From an uncultured Clostridia bacterium (GTDB lineage Bacteria; Bacillota; Clostridia; TANB77; CAG-508): DNA of 64,000 bases. The DNA lies in NCBI GenBank assembly GCA_947626885.1, contig CANQTX010000004.1, forward strand, positions 1,735 to 65,734, given 5' to 3'. The notes under the pieces were generated by a model. That model did not search any database. It saw nothing but the letters and a program-made list of their open reading frames with translations, and had not been told where the DNA came from. Below are positions 1-64,000 of the stretch, piece after piece (the first letter of the stretch is position 1; the number at the start of each line of letters is the position of its first letter). Both the position numbers and the translations under genes were made by a program.

Positions 1-942
1 AAAGTATGCATTATTTTAGGAAGTGAAATTGAGACTTCAGAAATCAATGATGAAGGAAACACAGGTAGTGCTCATAATTTATGTTATTTTCCTAAGTTAG
101 CAGATATTAAGGCTTTTTCTCATGAAATGAGAAATCATATTAAAAATATAACATTAAGTTCTCAAAGAGCAGATATTTCAGCTTATGAATTAATTGATAT
201 TGTAGAAAAATATCATGGTATTTTAATTCCTGCTCACTGTTTTACGCCACATAAAAGTTTTTATGGAAACTGCACATCTTCTTTGAAACGAATTTTTAAA
301 GAAAAATATGATAAAATTTTAGCCATAGAATTAGGATTAAGTTCTGATACTTTTTTAGCCGATAAAATTAGTGAATTAGAAGAAAAGGCTTTTTTAACAA
401 ATTCTGATGCACATTCTTTACCAAGAATTGCAAGAGAATATAATAAAATGCAACTGGAGTCAATAAGTTTTAAAGAATTTTTAAAAGCACTAAAAGGAGA
501 AGATGGTCGAAAAATTTTATCCAATTATGGATTAGATCCCAAATTGGGAAAATATCACAGGACTTATTGTGAAGTATGTCACAAAAGAATTCCAGGGATG
601 GCACCTGTAACAAAGTGTAATACATGTGATAGTCGAAATATTACTATGGGAGTATATGATAGGATAGAAATGATTAAAGACAAACAAGATACCCAAAGTC
701 CCAAAGGAAGACCTGATTATATTTATCAAATTCCACTTACTTTTATACCTGGTGTAGGAGAAAAAACAATTCATAAATTATTAGATCATTTTGGAACAGA
801 GATGACAATCTTACATAAATTATCAAATGATGATATTGAAGCAGTTGTAGGAAAAAAAATAGCGAACAACATTATTTCTGCACGTGATGGAAAAAGTCAT
901 ATAGTAGAAGGCGGTGGAGGTGTTTATGGAAAAGTTGAATAA
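1..942 (+). CDS. Endonuclease Q family / PHP-domain protein (YqxK-like), 5'-partial
   Basis: Frame is open from base 1. Motifs IPAHCFTP, IELGLSSD, NSDAHS, LGKYHRT-CxxC...CxxC, a helix-hairpin-helix (IPGVGEK) and C-terminal GGGGVYGKV. Usual position upstream of spoIIM-xerD. Confidence 0.85.
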   Translation, partial: KVCIILGSEIETSEINDEGNTGSAHNLCYFPKLADIKAFSHEMRNHIKNITLSSQRADISAYELIDIVEKYHGILIPAHCFTPHKSFYGNCTSSLKRIFKEKYDKILAIELGLSSDTFLADKISELEEKAFLTNSDAHSLPRIAREYNKMQLESISFKEFLKALKGEDGRKILSNYGLDPKLGKYHRTYCEVCHKRIPGMAPVTKCNTCDSRNITMGVYDRIEMIKDKQDTQSPKGRPDYIYQIPLTFIPGVGEKTIHKLLDHFGTEMTILHKLSNDDIEAVVGKKIANNIISARDGKSHIVEGGGGVYGKVE

Positions 943-999
943 TTAGAAAATTTACGAATACACTTTACTATAAAAGTAATGATTAGTAAAGGATATGAT

Positions 1000-1614
1000 A
1001 TGAAGAAGCAGAGTATATTAGTAGAATATATTATGAAAAATAAAAAGAATTTTGGTATTATTCTCATTTTATTTTTTATAGGAATCATAGGTGGCATTTT
1101 TTTTATTAATAATGCCAATATATCGCAAATAGAAGAAATTAAACAATATGTCATAAAATTAGTTGATAATATAAAAACATATGGAGATATTAATCGAACA
1201 GATATCTTAATACAAAGTATAAAACAGAATGTATGGAGTATGTTACTTATCTGGTTTTTAGGATGTACGATTATTGGAAGTATATTTATTTTTATTGCTA
1301 TTATTTATAAAGGTTTTTCTTTAGGATATACTATTTCTGCTATTATTGCTTGTTTAGGTATTAGAAAAGGGAGTACATTTGCTATAGCAGCTCTACTGGC
1401 ACAAAATATAATATTTTTACCTGCATTTTTTATTCTTTCTGAAAGTGGTATTAAATTATATAAAGGCATTTGTAAACATAACATTGATTTAAAAGTAGAA
1501 GTAATAAGACATAGTATTGTTATGTTAATTTCATTATTTTTAGTTATAATATCAAGTTTCACAGAGGTATATATTTCAACAAATTTAATTATTTTCTTAA
1601 AAGATTTTATATAA
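1000..1614 (+). CDS. spoIIM: Stage II sporulation protein M
   Basis: Multi-TM protein with KGFSLGYTI and QNIIFLPAF motifs, between the yqxK-like gene and xerD. ATG at 1000 follows AAAGGA. Confidence 0.85.
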   Translation: MKKQSILVEYIMKNKKNFGIILILFFIGIIGGIFFINNANISQIEEIKQYVIKLVDNIKTYGDINRTDILIQSIKQNVWSMLLIWFLGCTIIGSIFIFIAIIYKGFSLGYTISAIIACLGIRKGSTFAIAALLAQNIIFLPAFFILSESGIKLYKGICKHNIDLKVEVIRHSIVMLISLFLVIISSFTEVYISTNLIIFLKDFI

Positions 1615-1740
1615 AAAATAAAAGAATTTTTTATAAAACTATTTACTTTTAAAGAAATTTTTGATATAACATAAATGGTTTATGTAAATTTATGAAGTTT
1701 ACTTATTTAAAATATACAATATGGATAGGAGAATTTTATC

Positions 1741-2622
1741 ATGGAAAAACAAATTAAACTTTTTTTAACGTTTCTTGAAAATGATAAAAAATTATCATTA
1801 AATACATTACAGTCTTACAAAAGAGATATTTTGCAATATCAAGAATACATAAATAAAAATGGTTTAAATTTTTTAAAGATAGATAGTGAAGGCTTAAATC
1901 AATATTTTGAATATTTAAAATCAATGAATAAAAAAACTTCAACCATATCTAGAAATTTAGCAACAATAAGATCCTTTTATCAATTTTTAGTAAGAACAAA
2001 AAAAATTAGAAAGGATCCCACTATAGGTGTCCAATCACCAAAAGTAGAGAAAAAAGTGCCTAATATTTTAACATCAAAAGAAGTAGAATTATTATTGGAG
2101 CAACCAAAAGATGTAGATTTAAAAGGTATTAGAGATAAAGCTATGCTAGAATTTGCTTATGCAACAGGTATGCGTGTAACAGAAATTATATCTTTAGATA
2201 TAACAGATGTCAATTTAGAGGAAAATTATGTTGTATGTCATAATGGTGCAAAGCAAAGAAATATTCCATTAGGTTCCTTATCCATGAAAGCTTTAGAAGA
2301 ATATATTGTAAAAGCAAGACCTATTTTAATAAAGGATGAAAATGTTAAGGCTTTATTTGTTAATATTAATGGTAAACGATTAACCAGACAGGGATTTTGG
2401 AAAATTGTGAAATATTATAAAGAGCAAGCACATATATCAAAGGAAATTACACCACATGTTTTAAGACATTCTTTTGCAACACATTTATTACAGAATGGTG
2501 CAGATTTAAAGGCAATTCAAGTAATGCTAGGACATTCAGATATTTCATCAACACAGGTTTATATGCAATTTCAAAATGAAAATTTAAAAGATATTTATAA
2601 AAAAGCACATCCAAGAGCTTAA
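1741..2622 (+). CDS. xerD: Site-specific tyrosine recombinase XerD (RipX)
   Basis: RDKAMLEFAYATGMRVTE, HVLRHSFATHLL, LGHSDISSTQVY and C-terminal HPRA; spoIIM-xerD synteny. Confidence 0.92.
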   Translation: MEKQIKLFLTFLENDKKLSLNTLQSYKRDILQYQEYINKNGLNFLKIDSEGLNQYFEYLKSMNKKTSTISRNLATIRSFYQFLVRTKKIRKDPTIGVQSPKVEKKVPNILTSKEVELLLEQPKDVDLKGIRDKAMLEFAYATGMRVTEIISLDITDVNLEENYVVCHNGAKQRNIPLGSLSMKALEEYIVKARPILIKDENVKALFVNINGKRLTRQGFWKIVKYYKEQAHISKEITPHVLRHSFATHLLQNGADLKAIQVMLGHSDISSTQVYMQFQNENLKDIYKKAHPRA

Positions 2623-2637
2623 ACATCAATATATTGT

Positions 2638-2681
2638 TGATAAAAAGGAATAATCTATTATTAGATTATTCCTTTTTATCA
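2638..2681 (+). terminator. Intrinsic terminator after xerD (probably bidirectional)
   Basis: Perfect 20-bp inverted repeat TGATAAAAAGGAATAATCTA / TAGATTATTCCTTTTTATCA. Confidence 0.8.
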
Positions 2682-2750
2682 TAAGAAAATACTATTTTTT
2701 AGCTATATAAAACAGATTTTGCTTATTATATAAAATAATCTACAAAGTTG

Positions 2751-2778
2751 TTGAAAATAAATGATATTATGATATAAT
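2751..2778 (+). promoter_or_regulatory. SigA-type promoter of the glycan locus
   Basis: TTGAAA-16nt-TATAAT with an extended -10 (TGaTATAAT). Confidence 0.6.
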
Positions 2779-2833
2779 GCTAATAGCAAATAAAGAATGT
2801 GAATAAAAAAGCAAGTGCAGAAGGAGTTAGAAA

Positions 2834-3901
2834 ATGAATACATATTTAATAACAGGAGGAGCTGGGTTTATAGGATCTAATCTAGTAGATGAATTAATTA
2901 AAGAAAATAAAATAATCGTTATAGATAATTTTGATGATTATTATTCCTCCGAATTAAAAGAGAAAAATATTCAAGAAAGTATAACACATGCTCATTATCA
3001 CTTAGAAAAAGTTGATATTAGAAATCAAGAAGAAGTACAAAGAGTTTTTCAAGAAAATACTATTGATTTTGTTATTCATTTAGCTGGAATAGGTGGTGTA
3101 CGATATTCCATTGTTAATCCTGAAAAATATCAGGAAATTAATTATATTGGAACACTACATATATTAGAAGCAATGAGAAAATATCGTGTAAAAAATATTC
3201 TTTTTGCATCGTCCAGTTCTGTATATGGTGACTGTGAAGAAGTGCCTTTCAAAGAAACTTTTTCTTGTAATATGCCGATTAGCCCTTATGCTGCTTCTAA
3301 AAAATCTGCTGAAATGTTATTATATGTATATCATCATTTATATGGATTTAATGTTATTGTAAATCGCTTTTTTACGGTTTATGGTAAAAGATTACGTCCT
3401 GATTTAGCCATTAGCAAATTTACAAAATGTATATTAGAAGAAGAACCAATTCCTTTTTATGGAGATGGAAAAACATATCGAGATTATACTTATATAAAAG
3501 ACATAATCCAAGGCATTAAAAGAGGATTAGCTTATATGCAAAAAAATGAAAATGTTTATGAAATTATCAATCTTGGTTGTGGTAGTCCTATAACATTAAT
3601 ACAAATGGTAGAAACGTTAGAAAAAGTATTACACAAGAAAGCAATGATTCATAGAATGGATAAGCAGGAGGGAGATGTACATGCGACTTATGCAGATATT
3701 GCGAAAGCAAAAAAACTGTTAGGTTATCATCCACAATATACTTTTGAAAAAGGTATTCAAGAATTTGTAGAATGGTATTTAGAAACAAATCATATAACGG
3801 AATTAATTGACAATAAAGCAACACATATGCCAGATAAAAAAATAAAAATAAATTTAGAAAAGTTAGGTGAGAATCATAAAATTATTTATAAAGAATCTTA
3901 A
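2834..3901 (+). CDS. NAD-dependent epimerase, UDP-glucuronate 4-epimerase-like
   Basis: TGGAGFIGS, HLAG..GVRYSI, ASSSSVYG, YAASK, RFFTVYG..RPDLAI, RDYTYI and GDVHATYAD are typical of the GAE/WbnF/CapI subgroup. About 35-aa C-terminal extension overlaps the next gene. Confidence 0.85.
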   Translation: MNTYLITGGAGFIGSNLVDELIKENKIIVIDNFDDYYSSELKEKNIQESITHAHYHLEKVDIRNQEEVQRVFQENTIDFVIHLAGIGGVRYSIVNPEKYQEINYIGTLHILEAMRKYRVKNILFASSSSVYGDCEEVPFKETFSCNMPISPYAASKKSAEMLLYVYHHLYGFNVIVNRFFTVYGKRLRPDLAISKFTKCILEEEPIPFYGDGKTYRDYTYIKDIIQGIKRGLAYMQKNENVYEIINLGCGSPITLIQMVETLEKVLHKKAMIHRMDKQEGDVHATYADIAKAKKLLGYHPQYTFEKGIQEFVEWYLETNHITELIDNKATHMPDKKIKINLEKLGENHKIIYKES

Positions 3902-4658
3902 AAAATATTTTGAATATGCTTTATATTCTGCCAAAGCAGAATTAAAATCAGAAGTAGCAAACTCCTATTTAAATTGGATTTGGTGGATTTTAGAACCCAT
4001 ATGTATGATGTTAATTTATATTTTTGTGGTAGAAATTGTTTTTAAATCGAAAGAACCCAATTTCCCTGTATTTGTATTTATAGGAATTACGGTATGGAAT
4101 TTTTTTAGTAAAATGATAACCATTAGTGTTAGGCTAGTTAAAACAAAAAAGATGATTATTTCTAAAGTATATTTACCTAAATACATATTAGTATTAGAAA
4201 AGTCATTTGTATTTGCATTTAAAAGTTTTATATCTTTTGGATTAATCCTAATATTGATGCTATTATTTAGAGTGCCTTTCACCATGTATTTATTATCGTT
4301 TATTATAATTTTTCTATTACTATATATTATTACATTTGGATTATGTTGTATTATTATGCATTTTGGAACGTATATAGAAGATTTAACTAACGTATGTACG
4401 ATTGGACTAAAGTTTCTTTTATATTTTTCTGGAATATTTTACAATATAGAGACGAAGGTTCCAGCACCATTTAATCATATATTAGTAAATGTTAATCCGA
4501 TTGCTTTTATTATTGATGGTTTTAGAAAAATTTTTATGTATGCAACATTCCCTAATATAATGATAATAATAGGTTGGTTTTTTATAGGACTTTTATTATC
4601 CGCAATTGGTGTAAAGTTAATTCATAAATATGAAAATAGTTATGTGAAGGTAATATAA
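3867..4658 (+). CDS. ABC-2 polysaccharide exporter permease (Wzm/TagG-like)
   Basis: Six TM segments, SYLNWIWWILEP, KVYLPK and NPIAFIIDGFR; next to a Wzt-like gene. Confidence 0.88.
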   Translation: MRIIKLFIKNLKKYFEYALYSAKAELKSEVANSYLNWIWWILEPICMMLIYIFVVEIVFKSKEPNFPVFVFIGITVWNFFSKMITISVRLVKTKKMIISKVYLPKYILVLEKSFVFAFKSFISFGLILILMLLFRVPFTMYLLSFIIIFLLLYIITFGLCCIIMHFGTYIEDLTNVCTIGLKFLLYFSGIFYNIETKVPAPFNHILVNVNPIAFIIDGFRKIFMYATFPNIMIIIGWFFIGLLLSAIGVKLIHKYENSYVKVI

Positions 4659-4661
4659 ATA

Positions 4662-5396
4662 ATGGAAGATGTATCAATTGAAGTTAAAGATTTGAAAATT
4701 TTTTATAGAGTTTTAACAAGAATGTCTATCAAAAAATCGTTATTGAAATTTCATAGAAATAAAATTATAAAAAAAGAAGCCATTAAAGGCTTGAGTTTTC
4801 GAGTAAAAAAAGGAGAAGTGGTTGGCATTATAGGAAAAAATGGCTGCGGCAAATCTACATTACTGAGAGCGATTGCAGGAATTATCTCACCAGATGAAGG
4901 TAGTATAGATTTAAAAGGTAATAGTGTTTCCTTATTGGCAATAGGGGTAGGTTTTAATGAGGAACTTTCAGGTTATGATAATATTTTTCTATCAGGAATG
5001 CTTTTGGGAATAGAAAAGGAACAGGTAAAAGAAAAGTTAAATGAGATTATCGATTTTTCAGAATTAGAAAATGATATATATAAACCAGTAAGAACATACT
5101 CTTCTGGTATGCGCTCAAAACTTGCTTTTTCTATTACAGCTATTTTAGAAACAGATATTATATTGATTGATGAAGTTCTTAGTGTTGGAGATGTAAGTTT
5201 TAAAGAAAAAAGTTATCAAAAAATTAAAGAATTGATATTAGATAAAAGTAAAACAGTTTTATTAGTATCTCATGATACAAGTGTTTTATTAGAACTGTGT
5301 GATTACATGATTTGGATTTCAGATGGTATTATTAAAAAAGAAGGTAATACACATGAAGTGATTACTGCTTATGAAGCATTTATGAAAAAAGAATAA
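4662..5396 (+). CDS. ABC polysaccharide exporter ATPase (Wzt/TagH-like), no C-terminal carbohydrate-binding domain
   Basis: GKNGCGKST, YSSGMRSKLAFS, ILIDEVLSVGD, VSHD. Confidence 0.92.
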   Translation: MEDVSIEVKDLKIFYRVLTRMSIKKSLLKFHRNKIIKKEAIKGLSFRVKKGEVVGIIGKNGCGKSTLLRAIAGIISPDEGSIDLKGNSVSLLAIGVGFNEELSGYDNIFLSGMLLGIEKEQVKEKLNEIIDFSELENDIYKPVRTYSSGMRSKLAFSITAILETDIILIDEVLSVGDVSFKEKSYQKIKELILDKSKTVLLVSHDTSVLLELCDYMIWISDGIIKKEGNTHEVITAYEAFMKKE

Positions 5397-5439
5397 AAGG
5401 AAACATGCATACAAGATATATTGAAATAGGGAGATTTCT

Positions 5440-6717
5440 ATGAAGATACTTTTAAAAAAAACAGCCCTTTTTTTGTGTGATGGCTTTTTTATTTTAAGTG
5501 CTATATGTCACAAACTTAGTAATACAATGCGAAAAAATAAGAAAGAAGCAGAAAAAAAGAAAATTCTAATATTAATTGGAAAAATTAGTAAGGGTGGTGC
5601 AGAAAGAGCAGCTGTAAATTTAGCTGAAAAACTAGCAAAAGATAATGAGGTTAGCATCGCCATATATGATAAAGAGAATTATGGACAAGAAGTAAAAAAC
5701 TATTCTTGTTTTGTCCACGTAATAGAGGTAGAAGGTAATGGCCCTATTTCTAGAATCTTTGGTATAAAGCGCTTAAAGAAAAAAAACCAAATCACACATT
5801 GTATTAGTTTTGGAACTTATGCTAATTTTTTAAATACGATAACAAGAGTAAAGGAAAAATGTATTATTTCTGTAAGAAATTTTTCATCGATTGCAGAAAA
5901 GGGCATAATATTAAAATTAAAACATAAAATTGCTAATGCTCTTTCAGATAAAATTGTTGCAGTTTCTAAGTCAGTAGAAATGGATGAAATAAAAAATTAT
6001 CATGTAAATTCTAATAAAATTTGTACGATTTCAAATTATTGCAATAAGGATCATATTTTAAATGCTATAAATCAATATGCTATTGATGAAATAGATAAGC
6101 CGATATTTATGAATAGTCATGTAATAATTACTGTAGGAAAGTTAAAAGAGCAAAAAGGACAGTGGCATTTAATTAGAGCTTTTTCCAAAGTAGTGCAAAA
6201 ACATGATGATGCCAAATTAATTATATTAGGCGTAGGAGAAATGAAAGAATATTTTAAAAATTTAATTGCTAATTTACATTTAGAAAATTATGTATATCTG
6301 TTAAGCCATAAAAACAATAATGTGTATACTTATATGGCTGCATCTAATATATTTGTATTTCCAACATTATTTGAAGGTATGCCAAATGTAATTCTAGAAG
6401 CAATGCAATGTGGTTTACCTATTATTGCAACAGATTGTTATGGAGGTAATAAAGAAATTTTAGCACCGAGTATACCATTCAATGAAGAAGTAACAGAGAT
6501 TAAGGAATGTGAATATGGAATATTGATTCCACGCTTAGATTTTAAGCAATATAAAGCAGAAGATAGATTAACAAAAGAAGAAGAATTATTAGCAGATGCT
6601 ATTATTTATATGCTGGAAGAAAAAAATTTAAGAGAACATTATCAGCAAAAGTCTATAGAAAGAGTACAAACTTATAATCAAGTAAATTATGTGGAAGAAT
6701 GGAAAAAAACATTATGA
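5440..6717 (+). CDS. Glycosyltransferase family 4 (PglJ/PglH-like)
   Basis: GGAERA, KGQWHLIRAF, EGMPNVILEAM. Confidence 0.88.
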   Translation: MKILLKKTALFLCDGFFILSAICHKLSNTMRKNKKEAEKKKILILIGKISKGGAERAAVNLAEKLAKDNEVSIAIYDKENYGQEVKNYSCFVHVIEVEGNGPISRIFGIKRLKKKNQITHCISFGTYANFLNTITRVKEKCIISVRNFSSIAEKGIILKLKHKIANALSDKIVAVSKSVEMDEIKNYHVNSNKICTISNYCNKDHILNAINQYAIDEIDKPIFMNSHVIITVGKLKEQKGQWHLIRAFSKVVQKHDDAKLIILGVGEMKEYFKNLIANLHLENYVYLLSHKNNNVYTYMAASNIFVFPTLFEGMPNVILEAMQCGLPIIATDCYGGNKEILAPSIPFNEEVTEIKECEYGILIPRLDFKQYKAEDRLTKEEELLADAIIYMLEEKNLREHYQQKSIERVQTYNQVNYVEEWKKTL

Positions 6718-7886
6718 TCAAAAAAAGTATTATGATATTAGTAACCAAATTATCAAATGGTGGTGCAGAAAAAGCAGCCACAATTCTTGCAAAAAATCTT
6801 TCAAAACAATATCAAGTATATTTAGTAGTGTTTAATAATATGATGCAGGATTACAAAGTAACCGTTCCTGTAATAGATTTAAAAATACCAAAAAGTAAAT
6901 GTTTTTTTAAAAAAGTATTATTTTTTTTAAAAAAGGTACAAGCCGTAAAAAAAGTAAAAAAACAATATGCAATTGATTGTACGATTAGCTTATTAACAGG
7001 GCCGAATCTTGTAAATGTTTTAACTAAAAAATATGGAAAAACCATTATATCTGTTAGAAATAATATGCAAGAAAAAAGTTGGTTAGAAAATAAAATTAAT
7101 CAATATGTAATGAGGCAGGCAAACAAAATTGTAACAGTTGCTGAAGATATGAGAATATTTCATATACAAAAAGATCATATTCCTGCCAGTAAAATAGTTA
7201 CTATTTATAATGTTTGTCTATTAGAAGAAATTAATAAGCAATCAAAAGAAAAGATAACAGATTATCAAGAAATTTTTTCAAAAGGGAATATTATTATTTC
7301 TTTAGGAAGATTCATTAATCAAAAGGGACAATGGCACTTAATTAGAGCATTTTCAGAAATTGTAAAAAATTATCCAGAATATCAATTGATTATTTTCGGA
7401 AGAGGAGAAAAGAAGAATGCTTTAGAAAAATTAATAGAAGAATTATCTATACAAGAAAATGTTCATCTATTAGAATTTGTTAACAATCCTTATGCATATT
7501 TAAGAAAGGCTGATTTTTTTGTAATGTCGTCTTTGTTTGAAGGATGTTCCAATGCAATATTAGAAGCTATGGCATGTAATCTTCCTGTTATTGCAACAGA
7601 CTGTCAGTACGGCAACAGAGAAATTCTAGCACCAAATCTAAAAACAAAAGACAAAATTAAATATTGTCAAACAGAAACGTTTGGTATATTAGTTCCTGTA
7701 GGAGATAAACAATATTATGATGCTGATAGTCCCTTGACCTCTGAAGAGATAGAATTGTATAAGGCTATGAAACTTATGATAGAGGATAAAGCACTTAGGA
7801 AAGCATATCAAGAAAAATCATTACAAAGAATTCAAGATTTTCAAAATAACACAGAAAAATGGATAAATTGTATAGAAGAGGAATAA
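6714..7886 (+). CDS. Glycosyltransferase family 4 (paralog of the upstream gene)
   Basis: GGAEKA, KGQWHLIRAF, EGCSNAILEAM. ATG at 6714 forms an ATGA overlap with the previous stop. Confidence 0.88.
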   Translation: MIKKSIMILVTKLSNGGAEKAATILAKNLSKQYQVYLVVFNNMMQDYKVTVPVIDLKIPKSKCFFKKVLFFLKKVQAVKKVKKQYAIDCTISLLTGPNLVNVLTKKYGKTIISVRNNMQEKSWLENKINQYVMRQANKIVTVAEDMRIFHIQKDHIPASKIVTIYNVCLLEEINKQSKEKITDYQEIFSKGNIIISLGRFINQKGQWHLIRAFSEIVKNYPEYQLIIFGRGEKKNALEKLIEELSIQENVHLLEFVNNPYAYLRKADFFVMSSLFEGCSNAILEAMACNLPVIATDCQYGNREILAPNLKTKDKIKYCQTETFGILVPVGDKQYYDADSPLTSEEIELYKAMKLMIEDKALRKAYQEKSLQRIQDFQNNTEKWINCIEEE

Positions 7887-7889
7887 GTA

Positions 7890-8993
7890 GTGAAAATTGT
7901 AGTTATAACTCATAAAACAAAGAATCTTGCTAAAACTAGGAAAAAATTATTACAACTTCTTTTAGATAAAGAATATGAAATTGTTGGCATTTGTCCAGAA
8001 GAAGATGCTACAGATATATTAGAGGAAATGGGAATTCAAACAAGAGTAGTACAAAACAATAGAATTTCCATCAGTTTATTTCGTAATATAAAATACTTTT
8101 TTGAGGTAAAAAAAGTGCTGCAAGAAGAAAAACCAGATATCGTTTTTAATTACACGATAAAACCGAATATTATAGGAAGCATAGCTGCTAAAATGGCAAA
8201 AGTTTCTAGAATTTATTCTATGGTTACAGGATTAGGCTATATTTATTCTAGTGAAAAGTGGAGAGTAAAGTGTATTAGGTTATTTTGTAATATAGGCTAT
8301 AGAATAGCTTTTCATTTGAATACAAAAGTGATTTTCCAAAATAAAGATGATAAAAATGATTTTATCCAAAGAGGATATATAGCTAAGGATAAAGCTTTTG
8401 TAATAGATGGCTCTGGTGTTGATATGGAAAGATTTACATATACAAAGTTACCAAAAGAATTTAATTTTTTAATGGTAGCTAGAATGTTAGATGTCAAAGG
8501 TGTAGAAGAATATTGTAAAGCGGCAGAAATTATAAAAAAGAAATATCCTAAGGTATCTTTTACTTTTGTAGGAGAAGAAGAAAATACGTATAGAGGTATT
8601 AAACCAGATATTATTCAACCATATAAAGAAAATCATATTGTTAAATTTGAAGGATATCAGGAGAATGTAGAAGAGTATATAAAAAAATGTAAGGTATTTG
8701 TTTTGCCATCATATTTAAAAGAAGGAATACCTAGAACCCTATTAGAAGCTTTGGCAGTAGGGAGACCTATTATAACAACAGATGTGTCGGGATGCAAAGA
8801 AACTGTAAAAGAAGGAGAAAATGGTTTTCTGGTACGACCTAGAGATATACAGGAGTTGGTAGAAAAAATGGAATATATGATAAAACACGAAGCATTATTG
8901 CAAAAGATGGGAGAATGTAGTTTTCAATATGCAAAGAAACGTTTTGAAATTCACCTAATTAATCAAAAAATGTTAGAAATTATGGATTTATAA
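7890..8993 (+). CDS. Glycosyltransferase family 4 (PglA/CapM-like)
   Basis: YTIKPNIIG, VTGLGY, FQNKDD, GSGVD, EGIPRTLLEALA, TTDVSGC; GTG start. Confidence 0.88.
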   Translation: MKIVVITHKTKNLAKTRKKLLQLLLDKEYEIVGICPEEDATDILEEMGIQTRVVQNNRISISLFRNIKYFFEVKKVLQEEKPDIVFNYTIKPNIIGSIAAKMAKVSRIYSMVTGLGYIYSSEKWRVKCIRLFCNIGYRIAFHLNTKVIFQNKDDKNDFIQRGYIAKDKAFVIDGSGVDMERFTYTKLPKEFNFLMVARMLDVKGVEEYCKAAEIIKKKYPKVSFTFVGEEENTYRGIKPDIIQPYKENHIVKFEGYQENVEEYIKKCKVFVLPSYLKEGIPRTLLEALAVGRPIITTDVSGCKETVKEGENGFLVRPRDIQELVEKMEYMIKHEALLQKMGECSFQYAKKRFEIHLINQKMLEIMDL

Positions 8994-9034
8994 AAAATAG
9001 AATTTAGGAAGGAATTAGGTATTTATTCAATATA

Positions 9035-10702
9035 ATGATTAACTTTATAAAAAGAAAAAAAAGTTATAATATAAAAAGAATGTTAAAATATAGTATGATA
9101 TTATTGTTATTGAGTCTTTTTTATATCATTTTTTTTAATACTAACATTATGACAAGTGGAGGAGAGGCTGAAACAGCTTATGTAACCTGGAATGATACCA
9201 TAAAAATACCAAAATATCATGTTTATATAAGAAATATAGAAACCAATGAGGCTTATCAAGTAGAAGATGCGTTAATAAGAAAATATCAATCAGAAGATAA
9301 AACATATTGGAGAGCGGATGTACTAGGATTAACAGCAGGAAAATATCGATTTGAAATTGTTCCAGTAATTGATAATCATGAAATAAAAGAGATAACAACA
9401 GTAACAGATATTTTGACAGTTGTATCACATAATAGAGAAGGCTTTGCATTTGCTAAAAATTCGATTAATGGGGGAAATGCATCTGGGGGATATTTAGAAA
9501 ACGGAACGATTCCTCAGGATGCTAAAATTATATATATTACTAGGCAAAATGTAAATACTGTTTCTTTGGAAATCAATAAAGCAACTGGTGAAAAAATAGT
9601 GGTAAAAGGATTGAGTGAAATTTTATCTAACTGGCAGGAAGAAGCTATTGCAAAGCATTTAATTATAAGAATTCTTGGCAAATTGGAACGAAATGATATT
9701 ATAGGGTTAGAAGAAAATTATCAATCAATATATGTAAAACATTGTGAAGGTGTAACAATAGAAGGTGTAGGAAATGATGCAACATTAAAAGGTGTTGGCA
9801 TTATTATAGCAGAATCTTCTGATATAGAGATAAGAAATTTAGGATTTATGCTTTTTTATGAAGATGGCATTGATTTAGAAAAAGATAATGCGCATATTTG
9901 GATTCATCATAATGATTTCTATTATGGACAAAATGGTTTAGAAAGAGAACGTGACAAAGTAAAAGGAGATGGTTCAACTGATATCAAAAAAAGTCAATAT
10001 ATAACGATTTCTTATAATCATTACTGGGATTCGGGAAAAACATCCGTATGTGGTGTACTTGATGACCTAAATTATATTACCTATCATCATAATTGGTTTG
10101 ATCATTGTGATTCTCGTTGTCCACGTGTAAATTATGCATCGGTGCATGTATATAATAACTATTATATAGGAAATAGCAAATACAGCATTGGTGCAGCAAA
10201 TGGGGCATCTGTTTTTGCAGAAGCGAATCTTTTTAAGTATTGTATGAATCCATTTATGATATCAGGACAAGGATCGGATGTTATAAGAAATGCTATGTCG
10301 GCAGAAACAGGGGGAATGATAAAGGCATACCGTAATTTATTTATAGGAGATGGTGCGAATATCATATTTTCCAATAAAGATCCTATACAATTTGATGCTT
10401 ATTTGACATATTCTAGGGAGGAAGAAATTCCCATGTCCTACAAAACTTATAAAGGTGAATATACTTACAACAATTTTGATATAGACACAGAAATTATGTA
10501 TTCTTATATGCCAGATGAACCAATAGAGTTAATGCAGATTGTTGAAAGGGAAGCGGGAAGAGTAGAAGGAGGAGATATTATATTTGATACCAGTATGCTG
10601 AATAATTATTCCAATAGCCGTTTTGATATTAAAGAAAAAGAATTAGATGAAATGTTAAATCAATACGAAACGAATTTATGCTTAGATACATTAAATATCT
10701 AA
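9035..10702 (+). CDS. Membrane-anchored or secreted pectate lyase (PL1-type beta-helix) with an N-terminal beta-sandwich domain
   Basis: N-terminal hydrophobic segment; TIEGVG, IEIRNL, HIWIHHNDF, DGSTDIK, ITYHHNWF, SRCPRV, VHVYNNYY. Confidence 0.85.
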   Translation: MINFIKRKKSYNIKRMLKYSMILLLLSLFYIIFFNTNIMTSGGEAETAYVTWNDTIKIPKYHVYIRNIETNEAYQVEDALIRKYQSEDKTYWRADVLGLTAGKYRFEIVPVIDNHEIKEITTVTDILTVVSHNREGFAFAKNSINGGNASGGYLENGTIPQDAKIIYITRQNVNTVSLEINKATGEKIVVKGLSEILSNWQEEAIAKHLIIRILGKLERNDIIGLEENYQSIYVKHCEGVTIEGVGNDATLKGVGIIIAESSDIEIRNLGFMLFYEDGIDLEKDNAHIWIHHNDFYYGQNGLERERDKVKGDGSTDIKKSQYITISYNHYWDSGKTSVCGVLDDLNYITYHHNWFDHCDSRCPRVNYASVHVYNNYYIGNSKYSIGAANGASVFAEANLFKYCMNPFMISGQGSDVIRNAMSAETGGMIKAYRNLFIGDGANIIFSNKDPIQFDAYLTYSREEEIPMSYKTYKGEYTYNNFDIDTEIMYSYMPDEPIELMQIVEREAGRVEGGDIIFDTSMLNNYSNSRFDIKEKELDEMLNQYETNLCLDTLNI

Positions 10703-10722
10703 CAAGAATAGAGGAGAAAGAT

Positions 10723-13017
10723 ATGATAAAAAGAGAAGAAAAATCAAATTTTAAACGATGGATGATACTAGCCTTTTGCATTGTTTTGGGATATTGCTTT
10801 TTACTAGTAGGCAGTCCGTTAGATAATAATACACAAATTATCAATGTAGCTTTAAATATTATTATGCTTATTGTAATTTATAAAAATTTCAAAGAAAATC
10901 AAGCATTAACTTTTTCTAAAATGGAGATTTGTCTTTTGATTTTAATAATAAGTCAAGGAATTCCTATTTTGTTTGGTACGCAGGCAACATTAACTTCTAC
11001 TGTTAATGCAATATTAAAGTACATTACAGTATGGAATGTGTTTATTATTGTTAAGTACATATTAAAATTAGATGAAACTTATAAAACGTATATTATCAAT
11101 ACGATTATTATTATAAGCATCATATTAATTGTATTTGGAATTGACATGATGCATGAGAATGTATTTCAGAAAATTTATACGTTTTTAGATACAATTGTTG
11201 TGTCTAATTCGTCAGAGATCAGAATGGATTCTTTATATGAATATCCTAATACATTTGCTATGTTTTTAGGAATAGCAATTGTTCTTTCGATAGGACAAAT
11301 AGTAGATATAATAAATACTAAAGAGCATCCTATATTTCAAAATAATCGTCAAATTACCAAAGAAGAAAAAAGAATTATTTTATATATATTAGCCATTTGT
11401 TTTAATATTTATGGAATTATTATGGCAGGTTCAAGACTTACTATGTTAATTTTATTTTTGGTTATTGTTCTTTGGAGTATTATAGAAAGAAAAAAAGTAT
11501 TTAAAAAGAAGATTATTGTATTTTTATTATCATTTATTTTAATAATTGGTATCTTAATTGTTGCATTGTGCTTTTGGAATACGAAATTAGTATTATTTGA
11601 TGAGACAAAAGAAGAACAAACACAATATATAAAGCAAATTAACCATATACAGCCCAATACAGAGTATCATTTTGATTTTGATATTTCTGCTATAAATAAC
11701 ACACAAGAGGAAGAGAAGTTTAAAATTATTGTAAGAGAGATGACCAATACAGCTAAAAAAATTGATGAAACGGTAATAGAGTTTGGTACGTTTGAAGGAA
11801 CAAAGAGTATTGATATTACCACAAAGGAGAAAACCAATATTATTAGAATTTGTTTTGTATCTAGAAGAAATATAAAGGATCAAACAAGATTAGAAGTTAA
11901 TCGTGTTTCAGTTAATGGAAAAACAATAAGAGTAAATTACGGCTTTATTCCCATAACTGTTATGAATCGATTAACCAATATTGGTTTGAATGCTTCTTCT
12001 GTAACGGAAAGATTTGTTATTATTAAAGATGGTATCAGATTAGGATTAGAAAAATTCTTTACAGGTTTTGGAAATGATGGTTGGCGTTATAATTATAAAA
12101 CAGTAAGGGAATACCATTATGGTGCAACACAAATGCATTGTTATATTGTAGATATTTTTATTCAAAGTGGTATAGTAGGATTAATGAGTATTGCCATATT
12201 ATTTGTACTATTAACCATAAAAATGATAAAATTATTGTTACAAAAACAGAAAGCATATTATTCCATTGTCTTTGCTACAATATTTGGTGTTTTACATACT
12301 ATGTTAGATTTTGATATGAATTTTTATGCTATTACAATATTAATATTTATGTTCATTGCTATTATAGATAGTAGAATAGAAGAAAAGAAAATTACGATAA
12401 AGCCAAGTAAAATAGTAAGAGGTATGGGGCTTATTATTATGATAATGATATTGGTGATTAACACAGGTACTTATATTGCCTATATTATAGATAAGCAAGG
12501 TGAAAAAAATCAATTAACTTATGGCAATTGGAAAGAAAAATTAACAGAAGCGAATGTTAAGATAGCATTAGCACCATATGATTATAATTATATTTCAGAG
12601 AAAATACAAATTTATACGATTGCCAAAAATTCATCTCATATAAAAATAGATGAAGCAACCAAACAGAAATATACAGAAAAATTAATTAAAATGTTAAAAA
12701 AAGTTATCAAACAAGAACAGGGCAAAGACATGACAGAAAATTATAGAAGACTCATATCTAATTATATTGATACAATGAATCCAGATAATGTAGAAGATAT
12801 TTTAAATAAAGTAGATGAGCTAATAGATATTATAAAAGATGATGCGTATATCATATCTACATATGAAGATATAGTATATCAATTAGAAAGTAAATATGAA
12901 ACATTGCATGATGAAAAGATTCAAAAAAAGATAGATAGTTTTAATGAGATAATAGTTCATTTGGAAGAAAAAATGAGAGAAGAAGAGGAAAAAGAATACG
13001 ATGAGATGATAATGTAA
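10723..13017 (+). CDS. O-antigen ligase (Wzy_C)-like membrane protein with a large extracellular insert
   Basis: Many TMs; RMDSLYEYPNTFA, AGSR, ERFVIIKDG, FTGFGNDGW, QMHCY..DIFIQSGIVG, LHTMLDFDM. ATG at 10723 follows GAGGAG. Confidence 0.8.
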   Translation: MIKREEKSNFKRWMILAFCIVLGYCFLLVGSPLDNNTQIINVALNIIMLIVIYKNFKENQALTFSKMEICLLILIISQGIPILFGTQATLTSTVNAILKYITVWNVFIIVKYILKLDETYKTYIINTIIIISIILIVFGIDMMHENVFQKIYTFLDTIVVSNSSEIRMDSLYEYPNTFAMFLGIAIVLSIGQIVDIINTKEHPIFQNNRQITKEEKRIILYILAICFNIYGIIMAGSRLTMLILFLVIVLWSIIERKKVFKKKIIVFLLSFILIIGILIVALCFWNTKLVLFDETKEEQTQYIKQINHIQPNTEYHFDFDISAINNTQEEEKFKIIVREMTNTAKKIDETVIEFGTFEGTKSIDITTKEKTNIIRICFVSRRNIKDQTRLEVNRVSVNGKTIRVNYGFIPITVMNRLTNIGLNASSVTERFVIIKDGIRLGLEKFFTGFGNDGWRYNYKTVREYHYGATQMHCYIVDIFIQSGIVGLMSIAILFVLLTIKMIKLLLQKQKAYYSIVFATIFGVLHTMLDFDMNFYAITILIFMFIAIIDSRIEEKKITIKPSKIVRGMGLIIMIMILVINTGTYIAYIIDKQGEKNQLTYGNWKEKLTEANVKIALAPYDYNYISEKIQIYTIAKNSSHIKIDEATKQKYTEKLIKMLKKVIKQEQGKDMTENYRRLISNYIDTMNPDNVEDILNKVDELIDIIKDDAYIISTYEDIVYQLESKYETLHDEKIQKKIDSFNEIIVHLEEKMREEEEKEYDEMIM

Positions 13018-13049
13018 TTGTGAGTTTTATTTTATTCACATAAAACCTC

Positions 13050-13078
13050 TTGACAGTTTGCCATAATACATATAAAAT
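13050..13078 (+). promoter_or_regulatory. SigA promoter of rny
   Basis: TTGACA-17nt-TAAAAT. Confidence 0.7.
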
Positions 13079-13184
13079 ATATAATATAGCAAATAATACA
13101 ATATAAATTATATAAATGATTTATTGATTTTATGAAAATAATTTAATTGTACATTGAAAATTTAATAGAAAGAGGTAGATAATT

Positions 13185-14729
13185 ATGCAAACAATTTTAA
13201 TTATCGTTGCCACTGTTCTAATCTCAGCAGTTATTTTTATACCGATTGGTATAGGTATAAGAAAAAAAATTGCAGAATCTAAAATTCAAAGTGCAGAAAT
13301 GGAAGCAAATAGGCTATTAGAAAACGTAAAGATAGAAGCAGAAAATTTGAAAAAAGAAGAATTAATTAAGGCCAAAGAAGAGGTATTACAAATAAAAAAT
13401 GAATTAGATCAAGAGATTAAAGAAAGAAGAGGCGACATACAAGCACAAGAAAGAAGATTAATACAGAAGGAAGAAAATTTAGAAAAACGTTCAAGTGTAT
13501 TTGATAGTAAAGAAAAAGAATTAGAAAGAAAATTTGCAGAAAGTGAACAAAAAAGACAAGAATTAGAAAAAATTTATGAACGAGAGACAGAAGAATTACA
13601 AAGAATTTCAGGGTTAACGACAGAGCAGGCGAAACAACAATTACTGAATGAGTTAGATAAAGAAATTACACAAGAAAAAGCTGCTAAAATTCGAGAATTG
13701 GAGGCTAAAGCCAAAGAAGATGCACAAAAAAATGCAAGAGAAATTATCAGTTTTGCTATTCAAAAATGTGCTGCAGATCATACTTCTGAAACAACAGTAT
13801 CTGTTGTTTCTCTCCCTAATGATGATATGAAAGGAAGAATTATTGGTAGAGAAGGAAGAAATATAAAAACACTTGAAACTTTAACGGGAATTGATTTAAT
13901 TATTGATGATACACCAGAAGCTGTTATTATTTCTGGATTTGATCCATTAAGAAGGGAAGTCGCAAGAATTGCTATTGAAAAATTGATTGATGATGGTAGA
14001 ATTCATCCTGCTAAGATAGAGGAAATGGTGGAGAAAGCCAAAGAAGAAGTAGAAGCAAATATCAAAGCTGAAGGCGAAAGAGCGATGTTAGAGACTGGTG
14101 TGAATAATCTTCATCCAGATATTATTAAATTAATTGGAAAATTAAAGTATAGAACCAGTTATGGGCAAAATGTTTTAAATCATTCTATAGAAGTTTCTAA
14201 TTTGGCAAGAATTATGGCAGATGAGTTAGGAATTAGTTCAAAAGTTGCAAGAAGAGCAGGTTTATTACATGATTTAGGAAAAGCACTAGATCATGATATG
14301 GAAGGAACACATGTTGAAATTGGTGTTGATATTCTTAAGAAATACAAAGAGAATGATAGTGTTATCAATGCAGTGCAAGCACATCATGGCGATGTTGAAC
14401 CACTAACTTTAGAAGCTGTTTTAGTACAAGCCGCTGATGCTATTTCTGCTTCAAGACCTGGTGCTAGAAGAGAAACATTAGAAACATATATTAAGCGATT
14501 AGAAAAATTAGAAGAAATTGCTGATTCTTTTGAAGGTGTTGAAAAATCTTTTGCAATACAAGCTGGTCGTGAAGTGCGTCTTATTGTAAAACCTGATAAA
14601 GTTTCTGATAGTGATATGGTGATTATGGCTAGAGAAGTTGCTAAAAGAGTTGAAAATGAAATGGAATATCCTGGACAAATTAAAATTAATGTTATTAGAG
14701 AGTCTAGAGTTACAAATTATGCAAAATAA
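13185..14729 (+). CDS. rny: Ribonuclease Y
   Basis: N-terminal TM, coiled coil, KH domain ([12 protein letters not shown]) and HD domain (LLHDLGK). Confidence 0.97.
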
Positions 14730-14732
14730 TAT

Positions 14733-14773
14733 AAAAAAGTTTACACTTTTTAGAAGGAAGTGTAAACTTTTTT
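14733..14773 (+). terminator. Intrinsic terminator after rny
   Basis: AAAAAAGTTTACACTT / AAGTGTAAACTTTTTT. Confidence 0.8.
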
Positions 14774-14813
14774 AGCATTTCATTTAAAAAATAATAAAAA
14801 ATACTTTAATCTA

Positions 14814-14842
14814 TTGACATTACCGGATTTTGTGAATATAAT
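14814..14842 (+). promoter_or_regulatory. SigA promoter of sigH and tRNA-Thr
   Basis: Perfect TTGACA-17nt-TATAAT. Confidence 0.75.
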
Positions 14843-14877
14843 ACAAACAGAACTAGCGTAGGAGGTACGAAACATCA

Positions 14878-15516
14878 ATGGCTAATGGCATATATTTTCT
14901 GAAAAACAACTATGAGAATATTTCAGATGAAAGCTTAATTGAAAAAATTCGATTGGGAGATATGAATGCGCAAAATTTTTTGTTGGAAAAATATAGTCAT
15001 TTAGTCAATTTAAAAGCAAATCGTTTTTTCTTAGTTGGTGCTGATAATGATGATATTATTCAAGAGGGAATGATAGGATTATATAAAGCTATTCGTTCTT
15101 TTGATGTAAAAAAACAAAATTCATTTAAAACATTTGCTAATCTTTGTATTGAAAGACAATTAATCACAGCAATAAAATCATCTAATAGACAGAAGCATAT
15201 ACCACTAAATTCTTCTTTTTCTCTCAATCTTTCTGCTTATGAAGAAAATAATGATACTTCTCTTATTGAAGTTTTAGATACAAAGATGGTAGAAGATCCT
15301 TTAGATACCATTACCAAAAAAGAATATTATCAAATTATTGAAGATAAAATCGATAAAAATTTAAGTACTTTTGAAAAGCAAGTTTTAGACCGATATGTTC
15401 AAGGGGAGAGTTATGTTGATATTGCAAATAAATTGAATTCTCCGGTCAAGTCAATTGATAATGCTATTCAAAGAATAAGAAAAAAAGCAATAAAATGCTT
15501 AGAAGGAGAAGAATAA
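14878..15516 (+). CDS. sigH: RNA polymerase sporulation sigma factor SigH
   Basis: DIIQEGMIGLYKAIR, FANLCIERQLITAIK, RQKHIPLN, KSIDNAIQRIRKK. Confidence 0.95.
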   Translation: MANGIYFLKNNYENISDESLIEKIRLGDMNAQNFLLEKYSHLVNLKANRFFLVGADNDDIIQEGMIGLYKAIRSFDVKKQNSFKTFANLCIERQLITAIKSSNRQKHIPLNSSFSLNLSAYEENNDTSLIEVLDTKMVEDPLDTITKKEYYQIIEDKIDKNLSTFEKQVLDRYVQGESYVDIANKLNSPVKSIDNAIQRIRKKAIKCLEGEE

Positions 15517-15523
15517 TTCTGAT

Positions 15524-15599
15524 GCCTTCTTAGCTCAGTAGGTAGAGCGCATCCATGGTAAGGATGAGGTCGCCGGTTCGATTCCGGCAGTAGGCTCCA
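15524..15599 (+). tRNA. tRNA-Thr(GGT)
   Basis: Cloverleaf with acceptor GCCTTCT/AGTAGGC (one U-U pair), D arm GCTC-AGTAGGTA-GAGC, anticodon arm CATCC-ATGGTAA-GGATG, T arm GCCGG-TTCGATT-CCGGC, and encoded CCA. Confidence 0.96.
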
Positions 15600-15726
15600 A
15601 TAACATTTCTGTTCGGACTTTTATATAGAACAGTAGATACAAAATCAATCAGAACTAAACTGGTTGTTTTTTTCTTTTGCAAAAAATCATCCTAAATTTA
15701 TAATGAAAGGATGGTGTTTTATATGT

Positions 15727-15942
15727 ATGAGTGATAGTAATTATACTAATCTAAAATATAATAAAACTGAGATGTATAACTACTTTGATAGTATATTAAA
15801 AGAAGTTGATGATGAATATAGAAATACCTTAATAAATTTTGCTAGATATCATCTTATAATGTTTGCAATGGCTAAAATTATGGAGATGGCAAAAGAAGAA
15901 CAAAATCAAGGTGCACTTTATTTATTCAATTATATAAAATAG
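15727..15942 (+). CDS. Hypothetical 71-aa protein
   Basis: ATG at 15727 downstream of GAAAGGATGG; no recognisable motif. Confidence 0.5.
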   Translation: MSDSNYTNLKYNKTEMYNYFDSILKEVDDEYRNTLINFARYHLIMFAMAKIMEMAKEEQNQGALYLFNYIK

Positions 15943-16105
15943 CCTTTAAGTGCTGAAGCACTTGCAGAAACTAGCTTTTTATAGTATAATAAAATTGAGT
16001 TATGCTAGATTTTTAGCATCTATCTATATACCCCCTAGTTACATTATAGGGTTGAAAGAATATAGTTTCACAAAAACAGCAAGGAATATTTAAGGAGGTA
16101 GAAAT

Positions 16106-17035
16106 ATGTTTATTGGAGTAGGAGAAAACAGCAGCACAAAATGCACAATGAAATTTGGCACACATAATGGAATATTTCATTGTGATGAGGTTCTTGCCAT
16201 GGCAGCACTTATAATTGCATACGGGAATACTAAAATATATGTGGTGCGGACAAGAAACCCTGATAAGTTGAATGAACTCGATATCGTAATTGATATTGGA
16301 GGTGGAAAGTTCGATCACCATATGCCAGGTTTTAATGTATGCAGACCCACAGGCGAGAAATATGCTAGTGCGGGACTGGTATGGAGAGAGTTTGCAGAAG
16401 AAGCTATAAAGAATATTATGACCAAAGAAGGGATATCTATCAATGAGGACGAAATCAAGGCAATCAAAGAACAAATTGACAGAGAATTTATCATTCCAGT
16501 AGATATGGAAGACAATGGTGAGAAGATTAGCAACCATACATTTAGCTTTATTTCGAAATTTCTTCCGTCGTGGCTGGAAACTCCGAATTATGACGATGCT
16601 TTCAGCAGAGTCCTGGCAATTGTGGTTGATATTCTAGAAGCAATCATTAAAGATAAGATTGTACAAGTTGCTACTAAAAAAGAGCTACAAAAAAGATATG
16701 ACTTCATCAATGATGGAATTTTGGAAATTCCTGCACAGACAATGCCATGGCTCGAAGATGTTGTAAGCTATAACGAAAGTCATGGATACAGAGTGAAGTT
16801 CATAATCTTTCCGTATCCTGCAGGAGGCTGGGCAGCACAAAGTGTTCCGCCATCAATCGAAAAGAAATTTGAACAGCTTGTTTCTTTTCCTAAGGAATGG
16901 GCTGGAGGCAATGAAAAAACTTTGCCTGCGATTTCTGGAATAAAGGATGCAATCTTCTGTCACAATGGATGTTTCTTTGTAAGAGCTAAAAGTAAAGATG
17001 GTATCATTAAAATGTGCAAAATTGCTATGAGCTAA
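16106..17035 (+). CDS. MYG1/UPF0160 family metal-dependent hydrolase (exonuclease)
   Basis: THNGIFHCDEVLA, VVRTR, DIVIDIGG, FDHH, SAGLVW, FPKEWAG, FCHNGCF. RBS AAGGAGG; promoter TTGCAG-17-TATAAT at 15962-15990. GC is higher than in the flanks. Confidence 0.92.
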   Translation: MFIGVGENSSTKCTMKFGTHNGIFHCDEVLAMAALIIAYGNTKIYVVRTRNPDKLNELDIVIDIGGGKFDHHMPGFNVCRPTGEKYASAGLVWREFAEEAIKNIMTKEGISINEDEIKAIKEQIDREFIIPVDMEDNGEKISNHTFSFISKFLPSWLETPNYDDAFSRVLAIVVDILEAIIKDKIVQVATKKELQKRYDFINDGILEIPAQTMPWLEDVVSYNESHGYRVKFIIFPYPAGGWAAQSVPPSIEKKFEQLVSFPKEWAGGNEKTLPAISGIKDAIFCHNGCFFVRAKSKDGIIKMCKIAMS

Positions 17036-17059
17036 ATAAACAGCAATACCAATACTCAT

Positions 17060-17090
17060 AACAGGAGAATGATGTTTCATTCTCCTGTTT
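17060..17090 (+). terminator. Intrinsic terminator after the MYG1 gene
   Basis: AACAGGAGAATGA / TCATTCTCCTGTT followed by T. Confidence 0.75.
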
Positions 17091-17334
17091 ACTTATAAGA
17101 GAGAAAAGTTGTAGATAACTACGACGTCCGCTCCAATTTAAGATAGCTTACGAAATATATAGGTTTTGTAAGTTTTTTCATTTTTAGAAAAGATGAATTG
17201 AAACTTGATAAAAAACTCAAAAATGTTCTCTTAGTTTTAAGAAAAGTTATTGCAAAATGTAAAATTTTATGTTACAGTAAATAAGGTTATAGATTTTCCT
17301 AAAATCTAAATAAAATAATATAGTAAGGAAAAAA

Positions 17335-18429
17335 ATGAAGATAGGAATTGTAGGACTTCCCAATGTTGGAAAAAGTACTTTATTTAATAGTATTACAAAA
17401 GCTGGTGCAGAATGTGCCAATTATCCTTTTTGTACAATAGAGCCTAATATAGGTGTTGTTGCTGTGCCAGATGAAAGAGTAGAAAAATTAGCAGAAATTT
17501 ACAAACCACAAAAAATAACACATGCAGTTGTTGAATTTGTTGATATAGCAGGACTGGTTAAAGGAGCTAGTAAAGGAGAAGGATTAGGTAATAAATTTTT
17601 GTCGCATATTCGAGAAGTAGATAGTATTATACAAGTTGTGAGATGTTTTGAAAATTCTAATATTGTTCATGTTGAAGGAAATATTAATCCAATTCGTGAT
17701 ATAGAAACGATAAATCTTGAATTAATTTTTGCAGATTTGGAAACAATAGATAAAAGATTAGAAAAAACAAAAAAATTATTAAAAGCAGATCAGAAATATC
17801 AATTTGAAATAGATACATTAGAAAAGGTAAAAAAAATATTAGAAGAAGGTAAATGTGCTAGAGTATTATCTTATACAGAGGAAGAAAAAGAAGTATTAAA
17901 GGAAAGTTTTCTTTTAACATTAAAACCAATATTATATGTGGCAAATATTTCAGAAGAGGAAATAGAAACGGCAGAAGAAAATGAAAATGTGCAAAAAGTT
18001 AGAGCATATGCGCAAAAGGAAGGAGCAAATGTTATTCCTTTATGTGTAAAAATAGAAGAAGAATTAAGTTGTTTAGAAAAAAAGGATAAACAAGAAATGC
18101 TAGAAGCCTTAGGATTAAAAGAATCTGGACTTGATAAATTGATAAAAGCAAGTTATCATTTATTAGGATTAATATCTTTTTTGACAGCAGGTGAACCAGA
18201 AGTAAGAGCATGGACAATTAGAAGAGGAACAAAAGCACCTGTAGCTGCTGGAAAGATTCACTCAGATATAGAAAGAGGATTTATTAAAGCAGAAATTATT
18301 GCGTTTACTGATTTTATAAAAGCAGGAGGCTCTATGACACAAGCAAAAGAAAAAGGATTGGTTCGTTCAGAAGGAAAGGACTATATCATGCAGGATGGAG
18401 ACATTGCTTTGTTTAGATTTAATGTTTAA
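17335..18429 (+). CDS. ychF: Redox-regulated ATPase YchF
   Basis: [48 protein letters not shown]. Confidence 0.97.
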
Positions 18430-18537
18430 TATTACAATTATGTTAAAAAATAAAAAAATACTTGCATTGAAAATAATATATTGTTATAATAATAACAGAT
18501 GTTAAAGAAAGATGTTAAGTAATAGGAGATGGGTAAA

Positions 18538-18951
18538 ATGAGAAGAAAGAAATTATTGGTTAGTTTAGTAGTAATGATAATGTTGGCATTGGTTATAGGA
18601 AATATTTATTCTTTAGCAACGGATATTACAGCAACCAGTGGAAATACTAATGCAGGTACTGTTACAATAACAGCTGGCAATAATACAAATAAAAATAACA
18701 CGAATACGAACACTAATGCAAATACGAATACAAATACAAATTCAAATTCAAATTCAGAAAGCGTTTCAGGTACAGTAAATAGTGTTAATACAAGAAATAC
18801 AAATAATACTAATGTAAATACAAATAAAAATAAAGAAAGTAATAATTCTTTACCATATGCGGGATCTAATAATTCTATGATATTGATAGTATTAGGTTTA
18901 GTGATATCTGCTATTTATGCTTATAAAAAAGTATCTGATTATAATGTTTAA
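18538..18951 (+). CDS. Small Asn/Thr/Ser-rich sortase-anchored (LPXTG-like, LPYAG) surface protein
   Basis: Signal peptide, low-complexity N/T/S core, then LPYAG, a hydrophobic segment and a KK tail. Confidence 0.8.
   Translation: MRRKKLLVSLVVMIMLALVIGNIYSLATDITATSGNTNAGTVTITAGNNTNKNNTNTNTNANTNTNTNSNSNSESVSGTVNSVNTRNTNNTNVNTNKNKESNNSLPYAGSNNSMILIVLGLVISAIYAYKKVSDYNV
18695..18756 (+). repeat. Degenerate hexamer tandem repeat (AATACA/AATTCA-like) encoding (NT)n(NS)n
   Basis: aacacgaatacgaacactaatgcaaatacgaatacaaatacaaattcaaattcaaattca. Confidence 0.7.
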
Positions 18952-18975
18952 TATTTAAAATGTAATAAAAATAGG

Positions 18976-19003
18976 AAAAGGCACATTTTAAGGTGCCTTT
19001 TTT
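18976..19003 (+). terminator. Intrinsic terminator
   Basis: AAAAGGCAC / GTGCCTTTT followed by a T-tract. Confidence 0.75.
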
Positions 19004-19214
19004 GTTTATTGTAGAAAAATTGTCGCTCCATTTTAAAGTGTTTTTTTTGAAATGAAATTGAAAATAAAAAGAAAAGGAAAAGTAATGAAATTGTAATAAA
19101 GTGTTGAAATTTATCGATTTTACTGATATAATATATAAAAATAAATATTATACAAAAGATGCAAATAATTTTATTATTTGTGTCTTTTTGTTTAGTTATA
19201 TAGTGGAGGGAATC

Positions 19215-21500
19215 ATGGTAAAGAGTACTATTAGTAAATCTATTTCTAGATGGTGGAATAAAAAAATGCATATAATAATAATTACGATATTATTTATTAT
19301 ACTAGGTGCTTTATATACGTATTATTTTGTTAAACCAGATTATGCATCCGCGACAACTTTAATGTTAAGTAAAATAAATTCTTCTGCTGTTGGTGAAACG
19401 GATCTTTCTAAAAATGTTGATGAAATAGTCCAATCAGAATTTTTAGTAAATGATAATATGATTTCTACTTATAATGAATTAATTAAAAGTAATACATGCA
19501 TCCGAAAAGTAATCAGGTCCTTAGGAATTACTATGAAGGAAAATGAGTTAAAAAAAGCAGTACACATTAAAAGAGTTTCAAAAACAAATTTTATACAAAT
19601 TATTGTTGCCAATGAAGATCCTATATTAGCTAGTGAAATAGCCAATGAAATGGCTAAAGTCTTTTCAGAAAAAGTACGAGAGATTTATCATATAGACGAT
19701 ATTTATAATATTGATTTAGCAGTACCAAGTGAAATGCCTTATAACGTACATCATATAAGAGATATATTATTATTTGGAATTGTTGGTTTTATGGTTTCAT
19801 GTGGCTATATAGGGATTATTGTTAAGCTAGATACTAGAATCAAAAGTCATACAGATATAGAAACAGAAGAAGTAGGATTACAAATGTTAATGAGAATACC
19901 TATTACAAAAGAAAAAAAATATGAGGTACCTAAACAGCAATTTCTTATAGATGAAAATGGAAAAACATCTGCTACTTGTCATGCTTTTAAAACACTAAGA
20001 ACAAATGTACAATTTAGTAATAGAAATGAGAAAAATCATAAAGTCATATTGATTACTAGTTGTTTTCCCTTAGAAGGAAAAAGTTATATAGCAACAAATT
20101 TATCTATTGCATTTGCTAAAGCAGGGAAAAAAGTTATGTTAATAGATGCTGATATGCGACATAATACACAGGCTCAAATATTCCAAATTGGAAATGCATT
20201 AGGTCTTTCTAATTATTTATCGAATTTAGATGATAATGGAATGGAGATTAAAGAACGTATCAATCAATTTATTCATGAGACGAGCATAAAGAATTTAAAT
20301 GTCATAACAGCTGGTACACTTCCCCCTAATCCTTCGGAATTATTGAATTCAGATAAATTAAATGAATTAATAAAAGATTTATGTGTGTTTTATGATTATA
20401 TTATTTTTGATGGAACACCAATCGTATCTTCGGAAGATTCATTGATTCTTACTAGAATGGTACATGAAACTATATTGGTTACATTATATAATAAAACAAA
20501 GAAAAAAGAATTATGCCAAGCCAAAGAAGATATTGAAAAGGCGGGAGGTAAAATTATTGGTGTTGTAATCAATAAAGTAACTATGCAACAGTTTAGACAA
20601 CAAGACCAATATGAAAATTACGATAATTATCATTTACATACAAAAAATAGAACGCCAAAGATTCATTGTAAACGAATAAAGATAAGTATTCATAAAATAA
20701 AAGAATATATTTCTAGAAAAATTCAAAAGTATAAAAAACAAGAAACTAAGTTGTTATCATCGCCTCAGGAAGATGATACAACGATAACGCATTTAAATAA
20801 AAAACAAAAAAAGAATCAAGAAAATACTAAAGAAAATGAACAGATGATAATAGAGAGCTTTATTAGACCAGATACTGCAACAGAAAATAAACAAGTTACT
20901 CAGACTAAGGTAAATAAGAAAATACAAGAAAAAATGCAGAAATTTCAAGAAGTGAAGAATAATAAGCTACAGATAATAAAGCAAAAACAAAAGACATTAG
21001 TTGAAAAACGAGAAGAAAGAAAACAAGAAAAAGCAGCAAAAGAAGCAGAAATTTTAAAAGAAAAAGAAAAGGAACGCGTGGAGAGGGAAAAAGAAGAGAA
21101 AATATTAGCTGAAGTAAGGGAGCAAGAGAGATTAGAAAAACAAAAGGAAAAAGAAGCATTTGCCAAAAAAATAGAGGAAGAAAAAAAACAAAAGCAAGAA
21201 GAAAAAATGCAATTAGCTAAAATAAAAGAGGCACAAGCAATTGCTAGAAAAGAACGTTTAGAGAAATTAGCTAAATTAAGAGAAGAAGAAAAACAGGAAA
21301 AAGAGAGAAATCGATTAGCGGAAAAGCATAGAAGAGAAGTGTTTAAGCAAGAATTGAATATGAAAAGAATGCAAGAAAAGGAAGAAAAGCGAAGAGCAAA
21401 GGAAATGGAAAGACAAAGACAAAAAGAAGAAGAAAGAATACAAGAAGAATTACTAGAAGATAATTTATATCCAAAGACCAAATATAATAAAAGTTTATAA
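19215..21500 (+). CDS. Fused CpsC/CpsD (Wzc-type) polysaccharide co-polymerase and tyrosine autokinase with a long charged C-terminal extension
   Basis: Two TMs around a Wzz-like loop; FKTLRTN, Walker A PLEGKS, LIDADMR, PPNPSELL, IIFDGTP, GVVINK; Tyr cluster QYENYDNY; then ~280 extra aa including an E/K/R-rich helix. ATG at 19215 follows GGAGGG. Confidence 0.85.
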   Translation: MVKSTISKSISRWWNKKMHIIIITILFIILGALYTYYFVKPDYASATTLMLSKINSSAVGETDLSKNVDEIVQSEFLVNDNMISTYNELIKSNTCIRKVIRSLGITMKENELKKAVHIKRVSKTNFIQIIVANEDPILASEIANEMAKVFSEKVREIYHIDDIYNIDLAVPSEMPYNVHHIRDILLFGIVGFMVSCGYIGIIVKLDTRIKSHTDIETEEVGLQMLMRIPITKEKKYEVPKQQFLIDENGKTSATCHAFKTLRTNVQFSNRNEKNHKVILITSCFPLEGKSYIATNLSIAFAKAGKKVMLIDADMRHNTQAQIFQIGNALGLSNYLSNLDDNGMEIKERINQFIHETSIKNLNVITAGTLPPNPSELLNSDKLNELIKDLCVFYDYIIFDGTPIVSSEDSLILTRMVHETILVTLYNKTKKKELCQAKEDIEKAGGKIIGVVINKVTMQQFRQQDQYENYDNYHLHTKNRTPKIHCKRIKISIHKIKEYISRKIQKYKKQETKLLSSPQEDDTTITHLNKKQKKNQENTKENEQMIIESFIRPDTATENKQVTQTKVNKKIQEKMQKFQEVKNNKLQIIKQKQKTLVEKREERKQEKAAKEAEILKEKEKERVEREKEEKILAEVREQERLEKQKEKEAFAKKIEEEKKQKQEEKMQLAKIKEAQAIARKERLEKLAKLREEEKQEKERNRLAEKHRREVFKQELNMKRMQEKEEKRRAKEMERQRQKEEERIQEELLEDNLYPKTKYNKSL

Positions 21501-21681
21501 TTTAAAATAGTAGTCAATAGTTTCTTTGTGGATGAAAAGGTATATTTTTCATAAAATATTAGATAATAAAATAAATTATAAAAAAACAGATAAACATATT
21601 GAAATTGTCAGAATATAAATATATAATATAACAAATAAAAAAAATATTATATCGATATAATTTCCTAGGGGGAGGGATTAT

Positions 21682-23037
21682 TTGAGAAAATACTTTGGAA
21701 CGGATGGTATTAGAAGAATTGCTAATACAGAGCTTACACCAGATTTGGTTTTTAGAGTAGCAAAAGCAGGGGCTTATGTATTAGCAAAACATACCAATCA
21801 TGCACCTACTATTTTAATAGGAAGGGATACACGAATTTCAGGTACTTTAATCGAAAGTGCTATGACGGCAGGATTTTTAAGCTATGGAGCTAATGTAAAA
21901 TCATTAGGAGTTATGCCAACTCCAGCAGTAGCATATCTTACAAGAAAAATGAATGCAGACGCTGGTGTAGTTATTTCAGCTTCTCATAATACTTATGAAT
22001 TTAATGGTATTAAATATTTTAGTAATCAAGGAATGAAAATACCAGATGATATAGAAAAAGAAATAGAAGAAGTTATGGATTCTAATAAACTTTCTACATT
22101 AACAGCAGTAAATGATAAGATTGGTATTGCAGAAATGCATACCGAATACATAGAACAATATGTACAATTCTTTACAGATATTTTTAAGACAGATTTTAAA
22201 AATAGTGAAATAACGATTGGGATTGATACAGCTAATGGTGCAACATCGCAAGTAGCAGAAACGATATTTAAACGACTTGGGATTGCATATAAAGTTATTG
22301 CAAATCAGCCCAATGGTATTAATATTAATGAAAACTGTGGTTCAACATATTTAAAAAATATATCTGATTTTGTTAAAGAAAATCATTTAGATTTAGGTAT
22401 TGCTTATGATGGCGATGGAGATAGGTGTTTAGCTGTTGATGAAAATGGTAATCCTATTGATGGAGATATTATTATGGCAATAATTGCCGAATGTTTAAGC
22501 CAAAAAGAACAACTAAATCAAAATACATTAGTAGCAACTGTTATGAGTAACTTAGGATTAAAAAAATATGCAGAAGAAAATCAAATACAGTTTGTACAAA
22601 CCAAAGTGGGTGATCGATATGTATTAGCTGAAATGTTAAATAAAGGATATAATTTAGGAGGAGAGCAATCTGGTCATATTATTTTATTAGATTATAATCC
22701 TACAGGAGATGGTATTCTTACTTCTTTAATGTTGATAAAAGCAATATTAGAAAAAAAGAAGAAAGCATCACAAGTTGCTAATATTATTCATATTTATCCT
22801 CAAGTATTACTGAATGCTAATGTAGCATCTGAGAAAAAATATGATTATGAAAAGGATAAAGAAATAGCAAAAGCAATTCAAGAGTTAGAAACAGAATTTT
22901 CTGGTAGAGGAAGAGTGCTTATTAGACCATCTGGAACAGAACCGAAAGTGAGAGTTATGATTGAAGGAGAAGATATTCATTATATTACCAAAAAAGCAAA
23001 GCAATTAGTAGCATTATTAGAGAAAAAACTAAAGTAA
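21682..23037 (+). CDS. glmM: Phosphoglucosamine mutase
   Basis: YFGTDGIR, ISASHN, DGDGDR, GGEQSGH, RPSGTEP; TTG start after GGAGG. Confidence 0.96.
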   Translation: MRKYFGTDGIRRIANTELTPDLVFRVAKAGAYVLAKHTNHAPTILIGRDTRISGTLIESAMTAGFLSYGANVKSLGVMPTPAVAYLTRKMNADAGVVISASHNTYEFNGIKYFSNQGMKIPDDIEKEIEEVMDSNKLSTLTAVNDKIGIAEMHTEYIEQYVQFFTDIFKTDFKNSEITIGIDTANGATSQVAETIFKRLGIAYKVIANQPNGININENCGSTYLKNISDFVKENHLDLGIAYDGDGDRCLAVDENGNPIDGDIIMAIIAECLSQKEQLNQNTLVATVMSNLGLKKYAEENQIQFVQTKVGDRYVLAEMLNKGYNLGGEQSGHIILLDYNPTGDGILTSLMLIKAILEKKKKASQVANIIHIYPQVLLNANVASEKKYDYEKDKEIAKAIQELETEFSGRGRVLIRPSGTEPKVRVMIEGEDIHYITKKAKQLVALLEKKLK

Positions 23038-23056
23038 TGGAGGAAAAGGAACAACA

Positions 23057-24325
23057 ATGAATCAGATTGAAATGACAGAGAAAAATTGGATTACAACAAA
23101 GGCATATCAAAATGCAAGTGCAATAACTTCAGAAGGTAGTAGTAAGCGATTAGATAATTGTGTTATTGACATACCAAATGTAATTACTTTAAGAGATTAT
23201 ATAGCTGAGAAAGAGCGAAAAGAAAATGCTTTTCAATTAGATGGCGAAGATGTATCTTTATATGAGGATGAAAAGTTATCGAAAGTATATGTTTTACCAG
23301 TTCTTTTACCCGATGGGCAACAAGTGAAAGTGATTGTAAATCAAAAGGGGCAAGACATGGCATGTGTTTTTGAAGACGAAGAGGGAAATATAAGTACTTT
23401 CACTTTAACTCCAAGGATGAAAAAGGAAATTACGGCTGTTGGAATAGAAAGTAAAGATATTCGTGTACTAGATGCATTATATCCAGAGACATTAAATGCA
23501 TTTGCAGAAGAAATTTCAAAAGATACACTAATACCTAAGACTCAAGAAAAAGCAATAGAAAAAATAAACCATAAGATGCCAGATGCTAAAGTAAATGTTC
23601 CTAATGAAGAGGTGAAACAAGAAGTAGAACAAAATGAAGAAATTCCTGAAGAAATACGAGATAAAATAGCAACCATTTGTAGTGAAAATCCAGATTGTCA
23701 TATAGAAGATTTAAAACAAATTATTTATGTAAGAAACCCTAATAGTATAACAGATAAAATAGAGAATACGGGATTAAACTATGAAAGAGGAGAAGTTGTA
23801 TGTTTACGTTTTAAAGGAAAAGAAATTTCTGGTAATGATAGAATCATGATGCTACAAGGGGATAGAACGATTGATAAAAGAGAATATGATGCAGATATGT
23901 CTGTTTTGATGGATAAAGAGTATCCTAAAGAGAAAATTGATAATTTGGAAGATAAAAATATGAAAATTTCTTATACAGACTTAGATAATCATACGTATAT
24001 TTCAGAAATACAAAGAGAACCAAGAGATTTAACATTAATGCAAAAACAAATAATGTTAAAAGAATTAGAAACGATTAACCAAAATGAAAAAAAGATATGG
24101 AATAGTGATTTACCAATAGAAGATAAAGCAAGAGAAATGATAAAAATTAATAATAAAAGAATAGAAGTGTTTAAAAAATATGGCATTAGTGTACCTAATA
24201 TAGAATTAGAGATAAAAGCAGATAATGACATATCAAAAAAGGTATTAGAGGATAATAAAAATGTAGATGATGATGCAGATGGAAGAGACCCAAGAGATCC
24301 AATAGAAATATTAAATCACCGGTAG
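23057..24325 (+). CDS. Hypothetical acidic soluble protein (may extend to 24344 by a +1 shift at CGG)
   Basis: 422-aa ORF with RBS GGAGG and host-like codon usage; no known motif. Confidence 0.75.
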   Translation: MNQIEMTEKNWITTKAYQNASAITSEGSSKRLDNCVIDIPNVITLRDYIAEKERKENAFQLDGEDVSLYEDEKLSKVYVLPVLLPDGQQVKVIVNQKGQDMACVFEDEEGNISTFTLTPRMKKEITAVGIESKDIRVLDALYPETLNAFAEEISKDTLIPKTQEKAIEKINHKMPDAKVNVPNEEVKQEVEQNEEIPEEIRDKIATICSENPDCHIEDLKQIIYVRNPNSITDKIENTGLNYERGEVVCLRFKGKEISGNDRIMMLQGDRTIDKREYDADMSVLMDKEYPKEKIDNLEDKNMKISYTDLDNHTYISEIQREPRDLTLMQKQIMLKELETINQNEKKIWNSDLPIEDKAREMIKINNKRIEVFKKYGISVPNIELEIKADNDISKKVLEDNKNVDDDADGRDPRDPIEILNHR

Positions 24326-24415
24326 AGAAGAAAAGAGATTCTAAAAATACAAAAGTGTTTATAACATAATATATGATAATAAAAAATGAATATAAAAAAC
24401 AAAGGAGGAAAAAAG

Positions 24416-24751
24416 ATGAGTTTTTTATTAAATACAGCCAATCCCATAATTGTATTATTATATACAATTATAGCAGTGTGTTTGATAATACTAGGAAAAA
24501 AATTTGAAGTATCAATATTACCAGGGGCACTTGTTATATTCAGTATTATATTGTTAATTAGCCATTCTTTACAATTAGAGGGGGCAACTGAATCTGTAAT
24601 GATTTCGCAATCTTATATTTGTTTATCATTTGATTTTATATTATTACTATTAAGTTTTTTAGCTTACCTTTGGATTGATAATATTGTTTCTAAGAAGAAA
24701 AACAAGAAAAGTTATGATGATGGATTGTCTTGGTTTTGGGACAAAATTTAA
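24416..24751 (+). CDS. Small 3-TM membrane protein, unknown function
   Basis: RBS AAGGAGG; three hydrophobic segments; C-terminal DDGLSWFWDKI. Confidence 0.75.
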   Translation: MSFLLNTANPIIVLLYTIIAVCLIILGKKFEVSILPGALVIFSIILLISHSLQLEGATESVMISQSYICLSFDFILLLLSFLAYLWIDNIVSKKKNKKSYDDGLSWFWDKI

Positions 24752-24770
24752 AATACTTTAGGAGTAGAAA

Positions 24771-26372
24771 ATGGGTAAACAAAATATTTTAATAGGTGGT
24801 GCATGGCCATATGCTAATAGTTCTTTGCATTTAGGTCATATTGCTGGCTTAATTTCAGGAGATATGCTTGCAAGATATCATAGATTAAAGGGAGACAATG
24901 TATTGTATGTGTCTGGTTCTGATTGCCATGGCACACCTATTACAGAAAGAGCAAAAAAAGAAGGAGTTTCTCCAAAAGAAATTGCAAGCAAATATGATGA
25001 TGAATTTCGTAGAATGTTTGAAGGATATCAATTTTCTTATGATTTATATTCTAGAACGTTTGATACGTATCATAAAGATAAAGTAAAAATATTATTTAGA
25101 AAATTATATGATAATGGTTATATATATGAAAAAGTAGAACCACAACCTTTTTGCGAAAACTGTCATCAATTTTTGTCAGATAGAGAAATTTTATTAACCT
25201 GTCCAGAATGTGGAGCAGAAACAAAAGGGGATCAATGTGATAATTGTTTACATGTGCCACTAGCAGAGGAATTGAAAGCAGGAAGCTGTATAACATGTGG
25301 CTCTAAAATTATAGAGAAGGAAAATAAAGTATTATATTTAGCCCTTTCTAAATTTCAAAAAGCTATTGAAGAACAAACTGAAAAAGTAAAGTCGCATTGG
25401 AGGATTAATGCCCAAAACGAAACTATTAAGTATTTAAAACAAGGTCTTTTAGATAGGGCGGTTACTAGAGACTTAACATGGGGAATCGATATTCCAGTAG
25501 ATGGTTATGAAGATAAAAAAATGTATGTTTGGATAGATGCTGTTTTAGGATATTTAACCGATACAATGAAACTTTGTGAGAATAGAACAGATTGTACTTG
25601 GGAAGATTTTTGGAAAGAAGGACATCATAATAAAATTTATATGTGTCATGGTAAAGATAATATTATGTTTCATAGTATTATTTTAAATGCATTATTATTA
25701 GGACAAGAAGAAAATTATCATTTAGTAGATACCATTGTTTCAGCAGAATATTTGAACTTTAATGATCAAAAATTTTCTAAGAGTAAGGGAATTGGTATAA
25801 CAGCTTTGGAAGCATTAGAACAATATGAATCAGATTCATTAAGATATCATTTATTAGCAAACGGACCAGAAAAAAAAGATACAAACTTTACCATAGAGGA
25901 CTTTGAAAATACGCATAATGGAGAAATTCTTAATAAATTTGGAAATTTAGTGAATCGAACATTAAGATTTAAAGGGTTGGAAAAAATTCCAGAAGGAATA
26001 TTAGATGAGACAATAAAACAGGAAATAGAAAAAACCTATCAGGAAGTGGGAAGATTAATAGAAGCATTAGAATTTAGAGAAGCAATTAAAAAAATGATGA
26101 ATCTTGTTGAAATAACAAATAAATTTTATGATGAAAAAGAACCTTGGATAGCTAAAAAAGATAATATTAAACAATTTAATAATACCATTTATACATGTAG
26201 TGTTGTTATAGCGAATTTGTCTAATTTATTTGAAATTGTTATGCCAACAGCATGTCAAAAAATTAGAAATTATTTACATCTTGAAAAACCTACTTGGCAT
26301 ATGGTAACTGTACAGCCAGGTTTAGCATTAGAAAATATTAAACCATTATTTAAAAGAATTGAAAAAAAATAA
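24771..26372 (+). CDS. metG: Methionine--tRNA ligase (short form, no C-terminal OB domain)
   Basis: WPYANSSLHLGH, GSDCHGTPI, Zn knuckles, YVWIDA, HGKDNI, KFSKS. Confidence 0.95.
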   Translation: MGKQNILIGGAWPYANSSLHLGHIAGLISGDMLARYHRLKGDNVLYVSGSDCHGTPITERAKKEGVSPKEIASKYDDEFRRMFEGYQFSYDLYSRTFDTYHKDKVKILFRKLYDNGYIYEKVEPQPFCENCHQFLSDREILLTCPECGAETKGDQCDNCLHVPLAEELKAGSCITCGSKIIEKENKVLYLALSKFQKAIEEQTEKVKSHWRINAQNETIKYLKQGLLDRAVTRDLTWGIDIPVDGYEDKKMYVWIDAVLGYLTDTMKLCENRTDCTWEDFWKEGHHNKIYMCHGKDNIMFHSIILNALLLGQEENYHLVDTIVSAEYLNFNDQKFSKSKGIGITALEALEQYESDSLRYHLLANGPEKKDTNFTIEDFENTHNGEILNKFGNLVNRTLRFKGLEKIPEGILDETIKQEIEKTYQEVGRLIEALEFREAIKKMMNLVEITNKFYDEKEPWIAKKDNIKQFNNTIYTCSVVIANLSNLFEIVMPTACQKIRNYLHLEKPTWHMVTVQPGLALENIKPLFKRIEKK

Positions 26373-26435
26373 TATGATGGCCAATGAAAATTCATCTCTA
26401 TAAATACCAAAAATTAGAAAGTAAAGGGATAAGAT

Positions 26436-27116
26436 ATGGGAAAAATATTTGTAATTGAAGGAACTGATGGAAGTGGAAAACAAACACAATTCAATATGTT
26501 AAAAGAGCGATTGACACTAGAAAAAATTAATCACAAAACAGTAAGCTTTCCTAATTATGATAGTCCATCTTCTTCACTTGTCAAAATGTATTTATCTGGT
26601 GAATTTGGTGAAAATGCAAAAGATATTAGTCCATATATTGCATCAACATTCTATGCAGTAGACCGATATGCCACTTTTCAAAAAGGATTTCAAGAGTATT
26701 ATCAAAAGGGCGGTATTATTTTAGCAGATCGTTATACAACAGCTAATATGGTTCATCAAATGGGAAAAATAAAAGATGAAGAAGAAAGAAAAAAATTCTT
26801 AAATTGGTTATTTGATTTAGAATTTCATATATATGGCCTTCCTATTCCAACAAAGGTTTTCTTTTTAAATATGCCGCCTAAAAATGCGCAAGCATTAATG
26901 AAAAAACGTGAAAATAAGTTTACGCATGCATTAGCAAAAGATATTCACGAAAGAGATAAAAAACATTTAGAAGATGCATATAATGCTGCTTGTAGTCTTG
27001 TAAATCAATATAATTGGTATGAAGTAAAATGCACAAGAGAAGATAATATTCGAACAAGAGAAGATATTCATGAAGAAATTTATCAAGCAGTATTAGAAGA
27101 AATACAAAAGAATTAA
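26436..27116 (+). CDS. tmk: Thymidylate kinase
   Basis: IEGTDGSGKQTQ, SFPNY, ADRY, DIHERD. Confidence 0.88.
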   Translation: MGKIFVIEGTDGSGKQTQFNMLKERLTLEKINHKTVSFPNYDSPSSSLVKMYLSGEFGENAKDISPYIASTFYAVDRYATFQKGFQEYYQKGGIILADRYTTANMVHQMGKIKDEEERKKFLNWLFDLEFHIYGLPIPTKVFFLNMPPKNAQALMKKRENKFTHALAKDIHERDKKHLEDAYNAACSLVNQYNWYEVKCTREDNIRTREDIHEEIYQAVLEEIQKN

Positions 27117-27132
27117 ATCTATGAGGTAGTGT

Positions 27133-28758
27133 ATGAGAGGAAAAATTGTCAATTTATGTATAGGATTTACTAATATTTTATGGGGAATATTAATCATACT
27201 ATTTACTATCTTTGTACCCCAAGATAAAACTCTGTTAACTGTTCAAGAAAGTTATGTTGTAAAGAATATATTAATTGCCATTTATATCACACTTGTAGCA
27301 ATTGTTTTGATTGATGTAATACAGTATTATAATCATAGAAGAGATACGATTTTCAATACGGGATATTTATTTGGTATTTTCGCATTAAGTTTTATATTCA
27401 TTAAAGAACCTATTATTGCTTCTTTTAGTATTATTTCAGGAGCTATTGTTATCTATAAAAGTTTAAAGGAAAATTTAGTAGAAATTGATAGTACTTTCGG
27501 AATTTCTATTGCTGTTGTTTTAATATTTGCTATATTTGTGATTTCTATTTTTTCGTTATCTTATCGTTACATAGGTAATAAAATCAAGAATAAAGAAAAT
27601 CAAGATGAATTAGCTTATACGCAAGATTATTTTAAGTATATCACAGAATTGGGAATAGATGATGTTTATATTAATGTAAAAAAAGATGGAAAGTTTGGTT
27701 ATATCAATCAAAATGGTGATGTAGTAATAGATTATCAATATGATTATGCTAGCCCATTTGTAAAAATTAATATGTATAACAAGCATTTTGAAATTGCTTT
27801 AGTATGTCAAAAAGGAAGTACTTATGTTATTTTGAAGAATCAAAGACCGGTATTATCTTATAGAACAGAATCTTCAGATGAAAATTATGGAGCAAAATTA
27901 GAAGAGTTGCAACACATTTATACAAATGTGTTGGCACAAGAAGGTGATATGCAATATGAGATTGAAAATATAACAAGTCATATGAATAAAGCACCTGTTT
28001 ATCCAGAACTGTCAACAGAATATACATTTCGCTATGATTATAATGAAGAATATGATGTAATTATTACACAGTCGAATTTAGGATTAGGAGATAAATATGA
28101 ATTAGCTAAAAAAGATGATACATCCATTAGAATTCCATTAGATACGACAAAACTGGCATATGATAAAGACTATTTATATTTATACAGCAATGGATCAATA
28201 CCATTTTACGAAATTTCTAAACTATACCAGGGATGGTTTACCAGTTATGGGAAAAAAAATGAAATGCAGGGAAGAGCAGAAATTTTAGAATTTATTGAAG
28301 ATAAAATACTCATTAAAAATTTTAATGACAAAACCATATATTTTATCAATAATGTAGGTGATATTTTATCAGAAAAATATAAAGATATTTATATCTGCAA
28401 TTCTCAAAAATATATAGTACAAACAAATGAAAATAAATACAAAGTTATTAATCAGGATTTCAATAAGATATTTGAAACAGAGTATGATGTTATAAATCCA
28501 CGCTTGATTTCTCAAAATTTGTATTTAGTTATGGATACATCTGAAAGATTATCATCTAATGATTATCACTATGCTACTATGAAATGGAATTTAATTAATG
28601 AAAATGGCAATGTCCTTTTAGATAATATAGAACAAATATATGATCAATATTATGAATTAAAGTCTAATAATGACCAAGATTATCAAACATTTTTGGATAA
28701 GTTGCAAGATATAGAATATCATTTTGTTGGAGATCAATTTTATACCAGTTACAAATAA
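27133..28758 (+). CDS. Membrane protein with N-terminal TMs and a WG-repeat-like extracellular region
   Basis: About five TMs, then VKKDGKFGYINQNGDVVIDYQYDYASPF and degenerate copies. Confidence 0.7.
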   Translation: MRGKIVNLCIGFTNILWGILIILFTIFVPQDKTLLTVQESYVVKNILIAIYITLVAIVLIDVIQYYNHRRDTIFNTGYLFGIFALSFIFIKEPIIASFSIISGAIVIYKSLKENLVEIDSTFGISIAVVLIFAIFVISIFSLSYRYIGNKIKNKENQDELAYTQDYFKYITELGIDDVYINVKKDGKFGYINQNGDVVIDYQYDYASPFVKINMYNKHFEIALVCQKGSTYVILKNQRPVLSYRTESSDENYGAKLEELQHIYTNVLAQEGDMQYEIENITSHMNKAPVYPELSTEYTFRYDYNEEYDVIITQSNLGLGDKYELAKKDDTSIRIPLDTTKLAYDKDYLYLYSNGSIPFYEISKLYQGWFTSYGKKNEMQGRAEILEFIEDKILIKNFNDKTIYFINNVGDILSEKYKDIYICNSQKYIVQTNENKYKVINQDFNKIFETEYDVINPRLISQNLYLVMDTSERLSSNDYHYATMKWNLINENGNVLLDNIEQIYDQYYELKSNNDQDYQTFLDKLQDIEYHFVGDQFYTSYK

Positions 28759-28845
28759 TTAACATCTTAAAAATTAAAAAATTGCAGAAAATAATGATAG
28801 AGCAAAAATCTTGCTCATAAATGTACAAAAATGGAGGATAATATT

Positions 28846-29022
28846 ATGTCAGAAAATAGTAGTCATCAAAAAATACGATGTACAGTTGAAAGTTGTGCCT
28901 TTAATAACTGTGATGCAAGAATGTGTGAGCTACACCAAATAGAAGTGAATGCTTGTCCTGGATGTTCCAGTGGAAAAGCTGAAGATGAATCAATGTGTGG
29001 CAGTTATAAGTGCAAATGTTAA
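28846..29022 (+). CDS. DUF1540 small Cys-rich protein
   Basis: IRCTVESCAFN....C..HQIEV...ESMCGSY pattern; RBS GGAGG. Confidence 0.85.
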   Translation: MSENSSHQKIRCTVESCAFNNCDARMCELHQIEVNACPGCSSGKAEDESMCGSYKCKC

Positions 29023-29027
29023 GTGAT

Positions 29028-29069
29028 AAAATAGCGATATATCTCTTAATGAGATGTATCGCTATTTTT
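29028..29069 (+). terminator. Intrinsic terminator
   Basis: AAAATAGCGATATATCTC / GAGATGTATCGCTATTTT. Confidence 0.8.
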
Positions 29070-29161
29070 AAAGAAAATCTTGACATATATTCTTTAAAAC
29101 TATAAAATAGGAAATGAAAGAAAGTTTATATATTTTTTAGATAATAAGGAGGAATTGAATT

Positions 29162-30091
29162 ATGCCACTTGTAACAACGAAAGAAATGTTTGAAAAATCA
29201 ATGAAAGAGCATTTTGCCATAGGTGCTTTTAATATTAATAATATGGAATTTATACAAGCAATAACAGATGCAGCGGAAGAGGCAAAATCACCTGTCATTT
29301 TGCAAGTTTCTTCAAGTGCTATAAAATATGCTAGAATGAAATATTTAGTGAAGATGGTAGAAGCTGCTGTGGAAACAACAACGATTCCTATAGCACTTCA
29401 TTTAGATCATGGACCAGATTTTGAAACATGTAAAATGTGTATTGATAATGGTTTTACTTCTGTCATGATTGATGGGTCAAAGTATAATTTTGAAGAAAAT
29501 GTAGCACTTACGAAGCAAGTTGTAGATTATGCCCATGAAAGAGGTGTTGTGGTAGAAGCAGAAATTGGAAAATTAGCAGGCGTAGAAGATGATGTAAATG
29601 TTGCGGATGCTGATGCAAGATATACGGATCCAGAGCAAGCTTATGAATTTGTTGAAAAAACAGGATGTGATTCTTTAGCTATAGCAATAGGAACAAGTCA
29701 TGGAGCATATAAGTTTAAAGGAGATGCCAAATTAAGATTTGACATTTTGCAAAAAATAAAAGAAAAATTACCTAATACCCCGATTGTGTTACATGGAGCT
29801 TCTTCTGTTGTACCAGAACTTGTAGAAATATGTAACCATAATGGAGGCGATATTCCAGGAGCAAAAGGGTGTCCTGATGAGATGTTAAAGCAAGCTGGAG
29901 AAAGTGGTGTTTCTAAGATTAATGTGGATACAGATTTAAGATTAGCTATGACGGCACAAATTAGAAAAGTGTTTTATGAGGAACCTTCCATATTTGATCC
30001 AAGAAAATATTTAGGTGCTGCTAGAGATGAAATTAAAAAGACAGTATTACACAAAATGAATGAAGTTTTTGGCTCAGCACACAAAGCTTAA
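29162..30091 (+). CDS. fba: Class II fructose-1,6-bisphosphate aldolase
   Basis: ALHLDHG, FTSVMIDGS, AIGTSHGAYK, VLHGASS, KINVDTD. Promoter TTGACA-17-TAAAAT at 29080-29108. Confidence 0.96.
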   Translation: MPLVTTKEMFEKSMKEHFAIGAFNINNMEFIQAITDAAEEAKSPVILQVSSSAIKYARMKYLVKMVEAAVETTTIPIALHLDHGPDFETCKMCIDNGFTSVMIDGSKYNFEENVALTKQVVDYAHERGVVVEAEIGKLAGVEDDVNVADADARYTDPEQAYEFVEKTGCDSLAIAIGTSHGAYKFKGDAKLRFDILQKIKEKLPNTPIVLHGASSVVPELVEICNHNGGDIPGAKGCPDEMLKQAGESGVSKINVDTDLRLAMTAQIRKVFYEEPSIFDPRKYLGAARDEIKKTVLHKMNEVFGSAHKA

Positions 30092-30100
30092 TGGATATAT

Positions 30101-30136
30101 AAAAAAGTATTGTATATATTTATACAATACTTTTTT
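30101..30136. terminator. Bidirectional terminator between convergent fba and smpB
   Basis: AAAAAAGTATTGTATA / TATACAATACTTTTTT. Confidence 0.8.
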
Positions 30137-30159
30137 AACAAATTATGAATGGTATTGTT

Positions 30160-30618
30160 TTAAGAGAAAGAATTATATTGCTTTAAAGCACGTTTTATTT
30201 TCATATCTGCATCTTTTTTGGCTAAATCTTCACGTTTATCGTATAATTTTTTACCTTTACCAATACCAATTTGCACTTTTATTTTATTGCCTTTCACATA
30301 AAGACTTATAGGGACTAAAGAAACTTTTTTTTGCTGTATAATACCGTAGAGTTTATCAATTTCACGTTTATGCAGTAGCAGTTTTCTAGTACGGAGAGGA
30401 TCTTTATTGTAAATATTTCCAAATGTATAAGGACTAATGTGCATTCCATAAATGAAGACCTCACCATTTTTAATATTTACATAACTATCTTTCAAATTAA
30501 CTTTTCCATTACGAATAGATTTAATTTCTGTACCACTTAAAACAATACCAGCCTCAATAGTGTCTTCAATAGAGTAATTATGATAGGCAGTTGGATTTTT
30601 AGCAAATTGTTTTTCCAT
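30160..30618 (-). CDS. smpB: SsrA-binding protein
   Basis: EAGIVLSGTEIKSIR, HISPY, RTRKLLLHKREI, GKGKKLYDKRE. Confidence 0.96.
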   Translation of the reverse strand: MEKQFAKNPTAYHNYSIEDTIEAGIVLSGTEIKSIRNGKVNLKDSYVNIKNGEVFIYGMHISPYTFGNIYNKDPLRTRKLLLHKREIDKLYGIIQQKKVSLVPISLYVKGNKIKVQIGIGKGKKLYDKREDLAKKDADMKIKRALKQYNSFS

Positions 30619-30874
30619 ATATTCCTCAAAATATTTATATTTAGATTTTTAGAAGAAAATCTATAAACACCATTTATAATTTTCATTTTCTGTAAGCAAT
30701 GATGTCATCTTTTTTACTATACCATATATGGTAGAGAAAATCAAATAGAATTATTTTAAAAATATATTGAAAAATATAAAAAGGTATGTTACATTGAAGA
30801 CATAAAATTTGAAAATAATGATGCAATGTTATAAAATCATTATCGAAACAGAAATACAAAGAAGGAGAAGAATT

Positions 30875-31612
30875 ATGCTAGAGATAAATAATCTTACAAA
30901 AATATTTGGCAAAAACATTGCTCTAAATCATGTATCTTTTATTGTAGAACAAGGAAAAATATTTGGTTTAGTTGGTAGAAATGGTGCTGGAAAGTCTACG
31001 ACTTTTAGAATTATTTTGAAAATTATTGAGCAAACAGAGGGAAATATTTTGTATAATGGGAAAGAGATTACTCCAAGAGTATTAGATAAAATAGGTTATT
31101 TACCAGAAGAAGGTAGTTTAATTGCAAATTATACTGTTTTAGAGCTTTGTGAATACTATGGCTCTTTAAAATTGATGCACTTAGAAGAAATAAGGAAAAA
31201 TGTAATTTTTTGGTTAGAAAAATTTCATATATTAGAATATATGAATAAAAAAATCAAGGATTTATCAAAAGGAAATAGGCAAAAAATCCAATTTATTATT
31301 TCTGTGTTACATAATCCGGAATTACTAATTTTAGATGAACCATTTTCAGGGTTAGATCCTATTAGTACAGAAGAAATAAAAAAAGCAATTTTAGAATTAA
31401 AAGAAGAAAATAAAACAATCATTTTCTCTTCGCATAGCATGGAACATGTTGAATCATTATGTGAAAATATTGTTATGTTAGATAAAGGAAATGTTGTCTT
31501 AGAAGGAAATTTAGAAAAAATACTTCATTCTTATGTCATAAATGGAAAAACGAATCATCGATTGAATGATATTTTTATAGATAAAGTAGGGAGAGAAGAA
31601 AATGTGTATTAA
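30875..31612 (+). CDS. ABC transporter ATP-binding protein (YhaQ/NatA-like)
   Basis: GRNGAGKST, GYLPEE, LSKGNRQK, LDEPFSGLDP. ATG at 30875 follows AAGGAG. Confidence 0.9.
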   Translation: MLEINNLTKIFGKNIALNHVSFIVEQGKIFGLVGRNGAGKSTTFRIILKIIEQTEGNILYNGKEITPRVLDKIGYLPEEGSLIANYTVLELCEYYGSLKLMHLEEIRKNVIFWLEKFHILEYMNKKIKDLSKGNRQKIQFIISVLHNPELLILDEPFSGLDPISTEEIKKAILELKEENKTIIFSSHSMEHVESLCENIVMLDKGNVVLEGNLEKILHSYVINGKTNHRLNDIFIDKVGREENVY

Positions 31613-33821
31613 AAAAGTAAAAGAAATGGTTAAATTTTCTGTGAGTAAAAATCTGCAAAATCGATGGTTTATTTTTTTAAATATAATTATATTGGTAATT
31701 ATGATTATAACCACGAATATAGAAAATATTAAGAATTTTTTAGAGAGCAGAAATATTCAATTATTTCATGATGCTATAACAATTGAAATAATTGATAAAG
31801 AAAATATAGCAGTTGATGCTTTTTTAAAACATTTTGCTAATCGAGAAAAAATTACTATTCAGGAAATAGCAGAAAATAATTATACAGAAGAAACAATACC
31901 AGATACTACAATTGTTGTTGAAATAACAACTTCACCAGAAGAGATTATAAAAACGGTAATAACTTCTAAAGAGGGAATAGATGGAAATGTCTATAATGAA
32001 ATAGTTAATGTATTATATGAAATCAGAAATAGTATTTTTTCACAGGAAAATGAAATAGCATTGTCAAAATTACAACTGTTAAGTCAAGAACCGAAAGTAG
32101 AAAGAATTATGTTAGGGGTGCAAGCAGATAATTATGCTACAAAAGAAATCATTAAACAAGTAAGCACTATGTTGACTTATGTTGTTTCCATTCTTATTTT
32201 TTCAAAAATTGCTAATGAAATTGCGCAAGAAAAAGTATCAAAATCAATAGAATATATTTTAACAAGTGTTTCAGAGAAGGACTATTTATTAGCCAAAATA
32301 ATTAGTGTAATTGTTCTCGTATTATTGCAAGCAATCTACTTTATTTTATATTATTTTATAGGAAATCTTTTAAATAATATTATTCACTTTGGTACGAATC
32401 ATGTTACTGGTGAAACTTTTAATATGTTGGCGATGATGCAGAATATTGATAAAGAAATTATTATATATATAATAACAGTGTTTGTTTATGGAATATTTAC
32501 TTTAGTATTAATGAGCATCATACAAGCTGCTATTTCATCTAAAACAACCACTATGTCTGAAGCTGGAAATACCATTTTATTATTAACAACGATTACTGTC
32601 ATTGCTTATTTATTAACATTAGGATGGATTACACCATATACGAATATGACACCTATTGTTTATGTTATTTCGTGTATACCACTATTATCTAATTATTTTA
32701 TACCAGCTATTATGATTATTGGACAGGCAACGCCTTTACAGATTATTATATCATTTGTTTTATTAATTTTATCTATTCCTATAGCATTTCGTATATGTGC
32801 AAAAATATTTAAGAATGGTGTTCTAGATTATCAATCAAAGATAAAACAGAGAGGTATAAAGCATAAAAAAGAAAGAAATGTCAAAGAAGAACAAGAACAT
32901 AAATTACTTATCAATCGATATAAGCAATACGCCTTTGTTATTGGAATGGCTTTTATATTATGGGCAATTGTTCAAATAGTAGGACAAGTGTTAGTAGGAA
33001 CATTTTTGGTTCCTTTATTAGGAGATATGTTGAATAGTAATCAATTGGTGCTATTATTAACACTAGTTATTTCTATAATAAGTTTAATGATATCTTATAG
33101 TTTTATACAGCTATATACAACACAGGAAGATAAGCTTATGAAAAGTTGCATGCCTATTAAAGAAAAAATACATGTAATGTTTATAGGTATATTTTGTTTG
33201 GAAATCGTACAACTAATTTTACCTCATATTTATCAATGGTTTGGCATAAATCATACAATAAGTGATGTTCTTTCTGTACAGATTGATGGAGAAATTTTGA
33301 CGAATATATTATTATTTATTACATTAGCAGTAGTACCAGCAATTTTTGAAGAGTTATTATTTAGAAAAGCAATAATTAATTTTTCACAAAAAATAGGAAC
33401 AGGATTTTCCATTCTTTTTTCAGCATTCTTATTTGCTTTAGTGCATATGAACTTTGAACAAGGAATATTTGCATTTTTAATAGGAATGATTTTTGCTATG
33501 ATTTATTTTTATACGAAAGATATTAAGATTACTATGGGTTTGCACTTTTTAAATAATGGATATGCTGTATTGATGTTAATAGGCGCAGAAAACCAATACG
33601 TTTTAAATTTTTTGAGTATATTAGCAATATTAAGTGGTTTGATAGGAGCTATTTTTCTATGGAGAGCTATCTTAATGAATAAAGGTAAAGAAATGATACA
33701 ATCTATAAAAACTCCAAAATCCATGTTGAGAAACTGTCGTTATTTATTTTTAGATTATACTTTTATAGTGTCTATAGTATTTATGGGACTAGTGTTTTTT
33801 ATGACAGAAAATTTATTTTAA
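31602..33821 (+). CDS. ABC-2 permease (YhaP/NatB-like) fused to a CAAX/CPBP intramembrane protease
   Basis: N-terminal part has EIAQEKVSKSIEYILTS and LAKII. C-terminal part has PAIFEELLFRK, FALVH and LHFLNN. Confidence 0.85.
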   Translation: MCIKKVKEMVKFSVSKNLQNRWFIFLNIIILVIMIITTNIENIKNFLESRNIQLFHDAITIEIIDKENIAVDAFLKHFANREKITIQEIAENNYTEETIPDTTIVVEITTSPEEIIKTVITSKEGIDGNVYNEIVNVLYEIRNSIFSQENEIALSKLQLLSQEPKVERIMLGVQADNYATKEIIKQVSTMLTYVVSILIFSKIANEIAQEKVSKSIEYILTSVSEKDYLLAKIISVIVLVLLQAIYFILYYFIGNLLNNIIHFGTNHVTGETFNMLAMMQNIDKEIIIYIITVFVYGIFTLVLMSIIQAAISSKTTTMSEAGNTILLLTTITVIAYLLTLGWITPYTNMTPIVYVISCIPLLSNYFIPAIMIIGQATPLQIIISFVLLILSIPIAFRICAKIFKNGVLDYQSKIKQRGIKHKKERNVKEEQEHKLLINRYKQYAFVIGMAFILWAIVQIVGQVLVGTFLVPLLGDMLNSNQLVLLLTLVISIISLMISYSFIQLYTTQEDKLMKSCMPIKEKIHVMFIGIFCLEIVQLILPHIYQWFGINHTISDVLSVQIDGEILTNILLFITLAVVPAIFEELLFRKAIINFSQKIGTGFSILFSAFLFALVHMNFEQGIFAFLIGMIFAMIYFYTKDIKITMGLHFLNNGYAVLMLIGAENQYVLNFLSILAILSGLIGAIFLWRAILMNKGKEMIQSIKTPKSMLRNCRYLFLDYTFIVSIVFMGLVFFMTENLF

Positions 33822-33960
33822 AACATATAATTGGGGACAAGAATTTTATGAAAAACTGTAAAATTGGTAATTATGTGTTTAAGCTATCAAAATAATATTG
33901 AAATAATTCATAAAATGCAGTATAATAAGAAAAAATAATTTTAAAGGAGTTAAAATCATA

Positions 33961-35280
33961 ATGTCACAAATGATTGTATTAATTATATTAATTGCTTGCA
34001 ATGCTTTTTTTGCTGCTACAGAAATAGCTTTTATATCGTTAAATGATACCAAAATAGAAGTATTAGCAAAAGAGGGTGATAAAAAAGCTAAGAAAATCAA
34101 AAATATGTTAAGAGATCCAAGTAAATTTTTAGCGACCATTCAAATAGGAATTACACTTGCTGGATTTTTATCGAGTGCTTTTGCCTCAGAGGCATTTGCA
34201 AGAAAACTAGCGCCATTATTAAACCAATTGATACCGGTAATTAGTATATCTGTATGGACGACTATTTCGATAATACTTATTACTATAGTGTTGTCTTATT
34301 TTACATTAATTTTTGGAGAATTGGTACCCAAAAGAATTGCTATGAAAAATTATGAAAAAATAGCTTTTGCGACAGTGGGAATTATACGAGCTATTTCTAT
34401 TATGACAGCACCTTTTGTTAAATTATTAACTTTTTCAACCAATGTTGTTTCTAAATGGTTTGGCGTATCTGAAAATGATGAAGAAACCGTGACAGAAGAA
34501 GAAATTAGAATGATGGTTGATGTGGGAGAAGAAAAAGGTACAATTGATAAAGAAGCAAAAGAAATGATTAATAATGTATTTGAGTTTAATGATAAAACTG
34601 TATCAGAAATTATGGTACCTAGAAAAGAAATTTTTGCATTAGATATGAATACTCCTATTTACAAAGTGATTGAAGAAATAACTGAAGATTTTCGATATAG
34701 CCGAATTCCCGTTTATGATGAGACGATAGATGAAATTAAAGGAATTGTATATGTTAAAGATATATTGGTATCTACGAAAAATAAAAATGTAAAAATAAAG
34801 AATTTAAAAAAGGAAGCATACTTTGTTCCAGAAACAAAGCCAGTAAATGAATTATTTGAAGAATTAAGAAAAAATAGAAAGCAAATTGCTATAGTTGTAG
34901 ACGAATATGGTGGAACTGCAGGTATTGTTACAATGGAAGATATATTAGAAGAAATTGTAGGAGAAATTTTTGATGAATATGATGTGGTTACTAAAAGTTA
35001 TGAAAAAATAGATGAAAACACATTTATGCTTAATGGTAGTATTTCTATCTATGATGTTGAAAAGTTATTAGATACAGAAATACCAGAGGGAGATTATGAT
35101 ACGATTTCTGGATATTTAATAGAGGAATTGGGAAGAATTCCAAAAGAACAAGAAAAACCAATTATAGAGACTAAAAGTGTCACATATAAAATAGAAAAAG
35201 TAAAAGATAAAAGAGTGGTACGAATTAAAGCTTGTAAAAATGAGAATTTAGAAATAGATGAGTCAGAAGACATAGAATAA
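33961..35280 (+). CDS. CNNM/CorB-type (TlyC 'hemolysin' family) DUF21-CBS-CorC protein
   Basis: NAFFAATEIA, FLATIQIGITL, FGELVPK, SRIPVY, VDEYGGTAGIVTMEDILEEIVGEI. Confidence 0.93.
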   Translation: MSQMIVLIILIACNAFFAATEIAFISLNDTKIEVLAKEGDKKAKKIKNMLRDPSKFLATIQIGITLAGFLSSAFASEAFARKLAPLLNQLIPVISISVWTTISIILITIVLSYFTLIFGELVPKRIAMKNYEKIAFATVGIIRAISIMTAPFVKLLTFSTNVVSKWFGVSENDEETVTEEEIRMMVDVGEEKGTIDKEAKEMINNVFEFNDKTVSEIMVPRKEIFALDMNTPIYKVIEEITEDFRYSRIPVYDETIDEIKGIVYVKDILVSTKNKNVKIKNLKKEAYFVPETKPVNELFEELRKNRKQIAIVVDEYGGTAGIVTMEDILEEIVGEIFDEYDVVTKSYEKIDENTFMLNGSISIYDVEKLLDTEIPEGDYDTISGYLIEELGRIPKEQEKPIIETKSVTYKIEKVKDKRVVRIKACKNENLEIDESEDIE

Positions 35281-35310
35281 AATGGAATAATCCATGTAAA
35301 AAAAAACGGT

Positions 35311-35356
35311 AAATGCATTTTTAAAATATAAAATCATATTTTAGAATGCATTTTTT
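35311..35356 (+). terminator. Intrinsic terminator
   Basis: AAATGCATTTTTAAAATAT / ATATTTTAGAATGCATTT followed by a T-tract. Confidence 0.6.
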
Positions 35357-35490
35357 CTATAGTAATATAGAAATAGTTAAGTTTTGACATTTTTATTAAA
35401 AATAAAAATACTGACTAGACAAAAGAAGAAAATAGATATATATAAATTTTGTATGTATAAATTTTAAATAATCATAAGAAGAAAGGAGTT

Positions 35491-35811
35491 ATGTTAGTAA
35501 ATTATCTAACACAAATAGAATATATGAAAAATGATAGAATGAGGAATGTTATTAAATTTTTATTAAAAAATATTGTTACGATAGAAAGAGATATGAATCA
35601 ATTGGCAGAATATTGTAATCAAAATGAATCGTTATTTAATATACATGTAGAAACAAAAGATATTATATCTTTTGTCAAATTTAGTGAAGTATTAGAATTA
35701 ACAGATGATAAATATTGTGAAAAGATGTATACAGAATTTTCTAACTTATGGATAGAAGAGCAGTTAGACAATGCTATAGATATATTTATAGATAAATATA
35801 TCTATAGATGA
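35491..35811 (+). CDS. Hypothetical protein
   Basis: RBS AAAGGAG and upstream TAGACA...TATAAA; no motif recognised. Confidence 0.65.
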   Translation: MLVNYLTQIEYMKNDRMRNVIKFLLKNIVTIERDMNQLAEYCNQNESLFNIHVETKDIISFVKFSEVLELTDDKYCEKMYTEFSNLWIEEQLDNAIDIFIDKYIYR

Positions 35812-35831
35812 AAATATTATTTGGATTATGA

Positions 35832-36152
35832 TTAATTATTAGTAGAAGTGTAATGAGAGGAAATATCTTCTTGCATATCTTTTATTAAGTGAAGTGTGCC
35901 TTTTTGGATATAAGCAAGTAAATCTTCATCACTGCACTTTGTTCTTAAGGAATTTTTTTTCAAGGTTTGAATAATCTTATTAATATCTTCATAAGAAAAT
36001 TGTTTTAACCAAAGCAAGGCCTTTTTTTTAGAAGGAAATTGATTATAAATAGCAGGATATTTATCAATTAATTGTTTACATTCTTCCCATGAATGAACGA
36101 TAATAGTATTTTTATGATTTAAAATACGTATAGCAAAATAACTTTTTTTCAT
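35832..36152 (-). CDS. Stand-alone viroplasmin (Cauli_VI) / RNase H1 hybrid-binding-domain protein
   Basis: KSYFAIR....IVHSWEECKQLIDKYPAIYNQFPSKKKALLWL matches the YYAV...W.EC...V.GY...YK.F....EA..WL pattern. No catalytic RNase H domain follows. RBS GAAAGGA on the - strand. Confidence 0.72.
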   Translation of the reverse strand: MKKSYFAIRILNHKNTIIVHSWEECKQLIDKYPAIYNQFPSKKKALLWLKQFSYEDINKIIQTLKKNSLRTKCSDEDLLAYIQKGTLHLIKDMQEDISSHYTSTNN

Positions 36153-36267
36153 ATGCATACATTCCTTTCAATAATTCTATACTATTAGTATAATGGTTAT
36201 ACAGCCAATAGTCAATAAGCCATATAAAAACATATAATTTAATTAAAATTATATAAGGTGGTAGTAT

Positions 36268-36519
36268 ATGGAGCAATATTTAAAAGAAAATATGGAGAAT
36301 GGATATTATTTATTTAAGTTAAAAAATGTTTTAAAGCATAAAAATATTAGTATCAATCAATTAATGAGAGATACAAATACAGATTTTAAAGTAATACAAA
36401 GACTAATGGAGGGCAAATTAGTAAAGATAGATATTATTGTTTTGGCAAGATTTTGTGACTATTTAAATTGTGGAATTCAGGATTTAATAGAATATGTGCC
36501 AAACGCGAATAAAAATTAA
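36268..36519 (+). CDS. XRE/Cro-like HTH regulator (HTH_26/YozG-like)
   Basis: KLKNVLKHKNISINQLMRDT and LARFCDYLNCGIQDLIEY. Confidence 0.85.
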   Translation: MEQYLKENMENGYYLFKLKNVLKHKNISINQLMRDTNTDFKVIQRLMEGKLVKIDIIVLARFCDYLNCGIQDLIEYVPNANKN

Positions 36520-36595
36520 GTTCGTGTAAAATTTTTATATAATGTAATACCTAATGTCATGTTAATCATATACTATAAATAGGTGGGTGATAAAG

Positions 36596-37108
36596 ATGAG
36601 ATGGATTAAGACATTATACGAGGATGCAATAAATATAAAAGAAAAAGATCCAGCTGCAAGAAATATCTTAGAAGTAATCATTCTATATCAGGGATTTCAT
36701 AGTTTAGTTTTTCATAGAATCTCACACTATTTATATCAAAAAAAAGCTTTTTTTCTAGCAAGATTTATATCACAATTTGCCAGATTTTTTACTGGAATAG
36801 AAATTCATCCAGGTGCTAAAATTGGAAAAAGATTATTTATAGATCATGGTATGGGAATTGTTATAGGAGAAACGGCAGAAATAGGAGATGATTGTATTAT
36901 ATATCATCAAGTTACTTTAGGAGGGACAGGAAAAGATAAGATAAAAAGACATCCTACAATAGGAAATCATGTGCTGATAGGAGCAGGAGCGAAAGTGCTG
37001 GGCGCTATTCATATTGGAGATAATGTTAAGATAGGAGCAGGGGCAATTGTTTTGAAAGATATTGAAGATAATGTAACGGTTGTTGGAAATCCGGCTGAAA
37101 AAAAATAA
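36596..37108 (+). CDS. cysE: Serine O-acetyltransferase
   Basis: [45 protein letters not shown]. Confidence 0.93.
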
Positions 37109-37227
37109 ATTTCTATAAAAATTAAAAAACAGGTATCTTTTTTTAAAATTATATGATAGAATAAGACATATTAAAAAGAGAATGAGTAAATAGTATCTAT
37201 TTTTCATTTTAAGAGGAGGTCTTATTT

Positions 37228-37524
37228 ATGGAATTAAAAAAGTGTGCACGCTGTGGTAAATTTTATGCGTCCGAAGTGGAAGTATGTCATGAATGTGAAA
37301 GAAAAGACAATGCAGATATCATGAAACTAAAAGGATTTTTGGCGGGAGGATATTCTAAAGGAATATCAAAAATGGAGATATCTGCTTCAACTGGTATTAG
37401 TGCCAGAAATTTAAATCGATATTTAGGTTATGAAGAATTTAGTGGCGTATATATTCCAGAAAATTCTGAAATGGTAAATGGTACAAGCAACTCAAAAAAT
37501 GATGAAGGAACAATAAATGTATAA
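37228..37524 (+). CDS. YvyF/TIGR03826-like Zn-ribbon-HTH protein
   Basis: MELKKCARCGKFY....VCHEC followed by a helix-turn-helix (EISASTGIS). Confidence 0.65.
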   Translation: MELKKCARCGKFYASEVEVCHECERKDNADIMKLKGFLAGGYSKGISKMEISASTGISARNLNRYLGYEEFSGVYIPENSEMVNGTSNSKNDEGTINV

Positions 37525-37538
37525 AAATAGGAGGAATC

Positions 37539-38759
37539 ATGACAGATATTATACAGGAATTAGAAGAAAGAGGATATATAGAACAATTAACGCATAAAGA
37601 AGAAATGAAGGCATTATTTCAAAAAGAAAGTGTTAGTTTTTATATAGGAATTGATCCAACAGCAAATAGTATGCATATTGGTCATTTTGTTGCATTAATG
37701 GTAGCATCTCGTTTGCAAAAAGCAGGTCATAAACCAATTATATTAATGGGTGGAGGAACTGCGACTATTGGAGATCCATCTGGTAGAACTGATATGAGAA
37801 AAATGTTAACAAGACAAGAATTAGATGCCAATGTTGAGGCAATAAAAAAACAAGCAGAAAGGTTTGTGTCTTTTGAAGGAGAAAATGCAGCTACGATTGT
37901 TAATAACGCGGATTGGCTATTGGATTTAAATTATATTTCATTTATGCAGGAAATTGGCAGTAAATTTACTATTAGTAAAATGATAGCACAGGAATGCTAT
38001 AAAACAAGATTGGAAACAGGGCTTACTTTTTTCGAAATGGGATATTTATTACTTCAAAGCTATGATTTTTTATATTTACATGATCATTATCATTGCAAAG
38101 TGCAAATTGGTGGCAATGATCAATGGTCAAATATTATTGGTGGTGTAGAACTGATTAGGAAAATTGGTTCACAAGATGCTTATGGGTTAACATTTAAGCT
38201 TTTAACAACAGCAGATGGAAAAAAAATGGGAAAGACTGCTAAAGGTGCTCTATGGTTAAATCCAGAAAAAACATCTCCTTATGAATTTTATCAGTATTGG
38301 AGAAATATGGGAGACACGGAAGTCAAAAAAGTGCTAAGTCTTTTAACTTTTTTACCAATGGAAGAAGTAAATCGACTTGCTTCGCTAAAAGATGAAAAAA
38401 TAAATGAGGCGAAAAAAATAGCAGCATTTGAAATTACAAAATTAATTCATGGGGAAGAAGAGGCAATAAAAGCAGAAGCAACTGCAAAAGCTTTATTTGA
38501 AAACAGTGGTAATTTAGAAAATATACCTACAACGAAAATAGAAAATAAGAATATATCTATTTTGGAGGCAATGTTGAAAACAGGAATAGCACCTTCTAAA
38601 GGACAGGCTAAAACTTTAATCATACAAGGTGGTATTACTTTAAATGAGAAAAAAATAACAGATATTTCTTATCAATTAGACGATGAGGATTTTAAAGATG
38701 GATATGCTATCTTAAAAAAAGGAAAGAAAGTGTTTCACAAATTAGAAATAAGAAATTGA
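37539..38759 (+). CDS. tyrS: Tyrosine--tRNA ligase
   Basis: GIDPTANSMHIGH, QIGGNDQWSNI, KMGKT and a C-terminal S4-like domain. Confidence 0.96.
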   Translation: MTDIIQELEERGYIEQLTHKEEMKALFQKESVSFYIGIDPTANSMHIGHFVALMVASRLQKAGHKPIILMGGGTATIGDPSGRTDMRKMLTRQELDANVEAIKKQAERFVSFEGENAATIVNNADWLLDLNYISFMQEIGSKFTISKMIAQECYKTRLETGLTFFEMGYLLLQSYDFLYLHDHYHCKVQIGGNDQWSNIIGGVELIRKIGSQDAYGLTFKLLTTADGKKMGKTAKGALWLNPEKTSPYEFYQYWRNMGDTEVKKVLSLLTFLPMEEVNRLASLKDEKINEAKKIAAFEITKLIHGEEEAIKAEATAKALFENSGNLENIPTTKIENKNISILEAMLKTGIAPSKGQAKTLIIQGGITLNEKKITDISYQLDDEDFKDGYAILKKGKKVFHKLEIRN

Positions 38760-38793
38760 TAAGTAAACCAGTAATAAAAGTTAAGGAAAAAAT

Positions 38794-40477
38794 ATGAAAG
38801 AAAAGAATCGTATATTGCTATTGGTAGCAGCAATAACCATATTTATTGCTGTATTACCGCTATTACAAGAAAATTTAGTAGTAGGAGACGACTATGAATA
38901 TCATTTAGCAAGAATTGAAAGTATTAAAGATACATTAAAAGCAAGAATTTTTCCTGTAAAAATTCATACACAGATGGGACCTTTTTATGGATATGGCAGT
39001 GGACTATTTTATCCTAATTTATTTTTGTATATACCGGCTTTATTGGAATTATTAGGAATGAATTTAGTATTGTCATATAAAGTTTTTATAGGTATTATGT
39101 TAATACTTTTATTTTTCTTATCTTATATTTCTATTAAACATATTACTGAAGATGAAAAAAGTGCTCTTATTGGAACGATTTTAGTTGTGTTATCTAAAAC
39201 CGTTATCTTGAATTTATATCATCGATTTGCTTTGGGTGAATTTTTAGGTTTTATTTTTATACCTCTTGTTATAGCAGGAATATATGATTTTATATATAAA
39301 GATTTTAAAAATCCACTCTTTTTAGGAATAGGCTTTTTCGGTTTAATTCATACACATCTAATTTCTACAGTTATTTGTTTAATTTTTTGCATTTTATATT
39401 GTATCATACATATAAAAACATTCATAAAACATAGAAAAAATATTCTCAAATTATTGTTTGTTGCCTTGTTAACAATAATGGCTTCTATTAGCTTTTGGTT
39501 GCCTATGTTGGAGCAGTTTACCATTCAAGAATATCGTTTTTCAGAACCATGGGTACATATTACTTCTAATGTTTTTAGACTTATAGATGCTTTAGGCAAT
39601 AGCAGGTATGGTCTAGGTTTTTCTATTTCATTATGTATTCCCTTATGCGTATTTGCCATATTTGATAGAAATGTAAAAAAAGAAGGAAAAGAATTTGCTT
39701 TATGGGGTATATTGATTTTATTTATACAAACCAATCATACTTTTTGGGAGAAGACGCAGAATATTACAGATATTTTTCAATTTAAATGGAGATTAATTGG
39801 TATCACTACTATTTTATTTTCAATTGCTATATCTGATTATATAAAAGATATACTACAAAGGTACAAAATAAAATTTCAACCCATACTGATTCTGACTATT
39901 ATTATAACTTCTTATTTTTCTATTGAATTTATGAATTACGATAATAAAATGGAAAATACGAAAACATTAGAAGAATTAACGGCTAATAATTTTGTGTATG
40001 GAACCCCCAATGCTTTAGGAGGAGGAAAAGAATATCTACCAATCGAAACAGATCCTACATCATTAATATATCCTAAAATTGCTTTTTCATCTGTACCCAA
40101 TAAACAAATTCCTGTTACAAAGAGTATTTTAAGTTGCACATTTCAGGTAGATGCGGAAGATCGATATTGTGATGTACCGTTTATCTATTATAAAGGGTAT
40201 GTTGCTAATATCATGTTGGAAGATGGGGAAATAAAACAACTGACAGTACAGAAATCAGACAATCGGATTAGTAAGAATTCTTTTACCTGAGGGAGAAACA
40301 GGAACGGTTTCTGTATGGTATAACGGAACCAAAATTCAAAAAATTAGTTATTTGATAACAGCTATTACAATAATTAGTCTAGTAATAGTAGGAATCTTTC
40401 GAATAATAAAAATGCCTTTTTTTAAAAAATATATACATAAAAAACCATTCAATGTTAAGAATCGTATGTTTAAATAA
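38794..40477 (+). CDS. GT-C fold membrane protein (YfhO/PTPS-related), split by a +1 frameshift at CGG 40264-40266
   Basis: GDDYEYHLARIES, GYGSGLFYP, RFALGE, FQFKWRL, EYLP and PFIYYKGY. Frame 0 stops at 40290. The +1 frame from 40265 continues GLVRILLPEGETGTVSVWYNGTKIQKISYLIT plus a TM helix to TAA at 40477. Confidence 0.82.
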
Positions 40478-40492
40478 GGATTGAGGGTAAAA

Positions 40493-42010
40493 ATGCAAAA
40501 ATATTTTCAAAAAATAAAATGGAATACCGTTATTTTTGTTCTTATTATCTCTATCGCATGTTTTGTGCGAATTTATAAAATAGAGGAAATTCCCGCAGGT
40601 ATACATGTTGATGAAGCAGGCATGGCTTATGATGCATTTTGTATATCTATTTTTGGTGTAGATAGAGCATTAAATCATCTTCCTGTGTATTTTATTAATT
40701 TTGGTGGAGGGCAAAGTGCTTTATATACATATATAACTAGTATTTTTATAAAACTACTGGGATATAGTGTTACCACAATTAGATTGCCAGCATTTTTTTG
40801 CAATATGATTGCTATAGTAATTGCTTATGATATGGTAAGAAAATATATTGGTGAGAAGTCAGCGTTAACTGTTGTGACACTACTTTCTATTAATCCATGG
40901 AATATTATGGCATCCAGATGGGGATTAGATTGTAATTTAATGGCACCTTTTTGCATAATAGCCATATATTTGCTTATTAAAGCAAATGCTTGGTACGATT
41001 ATTTGTTAGCAGGCATATCATTTGGCATTATTTTATATACTTATGCATTATCTTATATCATCATTCCTGTGTTTTTACTACTAACATTTTGTTATATGTT
41101 GTATACAAAAAACATACATGTCAAACAAATCATATGGTTAAGTATACCTTTGGTGATATTTGCGATGCCTTTAATATTAATGATAGTAATCAATAATAAT
41201 ATTATTCCAGAAATAAAAAGCTTTATTACGATTCCACAATTGCCCAATTATCGAGGAACAGAAATTTCTTTTCATTATATTAAAGAAAATATTTCCTTCT
41301 TTAAAACAATATTTACGCATGATGATTTTATATATAATGCTATTCCTCAGTTTGGTACAATGTATCCTTTTGCAATAGTATTGTCTGTTATAGGGATAAT
41401 AATAGAATTGGTACGATTTATAAAAAATATAAAAGAGAAGAAATTTGAAATACATGGTGTCATATTTTTGCTTTTTTTAAGTGTGGTATGTTGTATGATG
41501 ATAATTAAAGGACCCAATATCAATAAAGCAAATGCGATATTTTTTCCATTAATCTTTTTTACCTATATTACAATAAGATGGATATATCAAAAATGGAAAA
41601 TAATTTTTATTTTAATAGTTATGGCATATAGTATAAGTTTTGTGCAATTTGAAACATATTATTTGAAAGAATATAAAAAAATGTATCAGCCATATTTTGA
41701 GCAGGATTTAATTACAGCAATACAGCAAGTGAATGGAAGAGCAGAATTGAAAGAAAGAAAAGTATGTATTTGGACGCTATCATCAGAGCCATATATTTAT
41801 ACCTTATATACCAATCCCATTTCGCCTTATGAATTTAACCAAACAAGAACAGAAAATAATGATTATGATAGATTTGTTTTTCAGAAAACCGATATTGATG
41901 ATACAATGGTTTATATTATAAAAGATAATGCTGATTTGGTATGGGAATTATCACAATATCATAATTTTTGTGTAGAACAGATAGGAAACTATGTTCTATT
42001 ATACAAATAA
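40493..42010 (+). CDS. GT-C glycosyltransferase (ArnT/PMT, GT39-like)
   Basis: VRIYKIEEIPAGIHVDEAGMAYDA, GQSALYTY, IRLPA, PWNIMASRWGLDCN; multi-TM. Confidence 0.85.
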   Translation: MQKYFQKIKWNTVIFVLIISIACFVRIYKIEEIPAGIHVDEAGMAYDAFCISIFGVDRALNHLPVYFINFGGGQSALYTYITSIFIKLLGYSVTTIRLPAFFCNMIAIVIAYDMVRKYIGEKSALTVVTLLSINPWNIMASRWGLDCNLMAPFCIIAIYLLIKANAWYDYLLAGISFGIILYTYALSYIIIPVFLLLTFCYMLYTKNIHVKQIIWLSIPLVIFAMPLILMIVINNNIIPEIKSFITIPQLPNYRGTEISFHYIKENISFFKTIFTHDDFIYNAIPQFGTMYPFAIVLSVIGIIIELVRFIKNIKEKKFEIHGVIFLLFLSVVCCMMIIKGPNINKANAIFFPLIFFTYITIRWIYQKWKIIFILIVMAYSISFVQFETYYLKEYKKMYQPYFEQDLITAIQQVNGRAELKERKVCIWTLSSEPYIYTLYTNPISPYEFNQTRTENNDYDRFVFQKTDIDDTMVYIIKDNADLVWELSQYHNFCVEQIGNYVLLYK

Positions 42011-42054
42011 GTATATGGCGTGAGTCGATAAAGGAAGATGCCAATAAAAAATAC

Positions 42055-44571
42055 TTAAGTTTGGAATCTTCCTTTGGTAAAATTTTTGCCTTCAAAATAT
42101 TGCTTATTTCTTGCAGTTTTAAGAATATTTTGAATATCTTCTAGAGATTCTTCTAAAATATCAATGCGAATAGCACTCACAGATGTATTTTTAAAAGGAA
42201 TAGAAGTAATTTTACTATTATAAATTGTAGTAATTGTAGAAGTATGATCAATATATACAGGAAAATCATAATACATTCTATCTCTTAAATATAAATTATT
42301 TGAAGATAAACATTGCTTGTCACATTCTTTATAACAATGATTACTTTTTCCTAAATAACAATAGCGATTTGTCATTACAGGTGTTCTACCATAAACAATA
42401 AGTTCTGCTGGCAAGGAAGCATGCTCTACTAATTTTTTTATTTCCGGACCAGAAAGCTCTGGAGAAATTGTAAAACATGTTAACCCAAAGAACTTTAGAG
42501 TATCAATTGTATATGGATTATATACATTTAAATTAAAATTACCAATAAGTTCTAAGCCAAATTTTTTCAAAATATCGATTTGTGATAGATGAGATATGAC
42601 AAACCCTTTGATTTTAGGTAAGAAGGAAGAAAAATTTGTATTTGATTGATTTTTTGCATTTTTTATAGCTATACAATAATAATCATAAAGCTTATTTAAA
42701 AGTGGTATCTGACTATCTTGCAAAATATGCGGCATATAAATATACGTATCAAATTGATTTGTAAGTTCAATTAAAATCTTTTCATATCGTGGTGATAAGA
42801 AAAATTTTAAAGGAATATACAATTTATCAATATTTTTAAGATTCGTATATAAATAATTTTCATGAAGTATATTTAATAAAAGTGTAATAGACGGTATTTT
42901 CATATCTATATTAGAATGCATAGATGGTACAGAATGATTTAGTGGTGATGAGATATCCTTTTGCGTTAGCTGATGTGAAATTTTTCCTTTTAGTAATTGT
43001 TCTAGTCCTATTAAAGCATTTCTCCTTACATCATTTAATATACTCATTTTAGGGATAAATACATTTGGATCCAATTCAATTTCTAAATGTTTAAACACAA
43101 ATTCTGTATTTCCTGTTTTAGAAAGCTGTTTTATAATTGTTTCTTCTGAAATAGGTTGATTGATTGCCTTTTCTGGTAAAATATTTATTGTTTCTGTATA
43201 AGTAAGATCTTGATAAACCCCTTTATTAGACCACACAGTAAAAGTGATAGGCATATTTTCTTTTATAATTATTTTTCCATGTAAAGGAATCTTAATCCAA
43301 TTTTTTTCCTCTTTAAAAGTGGGAGAAATTACTTTAGAGAGTTCTTTGCTCTCAATTTTATAAATTTTATTACCGGTAAATATTTTTCCTTTTATTCTGC
43401 CTATTGTAGCGATTGCGTCTTTATTTAATTTTGAGAAATTTTGATTATCTAACATAAGCTCAGAAATAGTATAGTGTTCATTATTAATAGAAATTTTATC
43501 TCCCAAAGTAAGAGAATTTTCAAGTTTTAATTGAATATAACCTTTCTTTGGATTAAAGTGGCGCACAGTACCTAAATAAATACCCATATGATTGGGCTTT
43601 TCTGAAAAAATAAGATTTTTATTAGGCGAAGAAGTAATATGACCAGTAGAAAAACCTCCTCTATTGAATGCTAGTAATAAAGCTTCTTTATCAGATAAAC
43701 TAGTATTTTCATCTATTTCATCTAGTTTTGAGAGAATTTTTTTTCTTATAGTTTCATTGTCTAAATGTATATTTTTTGTTACAAAATCAATATATTTTCT
43801 ATATATTTTTGTAACAACGCCAACATAAGTAGGAGACTTCATACGACCTTCTATTTTAAAGGAATCGATTCCCAGTTTAATTAATGCAGGTAAGTATTCT
43901 ATTAAACATACATCACGAGGACTTAATAAATAACCTTTATCAATAGAAATTCTATCTGAAGAGCAAAGTTCATAAGGTAATCTACAAGGTTGTGCACAAA
44001 GACCACGGTTACCAGAGCGGCCACCAATCATGCTGGACAATAAACATTGCCCTGAATAAGAGATACAAAGAGCACCATGAATAAACATCTCTAATTCTAT
44101 GGCAGTATTTTGACGAATATATCGGATTTCTTCTAAAGAAAGTTCACGCGATAAAACAATTCTTGATATCCCCATTTTTTCTAATTGTGTAACACCAATA
44201 AGATTATGTACCGTCATTTGTGTACTTGCATGAATACAAATTTCTGGATAGTTTTCTAATAAGTACTTAGCGAGTCCTAGGTCCTGTATAATAATAGCAT
44301 CAACTCCCATATTATAAGCGTCAATAGCAAGATTTACAGCCTCTTCAAATTCTTGATTTTTTATTAAAGTATTTAATGTTAGATGTACAGAAACATTTCG
44401 TAATTTTGCATAAGCAATAGCTTCTTTTAATTGTGTGAGATGAAAATTATTTGCATTAGCCCTTGCATTAAATAAAGAAGCTCCTAAGTATACACTATCA
44501 GCGCCATTTTGCACAGCTGCTTTTAAGCACTCAAAATCTCCAACAGGAGAAAGCAATTCTGGTTTTTTCAT
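42055..44571 (-). CDS. U32 family 'peptidase' with DUF3656 (RlhA-like rRNA hydroxylation protein)
   Basis: PELLSPVG, GADSVYLG, HASTQM, HGALCISYSGQC, NRGLCAQPCR, KIEGRMK. Promoter TTGCTT-17-TATAAT on the - strand at 44602-44630. Confidence 0.9.
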   Translation of the reverse strand: MKKPELLSPVGDFECLKAAVQNGADSVYLGASLFNARANANNFHLTQLKEAIAYAKLRNVSVHLTLNTLIKNQEFEEAVNLAIDAYNMGVDAIIIQDLGLAKYLLENYPEICIHASTQMTVHNLIGVTQLEKMGISRIVLSRELSLEEIRYIRQNTAIELEMFIHGALCISYSGQCLLSSMIGGRSGNRGLCAQPCRLPYELCSSDRISIDKGYLLSPRDVCLIEYLPALIKLGIDSFKIEGRMKSPTYVGVVTKIYRKYIDFVTKNIHLDNETIRKKILSKLDEIDENTSLSDKEALLLAFNRGGFSTGHITSSPNKNLIFSEKPNHMGIYLGTVRHFNPKKGYIQLKLENSLTLGDKISINNEHYTISELMLDNQNFSKLNKDAIATIGRIKGKIFTGNKIYKIESKELSKVISPTFKEEKNWIKIPLHGKIIIKENMPITFTVWSNKGVYQDLTYTETINILPEKAINQPISEETIIKQLSKTGNTEFVFKHLEIELDPNVFIPKMSILNDVRRNALIGLEQLLKGKISHQLTQKDISSPLNHSVPSMHSNIDMKIPSITLLLNILHENYLYTNLKNIDKLYIPLKFFLSPRYEKILIELTNQFDTYIYMPHILQDSQIPLLNKLYDYYCIAIKNAKNQSNTNFSSFLPKIKGFVISHLSQIDILKKFGLELIGNFNLNVYNPYTIDTLKFFGLTCFTISPELSGPEIKKLVEHASLPAELIVYGRTPVMTNRYCYLGKSNHCYKECDKQCLSSNNLYLRDRMYYDFPVYIDHTSTITTIYNSKITSIPFKNTSVSAIRIDILEESLEDIQNILKTARNKQYFEGKNFTKGRFQT

Positions 44572-44664
44572 AAAAAATAGTATCCTTTTTTATTTTTTAA
44601 TATTATATCATTTTCCATAATCAGAAGCAAATTAAAAAAATTATCCTGAAAATAATTAAAAAGC

Positions 44665-44693
44665 TTGACAAACTTTGAAAATGGTTATACAAT
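44665..44693 (+). promoter_or_regulatory. SigA promoter of the structured small transcript
   Basis: TTGACA-17nt-TACAAT. Confidence 0.75.
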
Positions 44694-44764
44694 AATTCCA
44701 CCATTTGAAACTCATAAGAGATGGTTTTAAATGAGGTTCTGAGAAAAGGAGGTGTAACGCAGCT

Positions 44765-44860
44765 ATGGTAAGACATTCGATCAAATTCTCGAAACCTCAG
44801 TGCTTATGGTCTGACTTCACACGCCGTGATGTTAAGGCTACATCTTCGAACGAGAGATAA
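44765..44860 (+). CDS. 31-aa peptide MVRHSIKFSKPQCLWSDFTRRDVKATSSNER
   Basis: Perfect RBS AGGAGGTG at 44747-44754, 10 nt before the ATG; below the ORF-track cutoff. Confidence 0.5.
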   Translation: MVRHSIKFSKPQCLWSDFTRRDVKATSSNER

Positions 44861-44941
44861 GACAGGGCAAAGGAAATCTTTTCGGAGATGATTTCCCCAT
44901 GAGGGGAAAAAAGGCAATTTGAACTAATTGCTTTTGCTTTT

Positions 44942-44990
44942 ACCGGTAGGGGTGTATATGAATATATGCATGTCTGCCGGTTTTCATTTT
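44942..44990 (+). terminator. Intrinsic terminator of the small transcript
   Basis: ACCGGTAGG-G-GTGTATAT / ATATGCAT-G-TCTGCCGGT followed by TTTCATTTT. Confidence 0.75.
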
Positions 44991-45093
44991 ATAATATTTT
45001 TACATAATATCATAACAAGATATTCACTTCAAATATAGCTTTTATTTTGAAAAAAGATTGTATTGATTAATAAAAAATACAAATAATATTAGC

Positions 45094-45696
45094 ATGAATC
45101 AGATATTAATAACGAATTTAAAAAAACAACATAAGTTGATATTTAAAATCCAATTATTTATATCCATTATAGCAATTATTGCGATAGTAATATATTTATA
45201 TAGAGATTATTATCAATCAGAAAATCTTGAGTATTTATCCAAAATCATTAATAAAAACATGCAAATAGCTTCTTTATATCAAGTTAAAAAACAAAGTAAA
45301 GAAGAAAGTGCTTATATGGGAAAAATTACGATTCCAAAAATAAACTTAGAATATGTTATTTTTAAAGAATTTAATGAAGAATTATTAAAAATTGCGCCTT
45401 GTAAGTTTTATGGTGTAGGAATAGGAGAACAAGGGAATATATGTATTGCAGGACATAATTATAATGACAATCGTTTTTTTGGCAGACTAAATGAATTGCA
45501 AGTGAAAGATGAAATTATACTAACGGACTTAAATCAAAAGGAATATCAGTATACGGTTTTTGATATATTTGAAACAGATGAACATGATACAGAAAGTGTA
45601 TTACGAAAACAGAATAAATATGAATTATCTTTGGTGACATGTAATAATACGAATAAAAAAAGAATTATTGTTAAGGCTTTTGCCAATATAAAATAA
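45094..45696 (+). CDS. Sortase (class D-like)
   Basis: N-terminal TM, GKITIPKINL, IAGHNY, LSLVTC and RIIVKA (His/Cys/Arg triad). Confidence 0.9.
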   Translation: MNQILITNLKKQHKLIFKIQLFISIIAIIAIVIYLYRDYYQSENLEYLSKIINKNMQIASLYQVKKQSKEESAYMGKITIPKINLEYVIFKEFNEELLKIAPCKFYGVGIGEQGNICIAGHNYNDNRFFGRLNELQVKDEIILTDLNQKEYQYTVFDIFETDEHDTESVLRKQNKYELSLVTCNNTNKKRIIVKAFANIK

Positions 45697-45805
45697 TTTA
45701 TTTTAAGTATAAGTATTGAAATTCAGTTGTTTTATAGATAAAATATATAATGTAAGAAAGATAATCTTAGCGATAAAATAAATATACCGCATAAAGGAGA
45801 GAAAA

Positions 45806-47563
45806 ATGGAAAAAGGAAGAAGAATTGATGAGGGAAAGCATATTCATATAGGAAGAGTCATATTAGTAATTATTATAATCACCTTGATAATTTTTGGAAT
45901 ATATCTTGTAGTAAATCGAAAAAAGATCTTTTCAGTAAAAGATAACGAAAATCATCAAAAAGTAGAAGAAGCCATTTTTAATAAAGAAAAAACAATAGAA
46001 GAAATTTTAGCAGAGTTTGGTGGAGAAGTGATAGAACAACCAAAAGAAGATACCTATTTTGTATCGAAGGAAGGAAATATGTATACCATTTATGCTGATG
46101 GGGATATTGTAGAAGGACAAATTATACCTTGGAATGGTGAGAGTAAAGAAATTGCAGCAGATGAGGCTGGAAACTACAATGTTTATTCTGCAGAAGAATT
46201 AAAGTGGGTAGCAGATAAAATCATTAATGGAGAAAAAAATTTTAATGGTGTAACCATAACTTTAAGAAATAATATTGATTTAGGCGCAAGACCAAAAAAA
46301 GACGGAACATGGGAAGGTCCTATTTGGACATCTATGATAGGATTTTTAGATGAAATTAAGAAAGAACAGCCATCACAAGAGCAGATAGATGGACAATCCG
46401 ATAATACACAAAATAATTTAGAAAATGTAGAAGAAAAAGCAACAGTTGTAGATGAAGTCAGTGAAAATGTAGTAGCAGAAGAAAAATTAAAGAGATTTGC
46501 CGGCATTTTTAATGGTAATGGATTCACGATTAGAGGAGTATACATAGATTCTGATAAGAATTATCAGGGGTTATTTGGACATTCAAGTGGAATCATACAA
46601 AATCTTGCTATCAAAAATAGTTATATTTCTGGTGGTAATGGTACAGGTGCTTTAATAGGTTTGAATGCAGGTATCATCCAAAATTGTTATACTGAAAATA
46701 CAATAGTTAAAGGAAAATCAGATAAAGTAGGTGGCATTGTAGGAATAACAATGAGTGGTTCAAAAATAGAAAACTGTTATACAAAATTAGGTTCTATTGA
46801 AGGAAACAACGCTTCTGGTGGTATTGTGGGGTATGCAAATAATAATGCTAGTATATTAGCATCTTATAATATGGCAAATATTACAGGCAAAGCTTATACA
46901 GGCGGTATAGTGGGAATTATGTTTTATGGAAGCATAATTCAAAGTACTTATAATACAGGAACAATTGTAGGAAGTGATTATACAGGTGGTATAGCCGGTT
47001 ATACCGCTACGCAAATTGAAAAATGTTATAATACGGGTAGTGTAACAGGTGAAAATTATGTGGGTGGTATTGTAGGAGTTAACTTTACTATGGGAAATAT
47101 CATTATTTCCTACAATACAGGAAATGTTATAGGAAACAATAATATAGGTGGTATTGCTGGAACTAATAATGCATCTATTTCAAGTTGTTATAATGTAGGA
47201 AAAATAGAAACAGAAGGATATAGAGCAGGAGGAATTTGTGGTCAAAATGGAACAGATAGTTACATATATACCTCCTATAATGTAGGAGATATTGAAGGAA
47301 AAAGAAATTTAGGAGGCATTGCGGGCGGTGATTTTGGAACCAGTTCTAATTGCTATTATTTGAAAGATGCCTCTATAGCAATAGAAAATGAAGAACAATG
47401 TAGAAATTCAGAACAAATTAAAGCAGATATTCTTTCTGATTTAGGAGCAGAGTTTACAAAAGACGATAGTGCAAATATTAATCAGGGATATCCTGTTTTG
47501 ACTTGGCAAATTTCAACAGAAGCGGTAACGAATGAAAATGCAAGTCCTGAAACATCAGAATAG
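45806..47563 (+). CDS. Membrane-anchored GLUG-repeat surface protein
   Basis: N-terminal TM, SAEELKW, ITLRNNIDL, FAGIFNGNG, many (V/T)GGIVG....I..(C/S)YN.G repeats and C-terminal NQGYPVLTWQ. Confidence 0.82.
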   Translation: MEKGRRIDEGKHIHIGRVILVIIIITLIIFGIYLVVNRKKIFSVKDNENHQKVEEAIFNKEKTIEEILAEFGGEVIEQPKEDTYFVSKEGNMYTIYADGDIVEGQIIPWNGESKEIAADEAGNYNVYSAEELKWVADKIINGEKNFNGVTITLRNNIDLGARPKKDGTWEGPIWTSMIGFLDEIKKEQPSQEQIDGQSDNTQNNLENVEEKATVVDEVSENVVAEEKLKRFAGIFNGNGFTIRGVYIDSDKNYQGLFGHSSGIIQNLAIKNSYISGGNGTGALIGLNAGIIQNCYTENTIVKGKSDKVGGIVGITMSGSKIENCYTKLGSIEGNNASGGIVGYANNNASILASYNMANITGKAYTGGIVGIMFYGSIIQSTYNTGTIVGSDYTGGIAGYTATQIEKCYNTGSVTGENYVGGIVGVNFTMGNIIISYNTGNVIGNNNIGGIAGTNNASISSCYNVGKIETEGYRAGGICGQNGTDSYIYTSYNVGDIEGKRNLGGIAGGDFGTSSNCYYLKDASIAIENEEQCRNSEQIKADILSDLGAEFTKDDSANINQGYPVLTWQISTEAVTNENASPETSE

Positions 47564-47590
47564 ATAATGTCAATACAGAATAAAATTATA

Positions 47591-47622
47591 AAAAGACAAT
47601 CTAGTTGCTAGGTTGTTTTTTT
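47591..47622 (+). terminator. Intrinsic terminator
   Basis: AAAAGACAATCTAG / CTAGGTTGTTTT followed by a T-tract. Confidence 0.7.
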
Positions 47623-47638
47623 GTATAAAAATCCTGAA

Positions 47639-47667
47639 TTGACACATATTAAATAAATCAATATAAT
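47639..47667 (+). promoter_or_regulatory. SigA promoter
   Basis: Perfect TTGACA-17nt-TATAAT. Confidence 0.75.
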
Positions 47668-47697
47668 TTTCATATATTTACAGGGAGTGTGTTTTAT

Positions 47698-47841
47698 ATG
47701 AATAATGATAATGTAAAACAAGAAATAAGAAAACTAATAGATGAAATGGATCGAATGATAATAAATCAAGAAGATAAGAAAAAAATTTTATCTAAAAAAG
47801 AAAAATTAGATGCGCTTTTAGAAAAATATTTAGAAGACTAA
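47698..47841 (+). CDS. Spo0E-like 47-aa micro-protein (not in the ORF track)
   Basis: MNNDNVKQEIRKLIDEMDRMIINQEDKKKILSKKEKLDALLEKYLED: two-helix pattern ending in LD.L...Y. RBS AGGGAG and a consensus promoter. Confidence 0.65.
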   Translation: MNNDNVKQEIRKLIDEMDRMIINQEDKKKILSKKEKLDALLEKYLED

Positions 47842-48002
47842 AATCAGTAAATAAATGCAATAATGTTGTATGATGTACGAAAAAAAATCATTTATGAAAG
47901 TTATTTCTCTTTGATAATATAAAACAAAATAAGGAATCTCTTTAGACTCCTTATAAGAAAAAGAAAGAAAATAAATGTTATAAATAAAATGGGGTAATAT
48001 AA

Positions 48003-48326
48003 ATGAAAAAAATAAGTAGTATTAAAATTGGAAAAAACATACAACAAATTCGAAAAAGTTATGGGTATACACAAGAAAAACTAGCAGAAGAAATTGATTG
48101 TTCAACGAGATATATAAGTGATGTAGAGCAGAATAGATCAAATCCTTCTTATGAAGTATTAATTAATATTTGCAATACATTTAATATAGGTATGGATCAA
48201 ATTTTTGGAGAATATTTAGATATTAAAATTAATGATTCTATCAATTATAAACTAGCAGGATTTGAAAATCTAAAAGAAAAAGATCAGCAAACGATAGAAC
48301 ATTTAATTTCTTTTTTTAATTCATAA
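48003..48326 (+). CDS. XRE-family HTH transcriptional regulator
   Basis: IGKNIQQIRKSYGYTQEKLAE...YISDVEQNRSNPS..VLINIC. Confidence 0.9.
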   Translation: MKKISSIKIGKNIQQIRKSYGYTQEKLAEEIDCSTRYISDVEQNRSNPSYEVLINICNTFNIGMDQIFGEYLDIKINDSINYKLAGFENLKEKDQQTIEHLISFFNS

Positions 48327-48466
48327 AAAGTTATGGAAATTTGCTACATATCATATTGTATTTCATGGAAAGAAATTAAAGAAAAATATTAAAAAATTTG
48401 CAAAAATACTTGCATTTCCTTGTAAATGTGTGTATAATAATTATGTCTTGAATAAAAATACTAGAG

Positions 48467-48490
48467 GAGTGGGAACCAATCCCACTCTTT
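48467..48490 (+). promoter_or_regulatory. rimP leader hairpin (attenuator-like)
   Basis: GAGTGGGA-accaa-TCCCACTC followed by TTT, between promoter TTGCAT-17-TATAAT and the rimP RBS. This hairpin is typical upstream of Firmicute rimP. Confidence 0.7.
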
Positions 48491-48513
48491 ACTAATGTTT
48501 AGGAGGTGCTTGA

Positions 48514-48981
48514 TTGGCAGAAAAGAAAATGAACATTGAATCAAAAGTAGAAAACCTTATACAAGATGTTATTGAAGCATTAGGCTATATTTTATATGAT
48601 GTTATTTATGTTAAAGAAGGCAAGGATTACTATCTAAAAGTTTTTATAGATAAATTAGAAGGTATTACGATAGAAGATTGTGAAGTTGTCAGTAACGCGA
48701 TTAACGATATGTTAGATAAAGCAGATTATATAAAAGAAATGTATTTTTTAGAAGTTTCATCGCCAGGTGTTGAGCGAATTTTAAGAAAGAAAAAACATTT
48801 CTTAAGCCAAATAGGAAATGAAGTATGTGTAAAATTATTTTATCCCATTCAACAACAAAAAGAGGTAAGTGGTATATTACAAGAATATAATGATAAAGAA
48901 ATCATTTTACAAACACATGAAGAAAATATGAAAATAGATTTAAAAAATGTTGCAATTGTAAAAACAATATTTAATTGGTAG
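48514..48981 (+). CDS. rimP: Ribosome maturation factor RimP
   Basis: LKVFIDK..GITIEDCEVVS and YFLEVSSPGVER; first gene of the nusA operon. Confidence 0.95.
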   Translation: MAEKKMNIESKVENLIQDVIEALGYILYDVIYVKEGKDYYLKVFIDKLEGITIEDCEVVSNAINDMLDKADYIKEMYFLEVSSPGVERILRKKKHFLSQIGNEVCVKLFYPIQQQKEVSGILQEYNDKEIILQTHEENMKIDLKNVAIVKTIFNW

Positions 48982-48996
48982 GAGGAATATGAAAAA

Positions 48997-50103
48997 ATGA
49001 AAAATATCGATGTAAAAGAATTTATAGGAGCTATGGAAGAATTAGAAAAAGAAAGAGGAATTAGTAAAGAGTACTTAATAGAATCTTTAGAAGCAGCTCT
49101 TGTAACAGCATACAAGAAAAATTTTGATTCTGTCGATAATGTTAAAGTTGTAATTGATAGCATTACGGGAGAAATTCATATATATTCTATAAGAAATGTC
49201 GTAGAAACTTTAGAAGATCCTTTATTAGAAATTACAATAAAAGATGCACAGAAAATAGATATGCATGTTAATGTAGGAGATACCGTTAATTTAGAAATTC
49301 AACCAAAAGATTTTGGTAGGATTGCTGCACAAACTGCAAAACAAGTTGTTGTACAAAAAATTCGAGAAGCAGAGAGAAATATGATTTTTACAGAGTTTAA
49401 TGATAAAAAAGGAGAAATTGTTTCTGGTATTATTCAAAAAGCTGATGGTGGTGTTGTTGTTATGGACTTAGGAAAGTTAGAGGGAGTTATGCCAGTGAAA
49501 GAACAAATTGGGAGTGAAACGTATCATGTAAATGATAAAATAAGAGGTTATGTGCTAGAAGTAGAAAAAGGATTAAAAGGTAATCCACAAGTAATCATTT
49601 CAAGAAGTCATCCTGATTTTGTAAGAAAATTATTTGAATTTGAGATACCTGAAATATACGAAGGACTCATAGAAATCAAAAGTGTTTCAAGAGATGCCGG
49701 TTCAAGAAGTAAAGTAGCAGTTTATTCAAGGGATGAAAATATAGATCCGGTTGGTTCTTGTGTTGGTCAGAAAGGCGTGAGAATTCAAAATATTATTAAT
49801 GAACTAAATGGAGAAAAAATTGATGTTATTGAATGGAACGAAGATCCAGCAATATATATTGCTGCAGCATTGTTACCAGCGCAAGTTATGGCTGTAGATA
49901 TAAAAGAAGAAGAAAAATTTGCACAAGTGATTGTACCAGATGATCAATTATCATTAGCCATAGGAAAATCTGGTCAAAATGCTAGGTTAGCAGCTAGACT
50001 AACAAATTGGAAAATAGATATTAAATCTGAATCACAATTTCGAGAAATTATTGCACAAGTACAAGCAGAAGAAGCACCAGAAACAAAAGAAGTAGAAGAA
50101 TAA
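48997..50103 (+). CDS. nusA: Transcription termination factor NusA
   Basis: FGRIAAQTAKQV, RDAGSRSKVAV, DPVGSCVG, LSLAIGKSGQNARLAA. Confidence 0.97.
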   Translation: MKNIDVKEFIGAMEELEKERGISKEYLIESLEAALVTAYKKNFDSVDNVKVVIDSITGEIHIYSIRNVVETLEDPLLEITIKDAQKIDMHVNVGDTVNLEIQPKDFGRIAAQTAKQVVVQKIREAERNMIFTEFNDKKGEIVSGIIQKADGGVVVMDLGKLEGVMPVKEQIGSETYHVNDKIRGYVLEVEKGLKGNPQVIISRSHPDFVRKLFEFEIPEIYEGLIEIKSVSRDAGSRSKVAVYSRDENIDPVGSCVGQKGVRIQNIINELNGEKIDVIEWNEDPAIYIAAALLPAQVMAVDIKEEEKFAQVIVPDDQLSLAIGKSGQNARLAARLTNWKIDIKSESQFREIIAQVQAEEAPETKEVEE

Positions 50104-50114
50104 GGAAGTGATGT

Positions 50115-50384
50115 ATGTTGATAAAGAAAAAGAAACCATTGCGTACCTGTATGGCTTGCAATGCACAAAAAGAAAAGCAAAATCTTTTGCGTATTGTTAA
50201 ATCAAAAGACGGAAATATTTTTGTTGATGTAACAGGAAAACAAAATGGTAGGGGAGCATATATTTGTAAAACAGAACAATGTTTAAACAAAATACAAAAA
50301 AGCAAAAGATTAGAAAAAATATTTTTAACAGAAATAGATGAGAAAGTATATGAAAGTATAAGAGGTGTGTTGGTTGATCAATAG
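50115..50384 (+). CDS. ylxR: YlxR/RnpM family protein
   Basis: PLRTCMAC, LLRIV, GRGAYIC. Confidence 0.92.
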   Translation: MLIKKKKPLRTCMACNAQKEKQNLLRIVKSKDGNIFVDVTGKQNGRGAYICKTEQCLNKIQKSKRLEKIFLTEIDEKVYESIRGVLVDQ

Positions 50385-50697
50385 AGTATATGGACTAATG
50401 GGAATTAGTGCCAAAGCAGGGAAAGTTATTTCTGGTGCAGAGATTGTATTAGAAGAAATGCTTAAAAATAAAATATATTTTGTTATTGTTGCAGAAGATG
50501 CATCGGAAAATACAAAAAAAAATATCCGCTTACATTGTGATAGGCAACAAATTCATATGGCGATTTGGGGAGATATACGTAATAACAGTAAAGCCATTGG
50601 TAAGCAAAATAGAGCAGTTATTGGAATAAAAGACAAGAACTTATCAGAAGCAATTCAAAAAGTAATTTGTGGAGGTGAAACGTTTGGGGAAAATTAA
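50374..50697 (+). CDS. ylxQ: L7Ae family RNA-binding protein YlxQ
   Basis: [30 protein letters not shown]. Confidence 0.9.
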
Positions 50698-53470
50698 AAT
50701 TCATGAATTAGCGAAAAATTTAGGCGTAGATACGAAAAAAATGGTTGATGTTGCTAAGAAAAATGGAATAGAAATCAAGAACCATTTAAGTTCTATCACT
50801 GATGAAGAGGCAAAAAAAATAGAAAAATTGATTAAAGGAGTTTCAAACATAAAACCTATGGAGAATAAAAAAGAAAAAAAGGAAAAGAAAGAAAGAAGTC
50901 AAGAACCAGTTATTATTAGAAGGGCTGTTATTATTAATAATGATGAGGAAAATAAAAGAAAAGAAGAAGAAGAAAAAAGAAGAAGAGAGGCAACAAGAAA
51001 TAATGATGTAGGGTTTATTCAAAACAAAAGAAAGAAGGATTATAATATTGTTTACAGAGATAAACCAACAAAGCCATTAACAGTAAGTGAATTGTTTGGT
51101 ATTGGTAAGAAAAAGGAACCTGAAAAAAAAGCAGAAGGAAAAAAAGAAAATATATCGATGAAAAGTGAAGAATCAGTTGCAACAAATAAAGTATTGGAAA
51201 AAGAAAAATCAACGATATCATCTAAAAAGAACATGCAACAGAACCATAGATCTAATTATAATGACAGGGGTAATAGTACGCAGAATAATGGTTATAATAT
51301 GAAAAGAAACTTCAATAATGAGCAAAGAAATAACAGAGGGAATGATAGAACAGATAACAGAAATAATAATCAAAAAAGAATGGACGACAGAGGGGGTATG
51401 AACAAGAGAATTAAGAACATTATGGATGTTGATATTCCTGCAGAAAAAGAGAATGTAAGAGAATATGGAAATAAAATTAAAGATAAAATGAAACAGAACG
51501 CAAGACAAGATGAACAAAAAACTAAAAAAACAAATCGTAGAAATAATCAAAATGATTTTGATTCCGATAAATTAAATAATTTAAAGAAACGAAATAAATT
51601 ATCAAATATGTTTGCTGAAGGGGAAATGCTTGATTATTATGATTTAAGTACAGAACGAGGAAGAAGAGCGAGAAAAAAGAATGGAAAACAAGAAAATAGA
51701 ACAAAACAAAAAATTTTTAAATTAACAGAAATTACGATTCCGGAGACTATTACAGTAAAAGATTTAGCAACAGAAATGAAAATAACTAGTAGTGATGTTA
51801 TTAAAAAATTATTAAGCTTAGGAATTATGGCAACCATTAATAATGAGATCGACTTTGACACAGCATTTCTAATTGCACAAGAGTATGGTATTAATGCAAT
51901 AAAGAAAAATATTGTAACTGATGAAGATATTTTAATTGATGAAACTGAAGATAAAGAAGAAGATTTACAACCTAGACCACCAGTTATTGTAGTAATGGGA
52001 CACGTTGACCATGGAAAAACATCTCTTTTAGATGCTATCCGAAGTACAAATGTTATTGAGGGAGAATCAGGTGGAATTACACAACATATTGGTGCTTATC
52101 AAGTTAGAGTTAACGATAGGGATATTACTTTTTTAGATACACCAGGGCATGAAGCATTTACCAATATGCGTGCTAGAGGTGCCATGATTACAGATATTGC
52201 GATACTAGTTGTTGCTGCTAATGATGGTGTTATGCCACAAACAGTTGAAGCAATTAATCATGCTAAAGCGGCAGAAATTCCTATTATTGTTGCTGTGAAT
52301 AAAATGGATTTACCAGATGCTAATTTTGAAAAAGTACAACAAGAATTAATGAAGTATGAGTTAGTACCAGAACAATGGGGAGGAGATACCATTTACGTAC
52401 CAATTTCTGCAAAGAAAAAAGAGGGAATTGATAATCTTTTAGAAATGGTATTATTAGAAGCAGATGTACTAGAATTAAAAGCAAATCCTACAAAACAAGC
52501 AAAAGGAACAGTTATTGAGGCTAGATTAGATAAAACTAGAGGATCAGTAGCTACAATGCTTGTACAAAGAGGAAAGTTAGATGTAGGTGATACAATTATT
52601 GTTGGTTCTTCAATTGGTAGAATAAGGACAATGCTAAATGATAAAGGGAAAAAAGTTAAATCAGCAGGACCTTCTATGCCAGTTGAGATTACGGGTTTAA
52701 CTTCCGTACCGCAATCAGGAGATATTTTTTATGAAGTAAAAGATGAAAGAACAGCAAAACATTTAATTGAAAAAAGAAAATATGAACAAAGACAAAAAAC
52801 ATTAAATCAAAATTCTATTGTTACATTAGATGATTTATTTAGTAAAATTGAAAGTGAAAATTTAAAACAGTTAAACTTAATTGTAAAAGCGGATGTTCAG
52901 GGTTCTGTGGAAGCTTTAAAACAATCATTGGAAAAATTATCGAATGAGGAAGTAAAAGTAAAGGTTATTCATTCAAATGTTGGTGGCGTTACAGAAACAG
53001 ATATTACGTTAGCAAAAGTTTCTGGTGCTATTATTATTGCATTTAATGTAAGACCTGAAGTAATTGCTAAAACAATAGCAGATAAAGAAGGGGTTCAAAT
53101 TAAACAATATTCTGTTATTTATGATGCTATTAATGATGTGGAAGCTGCTATGAAAGGAATGCTTGATCCGATATTTAAAGAAGTAGTTATTGGAACAGCA
53201 GAAATTAGACAAACATTTAAAGTGTCTAATGTAGGAACAATTGCAGGAAGCTATGTATTAACAGGAAAAGTTTCTAGAAATGCAGGTATAAGAGTTATCC
53301 GAGACCATATTGTTATTCATGATGGAAAATTAATATCTCTTAAAAGATTTAAGGATGATGTTAAAGAAGTGGATAAGGGATATGAGTGTGGTCTTCAAAT
53401 AGAGAATTTTAATGATGTTAAAGAAGGCGATCAATTAGAAGTTTACATTATGGAAGAAGTGAATCGATAA
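50684..53470 (+). CDS. infB: Translation initiation factor IF-2
   Basis: [39 protein letters not shown] at 50684 follows GGAGGTG. Confidence 0.98.
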
Positions 53471-53537
53471 AACATATAAAGTTAAAGGTTTATAGATGAA
53501 TCCTTAAAAAATCTAAATATAAAAGTAAGGAAAATAT

Positions 53538-53906
53538 ATGACAAATCACAACAGTAATAGAATGAATAAAATTGATGAGGAAATAAAAAAAGAAATTAGT
53601 AAGATTATCACAACGGAACTGAAAAATCCTCATCTAACAGGTCTTATTAGTGTGACAAAAGTAAAAACAACACCAGACTTAAAATTTGCTAGAGTTTATG
53701 TTAGTATGATAAACGAGAAAAGTAAAAAAGATAATTTATCTATTTTAAAACAATCTAGTGGTTATATGAGAAGTGCTATTGCTAAAAGAATAAATTTAAG
53801 AATAACACCGGAGTTAATCTTTGAATTCGATGAAACCATTGAATATGGTGCAAGAATTGATACTATTTTAAAAGATATTACAAAAGATTTAAAAAAAGAA
53901 AAGTGA
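53538..53906 (+). CDS. rbfA: Ribosome-binding factor A
   Basis: TPDLKFARVYVS and LRITPELIFEFD. Confidence 0.95.
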   Translation: MTNHNSNRMNKIDEEIKKEISKIITTELKNPHLTGLISVTKVKTTPDLKFARVYVSMINEKSKKDNLSILKQSSGYMRSAIAKRINLRITPELIFEFDETIEYGARIDTILKDITKDLKKEK

Positions 53907-54001
53907 TACTTATAAATAAAAATATATAAAGAAATTTACGATATGATAGGTTTATAGGTAAATCCTTTTAAAAACCTAAATTATGATACAAGGAGAAAGT
54001 A

Positions 54002-54952
54002 ATGACATTAGATGATGTATTAGAAGAAATTAAAAAGGCAGAAGATATAGTAATAATGGCACATGAAGGTCCAGATGGGGATGCTATTGGAAGTTGTCTT
54101 GCTATGTGTCTTGCGCTTCGAAATATGGGAAAGAAAGCTGATGTTCTCATTAAAGAGTATCCAGAGAATTTTTCATTTTTACCTGGTATAGAATATATAA
54201 AATCAGAAGCAAGAAAAGAGGCTTATGATTTAGCAATTGTATTGGATTGTCCGGATATAAAAAGAGTAAATCCAGAATATATAGAATATTTTGAAAATGC
54301 AAAAGTGAAAGTAGAATTTGATCATCATAATAAAAATTCCATGTTTGCTGACTATAATATTGTTAATCATGTTTCTCCTGCTTGTGCACAAATTTTAGTA
54401 TCTAGCTTTGAATATTTGAATATTGAGATTACAAAAGAAATAGGGATTTGCTTATTAACAGGTATTATTACAGATACAGGCGGTTTCAAAAATACAGGAA
54501 TCACAACAGATACTTTTGAATTTGCTTCTTGGGCATTGGAAAAAGGAATCAATTTGCCAGTCATATATAGACAATCTATGTTAACAATGACAAAAACAAA
54601 ATTTGAAGTACAAAAACTTTGTATGGATCGTCTAGAATTTTGGGCAGAAGGAAAAATTGCGTTTACATATATTACTAAAGAAGATGATGAAAGGATAGGA
54701 ATAAAAACAGGTGATCATGAAGGGGTTGTTGAAATTGGAAGAAGTATTGAAGGGGTAGAGGTATCTATTTTCTTATATGAGAAAGATAAAGGATTCAAAG
54801 CTTCTCTTCGTTCCAATGATTATGTGAATGTTTCAGAAGTTTGTCTAATATTTGGAGGTGGCGGACATATAAGAGCTGCTGGAACAAATTTAAATATGTC
54901 TTTAGAAGAAGCCAAAAAAGCAATTATTACTGAAACAACAAAGTATCTATAG
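54002..54952 (+). CDS. nrnA: DHH/DHHA1 oligoribonuclease / pAp phosphatase
   Basis: HEGPDGDAIGS, FDHH, GIITDTGGF, SLRS, GGGGHIRAAG. Confidence 0.9.
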   Translation: MTLDDVLEEIKKAEDIVIMAHEGPDGDAIGSCLAMCLALRNMGKKADVLIKEYPENFSFLPGIEYIKSEARKEAYDLAIVLDCPDIKRVNPEYIEYFENAKVKVEFDHHNKNSMFADYNIVNHVSPACAQILVSSFEYLNIEITKEIGICLLTGIITDTGGFKNTGITTDTFEFASWALEKGINLPVIYRQSMLTMTKTKFEVQKLCMDRLEFWAEGKIAFTYITKEDDERIGIKTGDHEGVVEIGRSIEGVEVSIFLYEKDKGFKASLRSNDYVNVSEVCLIFGGGGHIRAAGTNLNMSLEEAKKAIITETTKYL

Positions 54953-54975
54953 TAATTGTATATTCATCAATAATA

Positions 54976-55034
54976 AAAATAAACTAGAAGATGAAAAGAG
55001 TATTCATATCTATTAATTCTAGTTTTATTTTTTT
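54976..55034 (+). terminator. Probable terminator after nrnA
   Basis: AAAATAAACTAGAA / TTCTAGTTTTATTTT with a large loop and a T-tract. Confidence 0.5.
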
Positions 55035-55158
55035 GTAAAAAATACTATCTTGATTTTTCTTATGACTCCTGTTATACTATGTACACACGAGGTAAAAGAG
55101 ATATTAAATATTATAATAAAAAATATAGCAATACATAAAAAATAATTTTGGTGATGAT

Positions 55159-56040
55159 ATGAATGGAATGATAATTATTAATAAGCCTTTGGGTTTTACA
55201 TCGCAAGATGTAGTATCTAAAGTAAAAAAAATATTAAATATAAAAAAAGCAGGGCATATAGGAACACTGGATCCTATGGCAACAGGTGTTTTACCAATTT
55301 TACTGGGGAGTTACACTAAATTAACAAAGTATTTAATAGAACATGATAAAACTTATAGAGCAACAGTAAAGTTAGGGAAAAAAACAGATACGGGCGATAG
55401 TGAAGGAAATATTATAGAAGAAGAAAAAGTGGATATATCGATGTTACACCATGAAAAGGTGAAAAACGTATTAGATTCTTTTCAAGGTATACAAAAACAA
55501 AAACCACCTATGTATGCAGCTATTAAAATACAAGGAAAAAAATTATATGAATACGCTCGTTTAGGAGAACAAATTCTTGTTCCAGAGAGGGAAATTCAAA
55601 TTTATGAAATCAAATTAATGGATATTTGTTCAGAATTAAATGAGATATCTTTTCAAGTAAATTGTTCCAAAGGTACTTATATAAGAGTATTATGTGAAGA
55701 TATTGCAAAACGATTAGGAACCATTGGATATATGCAATCTTTATGTAGAATAGCTGTAGATAAATTGATATTGGAAAATGCAATTACGATTGAAATGCTA
55801 GAAAAAAATAAATATAATGAGCAGTATTTGCAAGAAAATGTTTTAACAATGCAAGAAATATTTCATAATTTGTTACAAATTACTTTAAACGAAAAACAAG
55901 AAAGATTATTTTTAAATGGTGGCTTATTATCTTTTCAATTAAACGATGGATTATACCATATTTATAATGCAAAGCAAGAATATTTAGGTATTGGTAAAAT
56001 AACAGAAAAATTATTAAAAAGAGATGTACTGATTGTATAA
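55159..56040 (+). CDS. truB: tRNA pseudouridine(55) synthase
   Basis: GHIGTLDPMATGVL, PPMYAAIK, CSKGTYIRVL. Confidence 0.96.
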   Translation: MNGMIIINKPLGFTSQDVVSKVKKILNIKKAGHIGTLDPMATGVLPILLGSYTKLTKYLIEHDKTYRATVKLGKKTDTGDSEGNIIEEEKVDISMLHHEKVKNVLDSFQGIQKQKPPMYAAIKIQGKKLYEYARLGEQILVPEREIQIYEIKLMDICSELNEISFQVNCSKGTYIRVLCEDIAKRLGTIGYMQSLCRIAVDKLILENAITIEMLEKNKYNEQYLQENVLTMQEIFHNLLQITLNEKQERLFLNGGLLSFQLNDGLYHIYNAKQEYLGIGKITEKLLKRDVLIV

Positions 56041-56149
56041 AATAAAAAAGGATTGATAGTTTTAAATAAGTAGTTTGATAGACTTGTAGGTATTCTTTGT
56101 TTTGTGATATAATTTATAAATAAGATAATGAAAATAAAAGGAGATAGAT

Positions 56150-57208
56150 ATGTATCAAAGGTGTAACACTAAGCCGATTTTTGTAAAAAATATACAAATA
56201 GGTGGGCAAGAAAAAGTTATTATTCAGTCTATGTGCAATACAAAAACAAAAGATATTGAAGCTACTGTAAAACAAATACTAGAATTAGAAAAAGCAGGTT
56301 GTGAAATGATTAGAGTAGCTTGCTTAGACATAGAAGATGCTAATGCGATAACAGAAATCAAAAAATATATTCATATTCCAATTGTAGCAGATATTCATTT
56401 TGATTATAGGATTGCACTTGCTGCTATTGAAAGTGGTGCAGATAAAATAAGAATTAATCCAGGGAATATAGGAGATGAATGGAAAATTAGAGCAGTTGTG
56501 GAAGCATGTAAAAAATATCATCTACCTATTAGAATTGGTATTAATGGTGGTTCATTAGAAAAAGAAGTATTAGAAAAGTATGGAAAACCGTGTAGCGATG
56601 CTATGATTGAGAGTGCTAGAAGGCATGTGTCTATCTTAGAAAAATTAGATTTTTATGATATTGCACTATCTTTAAAAGCTTCGAATTTAGATATGTGCAT
56701 AGATGCTTATGAAAAAGCAGCAGAAGAATTTATATATCCGTTACATTTAGGTATTACAGAAGCGGGAACAGCTTTTAGTGGAACTATTAAGTCAAGTGTT
56801 GGATTAGGAATTTTATTGCGCCAAGGAATAGGAGATACTATAAGGGTTTCGTTATCAGATGATCCAATTGAAGAAATATATGTTTGTAAAGAAATATTAA
56901 AAAATTGTAATTTGTATCGAAATAGTCCTAAACTAATTTCATGTCCTACTTGTGGTAGAACACAATATAATTTGATTCCTATTGCAAAAGAAATGGAAAA
57001 ATTTTTACAAAATTTGGAAGCAAATATCACAGTGGCAATTATGGGATGTGCTGTTAATGGTCCTGGGGAAGCTAAAGAAGCGGATATTGGAATTGCTGGT
57101 GGAAAAGGAGAAGGATTACTTTTTAAAAAGGGAAAAGTCATTAGAAAAATACCAGAAGCAGAAATGTTAGAAACTTTAAAAAAAGAAATTTTAGCAATGA
57201 TACAATAA
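56150..57208 (+). CDS. ispG: HMBPP synthase
   Basis: [47 protein letters not shown]. Confidence 0.96.
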
Positions 57209-57236
57209 ATGATTGTATCAGAAATGGAAAGAAAAA

Positions 57237-57719
57237 GTGTTAGAAATTAATATAATTTGTATAGGAAAACTAAAAGAAGATTACTTAAAAAAAGCAGTAG
57301 CAGAATATGCAAAGAGATTATCTAAATATTGTCATTTAATGATAGTAGAATTACAAGATGAAAAATTACCCAATAAATTATATGATAAAGAGTTAGAGGA
57401 AATCAAACGCATTGAAAGTAAAAGAATGATAGATGTTATTAAAAAAGATACTTATGTAATATGCTTAGATTTAAAAGGAAAGCAATATACGTCTGAAGCT
57501 TTTTCTCAAAAAATTGAAGAGATTGCTTTGCATTTTAATCATAGCATCACTTTTATTATCGGTGGTACATTGGGAATAAATGAAGAATTGTTAAATTTGG
57601 CGAAAGAAAAAATCAGTTTTTCAACAATGACATTTCCACATCAATTCATAAGAATTTTTTTATTGGAACAATTATTTAGAGCTTTTAAGATTTCTCACCA
57701 TGAAAGATATCATTGGTAG
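57237..57719 (+). CDS. rlmH: 23S rRNA pseudouridine(1915)-N3 methyltransferase
   Basis: IGKLKE, FIIGGTLG, MTFPHQ, LLEQLFRAFKI, YH. Confidence 0.94.
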   Translation: MLEINIICIGKLKEDYLKKAVAEYAKRLSKYCHLMIVELQDEKLPNKLYDKELEEIKRIESKRMIDVIKKDTYVICLDLKGKQYTSEAFSQKIEEIALHFNHSITFIIGGTLGINEELLNLAKEKISFSTMTFPHQFIRIFLLEQLFRAFKISHHERYHW

Positions 57720-57756
57720 TTCTTAAATATTTATAAAATTAAAGGAGAAAATCATC

Positions 57757-58773
57757 ATGAATTATCCAAAAAATTTAGAAAAAGGAGATACCATAGGTAT
57801 TTGTGCACCTTCTTTGGGAATTATAGCACCAGATAAATTGAGACGATTAGATGCTGCTATAAAGCAGTTGAAACAAATGGGATATGATGTTATAGAAACC
57901 AGTAGTGTTAGAAAGATGGAAAGAGGAAGAAGTGCTACTGCTGAACAAAGAGCAAAAGAGTTTATGGAATTATGGGAAAATGAATCTGTAAAATTAATTA
58001 TTTTTGCAGCAGGTGGTGATTTTTTATGTGAAATGTTAACATACTTGGATTGGAAAAAACTAAAAACATTGCCTCCAAAATGGGTACAAGGATATTCTAA
58101 TATTACGGATTTAACGTTTCTAATGAATTCTATATTAGAAATACCATCAATGCATTGTCAAAATATTAAAGACTATGCAATGAAACCATTACATAGAAGT
58201 TTAATAGATGCTTTAGCAATAGAATCTGGTGAAGAAGTTGTTCAAGAGTCATTTGAAAAATATGAAAAAAATTGGAAGGAAGAAACAGATCCTTGTGCTA
58301 CATATCATTTAACAGAAAAAGTTAGATGGAGAAATTTAATAGGTGGTGATAGAATTGTCATACAAGGCAGAACATTAGGTGGTAATTTAGACAGTTTGAT
58401 AAATTTTTTTGGTACAAAATATGATAAGATTAATGATTATATTGATAAGCATAAAGAGGAAGGTATTATATGGTTTTTAGAATGTTATGAAATGAGTACG
58501 GCTATAGTATATCGCATACTATGGCAAATGAAACAGGCTTCTTATTTTCGCTATTGTAATGGTATAATTTTTGGCAGATCATTATTAATGCGAGAAGATT
58601 ATGGAATTACATTTTCAGAAACAATAAAAGACGCTTTAGGAGATTTAAACATTCCCATTATTTGTGATGCAGATATAGGGCATGTATCTCCACAGATGGC
58701 TATAGTTAATGGTGCTATTTTAAAGATTACTTCTGAGAAGGGAAAAGGAACAGTAGAGACCTTTTTGCGATAG
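57757..58773 (+). CDS. S66 family LD-carboxypeptidase / MccF-like
   Basis: GDTIGICAPS, AGGD, GYSNIT, GGNL, FLE, DIGH. Confidence 0.88.
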   Translation: MNYPKNLEKGDTIGICAPSLGIIAPDKLRRLDAAIKQLKQMGYDVIETSSVRKMERGRSATAEQRAKEFMELWENESVKLIIFAAGGDFLCEMLTYLDWKKLKTLPPKWVQGYSNITDLTFLMNSILEIPSMHCQNIKDYAMKPLHRSLIDALAIESGEEVVQESFEKYEKNWKEETDPCATYHLTEKVRWRNLIGGDRIVIQGRTLGGNLDSLINFFGTKYDKINDYIDKHKEEGIIWFLECYEMSTAIVYRILWQMKQASYFRYCNGIIFGRSLLMREDYGITFSETIKDALGDLNIPIICDADIGHVSPQMAIVNGAILKITSEKGKGTVETFLR

Positions 58774-58841
58774 TGTAAAAACAGATGAAATTTTTGTAAA
58801 TAACAAATGATGTATAAATAAGAAAGGGTAAAAGGAATAAA

Positions 58842-60032
58842 ATGGAGGATCAAGCTAGAAATCATACTGCTATATTAGAAACAAATGATGAAATAATAAG
58901 TACTGATGTAGTAACTGATAAAAAAAAGAACAGAGATATTGTAGTAGATTTTATCAGAATAATAGCATGTTTGATGGTTATTGGAACACATATAACACTG
59001 ACTACTTATAATATATATGAAGTGCAAGTGGATTGGAGCAGACTATTAACAAAGTGTTTTTTAGCAGATGGTGTAGGAATATTTTTTTTAATTATAGGTT
59101 TTTTTATAGCAAATGGAAGAAATTATCCAAACATAGTTATTCATGCAATAAAAAAGGTTATTTTGCCTTCTATCTTGTTATTAATTTTTGCTGATATATT
59201 TTCAAAATTTCTTGTAAACCAAGCAACTTTTATGGAGTGTATTAGAAATATAGGAATCCAAAATGTTCAAGATATTATCTATTGTATTTTAAAAGGAAAT
59301 GTGAGGGAATTTGTACCAAGTGCTATACATCTTTGGTATATTTTTGATTATATTAAAATTATATTATGGTTTCCTATTTTGCGATGTATTTGCCAAGATT
59401 GTAAAGAGGCAAAGTATGCAAGAAGAATAGCTATTGTGTTGAGTATAGGCAGTATAGGAATAGAAGAAATTCAAAAATTTTTTACATTATCTATAGGAAA
59501 AATTGAAATTTTTAGTATAATTGATGCCAAATTATTACTAGTATTATTGGGTTATGAAATATCTTGTTATAAAGATACAATTAAGAATAACAAAAAAATA
59601 GGAATAGTTGCTTTTTTATGTTTTATAGTGGTTAATAGTGTTCGTTATAAACTAGAAATGCAATATATGATTGTCAACCACTTAGTAAAAGAAGAAGCTT
59701 TTATTAATTGGGATACTCTATTTGGAATTATATCGGCTGTTAGTTTATTTATAGCAGTATATACAATAGAAATAAACAATAAAACATTAAGTAGCATTAT
59801 TACATGGATAAGTGGTATGACTTTTGGTATATATTTGATACATTATCTTGTTATTGCTAAAATTGATCTTTTTAAATTTGAGAAAATCAGTACAATTAAG
59901 TTTGAAATGCTATACATGATAGTAGGGATTATTACAATTTTTTTTATGTCTCTTGTAATTTGTTGGATCTTAAAAGTATTGTCGGATACTGTAAAAAGTG
60001 GTATAAAGTGTATTATAAGACAAAAAAAATAA
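58842..60032 (+). CDS. Acyltransferase-3 family membrane protein
   Basis: DFIRIIACLMVIGTH, FFLIIGFF, HLWYI, TFGIYLIH; about 10 TMs. Confidence 0.88.
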   Translation: MEDQARNHTAILETNDEIISTDVVTDKKKNRDIVVDFIRIIACLMVIGTHITLTTYNIYEVQVDWSRLLTKCFLADGVGIFFLIIGFFIANGRNYPNIVIHAIKKVILPSILLLIFADIFSKFLVNQATFMECIRNIGIQNVQDIIYCILKGNVREFVPSAIHLWYIFDYIKIILWFPILRCICQDCKEAKYARRIAIVLSIGSIGIEEIQKFFTLSIGKIEIFSIIDAKLLLVLLGYEISCYKDTIKNNKKIGIVAFLCFIVVNSVRYKLEMQYMIVNHLVKEEAFINWDTLFGIISAVSLFIAVYTIEINNKTLSSIITWISGMTFGIYLIHYLVIAKIDLFKFEKISTIKFEMLYMIVGIITIFFMSLVICWILKVLSDTVKSGIKCIIRQKK

Positions 60033-60083
60033 AAAATTCATAAAATACTTGATTTTTCAATAAAAATATAGTAAAATTTTTAC

Positions 60084-60150
60084 TGTAGAAAGTACCATAT
60101 ACTTAGTTAAAGAAAAAAACCTACTTGATACTCAGTTTATGGCAAATTTA
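60084..60150 (+). promoter_or_regulatory. Putative S15 autoregulatory leader
   Basis: Lies after TTGATT-17-TAAAAT (60049-60077). CCATA (60095) pairs with TATGG (60138), closing an irregular stem just upstream of the rpsO RBS. Confidence 0.45.
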
Positions 60151-60170
60151 AATAATAGGAGGAATTTATT

Positions 60171-60434
60171 ATGACAAAGGAAAGAAAACAAGAAATTATT
60201 GCTATGTATAAAAGAGAGGAAAATGATACGGGTTCTCCAGAAGTTCAAATAGCTCTTTTAACAGAAAGAATTTCAGAGTTGACAGAACATTTAAAAATTC
60301 ACACAAAGGATAATCATTCCAGAAGAGGTCTTTTAAAAATGGTTGGTAAACGTAGAAATTTATTGAACTATTTGGCAAAGAAAGATATGAATAGATATAG
60401 AGAAATTGCACAAAAATTATCTTTAAGAAAATAA
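60171..60434 (+). CDS. rpsO: 30S ribosomal protein S15
   Basis: [13 protein letters not shown] and [14 protein letters not shown]. Confidence 0.98.
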
Positions 60435-60441
60435 AAAAACG

Positions 60442-60494
60442 CCAGCGGGTTACGGGTTAAATTCATGATTCATTATAACAACGCTGGTTTTTTT
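60442..60494 (+). terminator. Terminator after rpsO
   Basis: CCAGCG...CGCTGG followed by T7, with an irregular extended loop. Confidence 0.6.
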
Positions 60495-60546
60495 ATTTAT
60501 CATAATATTCTTGATTTATAGTTCGTTATATAGTAAAATAATTGTG

Positions 60547-60671
60547 GCTATTTATTTGAAAACGTAGCTTGTACAATATGTTATATAAGAAGAAGTCAAA
60601 AAAATAAGGCAAGCATATTTTAAATATTTTGTAAAATAATATATTGTAGAGGTTACATTTCAAATAAAAGC
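60547..60671 (+). promoter_or_regulatory. Long irregular hairpin in the pnp 5' leader
   Basis: TTTATTTGAAA/TTTCAAATAAA, GTAGCTT/AGGTTAC and TACAATAT/ATATTGTA. Own promoter TTGATT-17-TAAAAT at 60511-60539. Confidence 0.65.
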
Positions 60672-60698
60672 TGATTGGAAATAAGGAGGAAATGTAAA

Positions 60699-62807
60699 AT
60701 GTTTAAAAGTTACAGTATGGAATTAGCTGGAAGAAATCTTACCTTAGAAGTCGGGAAGATGGCAGGACTAGCTAATGGAAGCGTTTTAGTAAAATATGGT
60801 GATACTACTGTTTTAGTTAATGTTACTGCTTCAAAAGAACCAAAGGAAGGAATTGATTTTTTCCCTTTGTCTGTTGATTATGAAGAACGATTATATGCAG
60901 TTGGAAAAATTCCAGGAGGTTTTACCAAAAGAGAAGGAAAGCCAGCAGATAAAGCAATTTTAGTGGCAAGAGCAATTGATAGACCAATTAGACCACTGTT
61001 TCCTAAAGATTTTAGAAATGATGTAGTTGTTAGTTGTTTAGTATTGTCTGTAGAACAAGATTGTTCTCCTGAAATATGTGCTATGATTGGAACATCTGCA
61101 GCATTATCAATTTCAGATATTCCATTTGGCGGGCCAACAGCTGCTGTAGCTGTTGGTTATGTAGATGATAAAATTATTATCAATCCAACAGAAGAACAAA
61201 GAAAATATAGCCGATTGACATTAACAGTTGCTGGAACGGCAGATAAAATTGCAATGATAGAAGCAGGAGCAGATGAAATTCCAGACAATACCATGTTAGA
61301 GGCAATTAAAACGGCACATATAGAAATTAAAAAAATTTGTGAATTTATTAAGAATATGAAAAAAGAAGTAGGAAAACCTAAATTTACCTATCAATCTTTT
61401 GCTGTCAATGAAGAGGTTTACGAAGTAATTGCCAATGCATTTGCAGAAAGAATGAAACAAGATGTACAGACACCAGATAAACCAGAAAGAGATGCTAAAA
61501 TAGATGTTTTAACAGCAGATGTTAATCAGTGGTATATAGAAAAATTTGGAGAAGAAAAAGCAGAAGAAGATAAAAAAGATATTGCAGAGGCTATTTATAA
61601 ATTAGAAAAAAAGACTGTTAGAAAATTAATCTTAGAAGAAGGAAAAAGAGTTGATGGTAGAGGGATTTATGATATTAGACCATTATCTTGCGAAGTAGGA
61701 TTAATTCCTAGAGTACATGGTAGTGGACTTTTTAATAGAGGTAGAACACAAGTACTATCAATTGTTACGTTAGGAATGAAAAGTGAAGAACAAATATTAG
61801 ACGGTTTAGATGTAGAAACCTCAAAAAGATATATGCATCAGTATAATTTTCCTGGTTATAGTGTTGGTGAAGCAAAATCATCTCGTGGACCAGGTAGAAG
61901 AGAAATTGGGCATGGTGCATTAGCAGAAAAAGCTCTAATTCCAGTATTACCAAGTGTAGAAGAATTCCCTTATACTATTAGAGTAGTATCTGAAATATTA
62001 AGTTCTAATGGTTCAACTTCTCAGGGGAGTATTTGTGCATCAACATTAGCATTAATGGATGCTGGTGTCCCTATTAAAAAACCTGTAGCCGGCATTTCAA
62101 CAGGATTAATTACAGATGACGATGATCCTAGTAAATATGTTGTCATAACAGATATACAAGGAATTGAAGATTTTTTTGGAGATATGGATTTTAAAGTAGG
62201 TGGAACCAAGGATGGTATTACAGCAATTCAAGTCGATATAAAAGTAGATGGTTTAAGTTATGAGGTTATTGCAGAAGCTTTTGCACGAACCGCAAAAGCA
62301 AGAGCTTATATATTAGATGAAATTATGATGCCACAAATTGCTAAGCCTAGAGAAGAAATTTCTCAATATGCACCAAAAATTGTTAACATGAAAATTCATC
62401 CAGATAAGATAAAAGATGTTATTGGTACTGGTGGAAAAGTAATTAATAAAATTATTGAAGAATCTGGAGTTAAAATTGATATTGAAGAAGATGGAAATAT
62501 TTATATTTATTCAGATAATATAGAAGCGGCAAAAATTGCCCAAGAAATGATAGAAGATATTACACGAGAAATTGAAGTAGGAGGTATTTATACAGGAATT
62601 GTTGTAAGGATAGCTACTTTTGGTGCTTTTATTGATTTAGGAAGTGGAAAAGAAGGATTATTACACATTTCTAAAATTTCTAATGAGAGAGTCAATAAAG
62701 TAGAAGATGTTTTGAAAGTTGGACAAGAAGTTACTGTAAAAGTTTATGATATTGATGGACAAGGCAGGATTAATTTGACAAGAAAAGATTTATATAGTGC
62801 AGAATAA
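60699..62807 (+). CDS. pnp: Polyribonucleotide nucleotidyltransferase
   Basis: DFFPLSVDYEE, RREIGHGALAE, SNGSTS, GDMDFKVGG, KH and S1 domains. ATG at 60699 follows GGAGGA. Confidence 0.98.
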   Translation: MFKSYSMELAGRNLTLEVGKMAGLANGSVLVKYGDTTVLVNVTASKEPKEGIDFFPLSVDYEERLYAVGKIPGGFTKREGKPADKAILVARAIDRPIRPLFPKDFRNDVVVSCLVLSVEQDCSPEICAMIGTSAALSISDIPFGGPTAAVAVGYVDDKIIINPTEEQRKYSRLTLTVAGTADKIAMIEAGADEIPDNTMLEAIKTAHIEIKKICEFIKNMKKEVGKPKFTYQSFAVNEEVYEVIANAFAERMKQDVQTPDKPERDAKIDVLTADVNQWYIEKFGEEKAEEDKKDIAEAIYKLEKKTVRKLILEEGKRVDGRGIYDIRPLSCEVGLIPRVHGSGLFNRGRTQVLSIVTLGMKSEEQILDGLDVETSKRYMHQYNFPGYSVGEAKSSRGPGRREIGHGALAEKALIPVLPSVEEFPYTIRVVSEILSSNGSTSQGSICASTLALMDAGVPIKKPVAGISTGLITDDDDPSKYVVITDIQGIEDFFGDMDFKVGGTKDGITAIQVDIKVDGLSYEVIAEAFARTAKARAYILDEIMMPQIAKPREEISQYAPKIVNMKIHPDKIKDVIGTGGKVINKIIEESGVKIDIEEDGNIYIYSDNIEAAKIAQEMIEDITREIEVGGIYTGIVVRIATFGAFIDLGSGKEGLLHISKISNERVNKVEDVLKVGQEVTVKVYDIDGQGRINLTRKDLYSAE

Positions 62808-63051
62808 AAAAATATTTTTTGCATAAGTTAAAGAATAAGTTAAAAAATATTGATAAATGCTTCTATAGTAAGAATTTGTTATGATATTTATACAAAAATT
62901 GTTAAGAAAATATAGATTCTGCAACGATTACAGTATTTTAGAAAAACAAAAATGAGGAAATTCTTAATTTTTGTTAAAAAACTTGAAATAATTTCCAATA
63001 ATTGGTATAATATTATAGTAAAAAGAAACTTATGAAAAAAGGAGTAAAAAG

Positions 63052-64000
63052 ATGAAGTACTTGTATCTTTTACAACAAGCTTTAATATGGATAATAACGA
63101 TATATTGGGCCTATCAAATTATTGTAAGTTTTTGTTCTCTCATAAAATTAAAAGACAAAAAATTACTAATTGAAAAAGAACATAAGTTTATGGCAATTGT
63201 ACCAGCACACAATGAAGAAATGGTGATAGCAAATTTAATAGAAAGTTTAAAGGAACAAAATTATCCTAAAAATTTATACGATATTTATGTAATAGCAGAT
63301 AATTGTACAGATGCTACTGCAGAGATTGCCAAAAAAGCGGGAGCAATTGTATTAAAAAGATTTGATAATACTCATAAAACAAAAGGGTTTGCTTTAAATT
63401 GGTTTCTAAAGCAAAAAATTGAAGAAAATGCAGATTATGATGCATTTTGTGTATTTGATGCTGATAATATTGTTGATAAAGATTTTCTAAAAAATATGAA
63501 TAAAAAACTTTGTCAGGGAGAAGAAGTTGTTCAAGGTTATAGAGACATAAAAAATCCTACAGATTCATGGATTTCTGCAGGATATGCAATTTTCTACTGG
63601 ACAATGCATCGTTTTTATCATTTAGCCAGATATAATTTGGGATTATCTCCGTTATTAAATGGAACTGGTTTTATGGTAAAGTTTGATCTCATTAAGCCTG
63701 ATGGTTGGCAAACCATAACTTTAACAGAAGATATTGAATTTTCTCTTATGAATATTGCACAAGGAAGAAAATTGGGATGGGCAGTAGATGCCATTGTATA
63801 TGATGAGCAACCAACTACTTTTAAGCAAAGTTGGTCGCAACGTTCAAGATGGACAGTTGGGCATCTTCAATGTATGAAATATTATACAAAAAAATTAGCA
63901 AATGGTGTAAAAGAGCATAAAACATTAATGAATTTTGATGGACTTTTATATATGTTTGGTATTCCTATGATGATATTAACCTTTTTGTTATTGGGTGTGA
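63052..64000 (+). CDS. Processive GT2 family glycosyltransferase, 3'-partial
   Basis: Manual translation gives an N-terminal TM, VPAHNEE, IADNCTD, FDADN, LTEDIE and QRSRW. RBS AAGGAG. The ORF runs off the window. Confidence 0.9.
   Translation, partial: MKYLYLLQQALIWIITIYWAYQIIVSFCSLIKLKDKKLLIEKEHKFMAIVPAHNEEMVIANLIESLKEQNYPKNLYDIYVIADNCTDATAEIAKKAGAIVLKRFDNTHKTKGFALNWFLKQKIEENADYDAFCVFDADNIVDKDFLKNMNKKLCQGEEVVQGYRDIKNPTDSWISAGYAIFYWTMHRFYHLARYNLGLSPLLNGTGFMVKFDLIKPDGWQTITLTEDIEFSLMNIAQGRKLGWAVDAIVYDEQPTTFKQSWSQRSRWTVGHLQCMKYYTKKLANGVKEHKTLMNFDGLLYMFGIPMMILTFLLLGV

Follow-up and report, generated by a model that had tools for sequence, protein, structure and literature searches.

The intergenic region between a U32-family peptidase gene and a sortase gene of an uncultured Clostridia bacterium harbours a candidate small RNA unit (44665-44990, + strand), a transcription unit of about 290 bases that is unusually GC-rich, has many hairpins and is bounded by its own predicted promoter and terminator. 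We tentatively read this element as an independent structured small RNA of ~290 nt, which would be constrained mainly at the RNA level and may also be weakly translated; the likelihood of this reading is put at somewhat below even. It draws on a near-consensus promoter, a strong terminator without an antiterminator, a strand-specific fold, a GC content in the top 0.05% of the window (that is, the entire 64-kb stretch of DNA that was analysed), atypical codons and the lack of a protein family match.

Locus, transcript boundaries and composition

The U32-family peptidase gene (42055-44571, - strand, 838 aa) is divergent from the small RNA unit, while the sortase gene (45094-45696, + strand) lies downstream on the same strand at a distance of 104 nt and is followed by a gene for a GLUG-repeat protein. 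By eye, the U32 peptidase gene is preceded by a promoter-like site with an extended -10 element (TTGCTT 44630-44625, 17-nt spacer, TGaTATAAT 44610-44602, - strand), which is located back-to-back with the promoter of the element. A simple promoter scan missed this site because its -35 box has only three of six matches. Since the U32 gene possesses a promoter-like site of its own, antisense transcription across the element is not required. Between the terminator of the element and the sortase gene only a weak promoter-like site (9/12) was detected. The sortase ORF (ATG 45094, + strand) is devoid of a recognisable Shine-Dalgarno sequence. The window belongs to the core chromosome of a Clostridia-like spore former, and among its genes are those for SpoIIM, SigH, RNase Y and SmpB as well as rimP-nusA-infB-rbfA-truB-rpsO-pnp. 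The smpB gene is located at 30163-30618 (- strand) and a tmRNA gene was found in the 64 kb by neither ARAGORN nor Rfam; ssrA must therefore be located elsewhere in the genome.

The overall GC content of the window is 28%. As proposed in the preliminary description, the element forms a GC island: the GC content in 100-nt steps over 44700-44950 is 38-46%, in comparison with 15-25% in the flanking spacers, and no more than 0.05% of all windows of 100 or 200 nt in the 64 kb attain the maximum of the element. A second GC-rich intergenic island of the window (28846-29019, + strand) is the gene for a 58-aa Cys-rich DUF1540 protein (Pfam E 8.7e-08); it comes with an RBS and a terminator of its own and is a small gene of the ordinary sort, not an RNA. 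The sole coding stretch matching the GC content of the element (about 0.45) is a MYG1/UPF0160 exonuclease-family gene (16106-17032, + strand, 309 aa), a composition that is unusual in a sequence of 28% GC.

The sigma-70-type promoter that had been described as TTGACA-17-TACAAT is present at 44665-44693 (+ strand) with 11/12 matches (TTGACA 44665-44670, TACAAT 44688-44693) and is the top scorer among the 8 promoter-like sites in 44000-45600. The number of such sites is not above chance (shuffle mean 10.0); the promoter stands out by its quality and not by the site count. Transcription start sites are usually found 7 nt past the -10 box, and because of this customary distance we infer a start near A44700. 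At the other end, a strong intrinsic terminator (44942-44990, + strand), likewise anticipated by the preliminary description, was missed by a simple terminator scan and recovered by folding. It consists of a 40-nt stem-loop (44942-44981; -24.2 kcal/mol, z -5.7, 0/300 shuffles as stable), followed by TTTCATTTT, and of the U-rich tail UUUCAUUUU. Neither the folds of truncated transcripts nor a fold with the 3' arm of the terminator blocked revealed an apparent antiterminator. When the 3' arm was blocked, the 5' arm remained essentially unpaired upstream and formed only 3 bp with the 5' end, and the upstream hairpins H1-H6 were unaltered in this fold and in the truncated transcripts. Thus, the unit should terminate constitutively. 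By prediction, the element has what defines a stand-alone bacterial sRNA gene, namely its own promoter and its own intrinsic terminator round a short intergenic transcript. A hydrophobic ORF of 36 codons with a TTG start (MLLLLPVGVYMNICMSAGFHFIIF…, 44928-45038, + strand) traverses the terminator hairpin; it is probably fortuitous and would be translatable only from read-through transcripts.

RNA structure and coding capacity

The + strand of the unit (44698-44990) folds with -95 kcal/mol and a z-score of -4.95, and none of 200 dinucleotide shuffles was equally stable, whereas the - strand reaches a z-score of -1.92. The body of the + strand transcript without the terminator yields a z-score of -3.45 (0/300 shuffles). 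Moreover, 14 of the 96 pairs of the MFE structure are G-U pairs, which form on the + strand only. The strand contrast and the G-U pairs therefore indicate a structure that is RNA-level and strand-specific and goes beyond DNA palindromes. Being derived from the fold of a single sequence, the z-scores suggest a structured RNA but are not proof of it.

The transcript is predicted to form a row of six simple hairpins upstream of the terminator (H1-H6, + strand), which give z-scores of -2.4 to -3.7 when each is tested against its own shuffles. H1 (44702-44733, z -3.3) has a 10-bp outer stem, a 3-bp inner stem and the loop AAGAG. Its outer pairing, CATTTGAAAC (44702-44711) with GTTTTAAATG (44724-44733), comprises 10 pairs including one G-U, and 2/300 shuffles were as stable. 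H2 (44732-44799, z -2.45; 7/300 shuffles as stable), which overlaps H1 by 2 nt, has a 14-nt outer stem round the RBS and the start codon. The two arms of this stem, TGAGGTTCTGAGAA (44732-44745) and TTCTCGAAACCTCA (44786-44799), are 86% complementary, with 12 Watson-Crick pairs, one G-U pair and one mismatch. H3 extends from 44807 to 44840 (z -2.4). H4 (44841-44890) combines a 14-bp stem with a purine-rich apical loop of 21 nt (GAUAAGACAGGGCAAAGGAAA, 44856-44876). H5 (44892-44909) is the compact hairpin UUUCCCC-AUGA-GGGGAAA and H6 (44910-44935) has a 10-bp stem. An alternative pairing of 44872-44883 with 44885-44896 competes with H4 and H5 and leaves the terminator untouched. The prediction contains neither a long-range helix nor a pseudoknot, the latter being beyond the folding tools employed. 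Folding thus recovered the 5' hairpin and the 14-nt stem with one mismatch that had been noticed in the sequence beforehand, and the further hairpins and the structured 3' region of that description are present as well.

The Shine-Dalgarno sequence AGGAGGTG (44747-44754, + strand) forms together with the three preceding A residues the stretch AAAGGAGGTG, which matches the complement of the 16S 3' tail over 10 nt. According to the ensemble unpaired probabilities, G48-G49 of the Shine-Dalgarno sequence are predicted to be open and A50-G54 to be paired in H2. The sequence ends 10 nt ahead of the ATG at 44765, from which an ORF of 31 codons plus stop (MVRHSIKFSKPQCLWSDFTRRDVKATSSNER, 44765-44860, + strand) extends into the apical loop of H4. 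The coordinates and the translation given in the preliminary description for the RBS, the ATG and the ORF are correct. The motif GGAGG occurs 51 times in the window, and in 16 cases it precedes an ORF of at least 60 aa with a spacing of 4-13 nt. The spacing of 12 nt between GGAGG and the ATG of the element lies within this range and is therefore acceptable for translation.

The codons of the ORF tell a different story from its RBS. The ORF (GC3 0.47, CAI-like index 0.36) lies outside the range of the 43 long ORFs of the window (GC3 mean 0.16, maximum 0.33; CAI-like index minimum 0.50), and codon usage as extreme was found in none of 566 thirty-codon windows taken from these 43 ORFs. The encoded peptide of 31 residues is basic and hydrophilic, contains one Cys and has no membrane segment or hydrophobic stretch, and no homologue was found among proteins of 22-72 residues. 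Furthermore, the ~130 nt past the stop codon equal the ORF in GC content and structure. Consequently, of the translationally gated micropeptide that had been proposed, the RBS is real and its spacing acceptable, whereas the codon usage, the missing homologue and the 130 nt of hairpins past the stop speak against it. Selection does not seem to act chiefly on the 31-codon ORF. A missed protein gene, the commonest trivial outcome of surveys for GC-rich intergenic regions, does not apply because the longest stop-free stretch in any frame of the element spans 63 codons.

Searches for relatives and the slot in other Clostridia

The element does not correspond to a known RNA family, in agreement with the earlier statement that it matches no tRNA, tmRNA, RNase P, SRP, T-box or riboswitch. 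With Rfam 15 at the gathering score, the only match in the whole window was tRNA-Thr (15524-15596), and the element reached the family threshold of none of the T-boxes, riboswitches, 6S, SRP, tmRNA and RNase P. At E<=10, the 551 nt from 44550 to 45100 gave three chance-level matches (CRISPR-DR34, U6 and STnc150) that scored 11-16 bits against thresholds of 35-60. ARAGORN detected no tmRNA. The stretch ACAGGGCAAAGG seems to us to resemble the c-di-GMP-I riboswitch, a likeness that was rejected as it is unsupported by Rfam at E<=10. A type I toxin-antitoxin locus was also discarded: the peptide is basic and hydrophilic, and there is no convincing antisense unit (- strand z -1.92). At the protein level, Pfam searches with the 11 stop-free frames of the element gave no meaningful match, the sole hit being DUF3775 (E 0.23; 11.8 bits vs a cut-off of 27). 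The 41-aa frame of the + strand and the 60-aa frame of the - strand, considered as possible spurious ORF calls, had no candidates in the protein collections. The 63-aa frame of the - strand had one match among 1.84 billion representatives, a repeat protein of 1284 aa aligned through 5 repeat copies over 25 residues, which was judged to be a chance match amplified by the repeats and not a homologue.

Neither blastn nor nhmmer found a second copy of the element in the window (the next blastn match covers 19 nt, E 0.21), and phage and plasmid collections contained no match. For comparison, related loci were gathered from a genome collection using the U32 peptidase as an anchor, and the 96 stretches that matched were reduced to 73 loci. 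U32 identity in these loci does not exceed 53% for the best segment and is about 37-45% when full-length matches are considered; the source species is therefore not among them. An nhmmer search with the element against the 73 loci (1.17 Mb) returned 23 rows at E<=100, of which the best had an E of 2.4. A search of the window and the 73 loci with a covariance model (R1, 239 nt) that combined the lone sequence with its MFE structure retrieved only the element itself, the next match having an E of 6.2. Thus, the search for paralogues and relatives suggested in the preliminary description yielded no copy in the 64 kb and no homologue in the related loci, and its proposal of a new ncRNA class is not established: several covarying members are needed to make a class, and a second member was found neither in the window nor in phages, plasmids or the 73 loci. 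In the collections searched, the several homologues with covarying pairs that define a structured ncRNA class are lacking. An RNAduplex screen for targets among 56 start regions of the window gave no significant candidate. The lowest duplex, with rimP (-40.2 kcal/mol), is long and loopy, as the duplexes are in general, and 0.6% of 1120 shuffled targets were as low; it is not significant because 56 tests were made.

The top rows of the nhmmer search are the 5' ends of DUF2344 (PF10105) genes in four loci (L025, L026, L028 and L030), and on visual inspection its three frames faintly resembled the DUF2344 N-terminus when the element was compared with it. However, a DUF2344 pseudogene was rejected on the results of tblastn, a profile search and a frameshift-tolerant alignment. 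There was no DUF2344 match at the element among the tblastn matches listed. The profile was built from 120 proteins that belong to a single subfamily and share at least 59% identity with the query. In a search of 4225 six-frame pieces with it, the pieces of the element had E>=99 and the piece with the 31-codon ORF was absent. The frameshift-tolerant alignment scored 14.6 bits vs 12.0 +/- 1.8 in 1401 genomic windows, with 9% of these reaching the score of the element, and 226.6 bits in the positive control.

In relatives, the position beside the U32 gene serves as a slot for small genes. A GC-rich island abuts the U32 start in 9 of the 14 closer loci, and in 12 of the 73 loci (L007, L008, L012, L013, L014, L015, L020, L023, L029, L057, L067 and L068) the slot holds, divergent from the U32 gene, a conserved gene for a Cys/Gly-rich transmembrane micro-protein of 50-62 aa (e.g. 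L029:4212-4385 and L057:9722-9949, both - strand). In L003 and L054, the upstream sequence is too short to judge the slot. The micro-protein has an invariant hydrophobic core (…DSEILFFIIIFLLLFTNCGCGCGRGCC) and no Pfam or NCBIfam match, and its gene comes with a strong RBS and a terminator of its own. The sequence upstream of the micro-protein gene (…CATACTATA…) resembles, as we presume, the -10 boxes of sporulation sigma factors. Beyond the slot, L057 and L029 carry large surface proteins and no sortase. The micro-protein genes and the element have in common the slot, the orientation, the layout of promoter, RBS, small ORF and terminator, and a similar GC island. In contrast, there is no detectable DNA or protein relationship between them, and the ORF of the element encodes a hydrophilic peptide with one Cys and without a membrane segment. 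A decayed copy of the Cys-rich gene was rejected as well: neither an nhmmer profile nor hmmsearch gave a match at the element, and the alignment was at control level. In a frameshift-tolerant alignment, the element scored 14.5 bits against the Cys-rich peptide profile, a value that 37% of the genomic windows equalled or exceeded and that compares with 136.5 bits for the positive control.

Competing interpretations and known systems

If the element is a small RNA gene, RNA polymerase with the housekeeping sigma factor would start at ~44700, the transcript would fold into the six successive hairpins during its synthesis, and the unregulated intrinsic terminator would end it near 44985-44990, giving a stable RNA of ~290 nt. 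Selection would act mainly on the RNA, as the GC content, the hairpin stability and the strand specificity span both the ORF and the 130 nt beyond it. The RNA might act in trans via its few open purine-rich segments, which are the half-exposed AAAGG in H2 and the 21-nt loop of H4 with GGGCAAAGGAAA; these could base-pair with RNA rich in pyrimidines or recruit an RNA-binding protein. Low-level translation of the embedded 31-codon ORF is possible, and the element would then be a dual-function RNA. What counts against the small RNA reading is that it concerns a single sequence without a homologue, that the architecture is a simple row of hairpins, that a perfect Shine-Dalgarno sequence precedes a suitably spaced ATG and that the slot of 12 relatives houses a small-protein gene.

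The last two points are also what a small mRNA would predict, in which H2 gates the RBS of the basic, hydrophilic 31-residue peptide and the 3' hairpins only stabilise the message: AGGAGGTG lies 10 nt before the ATG with a GGAGG spacing (12 nt) in the range of 4-13 nt, the RBS is half sequestered within the 14-nt stem, and the relatives use the slot for a micro-protein. We nevertheless regard this message as unlikely, as the codon usage is beyond that of every gene segment in the window, neither a homologue among proteins of 22-72 residues nor a Pfam match was found, and the 3' untranslated part exceeds the ORF in length while matching it in GC content and structure. Moreover, a frame of 31 codons is unremarkable for a sequence of this composition; by a rough estimate made without a tool, the chance of 30 stop-free codons is ~0.18. 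The small gene of the relatives would also fit a functionless relic, i.e. a decayed small gene, a pseudogene fragment or foreign DNA that retains a promoter, an RBS and a terminator, and so would the orphan status of the element in every search and the faint by-eye likeness to the DUF2344 N-terminus. Here, too, our confidence is low: both candidate ancestors, DUF2344 and the Cys-rich peptide, fail against the controls, nhmmer and hmmsearch are without a match at the element, and unselected DNA in a genome of 28% GC should presumably not keep 41-48% GC and strand-specific stems.

Still less probable is that the unit is the 5' leader of the sortase/GLUG-protein operon (45094 onward), acting as a riboswitch or attenuator in which some signal causes the terminator to be bypassed. 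Its location on the strand of the sortase gene, 104 nt ahead of the start of that gene, would suit a leader, as would the finding of no more than a weak promoter-like site (9/12) between the terminator and the sortase gene. However, the terminator has no competing structure, neither a known aptamer nor a T-box appears even at E<=10, and in the related loci inspected the U32-adjacent slot precedes other genes and no sortase. As for a divergent member of a known RNA family missed by the Rfam models, the source lineage is distant from sequenced species (U32 matches about 37-53% identical), with no specific candidate; we consider this very improbable given that Rfam at the gathering score yields tRNA-Thr only, that the three matches at E<=10 are at chance level and that ARAGORN reports no tmRNA. 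The small RNA reading can be extended to a bolder proposal, which we hold to be doubtful, namely that the element is the first representative of a lineage-specific structured RNA, possibly a regulator and micro-peptide message in one, residing in the slot that relatives use for a Cys-rich membrane micro-protein. If this were true, a small coding gene would have been replaced by, or turned into, an RNA-level gene in an uncultured lineage of spore-forming Clostridia.

A real small RNA at this locus would add an unclassified, well-delimited member to the small RNAs of a poorly studied and very AT-rich Clostridia lineage, and the coordinates are sharp enough for direct testing. Furthermore, the contrast with the micro-protein of the relatives would provide a concrete locus for studying the mutual replacement of small coding genes and small RNA genes. 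Both SR1 and raiA, two RNAs to which the element can be compared, are among the Rfam families. CsrB/RsmZ-type sponges, another possible comparison, display many GGA motifs in hairpin loops; the element has only two exposed AAGGA motifs, one inside H2 and one in the H4 apical loop, and no csrA gene was present among the 55 window ORFs scanned. Leaders that control a terminator, such as riboswitches, T-boxes and attenuators, resemble the element in that they precede a gene of the same strand and end with an intrinsic terminator. In contrast to these leaders, the element has no competing antiterminator, known aptamer or T-box signature.

GC-IGR surveys search the long GC-rich intergenic regions of AT-rich genomes for structured ncRNAs (PMC11109978; PMC6429828, PMC8632094, PMC8723152). 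The element shares the signature of their candidates, a long intergenic region with a GC content far above an AT-rich background. One survey of 4714 regions assigned 427 to an unnamed bin, 607 to a low-ranking bin and 2948 to known ORFs (PMC11109978). With a single representative (fewer than 5, and without a consensus model), the element would fall into the 'unnamed' or 'low-ranking' bin of this scheme, and its wider importance is limited because it is one unreplicated sequence and such surveys leave hundreds of candidates with a single or few members unnamed (PMC11109978). Neither sortase nor U32 is named in PMC11109978 or PMC8632094. The raiA motif RNA, or ModT, is a structured ncRNA of Bacillota including Clostridioides difficile (PMC10861870, PMC11706538). 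It is reported to be conserved in >2,500 species, whereas no second copy of the element was found and it has no Rfam match.

The dual-function small RNA SR1/SR1P of Bacillus subtilis comes from another low-GC Gram-positive bacterium (PMC3526287). SR1P is conserved across species, in contrast to the ORF and the RNA described here, which have no homologue found and no Rfam match at E<=10. SR1/SR1P-type RNAs and the element as predicted here are alike in that each is an independent, structured transcript of a few hundred nt that has its own promoter and terminator and contains an ORF of a few dozen codons.
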